Source: an uncultured Acidobacteriaceae bacterium | GTDB lineage: Bacteria > Acidobacteriota > Terriglobia > Bryobacterales > Bryobacteraceae | Assembly (NCBI GenBank): GCA_963758245.1 | Contig: CAVWUV010000014.1 | Location: 127,729-191,728 of the forward strand | DNA: 64,000 nt | Reading direction: 5' to 3' | Shown here: positions 1-64,000 of the stretch, piece by piece | Numbering within the stretch: the first letter of the stretch is position 1 | Layout of the letters: each line of letters starts with the position of its first letter | Notes under the pieces: generated by a model | Databases searched by the model: none | What the model was told of the DNA's origin: nothing | The model's input: the letters and a program-made list of their open reading frames with translations, nothing else | Program-made: the position numbers and the translations under genes

Positions 1-29
1 TTGCCGTTGTAGAGGCATAAGAGGTTTGC

Positions 30-2675
30 ATGCGACCTTTCAAGAATTACTTTCTCCGAAGCCGGCGCTACGACGACCTCGCGATTTCTATCAGAGAACA
101 TCTCGAAGAAAGGATCGAGGAACTCATGGGCAGCGGCATGTCACGCAAGGAGGCGGAGAGCAACGCGCGGCGGGAGTTCGGGAATGTGACGCTAATGGAA
201 GAACGTAGCCGCGAGGTTTGGGAATGGCCAACGGTCGAGAGTCTCTGGGCAGATATAAAGTTCGCCCTGCGACAGCTCATAAAGGCGCCCGGATTTGCAA
301 CGACGGCCGTCCTAACCCTTGCGCTTGGTATTGCTGTCAACGCGACCATGTTCAGCCTGGTCAGCGCCTTTCTTCTATCTCGGCCACCGGGACGCGATCC
401 GCAAAACGTGGTGGTTGTCTCCTCCGTCAATCCGAATGGAGCCGATCATGCAGACACGAATCCTGTTTCCGTGCCCAACTATTTCGCGTGGCGCCAGGAT
501 ACACGAGTGTTTGCTGAAATGGGAGCGGCGAGTGAATTTCGCACGGCTAGTCTGACGGGACAAGGACAGGCAACCGCGGTTCCGTACGCGGCCGTCTCCT
601 CAAACTACTTCAAGGTCTTCGGCGTCTCTCCGGAGCTCGGGCGGTCGTTTGCAGAAGAAGACGATCAGCCCGGGCGCGCACATGTGGTGATCCTCAGCCA
701 TGGTCTGTGGGCGGGGCGTTTCGGCTCCGATCCAGCAGTGGTTGGACAGACGATACGTCTGAATCGCGAAGATTACGTCGTGGTCGGTGTCATGCCGGCA
801 AATTTCCGGCTTCTCGGCTTCAGCCCGCAACTGTGGACGCCGCTTGTGCTGAGTGCGGCAGAGCAAAGTGAGGCAGCCCGCAAAGACCGCTCTCTCTATT
901 TGTTCGCGAGACTTGCCCCCGGTGTAACGCTCGGCACGGCACGCCCAGAGCTGGCTGTGCTTGCGAAGCGCGCCGCCGTAGATGCTCCCTTGATCGAGCG
1001 CGGATGGGGCGCGTCAGCGAGGACTCTGTCGGATTTCCTCATTTATAACTTCGGCATTGGCCCGGCTCTGGCGGTGCTCATGACCACTGTGGGCTTTGTT
1101 CTGCTGATTGCATGCGCTAACGTTGCAGGGCTACTTTTGACCCGGGCAACGGGACGCCAAAAAGAGCTGGCCATTCGCGTTTCGATCGGCGCAAGCCGCC
1201 TTCGCATTGTTCGGCAACTCGTTACAGAAGGCTTCGTGATTGCGCTTCTGGGTGGAGGTGCCGGTTTGTTGCTCACATATTTTGGCATCAGCCTGCTTCG
1301 AGCCAACTTGAGTTTTAACGAGGCACTAAGCGCCGTTCCGGTAACTCTTGATACCGATGTTCTGCTGTTTGTCTCAGTTGTTTCGCTGGTTTCCGCCGCG
1401 CTTTCGAGTATTGCTCCTGCGCTTAAGTGTGCGCGCGCCGATGTCAATACCGGGCTTAAAAGTGAGAGTCGCGCCAGTTCCGGGAGCCGCTCCCAAAACC
1501 GTTTACGATCCGTTCTGGTCGGCGGTGAAATTGCTCTGGCGCTGTTTCTCGTGACCGGCACTAGCCTGCTGATTCGCGGCGTTTACCTGCTGCAGCACCA
1601 GAAATTGGGCTTTCGGACTGACCACCTTCTTACCGCGAGCGTAGCGCTGGACGTCGCGCACTATCCTGATAGCTCTCGCCAACTGCTCTTTGTTCGCGAC
1701 CTGATCTCTCGCCTGCGCCCAATTCCTGGAGTGAAGGACGTCGCGGTTGCCGCTGATCTTCCAGCCACTTATTCGCCTACTGTCCCAATCTCTATCCAAG
1801 GGGAGCAGGAAGTTCCAACCAACGAGCGGCGTAACGCGCTTGACGCCGTAGTTACGCCAGATTATTTCCGCACATTCGGCATTCCAGTGCTGCGCGGCCG
1901 CACATTCACGGAAATGGATGATGCCAACGCATCACGCGCAGTGCTGGTGAACCAGGAGTTTGTTCGTCGCTATCTCCCGGACAGAGATCCGCTGGGAGCA
2001 CGAATCAAACTGGATATCAATGGCGCTGTTCCAGGTTGGAGCGAGATCTTGGGAGTAGTTGGTGACGCGAAAAGGTATTCCATAGACACGCACGTCGATC
2101 CGGAAGTCTACGAATCCTTTTCGCAGAGGCCCGTCCAATCTTTTTCTGTCGTACTTCGAACGGATGTGGAACCGAACGGTCTCGTGCCCGCTTTACGTAA
2201 GATCGTTTCTCAGCTTGACGTTGAACTTCCACTTGGCCGTGTGATGAGCATGGATTCGGTTATAGACGACCAACGGAACGGGAATCAACTTTTCGGTCGC
2301 ATTCTCGGCATCTTCGCGTTTCTGGCCCTGGTGTTAGCAGCCATCGGGATCTATGGCCTGGTTGCCTACTCCGTCGCCCAACGAGTCAATGAGATCGCTA
2401 TCCGCATGGCCCTTGGAGCGAAAGCAGCGGACATATTGCAGATGGTCCTGCGGAATGGCTTCAAAACGGCCGCAATTGGATCGGCACTCGGGCTGGCAAT
2501 CGCGCTATCTCTGCCGAGACTCTTCGATTCTATTTTCCCGGGGATGCAGTTTTCCGCACCCGCGATTCATGTAATCGCATTGGCGGTAATCCTGATGGTG
2601 GCGGCTTTTGCGGTTTACATCCCAGCGTTGCGCGCTGCCCATGTAGACCCGAAGACAGCATTGCGCAACCAGTAA
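30..2675 (+). CDS. ADOP-family duplicated FtsX/MacB-type ABC transporter permease
   Basis: 881-aa ORF. It has an N-terminal amphipathic permease-prefix segment (GMSRKEAESNARREFGNV) and two FtsX-like TM bundles, each preceded by a large periplasmic MacB-like domain. This architecture is typical of the acidobacterial duplicated orphan permease family. Confidence 0.9.
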   Translation: MRPFKNYFLRSRRYDDLAISIREHLEERIEELMGSGMSRKEAESNARREFGNVTLMEERSREVWEWPTVESLWADIKFALRQLIKAPGFATTAVLTLALGIAVNATMFSLVSAFLLSRPPGRDPQNVVVVSSVNPNGADHADTNPVSVPNYFAWRQDTRVFAEMGAASEFRTASLTGQGQATAVPYAAVSSNYFKVFGVSPELGRSFAEEDDQPGRAHVVILSHGLWAGRFGSDPAVVGQTIRLNREDYVVVGVMPANFRLLGFSPQLWTPLVLSAAEQSEAARKDRSLYLFARLAPGVTLGTARPELAVLAKRAAVDAPLIERGWGASARTLSDFLIYNFGIGPALAVLMTTVGFVLLIACANVAGLLLTRATGRQKELAIRVSIGASRLRIVRQLVTEGFVIALLGGGAGLLLTYFGISLLRANLSFNEALSAVPVTLDTDVLLFVSVVSLVSAALSSIAPALKCARADVNTGLKSESRASSGSRSQNRLRSVLVGGEIALALFLVTGTSLLIRGVYLLQHQKLGFRTDHLLTASVALDVAHYPDSSRQLLFVRDLISRLRPIPGVKDVAVAADLPATYSPTVPISIQGEQEVPTNERRNALDAVVTPDYFRTFGIPVLRGRTFTEMDDANASRAVLVNQEFVRRYLPDRDPLGARIKLDINGAVPGWSEILGVVGDAKRYSIDTHVDPEVYESFSQRPVQSFSVVLRTDVEPNGLVPALRKIVSQLDVELPLGRVMSMDSVIDDQRNGNQLFGRILGIFAFLALVLAAIGIYGLVAYSVAQRVNEIAIRMALGAKAADILQMVLRNGFKTAAIGSALGLAIALSLPRLFDSIFPGMQFSAPAIHVIALAVILMVAAFAVYIPALRAAHVDPKTALRNQ

Positions 2676-2883
2676 TGTTCCCGCCTCCAAAAACCCAGTC
2701 ACACCCCTTTTCACCTTGTCTGCCGAAGACAGTTCTACGCTGATCATCTTTCGTTTGAGCAGCCTGCAACCAACGCACTCCGCCGCCCCGCGCCTAAACC
2801 GTTCCAGTCAGCCGCCTCGCTTCTCTATGTTCAAAACAGCCGGAGCCACGTCGGCCATTTTCATTCGAGGAGTTTCAAGCATC

Positions 2884-3504
2884 ATGTCTACAGAAAAACA
2901 AATCGCAGCCAATCAGGCGAATGCTCAGCACAGTACCGGTCCCACCACTGCGGACGGGAAAGCCGCTTCCTGCCTCAACAATTTCCGCTGGGGATTCTGC
3001 GGCACATTCACCTTCCTTCCCTCGGAAGATCCGGAGAATTACGATACACTTCTCTGCGGCCTTCGCGCCGAGCATCAACCCGTGACCGTCACGGAAACCA
3101 TCCTGGTCGAGAAAATGGCGCAGCACCATTGGCTCAGCCAGCGAGCGCTGACCCTCCAGGACATGACGCTTCACGGCGATCTGCCTATTCGCGATCAGGA
3201 AAAACGGTTCGCATTATTCATGCGCTATCAAACCACCAACGACCGTGCCTTCCACAAATGCCTGAACGATCTTCTAAAGCTGAGAGCCGAAAAGCGAAGA
3301 GCAGAAATTGGGTTCGAATCGCACGCCCGTAAACAGGAGGAGGAAGCCCGCAAGCAAGCGGTCGAAAAACGCAAGCAGGACCGCCATCCCATGGACCTTT
3401 TGTTCGCTGAAGCCAAGGCCGACCATCAACTTTTGATGAATCTGAGCTTGCAGGGCTCCATGCGTCGCCAAGAACGCGACGCGACGCTCCAAAAAGCCGC
3501 CTAA
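2884..3504 (+). CDS. Conserved hypothetical protein with a charged coiled-coil C-terminus
   Basis: The likely start is the internal ATG at 2884 of ORF 2716..3504, preceded by GAGGAG. The N-terminus MSTEKQIAANQANAQHSTGPTTADGKAAS resembles a recurrent uncharacterised family seen in Acidobacteria and Planctomycetes. The C-terminus is K/E/R-rich. No catalytic motif was found. Confidence 0.5.
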   Translation: MSTEKQIAANQANAQHSTGPTTADGKAASCLNNFRWGFCGTFTFLPSEDPENYDTLLCGLRAEHQPVTVTETILVEKMAQHHWLSQRALTLQDMTLHGDLPIRDQEKRFALFMRYQTTNDRAFHKCLNDLLKLRAEKRRAEIGFESHARKQEEEARKQAVEKRKQDRHPMDLLFAEAKADHQLLMNLSLQGSMRRQERDATLQKAA

Positions 3505-3582
3505 CACCGCCAATTTCTCCAAGCACGCCGGCTCCGTCACTCGACGTGTGCCCAAAGCGCTAAACTGATCGTCTACTCTCAA

Positions 3583-4683
3583 ATGCCTAACCACGGAAAA
3601 GTAAAAGTCGGAATCATCGGCTCCCAATTCGAAGCGGACATCCATGCCGTTTCCTTCCAGCTCATGCCGGAAGAGGCGGAAGTCGTCGCGGTTGCCTCAC
3701 CCACCCCGGGCCACGCCGAAAAACTGGCGAAGAAATATGGCATCCCTCGCGTATTCCTCGATTACCGCGACATGCTGAAGGAATCCGACATAGAGATGGT
3801 GACCATCACCGCGCCCAACTATCTCCACGCTCAAATGACTGTAGATATCGCCAAAGCCGGCAAGCATGTGGTCTGCGAAAAGCCGCTATGCATGACTCTC
3901 GCCGAAGCCGACGAAATGATTGACACGTGCAAACGCCAAGGCGTTCTGCTCGCCTACGCCGAAGAGTTGTTCTTCACGCCGAAATACGTCAAGGCCAAAG
4001 AAATGGCGGATCAGGGCGGTTTCGGCAAAGTGTATCTCGTGAAGCAGAGTGAGAAGCACTTCGGTCCGCACAGCGAATGGTTCTGGGATGTCGAGCGATC
4101 CGGCGGCGGCGCTCTCATGGATCTGGGCTGTCACGGCATCGCATTCTGCTATTGGTTTCTAGGCCGCCCTGCCATCACCAGCGTCTATGCCCAGCTTGGA
4201 ACTTATGTTCACGCGGACAAAACCAAAGGCGATGACGACGCGCTTTGCATTCTCGAATTTGAAAACGGCGCGGTTGCCTTGATTGAAGACAGTTGGTGCC
4301 GCCGCGGAGGCATGTCGGATCGCACCGAAGTGTACGGCGAGGGCGGATTAACTTACGCCGATCTCCACATGGGCAATGCGCTTCCCACTTACAGCGAATA
4401 CGGCTTCGGCTACGCGGTCGAGAAAGCGCCCACCACAACCGGCTGGAGCTATCCGGTCTTCGAAGAGCATTGGAATTACGGAATCCCGCAAGAAATGCGG
4501 CATTTCGCCAGATGTGTCCGCGGCAAAGAAACACTGCAAGCGACCGGGGAGGATGGTCGCGTCGTTATGGAAGCGCTCTACGCCGCCTACGCTTCTGCCG
4601 GTACAGGCCAGAAGATCAAAATGCCTTACCAGCCCACGGCCAAGACACCCATCCATGAATGGCTGAATCGGAAGACGAAGTGA
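3583..4683 (+). CDS. Gfo/Idh/MocA family NAD(P)-dependent oxidoreductase (cytoplasmic)
   Basis: N-terminal Rossmann motif VKVGIIGSQFEADIH and the conserved EKP motif (VVCEKPL). The 366-aa length is typical of the family. No signal peptide. Confidence 0.85.
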   Translation: MPNHGKVKVGIIGSQFEADIHAVSFQLMPEEAEVVAVASPTPGHAEKLAKKYGIPRVFLDYRDMLKESDIEMVTITAPNYLHAQMTVDIAKAGKHVVCEKPLCMTLAEADEMIDTCKRQGVLLAYAEELFFTPKYVKAKEMADQGGFGKVYLVKQSEKHFGPHSEWFWDVERSGGGALMDLGCHGIAFCYWFLGRPAITSVYAQLGTYVHADKTKGDDDALCILEFENGAVALIEDSWCRRGGMSDRTEVYGEGGLTYADLHMGNALPTYSEYGFGYAVEKAPTTTGWSYPVFEEHWNYGIPQEMRHFARCVRGKETLQATGEDGRVVMEALYAAYASAGTGQKIKMPYQPTAKTPIHEWLNRKTK

Positions 4684-5681
4684 AACCCCCGCTGCTCGAG
4701 AACATTCTCGCCCAGCCCCAAGCCCTCCGAGCCGTTGCATCACATCAGTTCGGTGAAGGTCGCGACGCGCTGATCAAATCAGCGGAGCTTTTGCGCTCGA
4801 GCGAACGAATCGTTTTATCCGGCATGGGAGGATCGTTCGCCGCCTGCATTCCGCTCAGCTATTTCTTCGCTGAGCGAGGCGTGCCTGTTTCGCTCATCGA
4901 AACCTCAGAGCTGCTGCATTTTCAAACGCCCATCTTCCATGCCGAAACCGCCGTCATTCTGGTTTCGCGCTCCGGCGAGAGCGTCGAAGCAACCAAGCTC
5001 CTGAAGAAGCAACCTTCTCGGGTAATCGGTGTCGTGAACGTTCCGGGCAGCTCGATTGCTTCGAATGCTACTCAGACAATCTTGCTCGGCTGTCCGCCAG
5101 ACGAGTTAGTCGCGATTCAAACCTACACCGCGACTGTCGTTACGCTTTTGCTGCTTGGCGCGGCATATTTCAACGAGCTGGACGCGATCAGATCAGAGCT
5201 TGACTCGACCATCGACGCGCTCTCCCGCTGGGTACCAGAATGCCCCGAAGACTTTCTGAGGATCGGATCGCCACTCTACCTCCTCGCCCGCGGTCCATCG
5301 TTGGCCTCCGCTAATCTAGGCGCGCTCCTCTTTCACGAAGTCGCAAAGACGCCCGCAATAGCAATGTCAGCCGGCCAGTTTCGGCACGGCCCCGTCGAGG
5401 TCGCGGGCGAGCACTTTCGCGCCATCATAATTGGCTCGCAAAAAGCGACGGCGGAATTGGATGCCGCCTTGGCGCAAGATCTTCTCGAAGCGCACAGCCA
5501 AGTTTGTCGGATCGGGGCACCAGACAATGTTCCCGCCCGGTTCGCTCCAGTTGCCGAAATCATCCCTTTGCAATTAGCCGCTTATCAGACCGCAAAACTC
5601 CGAGGCATTCCGCTCGGTCATTTTCGCTTCGCGCCCGCTATCACCCTTTCCGAAACCGGTTTCATTCGACGTGACCACTAA
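4659..5681 (+). CDS. SIS-domain phosphosugar isomerase/deaminase-like protein (GlmS C-terminal/AgaS-like)
   Basis: Two SIS-type modules: VLSGMGGSFAA ... ILVSRSGES, followed by a second half. The 340-aa size matches. It overlaps the upstream gene by 25 nt and the downstream ROK kinase gene by 11 nt, so the three are probably one operon. Confidence 0.8.
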   Translation: MAESEDEVKPPLLENILAQPQALRAVASHQFGEGRDALIKSAELLRSSERIVLSGMGGSFAACIPLSYFFAERGVPVSLIETSELLHFQTPIFHAETAVILVSRSGESVEATKLLKKQPSRVIGVVNVPGSSIASNATQTILLGCPPDELVAIQTYTATVVTLLLLGAAYFNELDAIRSELDSTIDALSRWVPECPEDFLRIGSPLYLLARGPSLASANLGALLFHEVAKTPAIAMSAGQFRHGPVEVAGEHFRAIIIGSQKATAELDAALAQDLLEAHSQVCRIGAPDNVPARFAPVAEIIPLQLAAYQTAKLRGIPLGHFRFAPAITLSETGFIRRDH

Positions 5682-6618
5682 TTCTCTCCTCTGTGTCGAT
5701 ATCGGCGGCACATCTACCAAAGCAGGCATTCTGAATCCAAACGGTGAATTATCCTTCGTCGATTCCATCCCCACTCGCCCAACTCCGGAATCTTACGGAG
5801 AGAAACTCTGCAATCTAATCGAGCTAGTACTGAGCCGCGACCGCCAGGGAGCGGATGTGTCAGGCCTCGGAATTGCCGTCGCGGGCTTCCTCAATCCCGA
5901 CCGAGATCGTATGGTCTACAACTCGAATCTAGCGTGGCTCGAAGGCTTCCCGCTCCGCAATCACCTCGCCGATCGATTCGATCTGCCCATCGAGTTGGAA
6001 GTTGATTCAAATGCGGCCGCTATGGCGGAATACAATTTCGGCTCCGGCCGGGACTCGAAACGCTTTCTCTGCGTCACCTCGGGCACGGGTTTGGGAGTAG
6101 GAATGGTCATCGACGGATCTCCGCTTCGTTTCGCCTACGGATGCCTCGGTGATATCGGACACGTCATCGTACAACGCGATGGGCCCGTCTGTACGTGCGG
6201 CGGTCGCGGTTGTGCCGAGGCGCTAGTCTCAGCCCCGTCATTGGCGACGCGATATAAAGAAAAAGCTGGATTAAGCTCGCCGGTCTCCTTGCGGGATGTG
6301 ATCTCAGCGGCTAGGATGCAAGATCAAACTGCGGTTTCAATATTGGAAGAAGCCGGTGAATGGCTGGGCATAGCTATCGCTTCCATGGCCAACACGTTCT
6401 TCCCCGATCACATCGCCATTGCCGGCGGTTTATCCGAAGCCGGCGATTTTCTAATGAAGCCGGTCGAGCGCGCGTTCCAGCACTCAGCGAGTGAATTCGC
6501 CCGATCCCGAACGTCATTAAGCCGCGCCCATTTAGGTGCATCAGCAACCTTAATGGGTGCAGCCTGGCCCTTTTTTCCTGGGGGACGGGCTGACTCTGTC
6601 CCAAGTAGGAGATGTTGA
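5671..6618 (+). CDS. ROK family sugar kinase
   Basis: N-terminal ATP-binding motif LCVDIGGTSTKAG, a ROK-type zinc motif (GHVIV...CTCGGRGCAEA), and 315 aa. Confidence 0.85.
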   Translation: MTTNSLLCVDIGGTSTKAGILNPNGELSFVDSIPTRPTPESYGEKLCNLIELVLSRDRQGADVSGLGIAVAGFLNPDRDRMVYNSNLAWLEGFPLRNHLADRFDLPIELEVDSNAAAMAEYNFGSGRDSKRFLCVTSGTGLGVGMVIDGSPLRFAYGCLGDIGHVIVQRDGPVCTCGGRGCAEALVSAPSLATRYKEKAGLSSPVSLRDVISAARMQDQTAVSILEEAGEWLGIAIASMANTFFPDHIAIAGGLSEAGDFLMKPVERAFQHSASEFARSRTSLSRAHLGASATLMGAAWPFFPGGRADSVPSRRC

Positions 6619-6681
6619 AATGAGCGCGGTCGCACCTCGTGGACAGAGTTGCCCGTCCCCCAGGGCACCCGAGACACGCTA

Positions 6682-7296
6682 ATGGCAAATCAATCACCTC
6701 AACGCCGCGACATCCTTCGCATCCTCTCCCTGGCCGCTGCCGCCAGCCAGTTTCCTGGATTCAGCCGTTGGGCCTACGCCGACCAACATGAGGGCCACGC
6801 CGCTTCCGTCGCACCCAAACCCGCCAACTACACCCCACAGTTCTTTTCTCCAGCCGAATACGTGACCATCGAGCAGCTCACGGAGCTGATCATTCCGAGC
6901 GACGGCACCCCGGGCGCAAAAGAAGCCGGCGTGAGTGAGTTCATAGACTTCATGGCTGCAAGCGACCCGGAAATTCAGGCGCCCTTTCGCACGGGTCTTC
7001 AATGGCTGAACGCTCACGCCCAAAAGGTCCAAGGAAGTCCTTTCGGAAGTCTTTCCGCCGATCAGCAGACCCAAATTCTGCGACCGCTCGCCTATCGCGA
7101 ACAATATGTTGCCGATGAGGCGGCAGGTCAGACATTCTTTCAACTGGTTCGGCGTTACACGGTGATGGGCTATTACACGACTCGAATCGGGCTGGAACAG
7201 CTCGACTTTCCGGGGCTGAAGTTCTATACGAAATCTCCCGCATGTCCGCACACGGATGATCCCGAGCACTTGCACCTTCCGCCGCCGAGGTTCTGA
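6682..7296 (+). CDS. Gluconate 2-dehydrogenase subunit 3 family protein (small Tat-signal subunit of a GMC dehydrogenase complex)
   Basis: Twin-arginine signal (SPQRRDILRILSLAAAASQF). Its stop codon directly abuts the ATG of the GMC flavoprotein gene. The start is placed at the internal ATG at 6682 of ORF 6649..7296. Confidence 0.8.
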   Translation: MANQSPQRRDILRILSLAAAASQFPGFSRWAYADQHEGHAASVAPKPANYTPQFFSPAEYVTIEQLTELIIPSDGTPGAKEAGVSEFIDFMAASDPEIQAPFRTGLQWLNAHAQKVQGSPFGSLSADQQTQILRPLAYREQYVADEAAGQTFFQLVRRYTVMGYYTTRIGLEQLDFPGLKFYTKSPACPHTDDPEHLHLPPPRF

Positions 7297-8973
7297 ATGC
7301 CTAAACAGATCTACGACGTCGTCGTTATAGGAACTGGCGCAGGAGGCGGCATGGCCATCCACACGCTTTGCCAAGCCGGAGCGAAGGTTTGCGCCATCAA
7401 TGCTGGGCGTCATCTCACGCCTCAAAAGGACTTCCGAAATCATCGAATGCCGTACGACATGAAATATCGCGGATTCGGCGATCCGAAGACGCGAAGCCAG
7501 TCCTACGGCTACATGGATAACGAATATACAGCCGGAATCTGGGAACATGAGATCGCTTTCACCACCGCGCCTGGCACGAAGTGGATGTGGCCCCGCTGCT
7601 TCGCCGTAGGTGGGAAGACGAATTTCTGGGGACGCTCCTCAGCCCGTTTCAGTGAGATTGATTTTCGCGCGGCAACCCGCGATGGCTACGACGTCGATTG
7701 GCCCATCACCTACGACGAGATCGCGCCCTATTACAGCCGCGCCGAAAAAATGATTGGCGTCGCGAGTACCACGCAGAACCGTCCCAGCAATCCGGATGGC
7801 GAGTATCTTCCGCCGATGAATTTCCGGTGTCTGGATCGCATCCTCGAAAGCGGCTCGCGCAAAATCGGGATCCCATATCTTCCCGACCGCATCGCTCAGC
7901 TCACCGTGCCCCACGCCGGCCATCCCTCCTGTCACTTCTGCGCCAACTGCACGGAAGGCTGCGATACCGGTTCGTTCTTCTCCACTCCCTGGTTCTTCCT
8001 GCCGGAAGCGGAAAAGACCGGCAATCTCGAAATTCGAACCAACGCACTCGTGAAGAATATCCTGACCGACGCGAACGGCCGCGCGGCTGGCGTCTCTTAC
8101 ATCGACCGTCACACTCGCCAGGAAGTCGAGGTATATGGCCGGGCGGTAGTCGTCGCCGCGTCCTGCATCGAATCCGCACGCATCTTGCTCAATTCCAAGT
8201 CGAGTCATTGGCCAACCGGTATCGCCAATTCGAGCGGTCAGGTGGGCCGCAATCTCTGCGATCACATGTACGGCACCACGGCTTACGGATATCTTCCGCA
8301 GCTTCTCGGCCAGCCAAGTTTTCCCGACAACGTTTCCGCCAGCACTGTCGCCTGGATGCCTCGCTGGCAGAACTTGGAGAATCCTCGCGAAGAAAAGTTC
8401 ATCCGCGGATACTCTGTCTATCCGGACGGAGGCTGCAGCGAATTCCCGGGCTACTACGATCAAATCGAGGGATTCGGTTCCGGGTTCAAGCGGGAAATCA
8501 AGCGCCGCTATCCCACTCCTGTCTCTTTTTACCTGCAAGCCCCATCACAACGAAGCGATTCGAATTACGTCGATATCGACCCGGTCGTAAAAGATGCTTA
8601 TGGAATACCTGTGGTTCGCGTTCATTTTGAGTGGGACAAGAACACGCCGCTTATGTGGGAACATGCGAAGCACGCCTGCGAGCAGCTGATTCGAGCGAGT
8701 GGCGGCGAATATCGGGGCGCAGGGCACCCCGAAATGCCTGGTTTCAGCTTGCATGAAACAGGAACATGTCGCATGGGGAACGATCCGAAAAAGTTTGTGA
8801 CCAACCGCTTCGGCCAAACCCACGATGTGCCGAATCTCTACATCTGTGATGCCAGTGTTTTTCTGAACTGCACAGACAAGACGACCACTATTTCGATCCT
8901 CGCCTTCTCTCTTCGCACCTCCGAGTACTTACTCAACAATCTGCGCGCCGGTGCTACCATTACGGCAGCTTGA
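7297..8973 (+). CDS. GMC family FAD-dependent oxidoreductase, catalytic subunit (no signal peptide of its own)
   Basis: It begins directly with the FAD fold DVVVIGTGAGGG. The C-terminal GMC signature is HETGTCRMG. 558 aa. Pairing with a Tat-signal small subunit matches the known hitch-hiker export arrangement. Confidence 0.9.
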   Translation: MPKQIYDVVVIGTGAGGGMAIHTLCQAGAKVCAINAGRHLTPQKDFRNHRMPYDMKYRGFGDPKTRSQSYGYMDNEYTAGIWEHEIAFTTAPGTKWMWPRCFAVGGKTNFWGRSSARFSEIDFRAATRDGYDVDWPITYDEIAPYYSRAEKMIGVASTTQNRPSNPDGEYLPPMNFRCLDRILESGSRKIGIPYLPDRIAQLTVPHAGHPSCHFCANCTEGCDTGSFFSTPWFFLPEAEKTGNLEIRTNALVKNILTDANGRAAGVSYIDRHTRQEVEVYGRAVVVAASCIESARILLNSKSSHWPTGIANSSGQVGRNLCDHMYGTTAYGYLPQLLGQPSFPDNVSASTVAWMPRWQNLENPREEKFIRGYSVYPDGGCSEFPGYYDQIEGFGSGFKREIKRRYPTPVSFYLQAPSQRSDSNYVDIDPVVKDAYGIPVVRVHFEWDKNTPLMWEHAKHACEQLIRASGGEYRGAGHPEMPGFSLHETGTCRMGNDPKKFVTNRFGQTHDVPNLYICDASVFLNCTDKTTTISILAFSLRTSEYLLNNLRAGATITAA

Positions 8974-10172
8974 GCTCACGCCGTGCCTTTCTCGGACAAG
9001 TTGCCACTGGTATCGGAGGGTTGGCAATTCCGGGAGCCGTCCTGGGTGCAAACGACCGTCTCCGATTCGGCGTTATCGGTTATGGCGCGCGCGGGCAGGA
9101 GATCGTTCGTGACGCGCTGAGTTGCTCAAACACCGAATTCGCCGCCGTCTGTGACATCTACACGGATCAGCGGGAGAGAGCGAAATTCATTGCGCCGGAC
9201 GTCAAGACCTTCCTCGATCATCGGTTGATGCTCGAGCAGAAAGATCTTGATTTCGTATTGATCGCTACGCCGCAGCATCTGCACTGCGAGCATTTTGTCG
9301 ATTCGATCCAGGCCGGCAAACACGTGTATTTGGAAAAGACCATGGCGTTTACAGTTGACTATGCCAAGCGCATGAGGAACGCTTATGACCCGGTGAGAAG
9401 TAAACAAATCGTGCAAGTCGGCCACCAGGCTTGCTCCTCCGGGCATGTTGCCGACGCACAGAGTTTTCTCGCGGGAGGCAAGCTAGGCCAAATCACCGGA
9501 ATCGACGCGACCATGTACCGCAACACGCCCCATGGCAAACCGCAATGGTACCGACCGATCAGGCCGGACATGACGCCCGAGAACATTGTGTGGAGCAAGT
9601 TCTTGGGAGACGCGCCGAAGGTTGCGTTTGATGCCAATCGCTATCAGAACTGGCGCTTCTTCTGGGATTACTCGGGCGGAAACGTCTACGAAAATATGTG
9701 TCACCAGGTCGCATTCTGGTACAAGGTTCTCGGCTTGCAGATCCCTCGGGAAGTAAACATGACCGGCGGTCTCTATTTGTGGAAAGACGGCCGCCAGGTT
9801 CCCGACACCATGACTGTATCGATGCTTCAGCCCGAGAACATTCTGTTCAACTGGGTTTCCGGTTTCGGCAATGCAAACCTGGGCGTCACCGAACAGGTGT
9901 TGGGCTCGGATGGAACCATCACGCGAGGAATGCAGATCCGCTATGTTCCCGAAAAAGTAAACCGCCCGGATGGCGAAGCGCTCATTGGCCAAACGTCAAC
10001 AGTTCGCTCGGCGCACATGCAAAACTTCCTGGACGCGATTCGCAACAGCAGGGAAGTGAACTGCCCGTTCGACCTGGGCTATCGCGTTTCCATCGCCTGC
10101 CGCATGGCCGTCGAAAGCTACCGCCAAGGCCGCACCACGCGCTGGGACCCCTCAAAAGAAGAAGTAATCTAA
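8970..10172 (+). CDS. Gfo/Idh/MocA family oxidoreductase, Tat-exported
   Basis: TTG start in a TTGA overlap with the GMC stop. Twin-arginine signal SRRAFLGQVATGIGGLAIPGA, then a Rossmann motif LRFGVIGYGARG and the EKT/EKP-type motif (VYLEKT). Confidence 0.85.
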   Translation: MSSRRAFLGQVATGIGGLAIPGAVLGANDRLRFGVIGYGARGQEIVRDALSCSNTEFAAVCDIYTDQRERAKFIAPDVKTFLDHRLMLEQKDLDFVLIATPQHLHCEHFVDSIQAGKHVYLEKTMAFTVDYAKRMRNAYDPVRSKQIVQVGHQACSSGHVADAQSFLAGGKLGQITGIDATMYRNTPHGKPQWYRPIRPDMTPENIVWSKFLGDAPKVAFDANRYQNWRFFWDYSGGNVYENMCHQVAFWYKVLGLQIPREVNMTGGLYLWKDGRQVPDTMTVSMLQPENILFNWVSGFGNANLGVTEQVLGSDGTITRGMQIRYVPEKVNRPDGEALIGQTSTVRSAHMQNFLDAIRNSREVNCPFDLGYRVSIACRMAVESYRQGRTTRWDPSKEEVI

Positions 10173-10186
10173 ACTTCGCACAAATC

Positions 10187-10255
10187 ACCGACCCACGACC
10201 GTCAGGGAGCGATGTTCTGTTCTTACCGAGCCGCGACCGTCAGGGAGCGATCTTC
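10187..10255. repeat. 31-bp imperfect direct repeat (two copies, 38-bp period) duplicating the 3' end and stop codon of the GT39 gene
   Basis: 10187-10217 and 10225-10255 match at 28 of 31 positions. The perfect 18-bp core CGACCGTCAGGGAGCGAT lies at 10196-10213 and 10234-10251. Copy 2 contains the last codons and TGA of the minus-strand gene 10240..12057. Confidence 0.8.
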
Positions 10256-12057
10256 CCCACCGGATGATTCGTCATCAAAAACTTGCCCCCGCTTTCGGCA
10301 ACGACGTTCAGATCTGCGCGTTCCACCGCGCTCTCGATTCGCCGCACGCCAGCTTCATCCGCGATGAAATACCATCGCTCCGGCTCGGCCCACAAGCTCT
10401 TGAATTTTGCATCGTCGATAAATACCTTCGGAGCGTTCGGAGCGTAAGACCCATACACCAGGTTCAGAACCCGTCCATTCAAGAGCAACCCGGAACGATC
10501 TGTGTAGAAGAAAATAGACGAGAACGCGTAGTAGTGACGGTCAACAATCAATCCGCCTTCCGGAGATCGCAGCAGTGCATTAGCCAGCGGTCGCGACGAC
10601 AGATAAGGATCGAAGACCACCAGCGCCAGTCGAGCTGCATGAAAGAAAAGCACCATCATCAGCCCCGCTGCCAAGAAAGCTCGCCGGCTCTTTGCGAGAA
10701 TCGTTCCTAAAGCGCCAACCAGAAACGCAACCGCGGCAACGGCGAGAGGCAGGCGAAGGTAAGCAAACGAGCGAAGCGTGAGATCTTCAATGTGCCCCAT
10801 CGACAGCGTGTAGGCTGAGCGGTGCTCTGAGAGCGCACTGGCGATATCACCCGGAGCTGGGACATTTCGCACCAGGAACAAAATCGTTATGGCTGCCAGC
10901 GCTGCGCATCCTGCAATTACCGAAAGCACGCGCGTTCCCCGGCGGACCGCCACTCCACCGGTTGCCATAGCCGAACCTAACAGCAGCGCCAGCGCCGGAT
11001 AACAGGGCATCGAATAGTATTCCTGCGTTGTCGAAAATGTGAAGAACACTAGAACAAAGCCCGTCCAGCAGAGCGCCAACAAACGGGCGCGGCCGGCTCG
11101 GTCGATTGGTTTGAACGAAAGCTTCGCCACGGCCGGAAAGTAAACGCTCCAGGGGAACAGCCATACCAGGTGAAGCAGCCAGAACCAGAGGCGCGGAACT
11201 GTGTTGTAATCCCGCGGGTAACGCAAGTTAAGGAATCGGAGCAGTTGCTCGTTGATGAAGTAGAACCACAAAAATCCGTGATATTCTCCCGGAACGCTGT
11301 GCAAGGTGAAGGCGAAATACGGCGGGTTTCTCAGAGTCGCGAGAACATGCCACGGAGCAGCAATCAGGAGCGCGATCAATAAACCGCTGAAAGGACGCAG
11401 CCGTTTCCAAGTTCTCAAAGAAAAAAGCTGCCTGGTTACAAACAGATAGAGAAGACCGGCGCCTATCGGGAAAACCACCGCGATTAAACTCTTCAGCAGG
11501 AGGCCTGTTCCGAGACTCGCTACCAATACGAACGCCCATGCTCGCGGATGCTGCTCCTGTTCATCCAACGCCCGCAGGAACGCCCACATCGCGAGCGCGA
11601 TTGTGAACGTCAGCATCACGTCGGGAATCAGAATTCGAGTAAACAAAAACAGGCCAACGCACGTTGACATGATTAGACCCGCATAGAACCCGGCCCGCCG
11701 TCCGAAGGCCCAAATGCCGAATACAGCGGTCAGCCAGCAGAGGCCAATTGCCGAGAGAGCCACCGGAATCCGAGCGGCCCAATCGTGTACGCCGAAAAGT
11801 TTGTACGAAATCGCCATCAACCAATAAATAAGGGGCGATTTTTCGAGGTAAATAACGCCGTCGAGCCGCGCGGTTACCCAATCGCCGGAATCGAGCATAG
11901 TTCGTGCGATCTGTGCCTGTACGGCATCGACGTCGTCCATCAGGGAGGGAGGAGAAATGATGCAGCCCAGGTAGATCGCAGCCGCGAACGCGAGAACCGC
12001 CAGATACAGGTACAGGTATCTGCGGGCTATCCCGTGCAGGCGCCCGCCATTCCTCAC
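10240..12057 (-). CDS. GT39/ArnT-PMT family polytopic membrane glycosyltransferase
   Basis: 605 aa with about 12 predicted TM helices. The N-terminal loop carries the acidic DD motif after TM1 (SLMDDVDAVQAQIARTM...EKSPLIYW) typical of the ArnT/PMT_2 family. The C-terminus is a soluble periplasmic domain. Confidence 0.85.
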   Translation of the reverse strand: MRNGGRLHGIARRYLYLYLAVLAFAAAIYLGCIISPPSLMDDVDAVQAQIARTMLDSGDWVTARLDGVIYLEKSPLIYWLMAISYKLFGVHDWAARIPVALSAIGLCWLTAVFGIWAFGRRAGFYAGLIMSTCVGLFLFTRILIPDVMLTFTIALAMWAFLRALDEQEQHPRAWAFVLVASLGTGLLLKSLIAVVFPIGAGLLYLFVTRQLFSLRTWKRLRPFSGLLIALLIAAPWHVLATLRNPPYFAFTLHSVPGEYHGFLWFYFINEQLLRFLNLRYPRDYNTVPRLWFWLLHLVWLFPWSVYFPAVAKLSFKPIDRAGRARLLALCWTGFVLVFFTFSTTQEYYSMPCYPALALLLGSAMATGGVAVRRGTRVLSVIAGCAALAAITILFLVRNVPAPGDIASALSEHRSAYTLSMGHIEDLTLRSFAYLRLPLAVAAVAFLVGALGTILAKSRRAFLAAGLMMVLFFHAARLALVVFDPYLSSRPLANALLRSPEGGLIVDRHYYAFSSIFFYTDRSGLLLNGRVLNLVYGSYAPNAPKVFIDDAKFKSLWAEPERWYFIADEAGVRRIESAVERADLNVVAESGGKFLMTNHPVGKIAP

Positions 12058-12142
12058 GGAAGCTGAACGATTTGTTATATTTCGGTTGGGCGGCGCTGTC
12101 GCCAGGGGGCGGAGGCAGTCAGTTTGAGACGAAAGAGGTTCG

Positions 12143-13309
12143 ATGTTATTTACAGCAATCGCCTGGGTTGTGCTCGGGGTGGCGACCCTTCCCTGTATCT
12201 ATTATCTGATAGCTCTTTACAGCTCTTGGCGTTTCTTTCGCCTGGGATCCGGTGAAAAAACCTCAAAATCCGGCTTCACCCCACCCATCAGCATTCTGAA
12301 ACCCGTTCGCGGGCTGGATCTCGAGGCGTACGAAAATTTCGCTAGTTTTTGCCGTCAGGATTATCCCGAATACGAGCTGGTCTTCTGCATCGGGAGCACT
12401 GACGACCCGGTGCTTCCCGTCCTCGAGCAGTTGCAGCGCGATTTTCCTGAGCGTCGTATCCGAGTCCTTTTCCGCTCGGCCCGAAGCGCCTCGAACGACA
12501 AAGTCGCCAAACTAGATCGGCTGGTAACCGAAGCGCAGTACGAACACGTAGTGATCAGCGACAGTGACGTTCGAGTAGAGCCCGATTACTTGAGGACCGT
12601 CATTGCTCCTCTCGCTCGGCCCACGGTTGGCGCCGTAACTTGCCTCTATGTATCGACCGGCGAAAAGAGCGTTATTGATGATCTTCAGACGGTCGGGTTA
12701 ATCTCAGATCTCTACGCCGGCATCCTGGTTGCCTGGCAGCTCGATGGAGTGAAGTTCGCGCTCGGACAAACCATAGCCACTACCCGTTCCCGCCTGGCCG
12801 GGTTTGGCGGTTATCGAATGCTTGAAAATCGTCCGGCAGATGATCTGCTGGTGGGCCGCCTGATTGCTGAGCAGGGCTACGAAGTTGAGCTTCTGCCGTA
12901 TGCCGTTAGCACGGTAGCCGATTACGGATCTATGCGCGAGCTGTTCTACAAACGCTTGCGGTGGATCGTGGTTATGCGGCACATGCGCCCATGGGGGCAT
13001 CTCGGCTTGCTCCTCACGCAAGGCCTGCCTTGGTCGATTGCGGCTTTTGCGATTCGCCCCTCACTTGCGATCCTGCTCGGCTATCTCGGCGCGTATTTCG
13101 CCCTTCGAATTGCCATGACATGGATGATCGGCACCTGGGGTCTGAAACGATCGTTCTCCTGGAAGAATATGCCGCTGATTGCAGTGTGGGACGGAATCGC
13201 ATTCGTCATGTGGCTAGCCAGCTTTCTCCGGAACACTATTACTTGGCGAGGCGGCGAATATTACATTCGCGACGGTATGCTGGTCCCCGCGTCGCCTTCC
13301 AGTGAATAA
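12143..13309 (+). CDS. Membrane GT2 glycosyltransferase of the ceramide-glucosyltransferase/HpnI type (GT21-like)
   Basis: N-terminal TM helix, then ISILKPVRGLD, QDYPEYELVFC, NDKVAKL and the acidic motif VISDSDV. The C-terminus is a TM bundle. The layout matches lipid-acceptor GT21/HpnI-type enzymes. Confidence 0.8.
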   Translation: MLFTAIAWVVLGVATLPCIYYLIALYSSWRFFRLGSGEKTSKSGFTPPISILKPVRGLDLEAYENFASFCRQDYPEYELVFCIGSTDDPVLPVLEQLQRDFPERRIRVLFRSARSASNDKVAKLDRLVTEAQYEHVVISDSDVRVEPDYLRTVIAPLARPTVGAVTCLYVSTGEKSVIDDLQTVGLISDLYAGILVAWQLDGVKFALGQTIATTRSRLAGFGGYRMLENRPADDLLVGRLIAEQGYEVELLPYAVSTVADYGSMRELFYKRLRWIVVMRHMRPWGHLGLLLTQGLPWSIAAFAIRPSLAILLGYLGAYFALRIAMTWMIGTWGLKRSFSWKNMPLIAVWDGIAFVMWLASFLRNTITWRGGEYYIRDGMLVPASPSSE

Positions 13310-14322
13310 AAAAATCGCCGTTGCTGGCGCTGGAATCTATGGCGCGACCGCCGCGATCCGGCTTGCCGAGCAGGGCCATAACGTCCATCTTTTCGATCCT
13401 CTCGGTGTTATGCGTGCCGCGTCTGCGATTAATCAATATCGGGTTCATGCGGGTTATCACTACCCGCGCAGCCCCGAGACGATCATCGAAACTTTGGAGG
13501 CTCGCTGCGAGTTTCTGGAAGCGTTCGCGCCCGCAATTGTCAAAAATAGCCGGCACTACTATGCAATTCCGAAAGAGGGTTCCCGAACACAGCCTGAAGC
13601 GTACGAGAAGCTAATGAGCCAACACGGGCTGTCTTTAAGACCGTGCCGCCCCGACTGGTTGGATTTCGGCTTTATCGATATATGCTATGAGGTTCAGGAA
13701 CATCTTTACGATCCCGAGATTCTCCGAAGTCTGATCGAGACACGAATAAAATCGCTCCCCATCAAATTCGAGCAATGCGCTTTCTCTCATCAGATGCGGC
13801 CCGATTATGATGTCGTCGTGTGGGCCACTTACGGCATGGGTCCGAGCCGAGGCCTGTTCAAAGCCGCCAAGTATCAGATTGCCGAGAAGATCCTGATCGA
13901 TCTTCCCGCAGCGCTGCGCGGCCTAGCACTCGTAATAGTGGATGGTCCATTCACCGCTTTCGATCCGTACGGGAACTCCGCCCAATCGCTCTTCGGATCG
14001 GCCAAGAACACCAATCATTGGTCGACAACAAATCCTGAAGACCAGATCCCCGAACCTTACGCCGCAATCCTCAACGCGCCAACCTTTCAGCCCGTCCCAT
14101 TCACTCACTTCGATGCCATGCGCACGGATTGTTCTCTTGCCATTCCCGCAGCTAAAGACGCTATCTATCGAGGATCGCGTTTTACGATCCGCGTGGTCGA
14201 AGATAGCCCCGAGCAAGACCGGCGAATCCTTTACATTCTGAACGGCGAGCCGGGTGAATTCCACATTTTCTCGGGCAAGGTTGTCAGTGCAGTAAAAGCC
14301 GCTCGCCTTATCTGCGAAAGAA

Positions 14323-14339
<17 letters not shown>
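13302..14339 (+). CDS. FAD/NAD(P)-binding oxidoreductase
   Basis: N-terminal dinucleotide fold KIAVAGAGIYGATAAIRLAEQGHNVHLFD. It overlaps the upstream GT2 gene by 8 nt and the downstream gene by 17 nt, so they are probably one operon. The substrate cannot be called. Confidence 0.7.
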
Positions 14340-16860
<2,521 letters not shown>

Positions 16861-18027
16861 ATGCCCCTAAACTGATAGACACAAAGCCCTTACGATTGCA
16901 ATAACCACGAAAAATCACTTCATCTCTATCCGCTAGGAAGACCCGCTTCTCGCCGTTTGCGAGCATCAACGGCTCGCTGCCTTTCCAAGTCAGTTCCAGC
17001 AAACAGCCGCGATTCCGTTTCTCTGGGCCAGAGACCGTGCCGCTGCCGATCAAATCACCGGGGCGAAGGGGACAACCGTTGGAAGCGTGGTGCGCCACCA
17101 TCTGGGCCAGCGTCCAATACATATCTTTGAACGACCCGCGGCTGATCAGCGCCGGTTCCGGCATTGACGCAGATCGCAGCCAGACCTCGAGCGTGATATC
17201 GAACGCACCATGACCCTGCACTTGTAGATACGGAAGCAACGGAAGATCGTGCTCCCTGGAAGGCACGCGGAACGGCTCCAAAGCTTCTATGGTGACCATC
17301 CACGGGGAGATTGAGGTCGCGAAGTTTTTGGCCAGAAACGGCCCAAGCGGCTGGTATTCCCAGCGCTGTATGTCACGCGCTGACCAATCATTCAATAAGC
17401 ACACACCGGCGATGTGCTCCTCGGCCTCTTCGATTGGAATCGGCTCGCCCATCGCGTTGCCTGGACCAAGAAAAGCGCCGATCTCCAATTCGTAATCCAG
17501 TTCTTTCGAAGCCCCGAACCGGCCTTCGCCCAATTGTCCAAGTGGACGCCGCACTGGCGTTCCGCTCACGACAATAGAAGACGACCGGCCGTGATACGCA
17601 ATCGGCACGTGCTTGTAGTTCGGCAGGAGCGGATTATCGGGGCGGAACATCCGGCCGACGTTGGTGGCGTGATCGATAGATGCATAAAAGTCCGTGTAAT
17701 CACCGATCAAAGCCGGTAACATCATTTCGCATTCCGACTGCGCCAACAGTGTTCGCTTGGGCGAGCCTTTCGCGAGAGCTTTGCTGACCTCGCGACGAAG
17801 ATCACGGCGCTGGGTTGCCGGGATCGCCATGTAGCGATTTAGCGTGTCGCCGGAAAGCCACGACTCCAGGCCGAGTATGAAATCGCCGATCGCCACCCCA
17901 AGACGCGGACGGGAATCATCTTGCGTGCGAAAAACGCCCAATGGCAGATTCTGGATCGGAAAATCGCAACCCGGACGATTGGCGGATTCCACCCAGCTCT
18001 CTAAGCCAGGATCGTGAGTTTCGTCGA

Positions 18028-18756
18028 TCATAGCCAGCCAAGTGCATGCAGATCCGAAAGCGGCTCTTCGAAGGAACATGAGCCGAAGGAGTGGGCGAAC
18101 TGCCGCCGCGCTGCTGCGATTTCGCCCTCTTCCAGCGCTCTGTCGCGCCAGTGCGCTTGGTCGTCAAACCAAAATGCAGCCGGATCTGTTTCGGCCAGAA
18201 TGCCCTCAATCTTTCGCTCTCCTCGCCATGCGAAAGCGGCTGCTATGAACACGTTGATGAAGCCGTGCATAGTTGCCGATTGGATGGGATGGTGCAAGCC
18301 GGCAGTCGCCTTGAAGGGCAATCGCCGGTCCGCACACGCAGTTATAAACGCCGCAACAGTGTCGACTGAAGGGACGGCTTCCGGAACGAGACCGCCCGTA
18401 CGGATTTTGGCCATTGCACCCGCTTTCTTGATCTCGTCAAGTTGGTCGATTGATGCTTCGCAGTAGATGGGCTTCGCGACGGCGACAATCTTCTTCGACT
18501 CGACAGTCGCAGCTCGATGGTGATCCGAATCGCTCAAGACTGCAAAGGGCCAGTCGAATCTCACCGGCGACAGCTTGTCGAGCTGTGCCGCCGATATGAC
18601 AAACCGCCCGAGCATCCAGGCGTGCTCCTCGGTTTGATAGCGGCTGTAATTAGAAACCGCGGCTTCGCGCGAAAGCGACGCTGGCGGAAACATGCCCGCG
18701 TAATCGATCAGATTTTGAAGCAGCGCGCGGAGCGCGGGAGCTACGAGTCGAGCCAC
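18028..18756 (-). CDS. Hypothetical protein of unknown family, encoded between hmgA and fahA
   Basis: 242-aa ORF with a GTG start. It overlaps the hmgA stop by 16 nt and the fahA start by 4 nt (ATGA). Its codon usage looks like that of its neighbours. Distinctive segments are FKATAGLHHP and FGSCSFEEPLSDL. I recognise no family. Confidence 0.65.
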   Translation of the reverse strand: MARLVAPALRALLQNLIDYAGMFPPASLSREAAVSNYSRYQTEEHAWMLGRFVISAAQLDKLSPVRFDWPFAVLSDSDHHRAATVESKKIVAVAKPIYCEASIDQLDEIKKAGAMAKIRTGGLVPEAVPSVDTVAAFITACADRRLPFKATAGLHHPIQSATMHGFINVFIAAAFAWRGERKIEGILAETDPAAFWFDDQAHWRDRALEEGEIAAARRQFAHSFGSCSFEEPLSDLHALGWL

Positions 18757-19898
18757 GAGAGATAGTAATCTTTGTCTTCGATGTCTACGGCCTCTTTACT
18801 CACGTGTAATCCGCGGAAGGTGTCCATCATCACCGCGAGCTCGTTTGTCTGCTTCTGACCGAGAGATGCCTCTGTGCGGCCCGGCTGCGGCCCGTGCGCC
18901 AATCCGTCGGGATGAAGCGTAATCGAGCCGTATTCGATTCCCTTTCGGCTCATGAATTCTGAATTCGCATAGTACAGCACCTCGTCCGACATGACGTTCG
19001 AATGGCTATACGGAGCAGGAACGGCTTCGGGATCAAAATCGTACGGCCGCGGGCAGAAGGAACAGACTACGAAACCGTCACTCTCGAAGGTCTGGTGGGT
19101 GGGCGGCGGGAGATGGAAGCGGCCAACTCGCGGCTCGAAATTGTGAATGTTGATGGCCCATGGATAGTAATACCCATCCCAGCCAACCACGTCGAAAGGA
19201 TGATACGCGAGCGACATTTCTGTCAGGCAGTTTGCCTTCTTGACGATCAACTTGAACTCGCCCTTTTCGTCGTGTGTTTCGAGATTTTGAGGACAACGGA
19301 TGTCGCGCTCTGAGTACGGGCTGGCTTCGGTCAATTGCCCAAACTCATTCCGGTAACGTCTAGGCGTCCGGACATACCCTGCACTTTCGATGATCAGCAG
19401 CGCCCGTTTTTCCGACGCAAAGCGGTAACGATGCAGGATTCCGTGAGGAATGATCAGATAGTCGCCGCTCCCGAACACGATGCTGCCAAACGGCGATTCG
19501 AGAACACCTTCGCCTTCGCTGACGTACACGATCTCGTCGCCTTGCGCATTGCGGTAGAACTCAGAAACTTCTCCGGCGGGCCGGACGAGAGACATGGAGA
19601 CATCGTTGTTGAATAGCAGCGGCACGCGATCGACGATGGCATCGCCCGCTTCCGCCACTTGTTTGGTTTGAAAATGCCTGTGACGAAGCGGCTCTGAAGG
19701 CGCAGCCTCCCACTTGAGCTCTTTCAAGCTGTGCAGAGCGCGCACTGCCGTGGGTCGGCGTACGTGATAGAGCAATGAAGATGGCCCAACAAAACCCATG
19801 TTCCCCATCAGCTCTTCGGAATACAGCTCGCCAGAGGGTTTGCGGTAGATCTTATGTCGTTTGGAGGGTATCTCTCCGAGTTGATGGTAAACGGGCAT
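18741..19898 (-). CDS. hmgA: Homogentisate 1,2-dioxygenase
   Basis: 385 aa with a cupin-type core (GDYLIIPHGILHR). The N-terminus YHQLGEIPSKRH...EELMG..GF is typical of the short bacterial HmgA form. The pathway context includes hppD and fahA. Confidence 0.88.
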   Translation of the reverse strand: MPVYHQLGEIPSKRHKIYRKPSGELYSEELMGNMGFVGPSSLLYHVRRPTAVRALHSLKELKWEAAPSEPLRHRHFQTKQVAEAGDAIVDRVPLLFNNDVSMSLVRPAGEVSEFYRNAQGDEIVYVSEGEGVLESPFGSIVFGSGDYLIIPHGILHRYRFASEKRALLIIESAGYVRTPRRYRNEFGQLTEASPYSERDIRCPQNLETHDEKGEFKLIVKKANCLTEMSLAYHPFDVVGWDGYYYPWAINIHNFEPRVGRFHLPPPTHQTFESDGFVVCSFCPRPYDFDPEAVPAPYSHSNVMSDEVLYYANSEFMSRKGIEYGSITLHPDGLAHGPQPGRTEASLGQKQTNELAVMMDTFRGLHVSKEAVDIEDKDYYLSWLDS

Positions 19899-19938
19899 AC
19901 ACTACAAATATATTGCTGATCGACGGAGCGCGCGTCCT

Positions 19939-21067
19939 TTGGTCCCACCCGATCTCTTAGTTCCGCCCCATATTCTGTCTCTCCGGCCCTATGAACCTGG
20001 GCTGAGTGCACAGCAGATTAAAGAGCAATTCGGGCTCACTCGAGTCATCAAACTGGCTTCCAATGAGAATCCGCTCGGGTCATCGCCGCGCGCAATCGAA
20101 AACGCGCAGAAGGCTCTTCGAGACATGTCCCTCTACCCGGATGGCGGTGTTGCGCTGCGCCGGAAGCTTGCTGAACGGTTTCAGCTCAAAATCGAGAACG
20201 TCATTGCGGGCGCCGGAAGCGAGGGCATTATGGCCAACATAGTCCGAACCTTTCTTTGCGACCACGATGAAGTCCTGACCACCGACGCTGCGTTCGCAGG
20301 ATTTCAGGTGCTGGCTCGCGGGCGCGGCGTGGCGTACAGGACTGTGCCCTATCGTGACTGGCGTTACGATCTGGAATCACTCGCCGAACGCGACGACCGA
20401 CCGAACCAAGCTCATCTATCTTGCCAACCCGAATAATCCAACCGGCACATTCTTTACTCGTAAAGCGTTTGAAGATTTCCATCGGCGAATACCGGAACGC
20501 GTTCTGATCATTCTGGACGAGGCCTACTTCGAGTTCGCCATGGGCGAGACGTCTTATCCCGACTCGATGCACTATCGGTTTGATAACGTCATCACGCTCC
20601 GCACATTTTCAAAGGCTTATGGTTTAGCGGGAGCTCGTGTTGGATATGGCTTCGCGCATGAGAACTTGATATCCATGTTGCTGAAAGTGAAGCTGCCGTT
20701 TGAGCCGAGCGGGATCTCAACGGCTGCGGCGATGGGCGCTCTCGATGATCGTGAATTTCTGGAGGAATCGATAGCAAACAACGCTCAAGGGCTGACTTTC
20801 GTCATCCGATCTATTCGTGAATTGGGATTTCACGCTGTTTCTTCCGCAGCCAATTTTGTGATGATGGTTCTGGATACGGAAAGCCACGCTCTGGAAATTT
20901 TCAATCAGCTCCTGAGACGCGGAGTTATTGTTCGTCCATTGAAGGCGACGGGCCTTCCACATTGTCTTCGGGTGTCGATCGGCACAAAAGAAGAGAACGA
21001 GATATGCGTTGAAGCGCTCGGCTTCGTGCGTAAGGAGATTGAAGCGAATTATGCCCCAACTTACTGA
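19939..21067 (+). pseudogene. Class I/II (HisC-type histidinol-phosphate/aromatic) aminotransferase interrupted by a +1 frameshift
   Basis: The N-terminal part is in frame 1 (19939..20436: LRPYEPG, IKLASNENPLG) and the C-terminal part in frame 2 (20354..21067: TKLIYLANPNNPTG, TFSKAYGLAGARVGY with the PLP lysine). Homology switches frame within 20386-20399, inside the slippery GACGACCGACCGA. Removing one nt gives an ORF of about 375 aa. Confidence 0.8.
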
Positions 21068-22187
21068 ACAGGCGGAAAAAACATCCGCAACCCAAACTGA
21101 TTTTCTTCCCATCCACGGGACCGATCACGTGGAGTTCTACGTTGGAAATGCAAAGCAGGCAGCGTACTTCTATCGGGCCTGCATGGGTTTCGCTCTCGTC
21201 GCCTATCGCGGACCGGAGACTGGCACGCGAGACCGCGTTTCCTATGTTTTGGAACAAAACAAAATCCGATTCGTGCTGACTACCCCACTGCTGCCCACAG
21301 GCGAAATTGCGGACCACGTGCTTCGGCATGGCGATGGTGTGAAATCGATCGCGCTTTGGGTGGATGAGGCCGAGTCCGCTTGGCACGAGACGACCGCCAG
21401 AGGCGCTCGCGGCATTCAGGCGCCTTTCACCATGGAAGACGAACGAGGAAAAGCGCGCCTCTCCTCGATCGGCATATACGGCGACACAATTATCACGTTT
21501 GTTGAGCGTCGTGATTACCGGGGCGCGTTTCTCCCGGGATTCAGGGAAGTGACCGGTCACGACCGAATCTCCCGGCCCGCCGGCCTCCTTTACATTGACC
21601 ACATGGTCGGAAACGTGGGCTGGGGAGAGATGAACACCTGGGTCGATTTTTACGAGCGCGTAATGGGATTTCGGATGTTCAAACATTTCGACGATCAGGA
21701 CATCTCGACTGAGTATTCGGCTCTCATGTCGAAAGTCATGACGAACGGCAACGAACGAATCCGGTTTCCCATCAATGAGCCCGCTGTGGGCCGCCGTAAG
21801 TCGCAGATCGAAGAGTACCTGGATTTCTACGGTGGTCCGGGCGTGCAACATATTGCGATGGCCACCCATAACGTCATCGAAAGCGTGACAAAGCTGCGCG
21901 ATCAAGGCGTCGAGTTTCTTTCCATTCCTACTACCTATTACGAAGAGTTGACTGCGCGTGTCGGCAAGATCGACGAGCCAATTGACGAGCTGGCAGACTT
22001 GGGCATTCTGGTGGACCGCGATGATGAGGGATACATGCTGCAGATCTTCACGAAGCCGGTCGAAGACAGGCCCACGCTGTTCTATGAGATCATTCAGCGG
22101 AAAGGCAGCCGCAGCTTCGGAAAGGGCAATTTCAAGGCATTATTCGAAGCCATCGAGCGAGAACAGGCGCGGCGCGGGAACCTATGA
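21051..22187 (+). CDS. hppD: 4-hydroxyphenylpyruvate dioxygenase
   Basis: Two VOC/glyoxalase-type modules (HVEFYVGNAKQAAYFY; IDHMVGNV). C-terminal signature IFTKPVEDRPTLFYEIIQRKG...FGKGNFKALFEAIE. The start is taken at the ATG at 21051 of ORF 21009..22187. Confidence 0.9.
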   Translation: MPQLTEQAEKTSATQTDFLPIHGTDHVEFYVGNAKQAAYFYRACMGFALVAYRGPETGTRDRVSYVLEQNKIRFVLTTPLLPTGEIADHVLRHGDGVKSIALWVDEAESAWHETTARGARGIQAPFTMEDERGKARLSSIGIYGDTIITFVERRDYRGAFLPGFREVTGHDRISRPAGLLYIDHMVGNVGWGEMNTWVDFYERVMGFRMFKHFDDQDISTEYSALMSKVMTNGNERIRFPINEPAVGRRKSQIEEYLDFYGGPGVQHIAMATHNVIESVTKLRDQGVEFLSIPTTYYEELTARVGKIDEPIDELADLGILVDRDDEGYMLQIFTKPVEDRPTLFYEIIQRKGSRSFGKGNFKALFEAIEREQARRGNL

Positions 22188-22188
22188 T

Positions 22189-24042
22189 ATGAAATTTCTA
22201 AGAAAACTGCTCTTACCACAATTGGGACTGATCTGGCTTTTTTCGGTCTCCTCGGCGCTTCTTCCCGGCCAAGTATCGACTCAAGCAGACGAGGCTTCCC
22301 GCCTTCGGCGGTCAACCACATACCAGAACCCCCTGTCCTTGAACGATCCGAAAACCGGGCCGGCGGTGAGCTGTCCGGATCCGGCCATCATCAAACAAGG
22401 TCGGGATTGGTTTGACGTCTGGTATCTCTATTGCACCGGAGATCCGCTGAACAGCAATGATAAGGACCAGAACGGGAATCTAAAGAATCATTTGATTTCG
22501 TCGTACGTTTCCGTTGATCTGATCCACTGGACTTATATTGGCGATGTTTTAAAAACACTTCCTGCGTGGATCGGCAACGTGAACACGAATTTGTGGGCAC
22601 CCGCGATCAAGCATTTCAATGACAAGTACTACCTGTATTACACAGCGCCGACCACTCAGCAAGGCGGTTCGGCGATCGGCGTTGCAACCAGCGAAGACCC
22701 GGCCGGTCCCTGGACAGATAGTGGAGGCCCGGTTGTGGCGCCGGAACCGAATCCGTATAACAACGCATTCCTGCGCGCCGTTATCGATCCGGATGAGGTC
22801 GAAGATGATTCCGGTCAACGTTACATTTCCTATGGCAGTTTCAACGGCGGCATCAGCATTCGGAAGCTCTCCGCCGATGGGCTGAGGTCGGATGCATCTT
22901 CTGAGCAGCAGATTGCTATCGACAACATGTACGAGGGTGCAAACTTCTGGAAACATGACGGCTACTATTACCTGTTTCTATCGACTTCTTCGTGCTGCGA
23001 TGGGCCACTGAGCGGATACAGCGTTTTCGTGGGCAGGGCACAGAGCCCGACCGGGCCGTTCATCGACAAAAACGGCGTCCCTCTGCTGACATTCGCTCCG
23101 GGAGGTTTCATCTCCCTCGCCGCAAACGGCAACAAATGGGTCGGGCCAGGCGGGAACGTGGTCTTTAAAGACGATTCCGACCGCGACTACATCCTCTATC
23201 ACGCGGTTGACAGCGAGAACCCCTATTTCGACGGGTATCCCGGATTCACGCGCCGTCCCGCCATGATGGATCCCATCGATTGGGTGGACGAATGGCCTGA
23301 AGTGCGCGGTGGATATTGGGCTTCCGCGACAGAGCAGCCGGGGCCCGCAGCCCAGCCATGGCAAGTAGACCTGTATGAGCCAAAGGTTAAGCCGGACGAT
23401 GAGCCCGGTCAGGAAATAACCGCGCTCTCCGACGAGTTCAATTCGAAAACGCTTTCAAAGCAGTGGCACTTTATTCATCCGAATGCCAACAACAGCTACG
23501 TGCTGACCGGCAGCGAATATGAGGTGCAGACGATGGGCCCGGATGAGAACGGTGACCCGCAGCACGTATCAATCCTCGGAGAGCCTACGCCGGTCCAGGG
23601 CGATTACCTGGTCGAAACCAAGGTGACCACAAGCGTTCCCTTCGACAATTCGTGTTGCTATAACTTCGCGCAAGGAGCGTTGTTCATCTACGGCGACGAC
23701 CAAAACAGCATCAAGCTGGACGTCTTCCCCGATTTCGATACGCGGCAAACCGAGTTCGGCAAACAAATCGGGCCCGTAGCGCAGTACTTTCTGACCTATG
23801 ACCACATGACGATCGGTCCTCAAGGAGCGACCACGTGGCTTCGAATCGTGAAGCGCACTGGGGACGATCAGCTGGAGCTATATTCCGCGTACACGAGCAA
23901 CGACGGGATACATTGGACGCGCGGCGGAACTTGGCGGCACAATCTGGGGAGCGGCGCGCAAATTGGAATAGCAGCACAGAATACGGCGGGCTTTACGATG
24001 GACTTCGATTACGTTCGGGTTTATCGATTGAAAGGACGATAG
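22189..24042 (+). CDS. Secreted glycoside hydrolase family 43 protein with a C-terminal concanavalin-like/LamG (DUF1349-type) domain
   Basis: ATG at 22189, one nt after the hppD stop. Signal peptide MKFLRKLLLPQLGLIWLFSVSSALL. GH43 propeller motifs (CPDPAII, WAPAI, YYLYYT, EGANFWKHDGYYYLF). The C-terminal beta-sandwich ends in DFDYVRVY. Confidence 0.85.
   Translation: MKFLRKLLLPQLGLIWLFSVSSALLPGQVSTQADEASRLRRSTTYQNPLSLNDPKTGPAVSCPDPAIIKQGRDWFDVWYLYCTGDPLNSNDKDQNGNLKNHLISSYVSVDLIHWTYIGDVLKTLPAWIGNVNTNLWAPAIKHFNDKYYLYYTAPTTQQGGSAIGVATSEDPAGPWTDSGGPVVAPEPNPYNNAFLRAVIDPDEVEDDSGQRYISYGSFNGGISIRKLSADGLRSDASSEQQIAIDNMYEGANFWKHDGYYYLFLSTSSCCDGPLSGYSVFVGRAQSPTGPFIDKNGVPLLTFAPGGFISLAANGNKWVGPGGNVVFKDDSDRDYILYHAVDSENPYFDGYPGFTRRPAMMDPIDWVDEWPEVRGGYWASATEQPGPAAQPWQVDLYEPKVKPDDEPGQEITALSDEFNSKTLSKQWHFIHPNANNSYVLTGSEYEVQTMGPDENGDPQHVSILGEPTPVQGDYLVETKVTTSVPFDNSCCYNFAQGALFIYGDDQNSIKLDVFPDFDTRQTEFGKQIGPVAQYFLTYDHMTIGPQGATTWLRIVKRTGDDQLELYSAYTSNDGIHWTRGGTWRHNLGSGAQIGIAAQNTAGFTMDFDYVRVYRLKGR
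23980..24042. repeat. Copy A of a 63-bp direct repeat (the last 20 codons plus stop of the GH43 gene)
   Basis: AATACGGCGGGCTTTACGATGGACTTCGATTACGTTCGGGTTTATCGATTGAAAGGACGATAG. It recurs at 24471-24533 with 5 mismatches. Confidence 0.9.
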
Positions 24043-24370
24043 CGCCGCGGATGCCGATGCGAAGAATCACGGCTACGGTGAGAACGGGAGCCTCAGCCGT
24101 TACCACGACCTGGGTTCTTCCCTTGACCTGAAACCCTTCGAAATTTTGCGCCCCTAGATCTAAGCGACAGTCAGTGGCCTGATCTGCGGCGTTGAAGATC
24201 CGATTCGATTACGCTATCCTGCACGCTTTCTCCCGATGGACGTTGTAAGCCGATTCGCCGAAATGGTGTGGGAGCAACTGCGAAACGGCGATCTTATTTG
24301 ACGCAGCGGAAACGACTGCGAGTAGGTCGGATGGCGTAGAGTTAAATCCAGTAAACAGGTGGACTGTCCC

Positions 24371-24454
24371 CGCTTTCGTCCGCTTTCGTCGTCCCCGCTT
24401 TCGTCGTCCCGCTTTCGTCCCCCGCTTTCGTCCCCGCTTTCGTCCCGCTTTCGT
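24371..24454. repeat. Tandem array of seven perfect CGCTTTCGT 9-mers separated by C-rich spacers
   Basis: The 9-mers start at 24371, 24381, 24396, 24410, 24423, 24435 and 24446, giving centre-to-centre spacings of 10, 15, 14, 13, 12 and 11 nt. The unit length is not a multiple of 3, so the array is non-coding. Confidence 0.9.
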
Positions 24455-24470
24455 CGCCCCTTTCCCCCAC

Positions 24471-24533
24471 AATACGGCGGGCTTTACGATGGATTTCGAT
24501 TAGATTCGGGTTTATCGATTGAGGGGACGATAG
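24471..24533. repeat. Copy B of the 63-bp direct repeat (a degenerate, stop-containing relic of the GH43 3' end)
   Basis: It matches 23980-24042 at 58 of 63 positions. In the GH43 frame it reads NTAGFTMDFD*IRVYRLRGR*. It overlaps the last 7 codons of the convergent esterase gene. Confidence 0.9.
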
Positions 24534-25624
24534 GGACCGGCACTCCCGAGCTTCTTATTGAAAAAGTCCGCCATGATCTGGTCGGCCTCTTTCGATTCGG
24601 GCAAATGTGCATCGTTCCAGAAAGCGTGAGGCAGAGCCTCGAAAACGACAAGCTGCGCATCGACGCCGGCCCGCAGAAAGGCGCGATGGAGAATTGTCGT
24701 TCCGCTAAGGAGAAGATCACGCGTGCTCGTAATGAACAGCGTTGGCGGAAAACCGGTTAAGTCGGCGTACACGGGAGAAAGCACGGGATTCTTTAGATCA
24801 GTTGATCCGACGTAGGCGGAATCGGAGCTTGCAGCCTGAGATGGCGGAGCGAGCGGTCCCGAAAACCCATTCAGCGAGTAGATCGCTCTCGAATCGCCGG
24901 GCCTGCTGAAGTCTCCAAATCCTGAGAAAATGCCCAACGCTCCGGGAAGCGGCAGCCCCAATTGGCGCAGTTTCACGGCGACCTCGCCAGTCAGTACAGC
25001 TCCAGCGGAAGTTCCATACAAGGCAACGTTTCCCGGTTTATAGGTCTTCAGCACTTCTCTGTAAACCGATATCGTGTCCTCAACGGCGGCGGGAAACGGA
25101 TGTTCCGGCGCAAGCCGGTACAACAGCGCAATTACCTTTGTTTTCGCCAGGTTCGCGATGGGAATCGTTTCGGTAAGCGACCCGGAATCCGAATTGAACC
25201 CGCCGCCGTGCACGTTGATGAGGACACGGTCGCGCTTGTCATCGGGAACAGTGACCGGTGTGATGACTCTTGTGGGTACTCCGGCGATTGTCTGTTTTTC
25301 AACGTTTACCGGGTATAGCCTTCGAAATTCCGCGCCTGCGCCGGTCTGCCATTTATCTGTCTTGCTCCGGCGGTCGGCGAGGCTCTCCTGCACAGGAGTA
25401 TCCGAAACACGCCTGGCCAAAGTCTTTCGCGCTTCAGGACTGATCGTCTCCGGGACGGGAACTACTCGCGTGACGTGAGCTGTCCCATCGGCATCGATGT
25501 AACTCGTATCGCTCTGCGGGATGTTTTGCGGAGGGTTCGATTGCGCCAACGTGACTCTCGGGAGCGCAGCGGCTGCGATGATCGCGGCGCTCAAAACACA
25601 ACACAGACGGTTCGCGGTTCTCAT
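24512..25624 (-). CDS. Secreted alpha/beta hydrolase (hormone-sensitive-lipase-type esterase/lipase)
   Basis: Signal peptide MRTANRLCCVLSAAIIAAAALPRVTLAQ, oxyanion-hole motif HGGGF and nucleophile elbow GTSAG. 370 aa. Confidence 0.85.
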   Translation of the reverse strand: MRTANRLCCVLSAAIIAAAALPRVTLAQSNPPQNIPQSDTSYIDADGTAHVTRVVPVPETISPEARKTLARRVSDTPVQESLADRRSKTDKWQTGAGAEFRRLYPVNVEKQTIAGVPTRVITPVTVPDDKRDRVLINVHGGGFNSDSGSLTETIPIANLAKTKVIALLYRLAPEHPFPAAVEDTISVYREVLKTYKPGNVALYGTSAGAVLTGEVAVKLRQLGLPLPGALGIFSGFGDFSRPGDSRAIYSLNGFSGPLAPPSQAASSDSAYVGSTDLKNPVLSPVYADLTGFPPTLFITSTRDLLLSGTTILHRAFLRAGVDAQLVVFEALPHAFWNDAHLPESKEADQIMADFFNKKLGSAGPYRPLNR

Positions 25625-25685
25625 GCTTGTATGTCTCTCTCTGGAATCTTACGCTTCGGTTCTATCATTCTGCTCGGCTGAACGG

Positions 25686-27374
25686 TTATCCTGCGCTAGC
25701 GGAGCCTGCCTGAAATCTATGAATCGCTAACCCCACCGCGACCACTACAACGCAACCAATCACGTTGTACCAGAGGAAGGAAATCTGAGTGAATATCGCT
25801 ACTGCGAAGATTGCAACCTCACCCGCCAAGACTCCCCAAAAAGCCCCCGTCCCGCCTACACGTTTGCAAAAGAATGCAAGCACAAAGACGCCGAGCAGTC
25901 CTCCATAGAAAAGAGAGCCGACTATGTTCACGCGAACGATGAGCGCTCCAAAGCCTCGACCGCCCAGAGCGGCGAACGCCACGGCATAGGCGCCCCAGAA
26001 CAGTGTCAGCAAGCGTGACGCGGCCAGGTAGTGACGATCACCGCGATTGCGAACGAAAAACCGGCGGTAGATATCCACTACCGAGACAGTGGCCAGAGAG
26101 TTGATCTCACCAGAGGTCGATCCCATGGAAGCCGAGAAGATCACACCGATTACCAAGCCCACGAGGCCTGCCGGAAGGTACGATTTCACGAAGGTCAAGA
26201 AGATGTAATTGGTGTCATCGAATTTTTCGCCTCCGTGCAGCCGCTGCACGATTTGGAGAGCCTGCTGGCGCGTGTTGTCAAATCCTTCCTGCGCCTGGCG
26301 AAAGCTCGACAGAGCAGCTTTCGTTTCAGTACCTGAGTGACGGTCGGCCCGTACAAGCTGATAGGCTGCGTCCCGGCGCTGCTCGAATGCGATCTGGTAC
26401 TTGGCTTGAGCAGGCTTCCAGGAAGCGGTCTGCGCTGCCCGAGTAGCTTCTGCAGGTTGGAAGATCATAGGCGAAGGGGCGAACAGAGATAACACGAAGA
26501 CCATTGCGCCGATGAAAAGAATGAAGAGCTGCATCGGAATCTTGACTACAGCGGTGAAAAGCAGGCTCAGCCGGCTTTGCGCGATTGATTTTCCTGTGAG
26601 ATAGCGCTGTACCTGGCTTTGATCGCAACCGAAGTAGGCTAATGCGAGAAAGCCTCCGCCGATGAGACCGCTCCAGAGGTTATAGCGATCGTTCGGATCC
26701 AGTCGGAGGTTGACAATATTCAATCGATTAGCTGCGCCCGCGAGATGCAGAGCATCGAAGAACGAGATGCCCGAGGGCAACGCGTGTATCACGATGAAAA
26801 GGCTGACAGTGAGGGCAACGAAAATCATGCTCATTTGCTGCACGTCAGCCCAGGTGAGCGCCTTGATCCCGCCGGTGGCTGTATAGGTTACGACGAGGAT
26901 CCCAATCAAAACCGTAATAAGCCGATCGGACCAGCCGAGGACAGCCGAGAGCGCTACGGCTGGAGCATACAGGCCAATTCCCGCGGCCAGACCGCGCTGG
27001 GCGAGGAAAACGAGGCTCACCAAGGCGCGAGTTTTCGCATCAAATCGCTGCTCGAGATACTCGTAGGCTGTATAGACGTTGGCGCGATGAAAGATGGGAA
27101 CGGCGGTCGCAGAAAGAATGATCATTGCGATGGGCAAGCCGAAGTAAAACTGCACAAACCGCATACCGTCTACATAGCCTTGCCCGGTGGTAGAGATGAA
27201 GGTAATCGCGCTGGCCTGCGTGGCCAAAATCGAGAGGCCCATCGCATACCACGGCATGCTCTTCCCCGCGAGTAAATACTTGTTGACCGTGCTGCTGCCG
27301 CGGCCGCGATAGAGACCGTAGGACACCAGAGATATCAACCACGTGAAGAGGACGATCCAATCCAACGTCCTCAT
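25686..27374 (-). CDS. Sodium:solute symporter (SSS) family transporter
   Basis: About 13 TM helices. The N-terminus LDWIVLFTWL...YLLAGKSMPWYAMGLSILATQASAITFISTTG is typical of SSS. The start is taken at the ATG at 27374, in an ATGA overlap with the cutC stop. The upstream R-rich extension of the ORF is judged non-coding. Confidence 0.85.
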   Translation of the reverse strand: MRTLDWIVLFTWLISLVSYGLYRGRGSSTVNKYLLAGKSMPWYAMGLSILATQASAITFISTTGQGYVDGMRFVQFYFGLPIAMIILSATAVPIFHRANVYTAYEYLEQRFDAKTRALVSLVFLAQRGLAAGIGLYAPAVALSAVLGWSDRLITVLIGILVVTYTATGGIKALTWADVQQMSMIFVALTVSLFIVIHALPSGISFFDALHLAGAANRLNIVNLRLDPNDRYNLWSGLIGGGFLALAYFGCDQSQVQRYLTGKSIAQSRLSLLFTAVVKIPMQLFILFIGAMVFVLSLFAPSPMIFQPAEATRAAQTASWKPAQAKYQIAFEQRRDAAYQLVRADRHSGTETKAALSSFRQAQEGFDNTRQQALQIVQRLHGGEKFDDTNYIFLTFVKSYLPAGLVGLVIGVIFSASMGSTSGEINSLATVSVVDIYRRFFVRNRGDRHYLAASRLLTLFWGAYAVAFAALGGRGFGALIVRVNIVGSLFYGGLLGVFVLAFFCKRVGGTGAFWGVLAGEVAIFAVAIFTQISFLWYNVIGCVVVVAVGLAIHRFQAGSASAG

Positions 27375-28078
27375 AAAAGCGCGCTCTTGAGCGACGCTAC
27401 TCGAGCGCGATCTACGACGCCGGACGTTACAGGCGGCACACGTGCAGCGCGCCCCACGTGAAGCTCGGAAAGACTCGGCTCTTGCTTGAGTTCCGCGAAA
27501 ATCGAACTGCGAAGGCCGATACCGACAAGGATCTTGATTTGCGGGGCGGCGGCACGTTGCCACTCGAGCAGGCGCTGTTTGCGTTCTCTCCAGGGGCCGG
27601 CTCCTCCGCGGGTCAGGATTCGATCAATCTGAGGAAATTGCTTCAATTCCTCGATCGCGGCAAGCGGATCATCGACATGTTCGAACGCGCGATGAAAGGT
27701 CACTGCGAGATTTGGAGCAGCCCCAAGAAGTTCCTGAATCATCGCCAGGTCCAGCGCGCCATTGCGGACGAAACCAAGGACTAATCCGTTGATCGGAAGC
27801 TTGGCGAAGGTTTTCGCGCATGCTCGAAGGATCTCGATTTCTCGCGGTCCGCCGGCTGACATGGAAGCGTTTTCTCGAAGCATGACTCGTACGGGAATGG
27901 AAACTGCCGTGACGATCTGCCGGACCAACTCTGCAGAGGGCGTAAGGCCACCGGACTCGAGCGAACGAACCAGCTCGAGCCTGTCCGCGCCGCCCAACTC
28001 TGCTTCCGTACCCTCGTGAAGCGAGGTGACGATCACTTCCAGGAGTCTTGGCACGGGGCTGTAATCAGCACGTTGCAT
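27371..28078 (-). CDS. cutC: CutC family (copper homeostasis protein CutC-like) TIM-barrel protein
   Basis: LEVIVTSLHEGTEAELGGADRLELV...GGLTPS and a later HRAFE motif, with the length typical of CutC. The start is taken at the ATG at 28078. Confidence 0.8.
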   Translation of the reverse strand: MQRADYSPVPRLLEVIVTSLHEGTEAELGGADRLELVRSLESGGLTPSAELVRQIVTAVSIPVRVMLRENASMSAGGPREIEILRACAKTFAKLPINGLVLGFVRNGALDLAMIQELLGAAPNLAVTFHRAFEHVDDPLAAIEELKQFPQIDRILTRGGAGPWRERKQRLLEWQRAAAPQIKILVGIGLRSSIFAELKQEPSLSELHVGRAARVPPVTSGVVDRARVASLKSALL

Positions 28079-28389
28079 CAGTAGCTGTACAGCCGTGTAA
28101 TTGCATACAATCCACAGATCAGGAAGAACAGATAACACAGTACTGCAGTGTATACGCGAGTCCAGCGGCCGAGAAACGGCGGAGGATCATCGTATACTTC
28201 CTTGACCGGCAGAGCTGGCATGTTGACTCTCAGACCCGGGATGCTCTAGAAATATCGGCAGTACCAACCCAATTATTCCGCAGGGTAACCTATATAGTTC
28301 AAGAGAAGCCGTTAAAAGGAGTAAACGGCAGCGGTAAACGGGGCGCTGTGAATGTGTGAGATTCGAGACATGATGCTCTCCGCTACACT

Positions 28390-29817
28390 GTGAAGACCGT
28401 GGGAAATCCAGCCGCACGTCAGGGCGTTAACGTCCTAATCGTCGATGATGAGGAATCGCAACGCGCTCCCCTGGCGGCGATGGTTTCGGCCTGGGGTTTC
28501 AACGTTGAGACCGCCGGGGACGGCCAAGAAGCTCTCGAGAAGCTATCTACTTTTGGCCCACACGTGATCGTCACCGATCTGATGATGCCCCGAATGGACG
28601 GATTCGAATTGATGAAGCGGCTGGGCTCCGACGGCAACATGCCGCCCGCCATTGTCCTAACCGCGTTCGGGAATATAGAAACGGCGATCCAGACGATTCA
28701 CGATCTGGGGGCTTTTTGGTTTCTCGAAAAACCGATACAGCCGGCCGCTTTGCGGGTGCTGCTGGAACGCGCGACGACGCAGAGTCAGCTCGTCGAGGAA
28801 GCCGAGCGGCTGCAGCGGCAGTTATCGTACCAGGGTGTCCTGGTGGACATGGTCGGAACGTCTCCGCAAATGCAGCAGGTATTCTCGGTTATCCGTCAGG
28901 TTGCTCCCAGCAAAGCTCCGGTGCTGGTAGCTGGGGAGAGCGGAACCGGCAAGGAGCTGGTAGCTCGCGCGATACACCAGTTGAGCAATCGCCGGGGCGG
29001 TCCTTTTGTCGCGATTAACTGCGCTGCCATGCCCGAGACGCTGATGGAAAGCGAACTGTTCGGACACGAAAAGGGCGCATTCACAGGCGCTCTGGAGCGG
29101 CGCGCGGGTTGCTTTGAGCTCGCGCAGCATGGAACCTTGCTGTTGGACGAACTTGTGGAGATGCCCTCTGGAACCCAAGCGAAGCTCTTGCGCGTGCTCG
29201 AAGATTCCCGTGTTCGCCGCCTTGCTGGAAAGAGCGAGATTTCAGTTGACGTGCGGGTGGTGGCGGCCACCAATCGAAACGTGGATGAGGCGCTCAAGAA
29301 GGGCGACCTGCGCGATGACCTTTATTACCGGTTGAACGTTTTTCAGATTTCGCTTCCGCCGTTGCGGCAGCGTCTAAGCGACCTGCCCGTCCTGTGCGAT
29401 ACGCTCATCACTCACTTGAACCGAAAGCATTCGTGCAATATCACACAGGTCACGCCGGAAGTCATGGAAGCTTTCCATAGGTATTCGTGGCCCGGGAATG
29501 TACGCGAGCTCCGGAACGTTTTAGAGCGGGCGGTAATTATGGCGGGTGAAGGTGCTATTCAGACCGCCCACCTGCCGTACGACTTTGGCGTTCCTGCCGG
29601 ATCGCGACCGCCGGCGCAGGTGTTTGAACCGGACAGCGTTCGATTGCCCGTCGGGACGACCGTGAGCGACGCTGAGAAGGCGCTCATTCAGCTCACTTTG
29701 CAGCACACGAAGAACAATAAAACGCGTGCAGCTGAGATTCTGGGAATCAGTCTCAAGACCCTGTTCAACAAGCTCAAAGAGTACGGCGCATCGGATAGCG
29801 CGGACGCGAGCACCTAG
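28390..29817 (+). CDS. Sigma-54-dependent response regulator (NtrC family: REC + AAA+ + Fis-type HTH)
   Basis: REC domain (VLIVDDEES...VTDLMMPRMDG), Walker A GESGTGKE, the GAFTGA sigma-54 contact loop, and the C-terminal HTH NKTRAAEILGISLKTLFNKLKEY. No adjacent histidine kinase. Confidence 0.9.
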   Translation: MKTVGNPAARQGVNVLIVDDEESQRAPLAAMVSAWGFNVETAGDGQEALEKLSTFGPHVIVTDLMMPRMDGFELMKRLGSDGNMPPAIVLTAFGNIETAIQTIHDLGAFWFLEKPIQPAALRVLLERATTQSQLVEEAERLQRQLSYQGVLVDMVGTSPQMQQVFSVIRQVAPSKAPVLVAGESGTGKELVARAIHQLSNRRGGPFVAINCAAMPETLMESELFGHEKGAFTGALERRAGCFELAQHGTLLLDELVEMPSGTQAKLLRVLEDSRVRRLAGKSEISVDVRVVAATNRNVDEALKKGDLRDDLYYRLNVFQISLPPLRQRLSDLPVLCDTLITHLNRKHSCNITQVTPEVMEAFHRYSWPGNVRELRNVLERAVIMAGEGAIQTAHLPYDFGVPAGSRPPAQVFEPDSVRLPVGTTVSDAEKALIQLTLQHTKNNKTRAAEILGISLKTLFNKLKEYGASDSADAST

Positions 29818-29846
29818 TACATACCTGCGTGTGGCCGAAGCCTCGA

Positions 29847-29867
29847 TTGTGGGTACAGTTGTGGGTA
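29847..29867. promoter_or_regulatory. Direct repeat TTGTGGGTA-N3-TTGTGGGTA just upstream of brnT (candidate TA operator)
   Basis: Perfect 9-mers at 29847-29855 and 29859-29867, 10 nt before the GTG start of brnT. Any role in autoregulation is inferred only from position. Confidence 0.3.
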
Positions 29868-29876
29868 TGACGGCGC

Positions 29877-30149
29877 GTGGAATTTAGCTGGGACGAACCG
29901 AAGCGCGAATGGGTACTAGCCCGGCCGGGAATAGATTTTCTGCGTGTAGCCTTCAGCTTTTTTGATGGCCGCCCGCTACTCACTGTGCCGACGCCACGGA
30001 GCGAGGAAGAGCGGTTTCTAAGCCTCGGTCCGATGGAGGGAAAATTCTTTGCCGTCATATGGCCCTGGCGAAACGGAACCATACGAATTGTGACAGCAAG
30101 GAGGGCGAGAGATGCGGAAGAAAAGCGATACCGTGCGTTATACAGCTGA
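29877..30149 (+). CDS. brnT: BrnT-family (DUF497) type II toxin
   Basis: 90 aa. The segments EFSWDEPKREW...GIDF......EERF..LG..EGKFFAVIW..R.GTIRIVTARRA...E...Y fit the BrnT ribonuclease toxin pattern. Confidence 0.8.
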   Translation: MEFSWDEPKREWVLARPGIDFLRVAFSFFDGRPLLTVPTPRSEEERFLSLGPMEGKFFAVIWPWRNGTIRIVTARRARDAEEKRYRALYS

Positions 30150-30462
30150 GCAGATCCAAGCAAAGGTTGCGCGGGGTGAGGACCGGACCGACTGGCGCAA
30201 AGCTAATGCAATGATGGGCAAGAAACTTGAGGCCTCAATACGGGCCGATGCGGATGATATCCGAGGGGAACCCGATTGGGCGCAGGCCGGCATGGGTGTC
30301 TCGGCTCCGAAAGACCATATCAACATTCGTGTTGATCACGACGTGCTGGAGTGGTTCAAGGCCAGCGGCAGAGGTTACCAGACCCTGATGAACAACGTGC
30401 TACGCGCCTTTGTGCAATCGAGGAAGTCGCAGCAATTACGATCGGTATACCGCAAAGGATAG
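30112..30462 (+). CDS. brnA: BrnA-family antitoxin
   Basis: 116 aa. It overlaps brnT by 38 nt. The C-terminal RHH-like segment INIRVDHDVLEWFKASGRGYQTLMNNVLRAFV is typical of BrnA. Confidence 0.8.
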   Translation: MRKKSDTVRYTAEQIQAKVARGEDRTDWRKANAMMGKKLEASIRADADDIRGEPDWAQAGMGVSAPKDHINIRVDHDVLEWFKASGRGYQTLMNNVLRAFVQSRKSQQLRSVYRKG

Positions 30463-30511
30463 CCTTTGGGCACGTTGCGACGGCCATGCTACGCTGAGGT
30501 TTCTTGCGTGA

Positions 30512-31618
30512 ATGACTCCCGCTCCTGAGCTGAAGACAACTCCGCTCCTCGACGTCCATTCCTCATTAAAGGCCAAACTGGTCGATTTCGGCGGATGGAA
30601 CATGCCCGTCCAGTACTCGAGCATTTTGGAAGAACATAACGCAGTCCGAAAGGCGGTAGGAGTTTTCGATGTCAGCCACATGGGCGAGATTGAGGTCCGG
30701 GGCCCGGAAGCGGCCAAGCTCGTGGATTATGTCTCGACGAACAACGCTGCGAAATTGAAAATCGGGCAGGCCCATTACTCCGCTTTGCTGTATGAGCACG
30801 GCGGCTTTGTTGACGACATTCTGGTCCACAAAATTTCAGACACTGATTTTTTCTTGTGCGTCAATGCTTCGAACCAGGAGAAAGATTTCGAGCACATTCG
30901 TTCTCAGAACCGTTTCGACGCCGAAGTGGAGTTTGCGAGCGAACGATACGCCCAGTTGGCGATCCAGGGTCCGAAGGCGCTTGCCACTTTGCAGAAACTG
31001 ACGGAAACGAATTTAAGCGACATCAAATACTACTGGTTCACGGACGGCGAAGTGGACGGCTTTCCGGCGCGCATCGCGCGAACGGGATACACCGGAGAAG
31101 ACGGGTTTGAGATTTACGTTGCGCCTGAGACTGCTACCAGAATTTGGAACGAGATACTGACCGCGGGTGACGAGTTCGGAATCAAGCCTTGTGGTTTAGG
31201 CGCGCGGAACACGTTGCGTCTCGAAGCAAAGATGGCGCTGTACGGCCACGAAATGGACGCTTCCATCAATCCATTCGAGGCGGACCTGGGGTGGATAGTG
31301 AAGATGGAGAAGGGCGACTTCACCGGCCGGGCGGCCCTGCAAGAAGTATTGGAGAAAGGCCTCACGCGGAAACTGGTCGGGTTCGAGATGGCGGATCGCG
31401 GCATTGGACGGGATGGCTATGAGATCTGGCTGGAGGGTAAACCGGCGGGATGGGTTACCAGCGGAGGTCCATCCCCAACCTTGAACAAGAATATCGGCCT
31501 TTGTTATTTGCCGGCCGGGAAAGCCGTTCCGGGTGTAACGATTCAGGTCCTAATCCGCAATTCGCCCGTCGATGCAATCACGGTACCGACACCGTTCTAT
31601 AAGAGAGCAAAGGGATGA
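30512..31618 (+). CDS. gcvT: Glycine cleavage system T protein (aminomethyltransferase)
   Basis: TPLLDVHSSLKAKLVDFGGWNMPVQY, FDVSHMGEI, and the ARTGYTGEDGFEI motif. 368 aa. Confidence 0.95.
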   Translation: MTPAPELKTTPLLDVHSSLKAKLVDFGGWNMPVQYSSILEEHNAVRKAVGVFDVSHMGEIEVRGPEAAKLVDYVSTNNAAKLKIGQAHYSALLYEHGGFVDDILVHKISDTDFFLCVNASNQEKDFEHIRSQNRFDAEVEFASERYAQLAIQGPKALATLQKLTETNLSDIKYYWFTDGEVDGFPARIARTGYTGEDGFEIYVAPETATRIWNEILTAGDEFGIKPCGLGARNTLRLEAKMALYGHEMDASINPFEADLGWIVKMEKGDFTGRAALQEVLEKGLTRKLVGFEMADRGIGRDGYEIWLEGKPAGWVTSGGPSPTLNKNIGLCYLPAGKAVPGVTIQVLIRNSPVDAITVPTPFYKRAKG

Positions 31619-31998
31619 TTTATCCACATAGCTACAAATACACGAAAGAGCATGAATGGGTACATGCGGAGCGCGATGAGGGGACGATTGGTATCACTGA
31701 CCATGCCCAGCATGAGCTCGGAGATATTGTTTTTGTTGATCTGCCGAAGCCGGGCGCGAAAGTTACGAAAGGTCAAACATTCGGTTCTGTGGAGTCTGTG
31801 AAGGCGGTTTCAGACATCTATTCGCCGGTTTCAGGCGAGGTTGTGGCCGCCAATGATTTGCTTTCGAAGAGCCCTGAAAAGCTGAATGAAGATCCGCATG
31901 GCGATGCGTGGCTCATTAAAGTGAAGCTTTCGTCTCTCAGTGAATTAAATGAACTCATGTCAGCTCCCGAGTATCAGAAGTACATCGGCGCTGAATAA
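31615..31998 (+). CDS. gcvH: Glycine cleavage system H protein
   Basis: ATGA overlap with gcvT. YTKEHEWV, and the lipoyl-lysine motif ESVKAVSD. 127 aa. Confidence 0.95.
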
Positions 31999-32036
31999 AG
32001 CGCGGCGATCATTTCTCCCGTCACCAGGAAAGATAT

Positions 32037-33353
32037 TTGCGATACCTACCGAAGTCAGACTCCGAGCGCCGCGAGATGCTCGCTGCGATTGGACTGGAAT
32101 CTGAAGAGGATCTGATTTCCTATTTGCCGGCAGATGTGCGGTTCGACAAGCCGCTTCAAATCGAGGATGGCAAGAGCGAGTACGAAATTGTCGAGTATTT
32201 CAAGCAGCGGGCCGCCCAAAATGCGAACGGTTATCCGAGTTTTCTAGGCGCTGGCGTATACAACCACTATCGTCCCGTGCTCGTTGATACGGTCGTCTCG
32301 CGCGGTGAGTTTCTGACTTCTTATACTCCTTATCAGGCAGAGATCTCACAAGGCACGCTCACCAGCATTTTCGAATTTCAAACGATGGTGTGCCAATTGA
32401 CTGGCATGGAAGTCGCGAACGCCTCCATGTATGACGGGTCTTCGGCAGTGCCGGAAGCGGCGATGATGGCGGTTCGCGTAACACGACGCGACAAGGTTCT
32501 GATCGCGCGCGCTGTTCATCCCGAGTACCGGGAGGTTTTGCAAACCTATACCAGGCATCAAGGGATTCCTGTTGATGAATTGGGGTATGCGAAAAATGGC
32601 CGGCTGGATCTTGACGACTTAAGAACGAAATTGAGCGACGATGTGGCCGCTGTCATCGTGCAGACGCCAAACTTCTTCGGGCTGTTGGAGAGCGTCAAAG
32701 AAATCGCATCGATTGCTTCGAAGGCAGGCGCGCTTCTGGTGGTAGTCTTCACCGAAGCAGTTGCACTCGGCTTGATCGAGCCGCCGAGAGAGGCTGATAT
32801 TGTTGTTGGCGAGCTGCAAAGCTTCGCGATTTCGCCGAGCTATGGCGGCCCTTATGCCGGCATCATCGCCACGCGCGAGAAATACATCCGGCAAATTCCA
32901 GGACGGCTTGTTGGTGAGACGACGGATACTGAAGGGCGGCGGGCATTCTGCTTGACGCTTGCCACGCGAGAGCAGCATATCCGGCGTGAGAAAGCGACTT
33001 CAAACATTTGCACGAATCAGGCATTGCTCGCCCTGATGGCGACCGTGTTCATGACGGTTTACGGCAAAGAAGGATTACGCGAGTTGGCTGAACAAAATCT
33101 CTCTAAAGCGCACTATCTTGCGAGTAAGCTGCCGCTCGCCTTTGACGGGCCGTTCTTCAACGAATTTGTCGCGCACACAAATGGAACGTCTCCGGACCAG
33201 ATTAATGGTCGATTGTTGGAGCAGAAGATTATCGGCGGCTTGCCGCTGGGGCGTTTTTATCCCGAGCTTCATGACTGCATGTTGCTATGCGCGACGGAGA
33301 TGAGCAAGCGCAAAGACATGGATGCCGTTTCGGCTGCATTTACGAAGCAGTAA
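32037..33353 (+). CDS. gcvPA: Glycine dehydrogenase (aminomethyl-transferring) subunit 1
   Basis: TTG start giving [30 protein letters not shown] motif. 438 aa. Confidence 0.95.
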
Positions 33354-33371
33354 ATCGCGAAGATTGCACGA

Positions 33372-34874
33372 ATGATCAAGAAAGTTTCAAGACATATCGT
33401 TCAAGAAGAGCTGTTAGTGTTCGAACAGAGCTCGCCCGGTAAGCGCGGCTATCAACTTCCCGAGCTAGACGTGCCTGCCGTTGATGCGGACAGGGCGCTC
33501 GGTCCGGAAAACGTTCGACCAGAGATTGAAGATTTCCCCGAAATCAGCGAATTCGAGACGCTTCGCCACTTCACACGGCTCTCGACATGGAATTACGCGA
33601 TCGATCTAGGCCTTTATCCGCTTGGCTCATGCACCATGAAGTACAACCCGCGAGTTAACGAGCTGGTTGCTCGAACAGAGGGACTTGCGTGGGCTCATCC
33701 GTATCAGCCCGAAGCTTTGTCACAGGGATGCATGGAAGTGATCGCCACGTTGGAGCAAGCGTTGGCAGAGATCACCGGAATGGATGCCGTGACGCTTCAG
33801 CCTGCCGCCGGCGCTCACGGCGAGTTCACGGGCATTCTCATGATTCGCGCGCTACTGGAGAAGCACGGAAATCCTCGCAAGAAGATTCTTGTGCCTGATT
33901 CGGCCCATGGCACGAATCCGGCGACCGCCATGACGGTCGGCTACACCGTCGAGAACATTAAGTCGAATAACCGCGGCATGGTGGACCTGGAAGTTCTGAA
34001 TCGCGTCACCAGCGAAGACGTTGCCGGCTTGATGATCACAAATCCTAATACGGTGGGCGTGTTCGAAGAGAACATTCGCAAGATCTGCGACATCATGCAT
34101 GACAAAGGCGCGCTTGTTTACATGGACGGCGCGAACATGAATGCGCTGGTAGGCATCACGCGACCCGGAGAATTTGGAATAGACGTGATGCATCTCAATT
34201 TGCACAAGACGTTTTCGACTCCGCACGGAGGCGGCGGGCCAGGCTCAGGAGCGGTTGCTGTTGCGAAGGCGCTCACGCCATTCTTGCCGTCACCGCGATT
34301 GAAGCGCGATCGCGAAGCATGGGCATGGAATTATGATTTGCCGGATTCCATCGGTCGCGTGCGGGCCTACTACGGAAATTTTGGAGTGTTGGTTCGCGCG
34401 CTTGCATACATCATGGCGCATGGCCGCAACGGTTTGCGCCAGGCGACTCTGGATGCCTTGCTGAATGCGAACTACCTGCGCACGCTGCTGGAACCGTATT
34501 ACGAAATCGCGTATAAAGCACCCAGCATGCATGAGTGCGTATTCAGCGATGATCGTCAGGCGAAAAAAGGCGCGCGCACAGGCGATATAGCGAAGCGGCT
34601 GATCGATTACGGTTTCCATCCCTATACGGTCAGCTTCCCGCTGATTGTGCGGGGCGCGCTCATGATAGAGCCGACCGAAACGGAAAGCAAACGCGAGTTG
34701 GATCTATTCGCCGATGCTATGATCTCCATCGCCCAGGAGATAGAGAACAACGTGGAGCTGGTTCTGAAAGCGCCGCACTCGACCCGGACGCGGCGAGTTG
34801 ATGAAGTCACTGCTGCGCGCAAACCGATCGTGCGCTGGCAACCGAGACCTAACGCGAGTCAAGCAGCCGATTGA
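33372..34874 (+). CDS. gcvPB: Glycine dehydrogenase (aminomethyl-transferring) subunit 2
   Basis: LGSCTMKYNP, and the PLP-lysine region NLHKTFSTPHGGGGPG. 500 aa. Confidence 0.95.
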   Translation: MIKKVSRHIVQEELLVFEQSSPGKRGYQLPELDVPAVDADRALGPENVRPEIEDFPEISEFETLRHFTRLSTWNYAIDLGLYPLGSCTMKYNPRVNELVARTEGLAWAHPYQPEALSQGCMEVIATLEQALAEITGMDAVTLQPAAGAHGEFTGILMIRALLEKHGNPRKKILVPDSAHGTNPATAMTVGYTVENIKSNNRGMVDLEVLNRVTSEDVAGLMITNPNTVGVFEENIRKICDIMHDKGALVYMDGANMNALVGITRPGEFGIDVMHLNLHKTFSTPHGGGGPGSGAVAVAKALTPFLPSPRLKRDREAWAWNYDLPDSIGRVRAYYGNFGVLVRALAYIMAHGRNGLRQATLDALLNANYLRTLLEPYYEIAYKAPSMHECVFSDDRQAKKGARTGDIAKRLIDYGFHPYTVSFPLIVRGALMIEPTETESKRELDLFADAMISIAQEIENNVELVLKAPHSTRTRRVDEVTAARKPIVRWQPRPNASQAAD

Positions 34875-35658
34875 CGGCGTCTAGGACCGTCTGTACGCTT
34901 AGTTCTTCAATCCGGTGCGCGCGGAGAACCGTCACATTTCCGCCGCGCGGGATCCAGTTTTGCGAAGACGATGGCCCGAACAAGGCAAGCGTTCGAGCGC
35001 CTGTTGCAGCGGCAAGATGAGTGATCCCTGAATCATTGCCGATATACAGGCGCGATCCGAGTATCCACGCCGCGAGATCGGCAAGATTCGAAAATCTTTT
35101 CGCGCCAGGGAACTCCTCGTCCGGACCGGCGGTCCATTCGACTTCAAACGGCAGCCGCGAGGCTAATTCCTGGTATAGGCTGAGTGGCCAATTCTTGCGC
35201 CGGCCTCCGGAGAACGGGTGTATGACAACGCGCTCTCGAGACGGTGAAGGCGTCACCTCAATTCGTGGAATCAATCCCATTGGAGCGCCAACCTGCTCCG
35301 CGAAAAAATCGGTCGCGTGCCCGCCGTAATCAACCGGCAAAGCTGGATGGAATTCGCAAGGGACGCCGAGGCTCAGTAGTGCTTCTCGAAATTCCGGGCG
35401 GTTCGCGCCATACCAACTGACGACCGAATCGAAGCCATTGAGCGCCGCTTTGAAATGGGCTGGAGCTTCCAGTTCCCCAACACCGACAAGATCGATACCC
35501 GTGGAGGCAAGCGGACGAACGGCATCCGCAAAACTAATCAGCGGAAGAACGGGAGAGGGAATCCAGACCTCCGTGTAATCTGCTTTCAGGTGTTGGAGGG
35601 CGGGGAAGGCCAGAATACAATCGCCGATCCCTCCAGGGCGAATCAAAAGTCGGCGCAT
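34849..35658 (-). CDS. Glycosyltransferase family 9 (heptosyltransferase-like), short form
   Basis: N-terminal LLIRPGGIGDCILAFPALQHLK and the C-terminal GNDSGITHLAAATG motif typical of GT9. It overlaps the 3' end of the convergent gcvPB by 26 nt. Confidence 0.75.
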   Translation of the reverse strand: MRRLLIRPGGIGDCILAFPALQHLKADYTEVWIPSPVLPLISFADAVRPLASTGIDLVGVGELEAPAHFKAALNGFDSVVSWYGANRPEFREALLSLGVPCEFHPALPVDYGGHATDFFAEQVGAPMGLIPRIEVTPSPSRERVVIHPFSGGRRKNWPLSLYQELASRLPFEVEWTAGPDEEFPGAKRFSNLADLAAWILGSRLYIGNDSGITHLAAATGARTLALFGPSSSQNWIPRGGNVTVLRAHRIEELSVQTVLDAVNRLLDSR

Positions 35659-35664
35659 CCGACA

Positions 35665-36984
35665 CTAGAAGCCGTATAGCTGGCGAGCATTTTCCCGCAT
35701 GACCATGTGAGCGATTTGCTTCGCGCGATCGAGAGTGATCTCACCGTCTCGCACCATCCCGGTAAGGGCAAGCCCAAGAGCCAGCCTGCCGGTTGTCGAA
35801 GCGATCCAGGCTGTTTCTTCCCATCCAACATTGTCCGAGAATGGGCTCGCGTCAGAGCCATACAACACCTTCTCGGGCGCAGCCTCGAGATAGAGGCGTA
35901 TTGCGCGGGCGGCTTGGGAAGGATAGGTCAGATACATGAAGGCCGAAAAATCGAGATAAACATTGGGCTTCAAAATGAGAGCGGCAGCTTCTCTGGTGAA
36001 GGGCCAGGAACCGTGTAACATCACGAATTTCGTCTTACGCAGGTCGGGATCATTGAATAGATTCTCCAACGCAAATGGATCTGCATTTGCGTCGCGGAAA
36101 TAGCTGCCTGCGCCAATAGAGGTGTGAATGTGTACGGGCATCTGGAGCCTGCCCGCCTCGCGTGCGATATGGCGGAATACGTAATCCTGAAGCATCTTAT
36201 ATTCATCGGGCGTGGGTTCGGAGGACTGAGCGTAGATGGAGTAAACGCGATCGGCATTTTCCTTTTGCGGGTTTCCGATCTGCAGGTCGCGCAGATAAGC
36301 TAGCTCGAATTTGACGGCAACGGCGCCGCTTGATTTCCAAGTCTCGAGGCGGTGCGAAACCAAGGTCAGATAATCGTCGAATGTCGATGGCAGATGCCGC
36401 GTACCGCCTAAATAGTTCTTTAGAAGCTGCTCCTCGTGTTCAATAAACGCCTTGTGTTCCGGATCTTTTGCTTTGAGTGCGCTGTTGTTTAGAGGGAACA
36501 GGAACATGTCAGCAAAGGGCACCCATTTGAAGCGGTCACTGGTGAGGCCCCGTCCCATAGCAACGCGATTAGCGAGCATGATTTCAGTGTTCGCCTGGTT
36601 GAGCACCCACGACGGGTAGAGGTCTCCCTTTTGCTTCGCGATGTTACGTTTCGTTTGTTGGAGCGCGGACAAATGCTCCGGCTTGGCATCCTGGTACTCA
36701 TAACCGAAAAGAGCATGCCAAGCGCGGGGGAAATACGGACTACCCTCCCGAAAGGGCGTGGGCAACGACAAATCCTGAATGGCATCGGCCGGCAAGGCAT
36801 CGTAATCCCGATCCACCTCGCCACCAGAGACCACTTTCATCGGATGAGCGTGGTTATCAATGGCACGGATCTGGCGCAACTCGGATTCAATCGAGCTGTC
36901 TACGTCCAGATGGGATGGATCAGGCCGGTTGCACGAGAGAAGCAGGATCAACCCTGCAGCGAGAGGAAGCGAAAGGCGAATCAT
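35665..36984 (-). CDS. Amidohydrolase-family (metal-dependent TIM-barrel hydrolase) lipoprotein
   Basis: The start is taken at the ATG at 36984. Lipoprotein-type signal MIRLSLPLAAGLILLLSC. Metal-binding motif IDNHAHP, with later HIH and D residues (VHIHTS, GSDA). Confidence 0.7.
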   Translation of the reverse strand: MIRLSLPLAAGLILLLSCNRPDPSHLDVDSSIESELRQIRAIDNHAHPMKVVSGGEVDRDYDALPADAIQDLSLPTPFREGSPYFPRAWHALFGYEYQDAKPEHLSALQQTKRNIAKQKGDLYPSWVLNQANTEIMLANRVAMGRGLTSDRFKWVPFADMFLFPLNNSALKAKDPEHKAFIEHEEQLLKNYLGGTRHLPSTFDDYLTLVSHRLETWKSSGAVAVKFELAYLRDLQIGNPQKENADRVYSIYAQSSEPTPDEYKMLQDYVFRHIAREAGRLQMPVHIHTSIGAGSYFRDANADPFALENLFNDPDLRKTKFVMLHGSWPFTREAAALILKPNVYLDFSAFMYLTYPSQAARAIRLYLEAAPEKVLYGSDASPFSDNVGWEETAWIASTTGRLALGLALTGMVRDGEITLDRAKQIAHMVMRENARQLYGF

Positions 36985-36992
36985 TGCCCGCG

Positions 36993-37490
36993 CTATTCGA
37001 CTATGACGGGCAGACGAATCTCGACAGTGGCGGGCCGGAAACACATCTCGCTATTACAGGCCTGATAGCGAAGTTTTCCGGCCATTGTCGCGGTTCCCAG
37101 GGGCGCTTGTTCCGGTGCTTTGAATTCCGTTCTCAGGTCGAAAGTGCCGGTGAATACTCTGAGCATGTCCGAGCCAACTTTGATCTCTTCAGGCTGAGGG
37201 TAGGTCATCGATGTCACTTCGAGCGGGCCGCCACTCCAGGTGAGCTTCAAGGGAATAAGAAACTCATCTTTCGGTCTGTCACTGTTCACGTGAAAGCCGG
37301 GCAGGACGGAGACCTTCAGTATCGCGATAGCAGCGCCGCCGCGTTTCACAGTAATCTGTTCAGCCGGGCTGACCGTCAGTTTATTCTGTTGCGCGAGCGA
37401 TAAGAGCGGCAGGCAAAGAAGGCACAACGCGCCTGCAAGCGCTGGTTTGTTTGAGACCAAGGAGGCTTTGAATTTCGCTAAGATACTCAT
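36993..37490 (-). CDS. DsbD-alpha-like (thiol:disulfide interchange protein N-terminal domain) periplasmic protein
   Basis: Signal peptide (KPALAGALCLLCLPLLSLAQ). Immunoglobulin-like domain with FHVNSD..., the cysteine pair YQACNSEMCF and a PLKL..W motif typical of the DsbD N-terminal/DsbC-like family. The ATG at 37490 overlaps the tlpA ORF by 110 nt. Confidence 0.6.
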   Translation of the reverse strand: MSILAKFKASLVSNKPALAGALCLLCLPLLSLAQQNKLTVSPAEQITVKRGGAAIAILKVSVLPGFHVNSDRPKDEFLIPLKLTWSGGPLEVTSMTYPQPEEIKVGSDMLRVFTGTFDLRTEFKAPEQAPLGTATMAGKLRYQACNSEMCFRPATVEIRLPVIVE

Positions 37491-37980
37491 TTTTTCCGGC
37501 AAGTCCGATATGCGCGTTGAACGCGAATTTGCCATCACGATCAATGAGGAAGGTCGTCGGTAATGCATCTAGCCCGCCATAAAGCTGGCTAACGGAATCA
37601 TTGCCCAAGAGCACGCGGTAATTGAGCTTGTGCTCCGCTATATAAGGTTTCACCACGGACCATCCATCATCGTCCATCGAGACACCGATTACCTCGAATC
37701 CCTTTGACTTATACTGTTGCTCGAACTCCTCAAACCAGGGGATCTCCAACTGGCAGGGGCCGCACCAAGTCGCCCAGAAATTCAGGAGTACGACTTTCCC
37801 GCGGTAATCCGAGAGCTTGACGAGCGTGCCGTTCGCGTCGGTGAGGCTGAAGTCGGGCGCAATCTTTCGATTGTTCGATGCTTTCGCGGAAGCGTTCGCT
37901 GATGATGTGCAAGAAGACGAGATCACGAGCGTTGCTGCTGCAAAGCTTGCTATCAAAAGTTTCCGGCAATTCAATTCCAT
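37381..37980 (-). CDS. TlpA/ResA-family periplasmic thiol-disulfide oxidoreductase
   Basis: Signal/lipobox-like N-terminus (LIASFAAATLVISSSC). Thioredoxin fold with the WATWCGPC active site. Confidence 0.85.
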   Translation of the reverse strand: MELNCRKLLIASFAAATLVISSSCTSSANASAKASNNRKIAPDFSLTDANGTLVKLSDYRGKVVLLNFWATWCGPCQLEIPWFEEFEQQYKSKGFEVIGVSMDDDGWSVVKPYIAEHKLNYRVLLGNDSVSQLYGGLDALPTTFLIDRDGKFAFNAHIGLAGKNEYLSEIQSLLGLKQTSACRRVVPSLPAALIARATE

Positions 37981-38013
37981 GCTAAGTCCAAGTGTATCGC
38001 TAAGCTGAGGCGG

Positions 38014-38664
38014 CTAGCACCGGCTGCCGTTGCCGAACGTGCTTTCGAACCAGGATTTCCGGCGTTGCCTCCAGCGCTTGGACAAACTGAAGACCGGATT
38101 CTCTTCCAAGCCCGAATATAGCCATGCCGCAGTGTCGCAGAAACTTTCGCAACAATAATCTCGCCACCTGGCCGAATTTTCCGTGAAAGGACTGCGGGAC
38201 GACAGCAGGCTCTTCTTTACAGCGGAAGATTCGCCCAATTCTCCTCTTGCGCCGTGCTTGCGTTCGGTTAGCAGAAGCTCGGTGAATTGGCGTCGCGCGG
38301 AGTTTGGAAGACGGCACCAGACAAAATGGAAGATCTCATGAATGAGTATCAGGCGAAGCGTGTTCGGAGAAGAGAGTAGCGCCGCCTCCAGGACGATTTC
38401 ACGTTTTCGAATGAAGCTGGCCGCATAGACCGGGGTGCCGCGTTCGGGCACCGTTGGCACGAGCTTACCTCCATGCGCGATCAATCGGGGCTGTGCGCAA
38501 ATGAAAATCGGGTTGCCCACAAGCTGCGGCAACCCGAGGAAAATCTCGCTGACCTGGGACTCCAGTTCTCTACTGAGCCGGCGGCTTACTTTGAGGCTGG
38601 CTGGACTGAGGAGGCGTCGGTCTTTGGAGCGATGGAATGTTTGCGGTTGCACCTGTAGAGGCAT
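38014..38664 (-). CDS. Putative zinc metallopeptidase-like protein (HExxH motif), family uncertain
   Basis: LILIHEIFHFVW contains HExxH in a SprT/DUF45-like context. The ATG at 38664 would overlap the upstream parvulin gene by 95 nt, so the true start is uncertain. Confidence 0.45.
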   Translation of the reverse strand: MPLQVQPQTFHRSKDRRLLSPASLKVSRRLSRELESQVSEIFLGLPQLVGNPIFICAQPRLIAHGGKLVPTVPERGTPVYAASFIRKREIVLEAALLSSPNTLRLILIHEIFHFVWCRLPNSARRQFTELLLTERKHGARGELGESSAVKKSLLSSRSPFTENSARWRDYCCESFCDTAAWLYSGLEENPVFSLSKRWRQRRKSWFESTFGNGSRC

Positions 38665-39649
38665 TAAAGAAATCGGGATCTTGTACCTGAATCTTGTACT
38701 TGTCCACTTCCTGTTTCAAAGCTGCCTGATTCTTTTCGTTCTGCAGCTTCGAAACGATCCCTGCCCGGGCCTGCTCAAAGGATTGCTTGGTTCGGCTATC
38801 AACCTTTACAATCAAAAATCCATTCGGAATACGAATGGGCTCCGAAACCTGGCCGGGTTGCAGCTTGAGCACCGCAGTCCGAACGTCGGGCGGAAGGCCG
38901 GCATCACCGGTTGTGAATGTTCCTAACTCACCGCCCTTCGTGGCGGATTGCTTGTTGTCGGATTCTACCCGCGCCAGGGCAGAGAAATCGTTTCCAGCTT
39001 TGATCTTCTTTTCCAGGTCGTCAGCTTTCTGCTGAGCTTCCTGTTCCGTTCGCGTCACGGATGCGCTCGAAGCCGTCGTACCCGGAGGGTTGAAGCCGAT
39101 GACTATGCCGCTGAGCTTGATCTGATCGAAATCGCCTGGGTGCGCATCGTAATACTGCTTTGGATCTTCAGCGGGAGTACTACTCGCGTTCTTCGACAGC
39201 TGGCTGAAATAGGCCTGCGTGAGAATATTCGCGCGAGCCATCTGCAGCTGCTCCTTCCAGGGCGATTGCTGGTCGAGGTTCAGCTTCGTGGCTTGATCAG
39301 CAATTTGATGCTGCATGTAGATCTGCTGGACAAGTTGCGGAAGCTGCGACTCGAAACGTTTGCGCTCCTGTGCCGGCAAGGGTTTCAGCAAATCGAGCGC
39401 TTGCTGGGCTGTAATTTGCTTTCCATCAATAACCGCGACTACGCGATTCGGATCCCGCTGCGCTACCGCTTCCGGGCCTCTGGGCTTTAGCTGTCCGGAT
39501 GCTGCTCCGGCCGGCGAGGTTTGGCTGCTTGAAGGCGCGGGTGATTGCGCCGGCGGGGTTTGGCCTGCCTGAGTGGAAGGAGACGTTCCCTGGCACCATG
39601 CAGGGGCGGCGCAGAGAATCAGCGAGGTTAAAAAGACACTACTTTTCAT
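38570..39649 (-). CDS. Peptidyl-prolyl cis-trans isomerase (SurA/PpiC parvulin type), secreted
   Basis: Signal peptide MKSSVFLTSLILCAAPAWC, a chaperone-like helical region, and a parvulin domain (DFSALARVESDN...GGELG.F......P....AV..L.PGQVSEPIRIPNGFLIVKV). P/Q/S-rich low-complexity segments at both ends. Confidence 0.8.
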   Translation of the reverse strand: MKSSVFLTSLILCAAPAWCQGTSPSTQAGQTPPAQSPAPSSSQTSPAGAASGQLKPRGPEAVAQRDPNRVVAVIDGKQITAQQALDLLKPLPAQERKRFESQLPQLVQQIYMQHQIADQATKLNLDQQSPWKEQLQMARANILTQAYFSQLSKNASSTPAEDPKQYYDAHPGDFDQIKLSGIVIGFNPPGTTASSASVTRTEQEAQQKADDLEKKIKAGNDFSALARVESDNKQSATKGGELGTFTTGDAGLPPDVRTAVLKLQPGQVSEPIRIPNGFLIVKVDSRTKQSFEQARAGIVSKLQNEKNQAALKQEVDKYKIQVQDPDFFNASTGATANIPSLQRPTPPQSSQPQSKPPAQ

Positions 39650-39799
39650 TCAAAATATCGATTCGATAACACCAACTTTATCATGGCCCTCTTCGTATCG
39701 GGTGCATACCGGGAACCGAGCCTGCTGAAAGCCGAAGCATTTTCTAATTGAAGAATGAGCCTGAAAGTGTGGAGCGGAGCTCGCGCTTGAGGCCTCCTT

Positions 39800-39913
39800 G
39801 TTTTGGGTTTCAGATCGAGTGAGTACAACAGTCGCAGTGGGAAAGTGGGAACGCTGGTTTTGGGTTTCCACTTTTCCACTGCTCGTCGCGCCTGCGGGAA
39901 TGTGGGAATCGCG
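39800..39913. repeat. Two tandem 57-bp modules inside the IS, downstream of the transposase stop
   Basis: Each module starts with GTTTTGGGTTTC (39800, 39857). 37 nt later each carries a paired heptad: GTGGGAA-A-GTGGGAA at 39837 and GCGGGAA-T-GTGGGAA at 39894. The module interiors are divergent. A third degenerate unit follows (GTGGGCGCGGAGGGAAA, about 39932). Confidence 0.75.
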
Positions 39914-40000
39914 CAGCGATTTGCAAAGGCTGTGGGCGCGGAGGGAAACCTGATGTTGGTTTTCCTCCGCGTCCATAGCTTGTCATTTCCGCAGCCGTCT

Positions 40001-41242
40001 TCATACGGTTCGCCTCTGCCCTAGGCCGGCGAAGAGCTTACGTTTGGCTTCTTGCATGCCGCATGCTGCTCTGGTATCGCTGCGAGCATCGGCGCGATAT
40101 TTTAGGTTTTCTCTCGTGGTACCGGGTTTCAGATACGCAGCGAAGTCCGAAATCTGCTGCAATATCTCCCAAGGCGTCGCATAGCGTCGGTATACCCGAC
40201 GCTGCTTTCCTTTTGTGTCCGTTATGGTTTCCGGCACGCCACAGGGCCGATGAAAATTGAGATACGGATTGAAGTGATCCCGGTAAAACGCACTAATGGC
40301 TTCAGCATGCGTTGCGCCAATGTAGCCGTAGCCAATGTGCTTGCGGATCACCGCTCCGTTCTTGGCCTCCACTAGGCCGTTATCGTTGGAATGCCGCGGC
40401 CGCGACTTCGTCTGCTCAGCTAATAATTTATTCAGCAACCCGGCCACGCGCCCATTGATAAACTCGCTTCCATTGTCGGAGTGAAAACCCAGAATGCGGA
40501 ACGGAAACTGCGCCAGGATCGCTTCCAGCACGGGCAGCAGCCATTTCTCTCCAATTTGCGCGCTGGCTCCCACCACCTGCCATTGCGTCACTTCATCCAC
40601 GGCATTGATGTGATACACCCCCTTGACGCCCTCCAGATCTCCCTGGTGAACCGTGTCCACTCGCAAGTACCCCGGCTTGCCTTGCGCATCGGGCCGCCGC
40701 CGTTCCCCTATGGCAATCTGCACCGGCCGGGTCTTCTCGTAGCAGACGCGCTTCTCGCGGTACCGGCGGCTCTTGCGCAGGTTATAGATGTGGGCTGCCG
40801 AAATCCCCGCCAGGCGCTGGTAGCGCTGGTCGCCATAGTGATGGAACTCCCGCTCGAGAATCTTCCGCGTGGCCGGCCCGCTTAGCGCTTCGTGCGCTTC
40901 GTCCACTTCCGCCAGCAGCTCAATATCGGCGGCGGTGTAGCGGCTCGGAAAGCGGTTCCGCCGGTATCTGCGCTCCTCGATAGCTCCTGTTTTCACGTAG
41001 CGGGTGATCAAGCGCGTCATCTGCGCTCGGCTCAGTCCCGTCATCTTCTGTACGTACCGCCGCAGCAGCCCTTTGGTTTCCTTGCCCTGTTTCCAATACT
41101 CCTGCTCGCACATTGTCCGACAAATCCAGGCGTATCCCTCGTCCCGATTCGCCGCCTCGAAATGTACCTCCTCGCTTGCCTCCAAAAATGCCCGGATCTG
41201 TTCCAGGCTCAGCCTTTCTCCGTTTTGCACGCTGACCTTCAA
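40001..41242 (-). CDS. DDE-type integrase-core (rve) transposase
   Basis: 413 aa. N-terminal HTH region (LSRAQMTRLITRY). Catalytic core with YLRVDTVHQGD, VYHINAVDEVTQW and FHSDNGSEFIN ... NGLVEAKNG (D, D, E). The IS family is unresolved (ISNCY/IS481-like single-ORF type). Confidence 0.85.
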   Translation of the reverse strand: MKVSVQNGERLSLEQIRAFLEASEEVHFEAANRDEGYAWICRTMCEQEYWKQGKETKGLLRRYVQKMTGLSRAQMTRLITRYVKTGAIEERRYRRNRFPSRYTAADIELLAEVDEAHEALSGPATRKILEREFHHYGDQRYQRLAGISAAHIYNLRKSRRYREKRVCYEKTRPVQIAIGERRRPDAQGKPGYLRVDTVHQGDLEGVKGVYHINAVDEVTQWQVVGASAQIGEKWLLPVLEAILAQFPFRILGFHSDNGSEFINGRVAGLLNKLLAEQTKSRPRHSNDNGLVEAKNGAVIRKHIGYGYIGATHAEAISAFYRDHFNPYLNFHRPCGVPETITDTKGKQRRVYRRYATPWEILQQISDFAAYLKPGTTRENLKYRADARSDTRAACGMQEAKRKLFAGLGQRRTV

Positions 41243-41382
41243 TCCTCAGCATGCGAAGCTCACCTCCTCTTCAGGCTCATTCTGCGTTAGAAACAAACCC
41301 TTCCTTCAGGCTCATCTTGCATTGGACAAGACTGCCGATTGACAAGAAACGAAAGTCGGTACATTCTTGGGAAGGAGTCTTT

Positions 41383-42435
41383 ATGCGCTTCTCGCGCCTG
41401 CTGTTCGCCTCTCTCGCCCCTCTTGCCCTACTTGCCGCTTTCCCCGCTTTCGCTCAGTCGGTCATCTCGGTTCATTCCGGGGTGGTCCACTTCTCGGAAG
41501 GATCGGTGTTCATCGATAACCAAGCGGTAGATCAGAAATTAGGTACGTTCGCCAATGTCAAGGAAGGATCGATGCTGCGGACCGAGCACGGTCGTGCGGA
41601 GGTTCTTCTCACTCCCGGCGTATTCCTGCGTGTGGATGAAAACAGTTCCGTACGGATGATTTCTTCCGCGATCACAGATACTCAGGTGGAGTTTTTGCAA
41701 GGCTCCATTATCATTGACTCTCTGGATGCCCCCGGCGATAGCCCGGTAATCGCTGTATATAAGGAAAGCAAGGTTCGGTTCCCAAAGCATGGGATCTACA
41801 GGCTCGATTCTGAGCCTGCACCGCTGCTGCAGGTGTACAGCGGGGAAGCCGAGGTCGCCCATGACGGTAAAACCTCATCTATCGATGCATCCCATCTCTT
41901 CTTCTTCGCGGCAGCAACCGAAACCAAGAAATTTGACAATGGAACTGACGACGAGTTTTATGCCTGGGCTCGAGACCGGAGTGAAGCCATCACATCGGAG
42001 AATCAGCTAGCGGCCCAAACAGCAAAAGATCCTGCGGATATCGACAACGGTCTTGCCGTTCCGGGGGACCCGACTTTCGGCGGTGTGGGACCCACTACCG
42101 CTCCGTTTCCGGGAATTTATTCGATGGGCGGTGGTTACTTTGACGCATACACCCCCTTGGGAATGGGTGCGTTTGGCCGATATCCGGTCTTATACCCGGT
42201 GTTCGTCTACGGGCGTTATGGTAGGCACCCTGGTTCCTCCTGGCCGAGGCCGAGTCACCCGCAGTGGCCTAATGCCGGCATTGGAACTTCGTACCATCCT
42301 GTCCGGCCGACGATCCCGGTGCTTCACCCTGTTCCGGTGGGAATTGGCACCGTACGTTCCGGAGTGTCCCGCCCCGTCGTTGTATCGCCCCGCCCAGGTG
42401 TCGGTATCGGAGCGCATCCGATCGGCCACCGATAG
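41383..42435 (+). CDS. Secreted FecR-domain-like protein with a P/G/Y-rich C-terminus
   Basis: ATG at 41383 preceded by GGGAAGGAG. Signal peptide MRFSRLLFASLAPLALLAAFPAFAQ. FecR-like beta-rich segment (GSMLRTEHGRAEVLLTPGVFLRVDENSSV). Low-complexity Pro/Gly tail. Confidence 0.55.
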   Translation: MRFSRLLFASLAPLALLAAFPAFAQSVISVHSGVVHFSEGSVFIDNQAVDQKLGTFANVKEGSMLRTEHGRAEVLLTPGVFLRVDENSSVRMISSAITDTQVEFLQGSIIIDSLDAPGDSPVIAVYKESKVRFPKHGIYRLDSEPAPLLQVYSGEAEVAHDGKTSSIDASHLFFFAAATETKKFDNGTDDEFYAWARDRSEAITSENQLAAQTAKDPADIDNGLAVPGDPTFGGVGPTTAPFPGIYSMGGGYFDAYTPLGMGAFGRYPVLYPVFVYGRYGRHPGSSWPRPSHPQWPNAGIGTSYHPVRPTIPVLHPVPVGIGTVRSGVSRPVVVSPRPGVGIGAHPIGHR

Positions 42436-42439
42436 ACGT

Positions 42440-43387
42440 TTACTGCGTCGGAGCGTAATAGCCGAGACGCCATCGCGCCTTCAGCGGAGAGAGGCCGGGA
42501 GGCTGTTTCAGCTTCACTTCCACCTTCCGATATTTGCCGTTCCGCTCCTGGTTTTGCGGCGGATAAGCCAATACATACTGATTCCGCAGCTCGATCCCAA
42601 TTCTGGCAGCAATGGCAGGTAAATCGCTGGAACGGGGCGCGGCAAACGCTCTGCCGCCCGTCTGCTCCGAAAGCTGGGAAAGCAAGCGTGGTCCCGAGAG
42701 TTCCGCTGCCCCGAGTACAAATGAAGCGTAAGGCTCAAAAACGCCCATTGCATAGATCTGAACGTCCGCTTCGCGCACCAGGTCCTTGATCTCAGCGGCC
42801 GAGTACCGGCTATTGTTATCGCCGCCGTCTGAAATAATCAGAAGCGCTTTGCGGGGGTTTTTGGCACTTTTCATCTCGCTCAATCCCAGGTGCACTGCAT
42901 CCAGAAGCGCCGTGAGGCCCTGCGACTCGACCGAACCGAGCTTGCCTTCAATCTGATCACTGTGATCGGTAAATCCTACAGCGAGTTCTGCCCGATCGCT
43001 AAACTCGACAAGGAACGCCTCATCATTCGAGTTCATCGTTTTCAGAAATTGAGCTACCGCTTGGCGCGATATATCAATTTTGTCGCCCATGCTTCCGCTC
43101 GTATCGACCAGCAAACCCACCGAGAGAGGCGCATCTTCGCCCGAGAACTGGGTCACCTTCTGTTCGGTCCCATCCTCGAAAACATGAAAATCCTGCTTTT
43201 CGAGTCCAAGGACAAACCGGTTTGAAGCGTCGGTCACTGAAACGGGTATGAGAACCAGGGTGGATTCGACCCGCAGCTTCAGCGTGGAAGCCGGTTGAGA
43301 AGTCTGCCGGGCAGAGCCGTTTATTGCCGCGCCAAGGACTACAGCGACTGCCAAAACGAAGAAAAAGAAGGACCGAGGCGATACCAC
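42440..43387 (-). CDS. VWA-domain protein of the VWFA-related acidobacterial type
   Basis: Signal/TM N-terminus. MIDAS motif region LLVDTSGSM. C-terminal beta segment ...YRKVEVKL......L.ARWRLGYYAP, characteristic of the acidobacterial VWFA-related family. Confidence 0.85.
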   Translation of the reverse strand: MVSPRSFFFFVLAVAVVLGAAINGSARQTSQPASTLKLRVESTLVLIPVSVTDASNRFVLGLEKQDFHVFEDGTEQKVTQFSGEDAPLSVGLLVDTSGSMGDKIDISRQAVAQFLKTMNSNDEAFLVEFSDRAELAVGFTDHSDQIEGKLGSVESQGLTALLDAVHLGLSEMKSAKNPRKALLIISDGGDNNSRYSAAEIKDLVREADVQIYAMGVFEPYASFVLGAAELSGPRLLSQLSEQTGGRAFAAPRSSDLPAIAARIGIELRNQYVLAYPPQNQERNGKYRKVEVKLKQPPGLSPLKARWRLGYYAPTQ

Positions 43388-43545
43388 CTACGCGCTCCAG
43401 ACCGAGGACGAGTCTACCACAGTCTCGTTTGCTCCAATCCAGGCCAGGCGTTGTCCCGGTCAGACAGCCCGTTAACGGGACTACTTAGTCTCCAGTACCC
43501 TTTGAGCTTGCTCCGGGGGTACCCAAAGGTTATACTGATCACATT

Positions 43546-43573
43546 AAGAGCGGTTAATCGCTTAACCGCTCTT
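43546..43573. promoter_or_regulatory. Perfect 12-bp-arm palindrome AAGAGCGGTTAA-TCGC-TTAACCGCTCTT
   Basis: Read directly from the sequence. It lies in the 312-bp divergent intergenic region between the VWA gene and the DUF2961 gene. It could be an operator or an RNA hairpin. Confidence 0.5.
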
Positions 43574-43583
43574 CCTCCGAGGC

Positions 43584-43610
43584 CAAGGGTCCGTGAAACT
43601 CGGACCCTTG
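43584..43610. promoter_or_regulatory. Perfect 10-bp-arm palindrome CAAGGGTCCG-N7-CGGACCCTTG
   Basis: Read directly from the sequence, 10 nt after the first palindrome. It is followed by a moderately T-rich stretch (TCTAATTGTAAGTT). It could be an operator, a 5'-UTR hairpin or a terminator-like structure. Confidence 0.5.
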
Positions 43611-43699
43611 TCTAATTGTAAGTTCATTCACTTTGCTCGGAATAGAAGATTTCGGTGTTCTTCGGTCGATTTTGAAATCTTAATCAGTTGGACTCCTGA

Positions 43700-44830
43700 A
43701 TGAGCGACTCCCCACGCCGCAGGCGATTTCTGACCTCCCTCGGAGGAATTGCCGCACTGTTCCCTACTAGCCGGTCTCGCGCACAGGCGGCGGTTCCTGC
43801 TGCACCACTTCCTGCCGTAATCCCGGCATACGCTCTCGCGCAGAACTACAAAACCCTAAAGCAATCGAGTTACGACCGCACTGGCGGCAACCGCGATTTC
43901 TGGCCGATGGCGCCTGGCGAAACCTTGGAGGTATTTAAGGCTTCTGGACCTGGGGTGATTACTCACATCTGGTTCACGATCAGCGCTCAAAGCGAGCACC
44001 ATCTTAAGGAACTGGTGCTCCGGATCTACTGGGATGAAGCAGCCAAACCTAGCGTTGAAACTCCCGTCGGCGACTTCTTCGGGCTGAATTTGGGCGAGTA
44101 TTTCCTGTACCAGTCTGCCTTCCTGAATTGCTCTTCGATCAAGGCTCTGAACTGTTATTTCGCGATGCCCTTCCGGCGTTCAGCCCGAATGACCGTGACT
44201 AATGAAGGTGAGAAGCCCGTGGGTGCGTTCTACTCGAATATCGATTACCAGCTATTGCCGTCTCTCCCCGATGACGTACTCTATTTTCACGCGCAATATC
44301 GGCAGGCTACGCCCAATCAAGCCGTCGTTTTTGCCGCCGGAGAAGCCGAACTCAACGTGAACGGAGAGCGCAACTACGTCTTTCTCGAAACCAAAGGAAG
44401 AGGACATGTTATGGGCGTCACTCTCGGCGTTCTGCAGAATTCTGATCACTGGTTCGGTGAGGGAGACGAGATGATCTTCATCGACAATGACGCAAAGCCC
44501 GTCATCAATGGAACGGGAACGGAGGACTACTTCTGCGGAGCCTGGGATTTCGGCGGCCCTAATGGCGCTCCGTTTTCAAACCTCTATAACGGGGCTCCGT
44601 ACCTCGGAGTTCCCGAGCGCGCGGGCGGCCGCTATTGCCTCTATCGATGGCACGCGGACAATCCGATCGCTTTTGATCGATCCGTTAAGCACACCATCGA
44701 ACATGGCCACGCGAACGACCGCGCCGACTGCTTCTATTCCGTAGGCTATTGGTACCAGACCGAGCCGTATACCGATTTTCCAGCGCTGCCCCCGCTCGCC
44801 GCCAGGATCCCGGCCTTGAAGCCGGCCTAA
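43700..44830 (+). CDS. DUF2961/GH172-family glycoside hydrolase-like protein, Tat-exported
   Basis: Twin-arginine signal SPRRRRFLTSLGGIAALFP. Conserved DUF2961 segments (GPGVITHIWFT, GEGDEMIFID, NGTGTEDYF, YRWH..DPI.F). Confidence 0.8.
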   Translation: MSDSPRRRRFLTSLGGIAALFPTSRSRAQAAVPAAPLPAVIPAYALAQNYKTLKQSSYDRTGGNRDFWPMAPGETLEVFKASGPGVITHIWFTISAQSEHHLKELVLRIYWDEAAKPSVETPVGDFFGLNLGEYFLYQSAFLNCSSIKALNCYFAMPFRRSARMTVTNEGEKPVGAFYSNIDYQLLPSLPDDVLYFHAQYRQATPNQAVVFAAGEAELNVNGERNYVFLETKGRGHVMGVTLGVLQNSDHWFGEGDEMIFIDNDAKPVINGTGTEDYFCGAWDFGGPNGAPFSNLYNGAPYLGVPERAGGRYCLYRWHADNPIAFDRSVKHTIEHGHANDRADCFYSVGYWYQTEPYTDFPALPPLAARIPALKPA

Positions 44831-44892
44831 GAGCGAGAATTTTCGCACACATCCCCCCGTCGCCGTTTTCACCTATTCAAGGATTCTGGCTG

Positions 44893-45525
44893 TTACTGAC
44901 CATAGATGCTCACTTTGGGTATGTGCTTGGCACGATCAACGGAAACCAGCCTTTCAAGGTGTTTGGCCAGGATATCCACCTCAACGTTCAGTCGAGCACC
45001 GGAACTGTAGTTGTGTAAGGTCGTGTGCTGATACGTGTGCGGAATGATGGTGAAGCCCACGAGCTCATTTTCAATTTCGGCGATAGTAAGGCTGATACCG
45101 TCGACCGCGATTGAGCCTTTACTCACGATATAGCGGCTGAATTCGGGCGGAACGTCAATTCGTAGCCACCAGTTTTCGTCGCCCAGAGGATCGAGCGAAA
45201 CCAGCTCCGCAGTTCCATCGACGTGGCCCAGAACGAAGTGCCCGTCCAGGCGACTATTGGCCCGCAGCGGGCGCTCGAGGTTGACGGGCAATCCCGGCTT
45301 TAGGTCACCCAGGTTGGTTCGCTTCAAAGTCTCGGGAGCGAGATCGGCGGAGAAGTTATTCGGGCCAAGTTCAACGGCTGTAACGCAGGCCCCATTGACT
45401 GCGATGCTCGCGCCCAGAGTGGCGTCGTGAAGTATGGTGGAGCATCCGATCGTGAGCCGCGCGCCGGCTGCTCTCGACTGAAGCTCAATTACACGGCCAA
45501 GCTCTTCTATGATTCCGGTGAACAT
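44893..45525 (-). CDS. ribE: Riboflavin synthase
   Basis: MFTGIIEELG start with two lumazine-binding repeats. 210 aa. Its ATG shares one nt with the ribD stop (TGATG). Confidence 0.92.
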   Translation of the reverse strand: MFTGIIEELGRVIELQSRAAGARLTIGCSTILHDATLGASIAVNGACVTAVELGPNNFSADLAPETLKRTNLGDLKPGLPVNLERPLRANSRLDGHFVLGHVDGTAELVSLDPLGDENWWLRIDVPPEFSRYIVSKGSIAVDGISLTIAEIENELVGFTIIPHTYQHTTLHNYSSGARLNVEVDILAKHLERLVSVDRAKHIPKVSIYGQ

Positions 45526-46622
45526 CAGGTTTTGGCCAGGTACGCTTCCACCGCGAACTCATTCTCCGAGATTGCATGGACCGTGAGGCGTTCCAGCAGA
45601 ATCGCGTCAGCGCGGCGCATACGGCCGACCCCTCCCGCGACGGGCAGACTCTTGAGACCGCCGAGAATCTTTGGCGCGTAGTAGAACAGGACTTTGTCGG
45701 CGATTTGTTTATCGAGCATCGTCCAATTTACTTTGCTTCCAGCCTCCACCATGACGGACAGATATCGCTCACGCGCCAGATACTCCATGACTTTATCGGG
45801 ATCGGTGCGGCCGCCCGGCCCATCAGCTATCAAGATCTGAACGCCGATGGATTCCAGCGCCTTTCTGCGATCCACCGGGGCTGCTGAGGTTCCGGCCACG
45901 AGAACATCGCCTTTCGCGCTGGCGATGATCTTAGATTGAAGAGGAATCCGAAGCTGGGAGTCGAGCACGATGCGCAGAAGGGGACGGCTACGCTCGCGCC
46001 CGGATCGATCGGTAAGCAGACAATCGTCTTCCAGCACAGTACCGAGGCCCGTGAGAATCGCGTCCGAGAAATGCCGTACCTGCTGAACGTCAGCGCGGGC
46101 GACGTCGCTCGTAATCCAGCCGAAGTTATCTTGGGGCGCTGCAATTTTGCCGTCCAAGGTCAGCGCCGCTTTCACTGTTACAAGCGGCCGGCCCGTCGTC
46201 ATGAAATGAATGAAAGGCTCGTTGAGGCGCTCTGCTGCGGCCGTGTGGGAGTCATCAACATGCACGTCGATCCCCGCTTTTCGAAGCTTGGAAAAACCCT
46301 CACCGCTTACCTGTGGATTCGGATCTTGCATCGCGGCGATCACGCGCGCAACGCCGGCTTGAATGATCGCTTCGACGCACGGGTTGGTGCGGCCATGATG
46401 CGAGCAGGGCTCGAGCGTCACGTATAACGTGGAGCCTCGCGCTGCTTCGCCAGCTTCCCGTAAAGCTAATACTTCGGCATGATCAACGCCGGCCCAGGTG
46501 TGAAAACCGCGACCTCTGACGGTCTCATCACGGACTACTACGGCGCCCACCGTAGGGTTCGGACTGGTCAGTCCGCGCCCCCGCTCCGCGAGCTGAAGCG
46601 CTTCCTGCATGTAGCTCGTCAT
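45525..46622 (-). CDS. ribD: Bifunctional diaminohydroxyphosphoribosylaminopyrimidine deaminase / 5-amino-6-(5-phosphoribosylamino)uracil reductase
   Basis: Deaminase zinc motifs HAEVLAL and TLEPCSHHGRTNPC, plus a C-terminal reductase domain. 365 aa. Confidence 0.92.
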   Translation of the reverse strand: MTSYMQEALQLAERGRGLTSPNPTVGAVVVRDETVRGRGFHTWAGVDHAEVLALREAGEAARGSTLYVTLEPCSHHGRTNPCVEAIIQAGVARVIAAMQDPNPQVSGEGFSKLRKAGIDVHVDDSHTAAAERLNEPFIHFMTTGRPLVTVKAALTLDGKIAAPQDNFGWITSDVARADVQQVRHFSDAILTGLGTVLEDDCLLTDRSGRERSRPLLRIVLDSQLRIPLQSKIIASAKGDVLVAGTSAAPVDRRKALESIGVQILIADGPGGRTDPDKVMEYLARERYLSVMVEAGSKVNWTMLDKQIADKVLFYYAPKILGGLKSLPVAGGVGRMRRADAILLERLTVHAISENEFAVEAYLAKT

Positions 46623-46639
46623 GGCAGAGAATCGCTTTG

Positions 46640-47590
46640 CTAGTCGAACAGCGAAGCGACGAACTTATCGGGTTCGAAGGGCAGCAGATCATCTAGCTTT
46701 TCGCCGACGCCAATGAATCGAATTGGCAGATTCAATTCACGCGCGATAGCAACCACTACCCCTCCTTTGGCAGTGCCATCGAGTTTCGTCAGGATGATAC
46801 CCGTTACGCCCGCTGATTCGGTGAACTTACGCGCCTGTTCGAGCCCGTTCTGGCCGGTCGTTGCGTCGAGAACTAGCCAGACCTCATGCGGCGAGCCGGG
46901 CACTACACGCTGGCAAGTCCGCCGCATCTTCTCTAGCTCCGACATGAGGTTCTCTTTTGTGTGCAGACGGCCGGCTGTATCGACAACCACATAATCGACG
47001 CCTCTCGCTTTCGCGGCTTGCAGCGCATCGAAGACAACCGCGCTCGGGTCAGCACCGGTCTTCTGCCGAACCATGTCAACGCCCGCGCGCTGTGCCCATA
47101 TTTCCAATTGCTCGATAGCGCCAGCGCGAAAAGTATCAGCAGCGCAGAGTAACACCTTTCGGCCCTCCCCAAGAAATCTATGGGCCAGTTTGCCGATTGT
47201 AGTGGTCTTCCCTGAGCCATTCACGCCAACCAGCATGATTACCGCCGGGGGAGTGCTGACAATTCGAATCGGGACCTCAGAGGTGCGAAGGACCTCCAGC
47301 AGTTGCTCCCGGATCAGATTACGGATTTCGGCCGCATCACCGGTCATCTTCCGATCGATGCGCTGCCGGATCTGCTCCAAAATGTCCTCCACCGTGCGAA
47401 CGCCCAAGTCCGCGGTGATGAGAGTGTATTCGAGCTCCTCGAGGAGGTCGGCGTCGATCTCTTTCTGCCCGGAGAGGACATCCTCGAGCCGATCCACCAG
47501 GCCGGAGCGGGTTTTCTGGATCCCGGCCTTCAGCCGATCAAGCAGATTAGGTTCAGCGGGAACCGAGCCAAAAAGCGTCTGAATGGCCAT
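46640..47590 (-). CDS. ftsY: Signal recognition particle receptor FtsY
   Basis: NG domain with GVNGSGKTTTIGKLA, DTAGR and TKLDGTAKGG motifs. 316 aa (short N-terminal form). Confidence 0.92.
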   Translation of the reverse strand: MAIQTLFGSVPAEPNLLDRLKAGIQKTRSGLVDRLEDVLSGQKEIDADLLEELEYTLITADLGVRTVEDILEQIRQRIDRKMTGDAAEIRNLIREQLLEVLRTSEVPIRIVSTPPAVIMLVGVNGSGKTTTIGKLAHRFLGEGRKVLLCAADTFRAGAIEQLEIWAQRAGVDMVRQKTGADPSAVVFDALQAAKARGVDYVVVDTAGRLHTKENLMSELEKMRRTCQRVVPGSPHEVWLVLDATTGQNGLEQARKFTESAGVTGIILTKLDGTAKGGVVVAIARELNLPIRFIGVGEKLDDLLPFEPDKFVASLFD

Positions 47591-50264
47591 TCCTTGTTTG
47601 ATGGTAGCCTTTCAGGAAATTTGCCACTGCCGGTTGGACAATCGCTGCCCGTGCGCTGCATAGCCGGATGCGCTCGAGGGTGTTCGCCAGGTTGCGCGCT
47701 CCTCCGGGAAGCGCGGAGATGCGGCTTTGAAAGAACGTCTCCACCTGATCGCGGTGCTGTGCATCACAAAACCCCGAGGCGGTCAGTGGGAGAACCGCGC
47801 CAAATGGTATGCCCCTTGCGCCGGGAAGAGTCGAGTTCAGCTGATCGAAGTGTTGCTGGACAAAGTTCCAGACGAGGTCGCGCGTTTCGCGGGGAGCGCC
47901 GTAGAGAGTGTATTGGAGCTCCCGGGGGTCGATACCGGTACCAAAGAGAAGATCGAGAGCTGAGCGGAGAATCGCAGGGTCACGGAAGGAGGATAGCGCA
48001 TCGATCATCCACTGCCGTTCGCGCTGCACTTTATCTTTTTTGATTTCATTCACCAGAAGATCGAAGAAAGCGCGATCGCCGTTCCACGCTACCGTGGAGA
48101 GCACAGGCGCTACCATATCGGGATCGATTCCCCGCCGGTCTTTCAGCCATTCGTGCGCGAGCGCCGTCGCTTGAGACTGCAGATCAGAATCTTGACCCTC
48201 CGTCGCAACCAGCGGAACAATTTCCATTCGAAGAAGGCGAGTCTCTTGGGATTCGCCAGTACGTGGGTTCCAGCCTAGCTCCCGGGCGCGCGCCTGATAC
48301 AAAGAGCGAATGAGCTCGGCATACTCGTCGCGCTGTTCCGCTGGAACAAGATCCCTGATGCCGCCAATGCTCGCTGCAGCTTGGCGGACGACGCCGGGAT
48401 CGGAGCTCCGGCTGAATGTACTCAAAAACGCGAGCTCCTGAGTTGGGTTGCCTGCCCCCGACGAAAACAGGAGCTGGACATTGCGCAAGGCCGCTGCCGT
48501 TTCATCCGGCCTTAGTTCCGGAAGCGCCTTGCTGACGAGCTCTTCTGTCGATTGCGGCTCGTACTCGACGGCGTAATAACCGGCCGCATTCGCGTCGGCG
48601 AAGAACGAGGTCGGACACTCTTTGGCTTCTATCTTAAAGTTCTCAGACGATTTTGAAAGCAGATTGCATTGGCGATGCACCTGCCCGGCATCTTTCCAGA
48701 CACTACAGACGGGCACCCTCCACACCGCGTCTGCGTTTCCTGGCGAGCCTGCCGGAAGAAAACGCTTCTGCTCCATTTGGAGCATGGTTTGATTCTTGGA
48801 GACCGCGCCCATCGACTCGGAAAGGCACAAAAGCTTGGCTTTCACAAATGGAAAGCCGACTTGGTCCAGAAAGGAAGAGAATGCTGCGCCAATACCTGAG
48901 CCGGCAATTTGATCTATTGCTGCAAGAAGATCAGCGGAAGTCGCGTTCCCCCAGGCGTGCTGCCGAAGATACAGGCGAATCGCGCTTTGAAACTTTTCGG
49001 GACCTACATAGTTCTCGAACATCCCGATTACTGCTTCACCCTTTCCGTAGGTTATGCCGTCGAACGCATTGGCAATATCGCCGGGCGCTTCAATCGGCTG
49101 GCGAATCTTTCGCGCGGTTGTCAGGCTATCCGCTCGCATGATCCCGGTGGATCTTGCGGCATCGGTCCTCAACTGCCACTCCGGTTTCCACTCGTCAAGC
49201 AGCTTGGTAGAAAGCCAGCTCGCGAAGGCCTCGTTCAGCCAGATGTCGTCCCACCAGGCAGTCGTAACTAAGTCGCCGAACCATTGATGAGACATCTCGT
49301 GCTCCATAGTCGCGGCGCGCCCGCGTTGCCGTAGCTCGCTGTCCTCCTGCTTAGGTGACAGCAGAAAATCACCATAGGCGATGAGTCCGGCATTTTCCAT
49401 CGCGCCCCACGAAGTCGTGAGCGGCACCACAATCTGATCCAGCTTCTGGTACGGGTACGGCGTGCCGAAGTAGCTCTCGAGCATTCCGATGAGCTTCGGC
49501 GTTATCGAAACGGCATACGCTGCTTCCGCTGCGCGGCCTCGCGGTACGACGACCCGGCTTGGTGTGTGGTTCTTACCGACCGGATCTGTCTCGACGATAT
49601 CGAACGGTCCGGCAGCGAAGGCAATAAGGTACGAGGGCAGCGGCCTTGTTTGCTCGAAGCGGACCGCTTTCATTCCATTCGCCTCCTCCTGCTCTGAAGC
49701 GATCGGCGTGTTCGAAAATGCCTTGAGCGCCTTTGGGACGTGCAGCGTTAACTGCCAGGGCGTTTTGAAGGAGGGTTCATCAAAACACGGGAAAACGCGC
49801 CGCGCGGTCACCGGCTCGAATTTGGTGAAAATGTACCAATCATTCCCCTGCTTCTGCTGGAATGCCCCGTCGGTGAGCGTGCGGCTTATCTCTCCCGCGT
49901 AGCTGATCCGCAACAGAGCATTACCGGGCGGCAAATTTTTGGAAAATGTGACTGCAACAAAATCGTTTGCGGCCTGGTCGATGCTCGCTATCTGTTCCGT
50001 GCCGCCGGCGCGGATGCTGGCTTCGCGAAACGTAAGCGATTTGCCATGCAACCAGACGGTCGAAACGGGCTGGAGGATGTTCAACTCAATTTCAACAGTA
50101 CCGGTGAACTGGTCTTCGCCAGGAATCATTCGCAGATCCGCGGAATAGCGTACCGGACGCACGGTCCCAGGCAATCTCAGTTTGGGCGGATCGGGTGCGG
50201 CGTAACTATGAATAAGTACAGAGCAAGAGAAAACGAGCAGCGAGATAGCCGAGCGAACGTTCAC
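47553..50264 (-). CDS. Secreted M1-family aminopeptidase (aminopeptidase N-like) with an ERAP1-like C-terminal domain
   Basis: Signal peptide. GAMEN exopeptidase motif and HEMSHQWFGD-x18-E zinc site (WLNEAFA). 903 aa. Its 3' end overlaps the ftsY start by 38 nt. Confidence 0.9.
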   Translation of the reverse strand: MNVRSAISLLVFSCSVLIHSYAAPDPPKLRLPGTVRPVRYSADLRMIPGEDQFTGTVEIELNILQPVSTVWLHGKSLTFREASIRAGGTEQIASIDQAANDFVAVTFSKNLPPGNALLRISYAGEISRTLTDGAFQQKQGNDWYIFTKFEPVTARRVFPCFDEPSFKTPWQLTLHVPKALKAFSNTPIASEQEEANGMKAVRFEQTRPLPSYLIAFAAGPFDIVETDPVGKNHTPSRVVVPRGRAAEAAYAVSITPKLIGMLESYFGTPYPYQKLDQIVVPLTTSWGAMENAGLIAYGDFLLSPKQEDSELRQRGRAATMEHEMSHQWFGDLVTTAWWDDIWLNEAFASWLSTKLLDEWKPEWQLRTDAARSTGIMRADSLTTARKIRQPIEAPGDIANAFDGITYGKGEAVIGMFENYVGPEKFQSAIRLYLRQHAWGNATSADLLAAIDQIAGSGIGAAFSSFLDQVGFPFVKAKLLCLSESMGAVSKNQTMLQMEQKRFLPAGSPGNADAVWRVPVCSVWKDAGQVHRQCNLLSKSSENFKIEAKECPTSFFADANAAGYYAVEYEPQSTEELVSKALPELRPDETAAALRNVQLLFSSGAGNPTQELAFLSTFSRSSDPGVVRQAAASIGGIRDLVPAEQRDEYAELIRSLYQARARELGWNPRTGESQETRLLRMEIVPLVATEGQDSDLQSQATALAHEWLKDRRGIDPDMVAPVLSTVAWNGDRAFFDLLVNEIKKDKVQRERQWMIDALSSFRDPAILRSALDLLFGTGIDPRELQYTLYGAPRETRDLVWNFVQQHFDQLNSTLPGARGIPFGAVLPLTASGFCDAQHRDQVETFFQSRISALPGGARNLANTLERIRLCSARAAIVQPAVANFLKGYHQTRNGHSDAFWLGSR

Positions 50265-50354
50265 CCTGCCATCATAGGCCGTACTGCCGGTAAGGCGCTA
50301 TCGCCGAACTGCTTAAGATATACAGCGGCGTCATTTCCAAGCATACTGGCGGTA

Positions 50355-51560
50355 ATGAGCGCCGCATTTCACGACACTGTTGATCCACCGCTCCCCGATT
50401 GGCCTGCTACGTTCAACGAAAAAAGTGTGAGATCAGGCTCTTCGTGGCACCTCCTGCCCGCAGCATTGGCGATGGGGATTGCCATGAACGTGCTATTGCC
50501 ATCCTGGGCGGGCGTCCTTTCCTCGACCGTGACCCTTGGAAATGTCACCGGGTTGAGCGCGCTCATCGCAGCCCTTGTCGCCGCAATTGTTTTGCATGAA
50601 AGCGGACACCTCGTTGCTGCGCTTTTGATGAAGTTCGAGATTCTAGGGGGCTCGCTCGGGCCAATTCGCGTGACTCGGATTCACGGGGAATGGATAATAC
50701 AGTTCTCAGCGCGAAGATTTCTTTCGGGATCCATCTCGGCCATTCCCCGAACCGGCGAATGCTGGCGCAGGCGGATGCTGCTGGTTGTCGCGGGTGGTCC
50801 GGCCGCAACTTTCCTGACGGGCGCCGTCTCCGCCTTGATGCTTTCCCTGAATCCAACCGAGGGGTGGCTTAACAGCTTCTTTGGCGCACTGACACAATTC
50901 AGCTTTTTCCTTTTTGTTCTTGGCCTGATTCCGAACGGGTCTGAAGCGCAGGTGAGAAACGACGCGCGCCTGTTCGTTTCGCTCCGACACAATACTCCCG
51001 AGGCACAGGAAATTCTGCTGTATCACCTGGTCACGCAACTGTCACTCGCGGGATTGAGGCCGCGCGATTACCCGGAGCGCTTGATAAGAAGAATAGCCAT
51101 TGCACGAGGCAGGCCGGACATTAGTTCGGTGTATGCGCACACAATCGTGCTATGGGCAATGGATCGCGCAGACTTGACAACTGCCGCGGCCTGGGATGCC
51201 AGGATGGTCGAGCTTAGCCATTCGTGCGAGCTGCGCTTGCGAAATCTCGCGCTTGCCAGATCCGCCTGCTTTCATTTGTTGTTCGATGAGGAGTTCGCCG
51301 CGGCCAGAAGCAAGTTCGCGAACGTAAATTGTGAAATGCTTTCGCCGCCTTGGTTTATGCATAAAGCGAAAGCCGCGCGATGGCTCGCTTTGGGCAATAT
51401 CCCGGAAGCTCTGGCCGAGGTATCGCGCGCCCAGTATGCGTTTCCGAAAAGTTTGCCGTACTACGAGTTTGAGAGGATGCTGTTAAGCCGAATACATCGA
51501 AAAGCATTAGCTGTGCAATCCAAACCGGCGCCCGTGTCCTATATCAGCCACGCAGCCTGA
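50355..51560 (+). CDS. Membrane metalloprotease-like protein (M50/site-2-protease-type HExxH in a TM helix) with a helical C-terminal domain
   Basis: The start is taken at the ATG at 50355. The upstream part of the ORF runs antisense into the aminopeptidase gene. LHESGHLVAAL lies within a hydrophobic helix, and a second TM region has LIPNGS...ND. The C-terminal half is helical repeat-like. Confidence 0.5.
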   Translation: MSAAFHDTVDPPLPDWPATFNEKSVRSGSSWHLLPAALAMGIAMNVLLPSWAGVLSSTVTLGNVTGLSALIAALVAAIVLHESGHLVAALLMKFEILGGSLGPIRVTRIHGEWIIQFSARRFLSGSISAIPRTGECWRRRMLLVVAGGPAATFLTGAVSALMLSLNPTEGWLNSFFGALTQFSFFLFVLGLIPNGSEAQVRNDARLFVSLRHNTPEAQEILLYHLVTQLSLAGLRPRDYPERLIRRIAIARGRPDISSVYAHTIVLWAMDRADLTTAAAWDARMVELSHSCELRLRNLALARSACFHLLFDEEFAAARSKFANVNCEMLSPPWFMHKAKAARWLALGNIPEALAEVSRAQYAFPKSLPYYEFERMLLSRIHRKALAVQSKPAPVSYISHAA

Positions 51561-51692
51561 CTCTCCCTGCGACCGCGAGACAGCAGTCTGAAACGTATCC
51601 GGCTGGGCGGCGGTCCAAATTAGTGGAGGAATTCGGAACGCGAGGGCAAGTCGTTTTCAGCCTGTGTCCAGATGGTATGAAAGAGTGTCCCG

Positions 51693-53132
51693 ATGACTCT
51701 GTCAGCCCAGACAAATACAAGGCGGCGTTTAGCTCTTCTGTTTTCAGTTCCGCTGGCGTTTAGTCTTGTTTTCTTCTTTGTCAACTTAGCGGCTGAACGA
51801 ACAGACATCCACCTCCTGAAGGTTCAGAATCTCTCCTCGAGCATCATCCAGCTTCGTTCACTTGCTAAGGATGCTGAGTCGGGCGAGCGGGGTTTCCTGC
51901 TGACGGGCGATGACCGTTACTTGATGCCGCTGCAGCAAGCTAACGAATCGTTGCCAAACCAGATCTCCGCCTGTCTCGATTACGCGAAGGAATGGCCGGA
52001 GCTGCTCGGTCCGGTACTGAAACTGACTGGGCTGGTAAGGAAGAGATTTGACGAGGCGAACGAGGTACTTCGAATCCAGAGCGCGAAAGGATTCGGGGCT
52101 GCGCTCGATTACACAAGATCAGGCAAATCCGAACAAACGATGAACGACATCCGGCGTGTCTCCGACGACCTGCAATCCAAATTGAATTTGGAGGAGCGAG
52201 GTTATCTGGATAGCGAGGCAGCCCTCAATAAAAGAGGATTCATCTTTTTTCTCCTGAGCACTATGGTGATGATCATAGTCTTAGCGTGGCTCTATCATGT
52301 GCTGCTATCGCATTTGTATGAGCGTGATGAAGCACAGCGGCAGCTGCAGATACTGAACGCTGAACTGGAGGCGCGTATTGATGAACGCACGCATGACCTG
52401 ACGGAAGCCAACCAGGAACTGGGCCAATTCGCTTACGTGGCGAGTCATGATCTGCAAGAGCCGCTGCGGACGATCACCAGCTTCACCCAGTTGCTGGCCA
52501 GCCGGTATAAAGGACGTCTTGACGAAGACGCGGACGAATTCATCGGCTATATCGTGGCATCTTCACGCAGGATGACTGATTTGATCAACGGTTTACTGGC
52601 CCTGGTGAGGCTGCGTAAGAGCGGCCAGCAAACTGCGCCGGTGCCCTTCGAAAAGCTGCTCGAGGAAGCTGAGATCAGCCTTCAAGCCGCCATTCGCGAC
52701 AATCAGGCACGAATTGAACACAGCTCGCTTCCAGCTCTTGTCGTCGATAAAGTGCAGTTCTCGCAGGTGCTACAGAACTTGATCTCGAATGGTATTAAAT
52801 ACCGGCGTGAAGAGCAACCGCTCATTCGGATAGACGCGAAGCGAGACTCGAGCAACTGGATCTTTTCCATTGCGGATAACGGCCGCGGATTCAATCAGCA
52901 ATTTGCAGAACGAATTTTCGGTCTTTTCCAGCGTCTGCACGGACGTGACGTCGAAGGGACTGGAATGGGCCTTTCCATTGCCAAGAAAATAGTTGAACGC
53001 CATGGAGGCCGAATTTGGGCTGAGTCCGTCGAAGGGACAGGATCGACTTTCTACTTCAGCCTGCCGGTGAGTCTCGAGGTATCGAGACAAGCGGCAGAGG
53101 ATCAGATCTCACCGGCAGTCGCGCGGACGTAG
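51693..53132 (+). CDS. Sensor histidine kinase with an N-terminal CHASE3 domain
   Basis: TM1, then a CHASE3-like periplasmic region (ESGERGFLLTGDDRYLMPLQQA), TM2 and a coiled coil. HisKA H-box FAYVASHDLQEPLRTI. HATPase N, G1 and G2 boxes (NGIKY, DNGRGF, GTGMGLSI). No adjacent response regulator. Confidence 0.88.
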   Translation: MTLSAQTNTRRRLALLFSVPLAFSLVFFFVNLAAERTDIHLLKVQNLSSSIIQLRSLAKDAESGERGFLLTGDDRYLMPLQQANESLPNQISACLDYAKEWPELLGPVLKLTGLVRKRFDEANEVLRIQSAKGFGAALDYTRSGKSEQTMNDIRRVSDDLQSKLNLEERGYLDSEAALNKRGFIFFLLSTMVMIIVLAWLYHVLLSHLYERDEAQRQLQILNAELEARIDERTHDLTEANQELGQFAYVASHDLQEPLRTITSFTQLLASRYKGRLDEDADEFIGYIVASSRRMTDLINGLLALVRLRKSGQQTAPVPFEKLLEEAEISLQAAIRDNQARIEHSSLPALVVDKVQFSQVLQNLISNGIKYRREEQPLIRIDAKRDSSNWIFSIADNGRGFNQQFAERIFGLFQRLHGRDVEGTGMGLSIAKKIVERHGGRIWAESVEGTGSTFYFSLPVSLEVSRQAAEDQISPAVART

Positions 53133-53147
53133 TATTTACAATCCTGG

Positions 53148-54749
53148 TTAATGCGCGGCAGCGGCGCGTCCCGGCTGCGTTTTCTTCATTAAGAATACGA
53201 GCGGCACCAACGCCCCAAACACAATTCCGAGGAGCCAAAAACAATCTATGTAGGAAAGCGTATCGGCTTGACGCTGTAGCGTTCGCATTAGCAAGGCGTA
53301 GGGACCATTCGCGCTGTTCCCGTGCCCGAGTGCCTGAGATGCCAAATTCAAAGCTTGATTGAACTGCGGATTCAACGCGCTGGCGTGCTCCGTCAGCCGT
53401 ACTTGATGGAATTGAGAGCGACGGTCGAGGATCGTGATTACCATCGCGATACCCAGACTGCCGCCAATGTTGCGCGCCAGGTTGATAAGGCCGGAGGCCG
53501 CGTTGTTCTTGTTAGGAGGAACAAAAGCATACGCCGCTGTATTGATGGGCACGAACAAAAACGCCAGGCCGGCTGCCTGGAAACAACGAGCAATAACGGC
53601 GTATTTAAAATCCATGTAGATATCGAAGTTGGTCATGTGGATGAGCGCCAGCGAAGTGATCACCAATCCAACACCAATCATCCAGCGTGATTCCACTTTG
53701 CTCAGCAGGAAACCCACCATCGGCAGCATACCCATGACCAGCAGTCCTCCGGGGGAGATGGCAAGTCCCGCCTGCGTTGCTGAATAACCCATCACCAATT
53801 GCAGGTACTGCGGAATGAGAACAGTACTCCCGAGCAGCACGACACCCACCATGAACATCAAAAAGGCGGAGATTCCGAAATTACGATTCTTCAGCAGGCT
53901 GAGATCTACCACCGGATCCTTCTGTTTCAGTTCCCAATACACGGCGAATATGAGGCCGAATGCTGAAATAAAAGCGCACGCGCGAATGAAATTGGACGCC
54001 CACCAATCATCGCGCTCGCCTTTATCGAGGACGATTTGAAGAAAGCCGAGACCGAGCGCGACGAAGATGATTCCCCAATAGTCGACTTTCAGCTTCGATT
54101 TCAGCTTTTGCAAGCGCTCGTCGACGAAGTATGGTGGATCCTCCAACATGAAGCTGGTCAAGATGAGAGAGAGGATGCCAACCGGAATATTGATGAAGAA
54201 GATCCAGCGCCAACTGGAGTTGTCTGTGATCCATCCGCCGAGCGTGGGGCCGATCGCAGGCGCCGTTACCACCGCTACGCCATAAATCGCGAACGCCATG
54301 CCGCGTTGCTGAGGAAGAAATGTGTCAGCCAGTATCGCCTGTTCGCTAGGCTGAAGACCGCCGCCGCCGATCCCCTGTAGCACCCGAAACAGCACCAGCA
54401 ATCCAAGTGTCGGAGCTATGCCGCAAAGAAACGAGCTGACGGTAAATACGGCCACGCAGGTCATATAGAAGCGCTTGCGCCCCAGCAAAAGAGAAAGCCA
54501 TCCACTCAGCGGCAAGATGATGGCGTTCGAGACCAGATAAGAGGTGAGGACCCAGGTTGCTTCGTCTTCACTGGCCGACATGCCGCCGGCAATATGCGGC
54601 AAAGCGACGTTCGCAATGCTCGTATCCAGCACTTCCATGAAGCTGGCCAGAGTCACGGTGAGAGCGATCAGCCACGGATTAAACCTGGGTCTCCATTGAG
54701 GGTGCGAAGGCTGACCGGCGCTCGCGGCGTTGATCGAATCCTTTGGCAT
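53148..54749 (-). CDS. MFS transporter, DHA2 (EmrB/QacA, 14-TM) family
   Basis: 533 aa. LDTSIANVALPHI motif near TM1, and 14 hydrophobic segments. Encoded 6 nt downstream of an HlyD-family gene. Confidence 0.9.
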   Translation of the reverse strand: MPKDSINAASAGQPSHPQWRPRFNPWLIALTVTLASFMEVLDTSIANVALPHIAGGMSASEDEATWVLTSYLVSNAIILPLSGWLSLLLGRKRFYMTCVAVFTVSSFLCGIAPTLGLLVLFRVLQGIGGGGLQPSEQAILADTFLPQQRGMAFAIYGVAVVTAPAIGPTLGGWITDNSSWRWIFFINIPVGILSLILTSFMLEDPPYFVDERLQKLKSKLKVDYWGIIFVALGLGFLQIVLDKGERDDWWASNFIRACAFISAFGLIFAVYWELKQKDPVVDLSLLKNRNFGISAFLMFMVGVVLLGSTVLIPQYLQLVMGYSATQAGLAISPGGLLVMGMLPMVGFLLSKVESRWMIGVGLVITSLALIHMTNFDIYMDFKYAVIARCFQAAGLAFLFVPINTAAYAFVPPNKNNAASGLINLARNIGGSLGIAMVITILDRRSQFHQVRLTEHASALNPQFNQALNLASQALGHGNSANGPYALLMRTLQRQADTLSYIDCFWLLGIVFGALVPLVFLMKKTQPGRAAAAH

Positions 54750-54755
54750 TCGCCG

Positions 54756-56108
54756 TCAGTAAGCGTTGTTGGTGCCGCTGTTCAACAGCACCGTGGGCGT
54801 TACAGACATACCCGGCAGAAGCAGGTGATCACGGTTTTCACCTGGCTCGAGGACGATTTTGACCGGTACGCGTTGCACAACTTTCACATAATTGCCTGTG
54901 GCGTTTTCGGGCGGTAGCAGACTGAATCTAGCTCCCGAAGCTGCGGCGATGCTGTCGATATGACCGCGGTATTTGCGGCTGCTGCCATAGGTGTCCACTT
55001 CAATGTCAACCTTTTGCCCAACCCGCATCTTCCTGAGCTGAGTTTCCTTGAAGTTCGCCGTGACCCAGATGTTATCCAATGGCACCAACGCCATGATCTG
55101 CTGGCCGGGCGACACCTGCATTCCCGGCTCGGCGTTTTTGCGGCTGACTACTCCATCCGCGGAAGCCCGGAGAATCGTGTATTGAAGGTTCAGCTGTGCC
55201 TGCTCGAGATCGGCCTGGCGCTGCTGCGCTTGAGCTTGTGCCTGTTTAAATCGAGCCTCGCTAACTGCTTCCTGCCTCGCCCTGATCTGTTCGCTTTGCC
55301 GCTGCTGCACCATGGCAGTCGCGACCCTTGCCCTGGCTTGATTCAACTGCGCCAAAGCCTGATCCACGTTATGCTGCGCTTCCCCGATATCGGCCTTCGC
55401 CGTTTGCACTTCTGCCGCGTTTGCGTCCGCGGCGGCGATTGCGGAGTCGTAATCCTGCTTCGAAATCTCGTCCTTTTCGACCAGGTCTTTCATCCGCCCC
55501 AGGTCCTTTTGCGCTTTAGCGTAGTTCGCTTGTTTTTCAGCGAGCGAAGCGTCTGCGGAGTTCAACCGCGCGCGTGCCGCATCTACTCCCTGCTGGGCCG
55601 AAGCAACACCCGCGCGTGCTTCCTCGACTTGCGAAAGACTTGTACTCACCTGGCTGCGCGTGTTGATGGATGTAATGGGAACATTTTCCTGCGATTCCGA
55701 TGTATTCGCCTGAGAGCTGGTCAACTGAGCCTGCGCCTGTTGAAACGCAACCTGATAATCCGCAGGATCGAGCCGGACCAATTCCTGCCCGGCCTTCACC
55801 GGTTGATTGTCGTTAACCAGGACCGAGATGATGGTGCCGGCAATGCGCGGGCTGACCGGTATGACGTGTCCGTCGACCTGAGCGTCATCGGTGGACTCGC
55901 GGACTGAATAGTAGGCGTAGACGGGAATCGCGACGATGGCGGCAACAACCAGCAGGGCCAAGATGACGAAACGAATGGTTCTTTTGCGCCTCGGATTCGC
56001 TGGCTTCTTTCGTGGAGCATCCTCGCCGGTGTTCTGAGGCCGGCCTTGTTGGGATCCTTGGCCTGGATTGGGTGCTTCTTGATTCTGCTGTTCTTGCTCG
56101 ACAGGCAT
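54756..56108 (-). CDS. HlyD/EmrA-family membrane fusion protein
   Basis: Low-complexity N-terminus, a single TM helix, a lipoyl/barrel-sandwich segment (VSPRIAGTIISVLV.DNQPVKAGQELVRLD), a long A/Q-rich coiled coil, and a C-terminal beta-barrel. Confidence 0.9.
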   Translation of the reverse strand: MPVEQEQQNQEAPNPGQGSQQGRPQNTGEDAPRKKPANPRRKRTIRFVILALLVVAAIVAIPVYAYYSVRESTDDAQVDGHVIPVSPRIAGTIISVLVNDNQPVKAGQELVRLDPADYQVAFQQAQAQLTSSQANTSESQENVPITSINTRSQVSTSLSQVEEARAGVASAQQGVDAARARLNSADASLAEKQANYAKAQKDLGRMKDLVEKDEISKQDYDSAIAAADANAAEVQTAKADIGEAQHNVDQALAQLNQARARVATAMVQQRQSEQIRARQEAVSEARFKQAQAQAQQRQADLEQAQLNLQYTILRASADGVVSRKNAEPGMQVSPGQQIMALVPLDNIWVTANFKETQLRKMRVGQKVDIEVDTYGSSRKYRGHIDSIAAASGARFSLLPPENATGNYVKVVQRVPVKIVLEPGENRDHLLLPGMSVTPTVLLNSGTNNAY

Positions 56109-56209
56109 ATCTCCTGCTTCACTCCTGGACCGTAGTTGGATTCGAGGTGATTTGGTAAAGTTCCTAATTTATTTGTACGCCTTGGCAGCCTGTAAAATCG
56201 AAACTGACC

Positions 56210-56560
56210 ATGCGAACTCTAGTGCGTGCTATGTCCCTGTGGCTGGCCTTCGGGTGCCTGGGACGCGCCGCTGAAATTCAGGGCGTGATTGCCGACTGGA
56301 ACTGCACGGCTGCCATGGTGCGTGACGGCCGGGAGAAAACTTTGAAACGGAAACGCGCCTGCTCTCTCATGAAGAACTTTAACAGGTCTGGATACGGGTT
56401 AATCACCGATGACAAGAAGTTCTACAGGCTCGACGACAATGGGAACAAGCAGGCCCGTCTGCTTTTGAAGAACTCGCCTGACAAGGATAATCTTCGGGTA
56501 ATAGTAACTGGCGAAGTTGAAGGGGACGCCATGAAAGTTACAAACATGAGCCTGCTATAG
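56210..56560 (+). CDS. Small secreted hypothetical protein
   Basis: 116 aa with signal peptide MRTLVRAMSLWLAFGCLGRAAE. No recognisable motif. It ends 56 nt upstream of the ASK1-N-like gene. Confidence 0.5.
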   Translation: MRTLVRAMSLWLAFGCLGRAAEIQGVIADWNCTAAMVRDGREKTLKRKRACSLMKNFNRSGYGLITDDKKFYRLDDNGNKQARLLLKNSPDKDNLRVIVTGEVEGDAMKVTNMSLL

Positions 56561-56616
56561 CGTCTCGTATCGTTTAAGTAAGTCTTACTCCAGAAACCTT
56601 AAACCGAGGATTACAT

Positions 56617-58008
56617 ATGCAACTGCGCGCCATTTGCTTCGTCGACATGCCATTCGGGAAGAAGCCCGATCTGGCAAGTGGCCTCGAAGTCGATTTCGAC
56701 GGCGTGTACGAGGCGGCGATCGAACCAGCTATTACTGAATGCGCACTGGAGCCAATTCGCGGTGACCGCGAACGCACCGGCGGAATTATTCACGCGCCCA
56801 TGTTCGGGCGATTGCTGCTCTCGGACTTTGTTATTGCCGATCTAACGCTGGCGAACCCGAACGTCTTTTACGAGCTCGGAATCCGGCACACGGCGCGGCC
56901 GTTCACGACGGTGCTGATTTACGCTCCCATCCATGCTCTTCCCTTTGACGTCGGTATGGTCAGGGCGATTCCCTATGAGCTCGAAAACGGCAAGCTGACG
57001 AATCAAGCGGCCGAGAAGCTCAAATCCAGCATAACTGCGCGCTTGAATGAAGCGATTCGCGGCGCAGCCTCGAAGGACAGCCCCCTGTATCAGCTCATCC
57101 CAAAGTTCCCAAAGATCGATCTACCGCATGAGATCACGGATATCTTTCAGGATCAGGTGAGGCACTCCGAAGAGTTTCGCAGCCGTTTAGCGGATGCCCG
57201 AGCGAAGGCTTCAGACAAAGATCGGCTCGCGGCGCTAACGGAGATCCAGCAGAGTCTGGGCAATCTGAGGACGGCCCAGAGCGAGATTCTCGTCGATCTG
57301 ATGCTCTCGTACCGCGATGTGAGCGCCTGGGATCAGATGGTGAACCTGGCGAACGAATTTCCGGATCACCTGAAAGCAAATGTAATGGTTCGCCAGCAGC
57401 TCGCCTTGGCTCTTAATAGGAGGAACCAAGCGGGTGATCGAGATCGCGCGCAGAGAGTCCTTGAGGACCTTTTGAAAGAAAAAGGCGCAGATCCGGAGAC
57501 GCAGGGCATTTTGGGGCGTGTGCACAAGGATCGTTATCGCGAGTTGAAGAGCAAAGGAAGTTTCCTCGCGTCCGCCGCGCTCGATGATGCGATAGAGGCT
57601 TATACGAAAGGTTTTGAGAGCGATCCTCGCGACTACTATCCGGGAGTGAATGCGATAACGCTACTGCTTGAGAAAGGTGATCCGGATTCGCTGAAGGCGG
57701 CGGACCACCTTGTTCCGCTAGTAAGCTTTGCGGTGGCTCGGCGGGGCGGCAGCTCGTCAAGCGACTACTGGGATCTGGCAACTACGTTAGAGATGAGTGC
57801 GATTGGCAACGATTGGGCCGTAGCCGTACGAGTACTACCCAAACTGCTCTCAGCCGGAAAAGCATCCTGGATGATCAAGACGACTCGAGACAATCTCGTT
57901 TTGCTGAAGGCAGCGCGCGAACGCGCCGGCCAGAAGACTGAGCAATTGGATGAGATCATCGGGCGCTTCGAGGCACGGTACCAGGAACTCTGCGGCCAGG
58001 AGTCATAG
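56617..58008 (+). CDS. Kinase-less homologue of the ASK1/MAP3K5 N-terminal regulatory module (deoxyribosyltransferase/TIR-like N-domain plus DUF4071 'MAP3K TRAFs-binding' TPR domain)
   Basis: 463 aa, with the ATG preceded by GAGGAT. The N-domain segment CFVDMPFGKK...SDFVIADLTLANPNVFYELGIRH parallels ASK1 ...NADIAVVEMSD..RQPSLFYHLGVRE. The C-terminal half is colinear with the ASK1 central regulatory region (LSYRDV..WDQMV, ALALNRRN.AGDRDRA, GILGRVHKDRY, AIEAYTKGFESDP, YPGVNAITLLL, DYWDLAT). The comparison is from recalled sequence and is not computed. Confidence 0.7.
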   Translation: MQLRAICFVDMPFGKKPDLASGLEVDFDGVYEAAIEPAITECALEPIRGDRERTGGIIHAPMFGRLLLSDFVIADLTLANPNVFYELGIRHTARPFTTVLIYAPIHALPFDVGMVRAIPYELENGKLTNQAAEKLKSSITARLNEAIRGAASKDSPLYQLIPKFPKIDLPHEITDIFQDQVRHSEEFRSRLADARAKASDKDRLAALTEIQQSLGNLRTAQSEILVDLMLSYRDVSAWDQMVNLANEFPDHLKANVMVRQQLALALNRRNQAGDRDRAQRVLEDLLKEKGADPETQGILGRVHKDRYRELKSKGSFLASAALDDAIEAYTKGFESDPRDYYPGVNAITLLLEKGDPDSLKAADHLVPLVSFAVARRGGSSSSDYWDLATTLEMSAIGNDWAVAVRVLPKLLSAGKASWMIKTTRDNLVLLKAARERAGQKTEQLDEIIGRFEARYQELCGQES

Positions 58009-58166
58009 AAACATTTTTCTCTTGACCGGATCACCTATGTAAGCGGGCTCCCAAGGGCCTGGCCAGTGGAGGAGGACTTCTGGCCACATCACCAGCGGCG
58101 GTAGACCATTCAATAGAGAGCGTACGAAAGCCGTTCAGACTGCGCAGGAAGTGGGCGCTCGCTCTG

Positions 58167-59672
58167 GTGGCTTTAGCGGCTGTCGCGGTGATCTACGTTA
58201 CTGTGCTCGCGTTAAATTGGCCTTTCACCGAGCAGAGCGTGGTTGATGTTCTGCAGGAACGGTCAGTGCGCTCTGTTACAGTAGATCACTTCTATCGGAC
58301 ATACCTTCCGCCCGGATGCGTTGCCGAAGGCGTCAACTTCCTGCATCGGAAACATAAAAACAAGCCGCCTCTGATTACAATTCAGAGGCTCGTCATCGCG
58401 GGCAGTTATTCGGGCCTGCTCACGATTCAGAATCGGCTTTCGCTCGTGCGGATATTTGGGATGCACGTGACCGTGCCGCCGAAACAGGCGGATGGTGAAC
58501 CCAGTCCGATTATGCCGCTGAACTACAGCAAATCGCCTTCGAAAATGATCATCGACAAAATTATCGCTGATGGAGCGGAGCTGGATTTCCTATCGAGTGA
58601 TTCCGGCAAAAAGCCTTTCCGATTGATCATCGATAAGCTCGCGCTGCATGATGTGGGCAACAACCGGCCGATCCCGTATCGCACGATTATTTCCAATACC
58701 GTGCCTCCTGGAAAAATTCGATCAACCGGGAAATTTGGCCCGTGGAATCCGAATAGCCCTCGCAGCACCCCCGTGGAAGGTTCCTACACGTTGCAAGACG
58801 CGAACCTGGCATTCTTTAGCGCAATAAGTGGAACCCTGTCCTCGAGTGGAAATTTTCACGGAACACTCGGCGAAATGACCGCGCAAGGTACCACGGATGT
58901 TCCGAACTTCAAAGTAACCGATACCAGCCATACACGGCGATTGGCCGCCGAATTCCACGCGACCGTTGATGGCACAAACGGGAACACCTTGTTGCAAAGC
59001 GTCATCGCACATTTCGACAGAACTACCGCGGTGTTTAAAGGCTCCGTATCGGGTAAAGAAGGTGAGAAGGGAAAGACGGCGTCGCTTGATATGACTGCCG
59101 CAAACGGACGTATCGAGGACCTTCTGAATCTGTTCATCTCGTCGAAACGCGCTCCCATGACCGGCGGGGTCAGCGTGCGGGCGCACGTTGAGCTTCCACC
59201 TGGACCAGAACCATTTGTCAGCAGGCTGAAGCTCCAAGGCGATTTCGGGGTAGACGCGGGCAAGTTTACCGACGCTCCCACCGAAGCTGATCTGACGAGG
59301 TTAAGCGAAAGCGCAGAGAAGCGCAAGAAAGTCAATCCCGAAGACCCGGAAAGAGTTCTCTCTGATTTGAAAGGTCACGTTTCTGCGATTGATGGGACGG
59401 CAACATTCTCGAATTTGTCTTTCAGTGTTCCAGGCGCGAAAGCTGAGATGCATGGAACGTATCGCCTTACGGATTACAAGATAGACATGCATGGCACGAT
59501 GCTTACCACCGGGAATCCGTCAGACGCAACAACGGGGTTCAAGTCGTTCCTGATGAAAGCGATAACGCCCTTCTTTAAGAAAAAAGCATCCCAGAAAGTC
59601 GTGCCCTTCAAGATCACGGGAAATTATGCCAATCCTGTGGTGGCGCTGGACTTAGGCGTTAAAAAGAAATAG
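58167..59672 (+). CDS. AsmA/TamB-like envelope protein (tentative)
   Basis: N-terminal hydrophobic anchor followed by a long beta-rich region with repeated G-[ST]-x-x-L motifs, as in AsmA-like proteins. The GTG at 58167 is the first canonical start. The frame is open from 58026 and encodes a typical positively charged pre-anchor segment (KPFRLRRKWALAL) with no ATG, GTG or TTG. Confidence 0.45.
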   Translation: MALAAVAVIYVTVLALNWPFTEQSVVDVLQERSVRSVTVDHFYRTYLPPGCVAEGVNFLHRKHKNKPPLITIQRLVIAGSYSGLLTIQNRLSLVRIFGMHVTVPPKQADGEPSPIMPLNYSKSPSKMIIDKIIADGAELDFLSSDSGKKPFRLIIDKLALHDVGNNRPIPYRTIISNTVPPGKIRSTGKFGPWNPNSPRSTPVEGSYTLQDANLAFFSAISGTLSSSGNFHGTLGEMTAQGTTDVPNFKVTDTSHTRRLAAEFHATVDGTNGNTLLQSVIAHFDRTTAVFKGSVSGKEGEKGKTASLDMTAANGRIEDLLNLFISSKRAPMTGGVSVRAHVELPPGPEPFVSRLKLQGDFGVDAGKFTDAPTEADLTRLSESAEKRKKVNPEDPERVLSDLKGHVSAIDGTATFSNLSFSVPGAKAEMHGTYRLTDYKIDMHGTMLTTGNPSDATTGFKSFLMKAITPFFKKKASQKVVPFKITGNYANPVVALDLGVKKK

Positions 59673-59755
59673 ATCGACATCTCCACATCGGGGAACTTTT
59701 CCCTATTCCCAACGTTTTGCATTCTTGCGTCGTCTAAAGCGCGAAGAAGAGCAAT

Positions 59756-60319
59756 GTGGTGTGGGAGATAGGATTGCCGCTCCAGTTCGCGGCTAGCCTG
59801 CCGGACAATCCTACGGACGCGGAGCTTGCAGAAGGATGCAAGCGCGGGAACCTGCGCGCCTATGAGCGGCTTTACGAATTGCATTCTGCGCGAATGAAGA
59901 GTCTGGCCTTTCATTTGATTGGCAGCCGCGCGGATGCGGAAGATAGCGTGCAGGAGACTTTCTTGAAAGTGTACAGAGCGGTACGCCGGTTCGAAGGACA
60001 ATCGTCACTTTCAACCTGGATTTACCGGATTCTGATCAACTGCTGCTATGACGTGATGCGAAAGCGCCAGCGGCTTGCAGAAAATCCGGCCCCCCGCGAG
60101 CTTTCAACGGATAGCAAATTGCCGTTGAAGATTGCGCTCGAGCGAGCGTTAGCGTCATTGAATGACCGCCAGCGCCTCGTGTTCGTGATGTTTGAAGTCG
60201 AGGGTTTGAAGCACTCCGAGATCGCAGGAATTCTGGAGGTTCCGGAAGGCACGTCACGCAGTTGGCTGTTTGAAGCGAAGCGAGAGCTGAAGCGGATGTT
60301 GATGGGGTCAAGCGCATGA
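59756..60319 (+). CDS. ECF-subfamily RNA polymerase sigma-70 factor
   Basis: Region 2 (ERLYELHSARMKSLAFHLIG...AEDSVQETFLKVYR, WIYRILINCCYD) and region 4 (LNDRQRLVFVMFEVEGLKHSEIAGILEVPEGTSRSWL). Confidence 0.9.
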   Translation: MVWEIGLPLQFAASLPDNPTDAELAEGCKRGNLRAYERLYELHSARMKSLAFHLIGSRADAEDSVQETFLKVYRAVRRFEGQSSLSTWIYRILINCCYDVMRKRQRLAENPAPRELSTDSKLPLKIALERALASLNDRQRLVFVMFEVEGLKHSEIAGILEVPEGTSRSWLFEAKRELKRMLMGSSA

Positions 60320-60978
60320 AGTTCGAATGTGGCGATCTGGAACGGGCGCTCGCTGTTTCGGATCTGATGCCCGAAGCGCGGGAGCATCTGAAAGGTTGCG
60401 CTGCTTGCCGGCGTGAGTACCGGCTCTGGACCGATATTTCGGCTACCGCAAAGGAGCTGCATCAGGATTGGGAAACTCCGGAGCTATGGCAAGAGATTCG
60501 CAAAAAGCTCCAAGCCGAACCGAAGCTGAAAGAGAAGCCGGTTTGGTGGAAAGAATGGAAGGCATGGACGTTGGCGGCCATGATCGTAGTTGCAGCGGGG
60601 CTGCTGATCGTGTGGAACTGGCGCCAGGCCGCTACTGGCTCCAAGGGGGCCGAATCCGCTCGTGCATTGCCCATTTCAGGAGATCGAGATTTTCTGACGG
60701 ATCAAGCGCTCCGGGAAGTGGAAAAAACCGAGGCGGCTTACCGGCAATCGATCGACAAGCTTTCACGGCTTGCTGAACCCGAGCTGCAACACCCCGCCAC
60801 GGCAGTCGCGGTGAATTACAGAGAGAAACTGCTGACGCTTGATTCCGCGATTTCGGAAACGCGAGCCAATCTCGATCAGAACCGGTTCAACGTCCGCCTG
60901 CAAACAGAGCTGGCTGATTTATATCGGGAGAAACAGCAGACTCTCAAGGAGTTACTTACTCGTGATCAAAAGAATTAG
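60316..60978 (+). CDS. Anti-sigma factor (zf-HC2 type, single-pass membrane)
   Basis: ATGA overlap with the sigma factor gene. N-terminal H-x3-C-x2-C motif (EHLKGCAACRREY) and a central TM helix (AWTLAAMIVVAAGLLIVW). Confidence 0.75.
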   Translation: MKFECGDLERALAVSDLMPEAREHLKGCAACRREYRLWTDISATAKELHQDWETPELWQEIRKKLQAEPKLKEKPVWWKEWKAWTLAAMIVVAAGLLIVWNWRQAATGSKGAESARALPISGDRDFLTDQALREVEKTEAAYRQSIDKLSRLAEPELQHPATAVAVNYREKLLTLDSAISETRANLDQNRFNVRLQTELADLYREKQQTLKELLTRDQKN

Positions 60979-62431
60979 TATTTTGACCCTGGCGCTCACA
61001 TTCGGCGCTTTGGGTCGCGAAGAATATACGCGCAGCTTCGATAAGACGGTGGCCGTGAGACCGGGTGCGAAAGTGTACTTGGAACATCGGCTGGGGGACA
61101 TCGAGATTCGGACGCATGCGCAGCCCGAGGTGGTGATTCATGCGGACATCAAGGTCTCGGCCTCCGATACGAATCAGGCCAAGGCATTCGCGGATCGCAT
61201 TGAGATCCTGGTCGAGCCTTCGTCATCCGAGCTAACCGTACGGACTCGATATCCCGAGACAGGCAGCTCGTTTTTTGGCATTCACAACATCTCCTATTAC
61301 GTTCATTACCAGATAACGATCCCCGAGTCTGCGCCACTGGAAGTGAAGAATTCGTTCGGAGCAGTTTCTGTTTCCGGCGTGAAGGCAAACAGCGATATCA
61401 CAACGTCGCACGGCACTCTAGAATTTCGCGATGGACGCGGCACACAGCGGCTTGAAGATTCATTCGCTGGTATCAGAGTGGCAAACAATGCTGGAGACGT
61501 AACCGTGGAAGGGAGCAACGGCGGGGTGGATGCGGCTGATGTGACTGGCGCGCTCAGTGTACGGGATCGTTTTGCAGGCGTAACGGTAAGTCGCGTGTCG
61601 AAGGGAGTAATCGTCACGAATAGCAACGGGACGGTGGAAGTCACGGATTCCGGCGGGACTGGAAATATCAAGAACTCGTTCGGCAATGTGACCGTTCGCA
61701 ACTTCAAGGGAGACCTGACGGTGAATAACACCAACGGCCGGGTAGAAGCTACTAATGTCGAGGGGCTCGCCGAGCTAAATACGACTTTTGGCGAGGTGCG
61801 CTTTGCCGATGTCAGACGGCAATTATCTATCCGCGCGAATAACTCGAAGATCGAGGGCGAGAGAGTGGGCGGCCCGCTAACAATCCAGAACTCGTTTGGA
61901 CCTGTGACGGTGAGCGATGTTGGCGGGGGCGTGAGGATTCAGTCAGGAAATGGGGGAGTGTCGATTTCAAAAGTGCGTGGCGAGGCGAATGTGAAGACCA
62001 GCTTCGCCATGGTTCAGGCCAACGATATCGGCGGATCGCTACTCGTGGAAAATACGAACGGCGGCGTCAAGGCTTCCAATACGCGCGGGGGAGCTCAGGT
62101 GACGACCAGCTTTGGCGCGGTCTTTCTGGAAGGAGTCTCCGGTCCGCTTCAGATTGAGGATCAGAACGGCGCAGTCGACGCCACGAGCACGGCTCAAGGC
62201 AGTTGCCAGCCCATCGTGATTCGCACTTCGTTCTCGACTCTGCGAATTCGGCTGCAAGGCGAGCCGAGCTATCGGGTCGCGGCGCGAACCTCTTTCGGCA
62301 AGATCCGCACGGATTTTCCGCTGAACGTTTCAGGATCCATCTCGAACGACGATGTAAATGGGGTAATCGGCGGTGGCCGTTGTGAAATGAGGCTGACCGA
62401 TAATAACGGCACGATTGAGATTGTGAAGTAA
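60962..62431 (+). CDS. DUF4097-family beta-repeat (putative adhesin-like) secreted protein
   Basis: GTG at 60962 gives the signal peptide VIKRISILTLALTFGALG. Many repeats of the pattern N-[ST]-[FN]-G-x-V-x-V/A (NSFGAVSVSGV, NSFGNVTVRN, TTFGEVRFAD, NSFGPVTVSD, TSFGAVFLEG), typical of DUF4097. Confidence 0.7.
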   Translation: MIKRISILTLALTFGALGREEYTRSFDKTVAVRPGAKVYLEHRLGDIEIRTHAQPEVVIHADIKVSASDTNQAKAFADRIEILVEPSSSELTVRTRYPETGSSFFGIHNISYYVHYQITIPESAPLEVKNSFGAVSVSGVKANSDITTSHGTLEFRDGRGTQRLEDSFAGIRVANNAGDVTVEGSNGGVDAADVTGALSVRDRFAGVTVSRVSKGVIVTNSNGTVEVTDSGGTGNIKNSFGNVTVRNFKGDLTVNNTNGRVEATNVEGLAELNTTFGEVRFADVRRQLSIRANNSKIEGERVGGPLTIQNSFGPVTVSDVGGGVRIQSGNGGVSISKVRGEANVKTSFAMVQANDIGGSLLVENTNGGVKASNTRGGAQVTTSFGAVFLEGVSGPLQIEDQNGAVDATSTAQGSCQPIVIRTSFSTLRIRLQGEPSYRVAARTSFGKIRTDFPLNVSGSISNDDVNGVIGGGRCEMRLTDNNGTIEIVK

Positions 62432-62450
62432 ACCTTCGCGAGATGACAAA

Positions 62451-64000
62451 TCAGACTCGGGCCGACGCGCGACTCTCGAGACCTACCTTCTTCAATAAGA
62501 GCGTGAAGCGCTCATCCTGGCGTAAAGGGTTGAAGGAGTGGAGCACACGCATAAAGGCGAGAAGGGGATCTCTCGCCTCGTAAGCTCGGCTAAGCCATTC
62601 GAACGCGTTATCGTGTTCTTCCAGGCCTATGTAGATGATGCTGACGTAGCCGGGCGAAACGTACATCGTCTCAGACAATTTCAGAAGTTGAGCCAGCAAC
62701 TCGCGTGATTCTGTGATTGAACCCGCCACCGCGAGCGCATACGCGAGGAACGCAAGCGACAGTGGATGCCCCCCGGATAGATCCCGCGCCTTCTGGAAGG
62801 CTGCCACGGCTGCCTGGAGTTCGCCGCGTTCGATATGTGTCAGGCCGAGAATTCCATATGCTTCAAAGTAATTTGAATCGAGTTTCAGCGCCTCGTGCAC
62901 AGCGTCCAGCGCAGCGCTGTAATTTCCCTCGTAATAATGGAGTCCTGCGAGGGCCGTTTTAAGGTAGAGCGCTACCGGATCGAACCGCAACGCAGTTTGT
63001 AACTGGTCATGTGCTTCCTTGAAGCGTTGCAATTTGACCAGGAGCAACATATAGGAATATCGGATATTCGCATCGCCAGGGGCCAGTTCGATGCCTTGCC
63101 GGAATTCACGCTCGGCCGCGTTCCAATCCCAGTCAAGGTTTACCAGCACGCCTCCCATGATTCTGCGCGCCTCGCCAAATGTGCTATCAAGCTCGATGGC
63201 TTTGACCACGGACTTTAGTGCCATCGATAAAGCATCCTTTGGAGGAACGAGGTTGTAGAAGCCCAATTGGTAGTAATAGGCGGCTAAGCCGGCATGGGCG
63301 GGAGCATACTCCGGGTCCTCCGCGAGCGCTCGCTGAAAATAGTTAAGCGCCAACTCCATGCTTGTTGGAGTCATCTGGCGGAGATGATACGTTCCTTGCA
63401 GATAATACGTATAGGCTTGAATGCGATCCGTTAACCGGTTCTCAAATAGGGGGCGCGTTTCTCTTCCGAACAGCTTCACATTCAGCACTTGAGCGACATG
63501 GCGCGCGATTTCCTCCTGTATCGCGAAGACATCCTCCAATTGCCGGTCGTAAATCTGAGACCACAATTCGTAGCCTTCGCTTGCACGTACTAATTGCACC
63601 GAGATGCGGACGCGATTTCCCGCTTTTCTGACGCTGCCTTCCAGCACGCAATCTACGTTCAGCAATTTTCCGATCTGTCTAATATCCTGGACGATCTTCT
63701 TCGTCGCGAACGCAGACGTTCTGCAAACCACGCGAATTCCTTCAACCTGCGCGAGCGCATTGATCAGTTCATCTGTCAGCCCATCGCCGAAATATTCACT
63801 TTCGGGATCGGAGCTGAGGTTTGCGAATGGCAGAACCGCGATGGATAGAGGTGTGCTCTGGAAGAGACCTGCCGAGTGCGTCACCCGGCTGCTTGACTGC
63901 TGCTTTGCGGTAGAATCACGCTGTCCGATCGCGGCCGCCAACTCCTTGCGCATGGCCGTTGCGTTCTGGTAGCGTTCTTCAGGACTTTTAGCAAGCGCTT
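62451..64000 (-). CDS. Ser/Thr protein kinase (partial; N-terminus beyond the window) with a C-terminal TolB-like domain and TPR repeats
   Basis: The frame stays open upstream of the ATG at 63953 to the window edge. It reads ..ALAKSPEERYQNATAMRKEL, the canonical end of a Hanks-type kinase domain. It is followed by a TolB-N-like module (IAVLPFANLSSDPESEYFGDGLTDELI) and about 8 TPR-like repeats. Confidence 0.75.
   Translation of the reverse strand, partial: ALAKSPEERYQNATAMRKELAAAIGQRDSTAKQQSSSRVTHSAGLFQSTPLSIAVLPFANLSSDPESEYFGDGLTDELINALAQVEGIRVVCRTSAFATKKIVQDIRQIGKLLNVDCVLEGSVRKAGNRVRISVQLVRASEGYELWSQIYDRQLEDVFAIQEEIARHVAQVLNVKLFGRETRPLFENRLTDRIQAYTYYLQGTYHLRQMTPTSMELALNYFQRALAEDPEYAPAHAGLAAYYYQLGFYNLVPPKDALSMALKSVVKAIELDSTFGEARRIMGGVLVNLDWDWNAAEREFRQGIELAPGDANIRYSYMLLLVKLQRFKEAHDQLQTALRFDPVALYLKTALAGLHYYEGNYSAALDAVHEALKLDSNYFEAYGILGLTHIERGELQAAVAAFQKARDLSGGHPLSLAFLAYALAVAGSITESRELLAQLLKLSETMYVSPGYVSIIYIGLEEHDNAFEWLSRAYEARDPLLAFMRVLHSFNPLRQDERFTLLLKKVGLESRASARV

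Follow-up and report, generated by a model that had tools for sequence, protein, structure and literature searches.

A protein family encoded beside fumarylacetoacetase as a candidate glutathione-independent maleylacetoacetate isomerase

A protein family encoded beside fumarylacetoacetase genes, represented by the product of a gene lying between hmgA and fahA in the window (the whole 64,000-nucleotide stretch of DNA analysed here), is the best candidate for the missing isomerase step of the homogentisate pathway, the textbook route whose defects cause alkaptonuria and tyrosinaemia. This gene, referred to as X, is supported as a candidate isomerase gene by its position, its pairing with fumarylacetoacetase (FAH) genes, its co-occurrence with them, the absence of maiA and the enzyme-like features of its product. 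We consider the chances about even that X acts as a maleylacetoacetate cis-trans isomerase independent of glutathione, the middle enzyme of an hmgA-X-fahA series; we infer its substrate, its reaction and the role of its residue Cys227. That the isomerase step has no gene outside glutathione-producing organisms is an acknowledged gap, explicitly so for Bacillus anthracis, in which the maleylacetoacetate isomerase gene "cannot be identified" (PMC4457819).

The X gene, its neighbours and its genome

X occupies positions 18028..18756 on the minus strand and is a 242-aa open reading frame with a GTG start. The initial annotation had described this frame as translationally coupled between hmgA and fahA, and both overlaps that it gave were reproduced from the junction sequences: the GTG of X at 18756 and the hmgA TAG at 18743-18741 produce an overlap of 16 nt, and the fahA homology begins at the ATG at 18031-18029, which shares a 4-nt ATGA with the X stop codon TGA at 18030-18028. 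The two motifs cited for the protein were likewise found in the translation, FKATAGLHHP at residues 148-157 and FGSCSFEEPLSDL at residues 224-236. A gene-caller version of X (P0002) is 195 aa long and begins at the internal Met48. In the family alignment, the invariant motif D18-Y19-A20-G21-x-F-P-P lies N-terminal of this residue, and because a start at Met48 would remove it, the 242-aa GTG reading is the right one.

The full tyrosine route that the initial annotation had read in the window stood in part. Two of its enzymes are unambiguous: fahA (16823..18031, minus strand) encodes a fumarylacetoacetase with FAA_hydrolase_N and FAA_hydrolase domains that matched TIGR01266 at 1e-151, with 505.6 bits where the cut-off is 375.3, and hppD (21009..22187, plus strand), in a divergently transcribed unit, encodes a 4-hydroxyphenylpyruvate dioxygenase that matched TIGR01263 at 8.7e-135. 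The hmgA product (18741..19898, minus strand; 385 aa) is a short-type homogentisate 1,2-dioxygenase-like cupin in which HgmA_N, Cupin_2, HgmA_C and TIGR01015 were detected, and it scored weakly, with 1.7e-8 for HgmA_N, 0.002 for HgmA_C and 5.7e-14 for TIGR01015, the last far under the cut-off. The slot upstream of X in related loci is filled by either this short-type HmgA or the canonical long one. The aminotransferase gene (19939..21067, plus strand) did not hold up as an intact gene: the open reading frame list breaks it into the overlapping frames 19939-20436 and 20354-21067, and a one-frame translation of the region holds 13 stops. This split is either a frameshift or a sequencing indel, and unbroken aminotransferase orthologues adjoin hppD in two related loci (L003 and L013).

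The observation that the window carries no GST-like frame was found to hold across the whole genome to which it belongs, which is 97.8% complete. No match to maiA was obtained there at E ≤ 1e-3, so that a maiA gene elsewhere in the genome, one of the findings that the initial annotation had named as speaking against its proposal, did not turn up. No GST was found either, the single GST_N_3 match being an 83-aa glutaredoxin-like protein, and the glutathione synthetase model gshB (TIGR01380) gave no match in the same genome. The only DinB/MDMPI-like match was a sub-threshold YfiT-like protein encoded beside a rhamnose isomerase gene.

Size, gene order and distribution of the X family

The initial annotation could assign X to no family, and our searches led to the same outcome. 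No family was matched in NCBIfam or Pfam (E ≤ 1 and E ≤ 10), nothing was matched among PDB sequences by either single-sequence or profile searches, and no description of the X family or of a non-GST maleylacetoacetate isomerase was found in the literature searched. The family itself is large: at least 7,296 of the 8,000 candidates scored are X homologues, and at 50% identity the family forms 4,898 clusters at E ≤ 1e-3, of which 1,296 are at E ≤ 1e-30. Every source name among the matches listed is "hypothetical protein". Given these homologue and cluster numbers, the X frame is judged from sequence to be a real coding sequence, and by the same searches it belongs to a protein family that has no described relative, domain model or solved structure.

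The window protein is short for this family, at 242 aa compared with a median of 295 aa among family representatives. The variable segment between strands 3 and 5 is largely missing from it, and so is the 12-residue "HPLTYxxxxP" loop that follows HHP. All of the family motifs, DYAG-x-FPP, E100, K-x-R-x-GG, FKATAGLHH and FGSCSFxEP, are present. The view of the window X as a degraded copy was rejected, as it keeps every invariant residue and shares its short loop with 80 of 338 family members.

A locus scan with one genome per species yielded at least 594 X loci, of which the best 80 were kept. The fahA gene lies directly 3′ of X on the same strand in 64 of the 76 related loci with downstream room, and in 51 of these 64 pairs no more than 40 nt separate the aligned stretches. 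Among further X loci, fahA is convergent in two and lies 4 kb away in one. These loci span Acidobacteriota, Gemmatimonadota, Planctomycetota, Cyanobacteria, Bacteroidota, Verrucomicrobiota, Latescibacterota, Vulcanimicrobiota and others. At least 27 of 79 loci have an HmgA gene, of either architecture, upstream of X, and the genes found there otherwise are heterogeneous; no GST family was found among the neighbours on either side of the X-fahA pair. One genome (G166) carries a natural X-FahA fusion as a single 780-aa frame, which is also recorded as a 771-aa protein; a database search with this fusion returned matches dominated by stand-alone FahA proteins. No other X-FahA fusion and no HmgA-X fusion was found in the 80 loci, where long open frames considered as fusions were rejected as high-GC artefacts in other frames.

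Pairing with an FAH gene extends beyond the main family. A divergent X subfamily of about 60 clusters, with 25-30% identity to the target, includes Bdellovibrionota. In all four loci examined of this paralogous subfamily, X is coupled, through ATGA or with 2-3 nt in between, to the gene of a second type of FAH of about 323 aa (FAA_hydro_N_2 plus FAA_hydrolase), whose only close solved relative is 3lzk, an uncharacterised structural-genomics protein. As both FAH architectures are paired with X, the X-FAH pairing predates the split of the hydrolase types.

Co-occurrence was assessed in two samples of genomes. Among 201 genomes of Acidobacteriota, the window's phylum, 34 carry X, 38 carry FahA and 32 carry both, and the one genome with a maiA over the cut-off lacks X and FahA alike. 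Among 151 genomes of Bacteroidota, the phylum of a Chitinophagales carrier, 27 carry X, 57 carry FahA, 27 carry both and none has a maiA over the cut-off. Pooled, fahA is present in 59 of 61 genomes with X, compared with 36 of 291 genomes without it. Fisher tests gave p values of about 1e-28 for Acidobacteriota and about 3e-14 for Bacteroidota; because these tests ignore the phylogenetic relatedness of the genomes, the values indicate a strong association and nothing more. In 10 X-carrying genomes of other lineages, too, maiA gave no match over the cut-off, so that none of 71 such genomes (these 10 and the 61 from the two samples) has a bona fide maiA. The comparison of genomes adds strong support to the proposal of the initial annotation: X occurs almost only where fahA does, and never together with maiA in the 71 genomes.

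There are exceptions in both directions. Five Obscuribacterales-like genomes carry an X with 50-56% identity to the target and no TIGR01266 fahA; these proteins are the closest relatives of the window X outside Acidobacteriota, and their genes lie among histidine kinase genes. One further genome (G060) has a divergent X and no fahA. Reciprocally, 36 of the 95 FahA-carrying genomes of the two samples (about 38%) have neither X (E ≤ 1e-10) nor maiA, and at least seven of these 36 have hmgA beside fahA with no extra gene in between. Among the 26 X-less fahA loci of these genomes that were inspected, a profile search with all filters off detected no hidden X within 5 kb of fahA. A displaced GST or DinB isomerase next to fahA was considered for these loci and rejected, neither being enriched. 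The genes that are enriched near fahA there encode SHMT, HU-type DNA-binding proteins (in syntenic Flavobacteria) and Flavin_Reduct proteins. Since FahA-carrying genomes without X and maiA exist, the pathway can apparently run without X. X can therefore exist without FahA and the pathway without X, and both observations weaken a simple model in which X replaces MaiA.

The first kind of exception bears on a role of X outside homogentisate catabolism, on another anionic metabolite or in detoxification, with its adjacency to FAH genes reflecting co-regulation or shared ancestry of the pair. Besides the X genes that stand next to unrelated genes in the Obscuribacterales-like genomes and G060, this reading draws on Bdellovibrionota-like loci, where housekeeping genes surround the X-FAH pair and neither hmgA nor hppD is close by, and on several Bacteroidota genomes in which X and fahA are kilobases apart or on separate contigs. 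We regard it as unlikely, however, in view of the skewed distribution of fahA between genomes with and without X, and because same-strand adjacency with tiny gaps in more than eight phyla, together with a fusion, would be difficult to account for if the two genes served different pathways.

Predicted fold, putative active site and possible mechanism

The structure of X was modelled by AlphaFold2 with a 78-sequence alignment, giving a pLDDT of 97.3 and a pTM of 0.93. In the model, eight beta-strands form a TIM-like barrel, with a small beta-meander inserted at residues 195-209. A Foldseek search of the PDB returned generic TIM barrels alone, among them DHPS (3tr9), RPE (3cu2), IMPDH (6kcf), TIM (1w0m), FabK (7l00) and DHODH, with a best E value of 0.01, TM scores of 0.36-0.44 and identities of 10-15%. 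Because only such generic barrels were retrieved, the predicted fold class of X is clear, a TIM-like barrel, and it has no close solved relative.

Conservation was evaluated over 337 sequences, 268 from the main family and 69 from the paralogous one. Residues D18, Y19, E86, E100, K117, R119, G121-G122, K149, T151, G153, H155, G165, N168, R217, G225, S226, C227, E231 and P232 are invariant or nearly so, and C227 is the single invariant cysteine of the family, paralogues included. The DSSP string of the model places D18, E86, E100, R119, T151 and C227 at or just past the C-terminal ends of strands 1, 4, 5, 6, 7 and 8, respectively, and E100, K117, R119, K149, G165, R217, G225 and C227 are all located at strand ends, with H155 likewise at a C-terminal one. 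In TIM barrels, the face formed by the C-terminal strand ends is where catalysis usually takes place. In the model, the four invariant cationic side chains, the histidine and the one cysteine look like a site suited to a small polyanionic substrate and to thiol chemistry. A regulator or a transport accessory, the unrelated functions that the initial annotation had allowed a structural match to reveal, was rejected for X, the predicted TIM barrel having an enzyme-like invariant pocket of polar and cationic residues, no DNA-binding domain and no membrane segments.

The most economical reading, which we hold to be evenly poised between right and wrong, is that X provides the maleyl-to-fumaryl isomerisation that FahA requires where the glutathione-dependent enzyme is unusable. 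HmgA would open homogentisate to 4-maleylacetoacetate, X would convert the cis C2=C3 bond to trans and so yield fumarylacetoacetate, and FahA would cleave the latter to fumarate and acetoacetate. Within X, a cationic pocket formed by K117, R119, K149, R217 and H155 at the C-terminal mouth of the barrel may hold the dianionic substrate. Cys227, which follows straight after the last barrel strand, would act as a thiolate that adds to the activated double bond; rotation about the single bond so formed would follow, and then elimination of the thiol. D18, Y19, E86 and E100 may serve as acid/base groups, and a lysine may polarise the 4-oxo group. For this covalent mechanism, glutathione in MaiA and maleate isomerase served as the models, and from the conservation pattern alone we infer that Cys227 would play the corresponding part. 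More tentatively, and with the balance tilted against it, X may belong to a new class of TIM-like-barrel cis-trans isomerases, and be the first of them to be recognised; it would need no free thiol, using a covalent Cys227 with a Lys/Arg pocket as the electron sink.

As the barrels closest to X in structure bind phosphate or FMN, a cofactor or another chemistry is possible for X. The protein might then perform a non-isomerising step. It could, for instance, use a cofactor to reduce maleylacetoacetate to succinylacetoacetate, a compound that FAH could cleave, or act as a tautomerase or hydratase. The weak neighbours in question are the phosphate-binding or FMN-linked barrels FabK, DHODH, IMPDH, RPE and DHPS, and the Gly-rich loops past strands 6 to 8 of X (KIRTGG, TAGLHH and FGSCS) resemble phosphate-binding loops. 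A hint of a redox link to this step also comes from the X-less loci: in 5 of the 26, fahA has a flavin-reductase-like gene no more than two genes away, and in all four that were inspected this gene is downstream of fahA. Yet with TM scores of at most 0.44 and E values of at least 0.01, these likenesses identify no specific cofactor site, X carries no nucleotide- or flavin-binding Pfam signature, and such a step is unnecessary in the canonical pathway. A non-isomerising role is accordingly improbable in our estimate.

Relation to known isomerases and a possible maleate route

X belongs to none of the zeta-GST, DinB/MDMPI and maleate isomerase families, since a defining feature of each was looked for and was absent from X. 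Maleate cis-trans isomerase, of the Asp/Glu racemase superfamily, is cofactor-independent and acts covalently through an enzyme cysteine, with two catalytic cysteines in all. X differs from it in its unrelated fold and in having one invariant cysteine rather than two, and it has no Pfam match to it; maleate, moreover, is the substrate of the known enzyme. With the DHPS, RPE, IMPDH, TIM and FabK barrels, X shares a predicted (beta/alpha)8-like barrel and the C-terminal strand ends as the place of its putative catalytic residues, which is a generic likeness not seen at the sequence level; of these enzymes, IMPDH uses a cysteine nucleophile. BagL is an L-cysteine-dependent, non-GST isomerase of the analogous maleyl-to-fumaryl step in the gentisate pathway.

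The zeta-GST MaiA (HmgC/GSTZ1; EC 5.2.1.2, TIGR01262) catalyses the same pathway step that is proposed for X, and a thiol is the likely nucleophile in both. The maiA gene also clusters with hmgA and fahA, as in the hmgABC genes of Pseudomonas putida in the statement that PMC4457819 takes from Arias-Barrau (2004). X and MaiA are nevertheless unrelated in sequence and fold, X being a predicted TIM-like barrel and MaiA a thioredoxin-fold GST, and X matched neither the maiA equivalog model nor the GST N- and C-terminal domains in NCBIfam and Pfam. The proposed thiol of X is its own Cys227, whereas MaiA uses glutathione as a cosubstrate. A precedent for thiol-dependent enzymes outside the GST family is provided by the maleylpyruvate isomerases of the gentisate pathway (PMC3937715). 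The mycothiol-dependent NagL/Ncgl2918 (DinB/MDMPI, TIGR03083) performs the analogous maleyl-to-fumaryl step there, and its gene, like X, adjoins that of an FAH-family hydrolase (PMC3937715). DinB/MDMPI isomerases are four-helix bundles with a metal site and require a free low-molecular-weight thiol, whereas X is a predicted barrel, and no match of X to PF11716 (MDMPI_N/DinB) or TIGR03083 was obtained.

If X is such an isomerase that needs no free thiol, its family would fill in the "missing" third step in the breakdown of tyrosine and phenylalanine for most bacterial phyla that are glutathione-free. An assignment of the step to X would correct pathway reconstructions for Acidobacteriota, Bacteroidota, Gemmatimonadota, Planctomycetota and others. 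A family of thousands of proteins that is without a solved structure and is covered by neither Pfam nor NCBIfam would receive a function, and a new fold, possibly with a new mechanism, would enter cis-trans isomerase chemistry. The glutathione-independent activities of the homogentisate pathway that were described decades ago would, on the same condition, be traced to this gene; a 1985 paper reportedly dealt with a glutathione-independent maleylacetoacetate isomerase.

The gene context is compatible with X working on maleylacetoacetate, ahead of FahA, as well as on maleate, once a hydrolase has acted. On the latter reading, FAH would hydrolyse maleylacetoacetate to maleate and acetoacetate, and X would then isomerise maleate to fumarate with its own cysteine or hydrate it to D-malate. 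Maleate, too, would be matched by a cationic pocket with a single invariant cysteine, the known maleate isomerase having a cysteine nucleophile. X is tied more tightly to the FAH genes of two architectures than to hmgA, and the many FahA-carrying genomes without a known isomerase fit an FAH that accepts the cis substrate. Direct hydrolysis of maleylacetoacetate to maleate is reported for Bacillus strains in the statement of PMC4457819 that cites Crawford (1976), and it offers one way out for a pathway that runs without X. With X-less, MaiA-less genomes in two phyla, at least one more solution, or the direct-hydrolysis route, remains to be accommodated in any case. For X itself, we consider the maleate reading quite unlikely, because the partner FahA scores high against TIGR01266, as an equivalog of the trans-specific fumarylacetoacetase of eukaryotes, and because the commonest gene order, hmgA-X-fahA, matches the canonical order of the reactions.

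Gene layout around fahA in genomes lacking X

In an acidobacterial genome that carries no copy of X, the candidate maleylacetoacetate isomerase, the operon at locus L082 (G083:C14; 8627-9379) consists of hppD, phenylalanine hydroxylase, hmgA and fahA, with zero genes between hmgA and fahA. Since hmgA directly precedes fahA in this X-less operon, it shows that an isomerase-less layout exists within the window's own class. In Bacteroidota possessing fahA but neither X nor the zeta-class GST gene maiA, a flavin-reductase-like gene of ~300 aa was often observed 3′ of fahA, namely directly after it at L094 (3620-4519) and L095 (5721-6632), <50 nt away at L096 (5851-6774), and separated from it by one small gene at L097 (6204-7100). 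Among the 93 ORFs neighbouring fahA at the 26 loci without X and maiA, five matched Pfam Flavin_Reduct. This gene might mark an alternative handling of the maleyl intermediate.

Copies of X in other genomic contexts

The X proteins of Obscuribacterales-like genomes (L004, L005, L007, L008 and L039; G361-G364 and G206) share 50-56% identity with the window protein, which is closer to them than to most acidobacterial copies. The fumarylacetoacetase gene (TIGR01266) was absent from these five X-carrying genomes, and histidine kinase genes adjoin X there. Collectively, this closeness, the lack of fumarylacetoacetase and the kinase neighbours suggest lateral transfer and possibly a different role of X there.

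At L089:3421-5393, L116:6001-7924, L117:5586-7463 and L118:6001-7943, translational coupling links a divergent X subfamily, with Bdellovibrionota among its carriers, to an FAH-family protein of ~323 aa that contains the FAA_hydro_N_2 domain. At L116-L118 the pair is embedded in a conserved housekeeping neighbourhood of RsmE-like methyltransferase, ZapA, YmdB and TyrS, and neither hmgA nor hppD lies near it.

Fused and split forms of X

X and FahA are joined in one 780-aa ORF by a linker of ~25 residues at L111:1532-3874 (G166:C11), which was the sole fusion found and is also recorded as a 771-aa protein (P0272). X matches in two adjacent pieces were detected at G154:C55:18466-19351, G277:C48:141291-142250 and G305:C3:211382-212353, and may represent frameshifted or decaying copies, or sequencing errors.

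Genes flanking X and fahA in the window

The slot upstream of X (18741-19898, minus strand, in the window; L002-L065) is occupied, depending on lineage, by two very different HmgA architectures, a short type of ~385 aa and a canonical type of ~435 aa, with a mutual identity of only 22-27%. The window aminotransferase gene (19939-21067, plus strand), upstream of hppD, lies in two overlapping frames, a split that is a frameshift or an assembly indel, and its start (19939) is only ~40 nt from the divergent hmgA start (19898). A 168-aa membrane-protein ORF (16354-16860, minus strand) overlaps the fahA 3′-end by at most 38 nt when its longest start is used.

Follow-up and report, generated by a model that had tools for sequence, protein, structure and literature searches.

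A solitary acidobacterial relative of the ASK1 sensor half with a predicted N-glycosidase domain

According to papers that cite it, a 2020 study described the 'core Tpr' or TPR-S proteins and connected them with ASK (Burroughs & Aravind, J Bacteriol 202:e00365-20). A 2021 eLife paper credits the bacterial origin of ASK components to this study. In a published survey, solo loci were the largest class (29/78). One homologue has been described experimentally. BcTpr, a protein of 415 aa composed of a MilB-like glycosidase (~190 aa) and a TPR region, belongs to the anti-phage system BcTir/Tpr of Bacillus cereus, the operon of which has the GenBank accession OOQ93166.1 (Liu et al., unreviewed preprint, bioRxiv 10.1101/2023.05.26.542521). 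According to this preprint, BcTpr makes an isomer of cADPR and depletes NAD+, the TPR helices being needed, and cADPR is bound with a Kd of 1.9 uM. Production of the cADPR isomer, NAD+ depletion and defence were all abolished in the variants N82A and E86A. BcTpr alone left E. coli unprotected from phage; the adjacent BcTir was required (bioRxiv 10.1101/2023.05.26.542521). In fly genetics, cADPR was placed upstream of Ask1/JNK, and the authors suggested Ask1 itself as receptor. Nothing further of relevance was found in the literature on TPR-S, PF13281 and PF20308. Thus, the view of the initial annotation that the function in bacteria is unknown is outdated. With a first description in 2020 and a test of one member in 2023, the family is already known, and the protein reported here is an ordinary further member of it.

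The window, i.e. the whole 64-kb stretch of DNA that was analysed, contains the gene for this protein of 463 aa with an ATG start as claimed initially (Table 1). Its stop codon is located at 58006-58008. The N-terminus MQLRAICFVDMPFG agrees with the consensus start of the family, which supports the ATG at 56617 as start codon. The AlphaFold2 model of the full-length protein reached a pLDDT of 92.8 and a pTM of 0.85. In the N-terminal domain the elements E6-10, H27-41, E45-48, H59-68, E71-75, H81-93, E98-102 and H129-147 were modelled, and in the linker the helices H156-160, H171-195 and H200-214. Cys occurs at positions 7, 42 and 459 only, and the loop 216-250 of ASK1 is outside the profile alignment. 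For ASK1, redox-sensitive thioredoxin binding via the thioredoxin-binding domain (TBD) is tied to the Cys250/Cys225 region.

Table 1 Features of the gene and its upstream neighbour, in window coordinates
Feature	Position	Strand	Basis
Whole gene, 463 aa: N-glycosidase-like domain followed by a helical linker and the TPR-S sensor	56617..58008	+	ORF, ATG start
Shine-Dalgarno-like GAGGA	56606..56610	+	7-11 nt 5' of the ATG, read in the intergenic sequence
Alpha/beta domain at the N-terminus (aa 1-150) with a fold of the TIR / nucleoside-2-deoxyribosyltransferase ('DRHyd') class, corresponding to the ASK1 TBD	56617..57066	+	Model, Foldseek and profiles
Predicted active-site strand/loop/helix, D75-L-T-L-A-N80-P-N82-V-F-Y-E86-L-G88-I-R90-H91	56839..56889	+	Positions checked by script
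Helical linker, aa 151-221, with near-invariant D154-S155-P156	57067..57279	+	Model helices, conservation
TPR-S superhelix, aa 222-436, homologue of the TPR section in the central regulatory region of ASK1	57280..57924	+	PF20308, Foldseek
C-terminal capping helix, aa 442-459	57940..57993	+	Model helix H442-459
Upstream ORF, 116 aa	56210..56560	+	Ends 56 nt 5' of the 463-aa gene

Membership in Pfam families was judged by the gathering thresholds. MAP3K_TRAF_bd (PF13281, formerly DUF4071), the family expected by the initial annotation, matched aa 83-445 with 184 bits (cutoff 24.1, E=5.7e-54, model positions 1-361 of 371), and TPR-S (PF20308, Tetratricopeptide Repeats-Sensor) matched aa 237-350 with 93.7 bits (cutoff 27.6, E=1.2e-26, model positions 1-102 of 102). 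By sequence, profile and structure alike, ASK1 was the top match in the PDB. With the single sequence, phmmer detected the human ASK1 chains 8qgy (E=7.6e-21) and 5ulm (E=4e-20) in an alignment running from query residue 144 onward and including the linker. The family profile matched ASK1 8qgy with E=1.1e-35 in two colinear stretches, profile positions 60-104 and 183-434. The proposed Foldseek comparison of the AlphaFold model with the TBD and central regulatory region of ASK1 gave a match as well (E=4.7e-11), with both domains colinear and 464-479 columns aligned; for the TPR region, 5ulm was found with E=2.3e-9 and an rmsd of about 3 A over 278 columns. The predicted colinearity with the part of ASK1 that precedes its PH and kinase domains is thus borne out by sequence and by structure, and the similarity to DUF4071/ASK1 is well above chance level.

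The TPR blocks quoted initially are present as well. LSYRD, ALNRRN..GDR, GR..KD, GFES, G.N...LLL and YW[DE] aligned residue by residue with human ASK1 in phmmer. Conserved polar residues of the TPR region are R233 (invariant in the closer 12-sequence set), N267, R268, R301, K304, N345 and W385; polar and basic residues common to the 463-aa protein and ASK1 are located in the ASK1 blocks ALNRR, GRIYKD, GIN and YWE. The DSP of the linker is kept in 73-75 of 80 diverse homologues. In the Pfam scan no PH or Pkinase match nor any other further domain was detected, and the protein ends one helix past the TPR, where ASK1 goes on into its PH and kinase domains. It is therefore a homologue of the ASK1 module and not a MAP3K, and scan and AlphaFold2 model agree with the statement that no effector is fused to it. 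The ORF is a genuine bacterial relative of the ASK1 sensor half.

For the N-terminal domain, a separate model (pLDDT 86.6) was searched by Foldseek. TIR-STING 9lmq and MilB 4jem were joint best matches (both 2e-4), followed by DNPH1 8os9 (2.5e-3) and ASK1 8qgy_A (1.5e-2 over 143 columns); the retron Ec86 effector, MyD88 and SPARTA TIRs were also found. These structural matches are moderate, with TM values of 0.5-0.6 and E from 2e-4 to 2e-2. The best viral structural match was a phage 'CMP/hmCMP hydrolase'. With the profile of the domain, only Rcl/DNPH1 was found in the PDB (E=0.0019). E86 aligned on the Glu of the Rcl motif GVGYELG, at which the family has NVFYELG; this motif presumably holds the catalytic Glu of Rcl. 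Furthermore, a TIR-effector model of PADLOC matched aa 43-122 (E=6.7e-7). No Pfam TIR family (PF13676, PF01582) was matched by the protein or by the N-domain, and the N-domain alone (aa 1-190) matched no Pfam family, deoxyribosyltransferase included, even at E<=10. The assignment to the TIR/nucleoside-2-deoxyribosyltransferase fold class was corroborated by the profile search against the PDB and by the Foldseek search of the isolated domain. A description of the ASK1 TBD as 'thioredoxin-like' (PMC10972558) was considered and rejected for this fold: among the top 50 matches of the N-domain, TIR, MilB and DNPH1 were present and no thioredoxin-fold protein was found.

The motif quoted for this domain is present in the sequence, D75, N80-P81-N82, E86, G88 and R90 having been verified by script. 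Among 80 diverse homologues, D75 is conserved in 79, N82 in 68, E86 in 67, and G88 and R90 in all 80; Y120 is invariant or nearly so. N82 and E86 are invariant in the closer set of 12 sequences. Hence, the catalytic residues expected for a DRT/TIR fold were found. In the profile alignment, ASK1 carries Ser and His at the positions of N82 and E86, so that the ASK1 domain is predicted to be inactive and the bacterial domain to be active. The initial suggestion that the N-domain itself may be the effector would fit the intact Asn82/Glu86 and, by analogy, the mutagenesis of BcTpr.

The upstream ORF of 116 aa was found at the distance given initially. No Pfam, PADLOC or NCBIfam family was matched at threshold (weak DUF5818 match, E=0.013), and no homologue was present in any related locus. 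Its description as secreted was not confirmed, the sole basis being a hydrophobic N-terminus judged by eye. There is no sign that this ORF belongs to the system. The label 'AsmA-like' for the downstream ORF of 501 aa is unsupported, as no Pfam match was obtained at E<=10 and GspN was detected sub-threshold only (16.9 bits, cutoff 50). This ORF recurs once, in the related locus L087 with 58% identity. Both ORFs were rejected as conserved operon partners, having no homologue in the loci L001-L086, and as genomic context they are irrelevant to the protein. Neither a TIR nor any Pfam or PADLOC defence match was detected in the flanking ORFs, and no TIR model was matched in the PADLOC scan of the 53 ORFs of the window. 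These library scans (Pfam, PADLOC) bear out that no recognisable effector is adjacent. A defence island in the window was likewise rejected, only generic PADLOC matches (sigma-54 activator, DndA/SspA-like desulfurases) being present.

Homologues were sought in genomes with a profile of the 12-sequence alignment of closer homologues. The family occurs in at least 580 species genomes, with a patchy spread over many phyla among the matches listed. Stand-alone proteins of ~450 aa dominate (578 representatives at E<=1e-30); the stand-alone form, first regarded as an oddity, is the commonest architecture in these counts and in the published survey. Fusions to TIR_2 and SLATT/DUF4231 occur. Among 125 immediate neighbours at 67 family loci, Pfam identified nine TIR_2, eight patatin and eight extra TPR-S proteins as well as four pYEATS, three SLATT and three trypsin proteins. 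With PADLOC, CBASS-type phospholipase effectors, ThsB, SAVED-TIR, DRT reverse transcriptase and GajB were detected beside family members. At 26 of the 67 sampled loci no close co-directional neighbour was present. The neighbourhood survey proposed initially thus revealed recurrent conflict-system partners and fusions (TIR, patatin, pYEATS, SLATT), and the surroundings of the homologues are not random.

The close acidobacterial clade comprises more than 120 clusters with 69-88% identity, all of about 465 aa. Compared with the window, locus L005 gave 85% for the focal protein, 86% for the ECF sigma factor and 82% for orf530, and locus L001 gave 79% for the focal protein and 85% for the ECF sigma factor. 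The GC content of the gene is ordinary, and no compositional anomaly was found. Close orthologues are located among metabolic and regulatory genes that differ by genome (E1 dehydrogenase/DoxX, PALP/UDG, molybdopterin oxidoreductase, trehalose synthesis). Close orthologues in seven further distinct contexts likewise had no partner (TIR, patatin, extra TPR-S) within 5-8 kb. High identity, ordinary GC content and varying housekeeping contexts are atypical for a defence gene. An ECF sigma/anti-sigma operon adjoins the gene in six of eight distinct acidobacterial contexts, the window included, in two configurations. Since Acidobacteria carry very many ECF sigma genes, this adjacency may be due to chance and synteny. 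ECF sigma is absent from the top Pfam neighbour families, with weak matches within 6 kb at 3/80 loci only. An ECF-sigma association as a general feature of the family was rejected, as it was not seen outside the acidobacterial lineage.

From sequence, structural models and analogy, we consider it rather probable that the protein is a solo 'core Tpr' member, consisting of a DRHyd/TIR-like N-glycosidase and TPR-S, that the N-terminal module of ASK1 comes from the same family, and that it works as follows. The protein would most likely be a ligand-gated N-glycosidase for NAD+ or nucleotides. The trigger bound by the TPR-S superhelix would most likely be a nucleotide, derived from NAD+ or not, e.g. 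a cADPR isomer, or possibly a protein. On binding, either the oligomeric state or the way in which TPR and N-domain touch would change; in ASK1, the TBD of one protomer rests on the TPR of the other (8QGY). Once released, the N-domain could cleave NAD+ or a nucleotide at its N-glycosidic bond by means of Glu86, which would deplete NAD+ and/or yield a signalling nucleotide, probably in a growth arrest triggered by phage or stress. Here the protein would need no partner, or one whose gene is located elsewhere in the genome. The requirement of BcTpr for BcTir for protection, in view of a window without TIR or other partner, counts against the proposed mechanism, as do the absence of a Pfam match for the N-domain by itself, the moderate strength of its structural matches and the setting of the close acidobacterial clade, which is atypical for a defence gene.

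A physiological role outside defence is a rival reading, in which the protein would be a vertically inherited housekeeping or stress enzyme of this acidobacterial lineage and not an anti-phage device. As such it could sense an NAD-derived signal from within the cell, or it could be a regulated N-glycosidase that sanitises nucleotides in the manner of DNPH1/MilB. The uniform length and high identity over more than 120 clusters agree with this reading, as do a divergence rate about that of the adjacent regulators (L005, L001), the inconspicuous composition, the metabolic and regulatory neighbours varying by genome and a 64-kb window in which PADLOC found no defence genes. DNPH1/Rcl as nearest enzyme relatives at sequence level and the phage 'CMP/hmCMP hydrolase' as best viral structural match point in the same direction. 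However, the recurrent neighbours and fusions across the wider family are conflict-system domains, the distribution is patchy over phyla among the matches listed, the sole tested homologue, BcTpr, acts in phage defence through NAD+, and strong conservation in one lineage is compatible with defence. A purely physiological role is hence unlikely. Slightly less likely still is that the acidobacterial clade forms a vertically inherited NAD-signal module consisting of one self-sufficient protein: the N-domain would make and TPR-S would sense a cADPR-like nucleotide, serving endogenous stress physiology and possibly feeding ECF-sigma circuits, and not phage defence.

A partner in trans is conceivable on the model of BcTpr, with a TIR, signal-generating or regulatory protein encoded outside the window. 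The need of BcTpr for BcTir and the TIR, patatin or extra TPR-S genes immediately adjacent at a sizeable minority of family loci argue for it, and the window spans no more than 64 kb of the genome. However, functionally coupled genes of defence systems usually lie side by side, and solo loci, the largest class in the published survey (29/78), the 26 of 67 sampled loci without close co-directional neighbour and the seven orthologue contexts without partners within 5-8 kb make such an arrangement quite unlikely. A non-catalytic scaffold would require that the N-domain serves as a regulatory or binding surface as in ASK1 and nucleates a complex, with the neighbouring ECF sigma/anti-sigma modules as candidate partners. 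The homologous domain of ASK1 is a binding platform (PMC10972558) and lacks the Asn and Glu; E86 is lost in about 15% of family members, and ECF operons adjoin the gene in 6/8 acidobacterial contexts. In contrast, N82, E86 and all other invariant pocket residues are present in the window protein and throughout its clade, which speaks for catalysis having been kept, ECF sigma is not enriched beside family members outside the acidobacterial lineage, and its adjacency within this lineage is perhaps chance and synteny. We regard the scaffold as highly improbable, and the ligand-gated N-glycosidase is preferred.

The regulatory half of ASK1 apparently goes back to this bacterial family, which ties the TIR/NAD-derived signalling of prokaryotic immunity to the SARM1-ASK1 stress pathway of animals. 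This general insight has already been published; the window adds one more solo member and an acidobacterial lineage that keeps the gene unusually well conserved outside defence islands. Being small, soluble and encoded by a single gene, this bacterial version with its intact predicted active site is a convenient model for the TPR-S ligand and for the gating of the neighbouring domain. If the clade were indeed a one-protein NAD-signal module, it would represent a free-living prototype of the animal axis SARM1 -> cADPR -> ASK1 and a tractable system to show directly that an ASK1-type TPR binds NAD-derived nucleotides.

In comparison with known systems, the N-terminal module of ASK1 (TBD and TPR part of the central regulatory region; 8QGY, 5ULM) is a colinear homologue of the 463-aa protein. 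ASK1 has PH and kinase domains, a coiled coil and a SAM domain, all of which are missing in the bacterial protein, and with a global rmsd of 13-16 A the mutual arrangement of the two domains is either different or uncertain. MilB and DNPH1/Rcl share the fold class of the N-domain (Foldseek 2e-4 to 5e-3) and a Glu at the start of the helix after the central strand, corresponding to E86. They possess their own phosphate-binding loop, where the window protein has the NPN loop, and lack a TPR sensor, to which the N-domain of the window protein is fused. Substrates of the MilB/DNPH1 class are nucleoside monophosphates, whereas the tested homologue BcTpr uses NAD+. TIR-STING, ThsB and the SPARTA TIR are structurally similar and by analogy would have the logic of sensor-gated NAD+ cleavage in common with the window protein. 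These TIR effectors sense via STING, SAVED or Argonaute, the window protein via TPR-S. To our knowledge, no filament formation is known for N-domain/TPR-S proteins, in contrast to TIR effectors. From its described architecture, the provenance in the work of Burroughs & Aravind and the matching residue numbering, we infer that BcTpr, compared here by description, belongs to the same family. Unlike BcTpr with its 415 aa and adjacent TIR gene, the window protein has 463 aa and no such neighbour, and it is acidobacterial, chromosomal and located among housekeeping genes. By description, both proteins follow the same two-domain plan, an N-terminal MilB-like N-glycosidase and then TPR. By numbering, M11, N80-P81-N82 and E86 occupy like positions in both, and the Asp of the DL.L.YR block is D218 in the window protein and D217 in BcTpr.

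The focal gene encoding the DUF4071 protein (see table) was confirmed, with similarities far above chance. PF13281 (MAP3K_TRAF_bd, formerly DUF4071), the Pfam family expected by the initial annotation, was matched on aa 83-445 with E=5.7e-54 and 184 bits (curated cutoff 24.1). PF20308 (TPR-S, named 'Tetratricopeptide Repeats-Sensor' in Pfam) was matched on aa 237-350 with E=1.2e-26 and 93.7 bits (curated cutoff 27.6). Human ASK1 (MAP3K5) was the first phmmer match in the PDB sequences, with E=7.6e-21 for its N-terminal module (8qgy), 4e-20 for its central regulatory region (5ulm) and 288 aligned residues; the blocks LSYRD, ALNRRN, GR..KD, GFES, G.N..LLL and YW, quoted earlier as shared with ASK1, were all aligned. 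With a profile of 80 diverse homologues the match improved to E=1.1e-35 in two colinear stretches. The second, weaker one (family 'viaDlt..lananVfYeLGvRh' against ASK1 'IAVVEMSdaFRQPSLFYHLGVRE') recovered the similarity proposed for the N-domain.

The AlphaFold2 model of the focal protein was confident (pTM 0.85, pLDDT 92.8); in it an alpha/beta domain is joined by a helical linker to a long stretch of helical repeats. In Foldseek against the PDB the top matches were chains A (E=4.7e-11) and B (1.1e-10) of 8qgy, whose alignments of 464-479 columns take in both domains, followed by 5ulm (E=2.3e-9, 278 columns at an rmsd of ~3 A). Generic TPR proteins ranked after ASK1, with E-values several orders of magnitude worse. 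The global rmsd to 8qgy was large (13-16 A), which means that the two domains are oriented differently to each other or that their orientation is uncertain. Homology to ASK1 was shown for both domains. In the TPR region N267, R268, R301, K304, N345 and W385 are near-invariant in 80 sequences and R233 is invariant in a closer set; this polar/basic set is common to ASK1.

Coordinates of the focal ORF, its flanking ORFs and the ECF sigma / anti-sigma loci of related contexts (L numbers)
Feature	Locus	Coordinates	Strand	Remarks
Focal ORF	window	56617-58008	+	ATG start, 463 aa
Putative ribosome-binding site GAGGA	window		+	7-11 nt 5' of focal ATG; sequence reading
116-aa ORF	window	56210-56560	+	signal-peptide-like N-terminus MRTLVRAMSLWLAFGC..., three Cys
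501-aa ORF	window	58167-59672	+	hydrophobic N-terminus
530-aa ORF	window	60839-62431	+	as listed, TTG start; overlaps 60316-60978
ECF operon	window	59756-62431		
ECF operon	L001	9496-11883		
ECF operon	L005	11033-13786		
ECF operon	L087	8187-10875		
ECF / zf-HC2 pair	L088	3749-4844		
ECF / zf-HC2 pair	L089	3763-4870		
DUF4071-ECF interval	window	58009-59755		501-aa ORF
DUF4071-ECF interval	L001	9399-9495		empty
DUF4071-ECF interval	L005	9390-11032		75-aa + PIN (VapBC-like) pair and HTH gene, as in L006

For the N-domain alone (aa 1-190) no Pfam family was matched. In the PDB a profile of 41 N-domains matched solely N-glycosidases of the Rcl/DNPH1 type (E=0.0019-0.008), the family motif NVFYELG falling on GVGYELG of Rcl, which holds the Rcl catalytic Glu. 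Foldseek with aa 1-168 modelled separately (pLDDT 86.6) detected TIR-STING (9lmq) and the CMP N-glycosidase MilB (4jem), both with E 2e-4, DNPH1 (8os9, 2.5e-3), MyD88 TIR, SPARTA TIR and the retron Ec86 effector (about 1e-2) and the thioredoxin-binding domain (TBD) of ASK1 (8qgy_A, 143 columns, 1.5e-2). Thioredoxin-fold proteins were not among the top 50 matches, although the ASK1 TBD was likened to thioredoxin in the ASK1 cryo-EM paper (PMC10972558). Furthermore, a PADLOC TIR-effector model was matched partially (aa 43-122, E=6.7e-7). The profile, Foldseek and PADLOC matches thus assign the N-domain to the TIR / deoxyribosyltransferase fold class, as had been guessed.

Conservation of the pocket was scored over 80 sequences with 31-79% identity. 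G88, R90 and Y120 were conserved in all 80, D75 and R48 in 79, N82 in 68 and E86 in 67, and the window protein has all seven. In ASK1 (8QGY residues 95-266, set against aa 1-150 of the window protein) Ser and His occupy the positions of N82 and E86, whereas the window protein keeps Asn and Glu. The replacement of the functionally essential Asn and Glu of the bacterial family suggests that in the ASK1 TBD an N-glycosidase/TIR-like domain has been inactivated. The sole significant viral structural match was a 303-aa BFVD entry of Siphoviridae sp. ctD6g5 (A0A8S5MRP4), annotated as CMP/hydroxymethyl-CMP hydrolase (E=6.5e-6, 281 columns, 21% identity). Since this alignment reaches beyond the N-domain, phages may carry a shortened relative.

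Among 50%-identity representatives, searched exhaustively, there were 13,805 matches at E<=1e-3, 3,137 at <=1e-10 and 578 at <=1e-30. Nearly all of the best 150 are 430-490 aa long and align over their full length. The stand-alone form is the norm. A few fused variants were observed: P0222 with a C-terminal TIR_2 domain, P0190 with a C-terminal DUF4231/SLATT membrane effector domain and P0251 (1110 aa), whose two PF13281/TPR-S stretches suggest tandem duplication of the whole module. Five proteins (P0183, P0206, P0229, P0232, P0269) share a homologous helical N-terminal extension of 220-260 aa (pairwise BLAST E 1e-11 to 1e-56), without Pfam family save weak TPR matches in P0206. Its motif 'CHG.xGG..RR' resembles the TPR-S block 'GLLGRIYKD', so the extension may represent a degenerate second module of the TPR-S type. 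A scan with one genome per species found the family in at least 580 species genomes; the matches listed include Acidobacteriota, Verrucomicrobiota, Alpha-, Beta-, Gamma- and Deltaproteobacteria, Nitrospirota, Bacteroidota, Campylobacterota, Chlorobiota, Actinomycetota, Chloroflexota, Firmicutes and Planctomycetota.

Crude ORF calls at 67 of 80 loci yielded 125 immediate neighbours, with Pfam matches to TIR_2 (9), patatin (8), additional TPR-S (8), ADH (5), pYEATS (4), ThsB_TIR (4), Ivy (4), SLATT (3) and trypsin (3). PADLOC identified CBASS-type phospholipase effectors, ThsB, SAVED-TIR, DRT reverse transcriptase and GajB; a close co-directional neighbour was absent at 26 of the 67 loci. Therefore, a substantial minority of members stands in conflict-system contexts and many are solo. 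Four alphaproteobacterial bins (L056, L066, L075, L079) have a ~140-aa protein upstream and a ~332-aa protein downstream, both forming BLAST clusters, the latter also found in L069 and L060. By count and size, which agree in the same loci, they probably correspond to the Ivy (inhibitor of vertebrate lysozyme) and alcohol-dehydrogenase matches; they look like lineage-specific synteny with no relation to defence.

The best 120 database matches are all ~465 aa long, 69-88% identical to the window protein and, wherever named, from Acidobacteriaceae or Bryobacterales metagenome bins. GC content is unremarkable. Seven distinct contexts of close orthologues were compared with the window; the percentages below give identity to the window. 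L087 (77%) has the gene order of the window, and in L001 (79%) the window's ECF operon follows directly. L005/L006 (85%) have a pentapeptide protein upstream and, downstream, the 75-aa + PIN pair, the HTH gene and the window's ECF sigma / anti-sigma / ~490-aa operon. L002 (74%) lies between E1 dehydrogenase and DoxX genes, L003/L004 (70%) between PALP enzyme and UDG genes (each upstream and downstream, respectively). L088 and L089 (72-73%) instead carry, divergently upstream, another type of ECF sigma / zf-HC2 anti-sigma pair (29% identity). An ECF operon adjoins the gene in six of eight distinct Acidobacterial contexts, window counted, and it is one and the same downstream operon in the window, L001, L005/6 and L087. 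Outside this lineage ECF adjacency to family members was not seen, so it may reflect synteny and high ECF gene density. The interval before the operon is variable, with a 501/530-aa ORF in the window and L087, and has the look of a minor hotspot for insertions.

The 501-aa ORF had been called AsmA-like; no Pfam family was matched even at E<=10, and the sole match was sub-threshold NCBIfam GspN (E=0.0034, 16.9 bits vs cutoff 50), so that this label has no support. Among the related loci only L087 has a homologue of it (58% identity). The 116-aa ORF ends 56 nt before the focal ORF, as described. It matched only DUF5818 weakly (E=0.013), had no homologue in any related locus searched and may or may not be a real gene. 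The 530-aa ORF, whose repetitive, beta-rich product matched no Pfam family, starts at a TTG 140 nt within the preceding anti-sigma-like gene. As its orthologues in L005 and L087 were called at 489-492 aa, its true start is probably near 60960-60980.

For the general mechanism, TPR-S would bind a nucleotide-type or protein trigger, which would relieve autoinhibition or drive oligomerisation, and the N-domain would cleave via Glu86 the N-glycosidic bond of NAD+ or a nucleotide. We regard such a TPR-S-gated N-glycosidase as the probable reading, with some reserve. Near the focal orthologues in the window and the seven contexts no TIR, patatin, SLATT or pYEATS genes were found, and PADLOC, run on 53 ORFs of the window, detected no defence system. 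The slow divergence of the window protein is about on a par with that of the adjacent regulators (85% identity to L005, 86% for the ECF sigma). Because of this vertical, housekeeping-like behaviour a physiological, non-defence role in the Acidobacterial lineage is the main rival, although an unlikely one. No partners were found for the window protein; a partner encoded in trans seems rather less likely still, and a non-catalytic scaffold, in a protein with intact catalytic-type residues, is very improbable.

The structural interpretation of the initial annotation proved right in essentially every testable respect, and nothing was found that it had named as speaking against it. Its claim of novelty did not hold. 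The family, the ASK link and the NAD-related logic were already out in a 2020 survey. Its abstract reportedly presents a TPR scaffold that is predicted to recognise NAD+-derived signals and was incorporated into the animal ASK signalosome. Furthermore, curated Pfam models exist and one family member was characterised. The window protein is a new, solo member of an already described family. Of continuing interest are the role that solo copies may play and the Acidobacterial clade with its unusually strong conservation.

The characterised member, BcTpr of Bacillus cereus (415 aa; MilB-like residues 1-189, TPR 190-415), belongs to an operon taken from the 2020 survey (bioRxiv 10.1101/2023.05.26.542521). 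It produced a cADPR isomer, depleted NAD+ and bound cADPR with a Kd of 1.9 uM; N82A and E86A abolished activity and phage defence, and truncation of TPR helices reduced the product. BcTpr alone gave no phage protection, for which the adjacent, catalytically inactive BcTir was needed. 'Core Tpr alone' (N-glycosidase + TPR-S) was the largest class with 29 of 78 operons (bioRxiv 10.1101/2023.05.26.542521). Fly genetics places cADPR, which dSarm makes and Raw removes, upstream of Ask1/JNK, and Ask1 itself was suggested as cADPR receptor (2026 paper); this fits nucleotide sensing by the ASK1-type module. BcTpr has I10-M11, N80-P81-N82 and E86, the window protein D10-M11, N80-P81-N82 and E86. We take this identical numbering, compared with the published residues, as strong indirect evidence that both proteins are orthologous in architecture.
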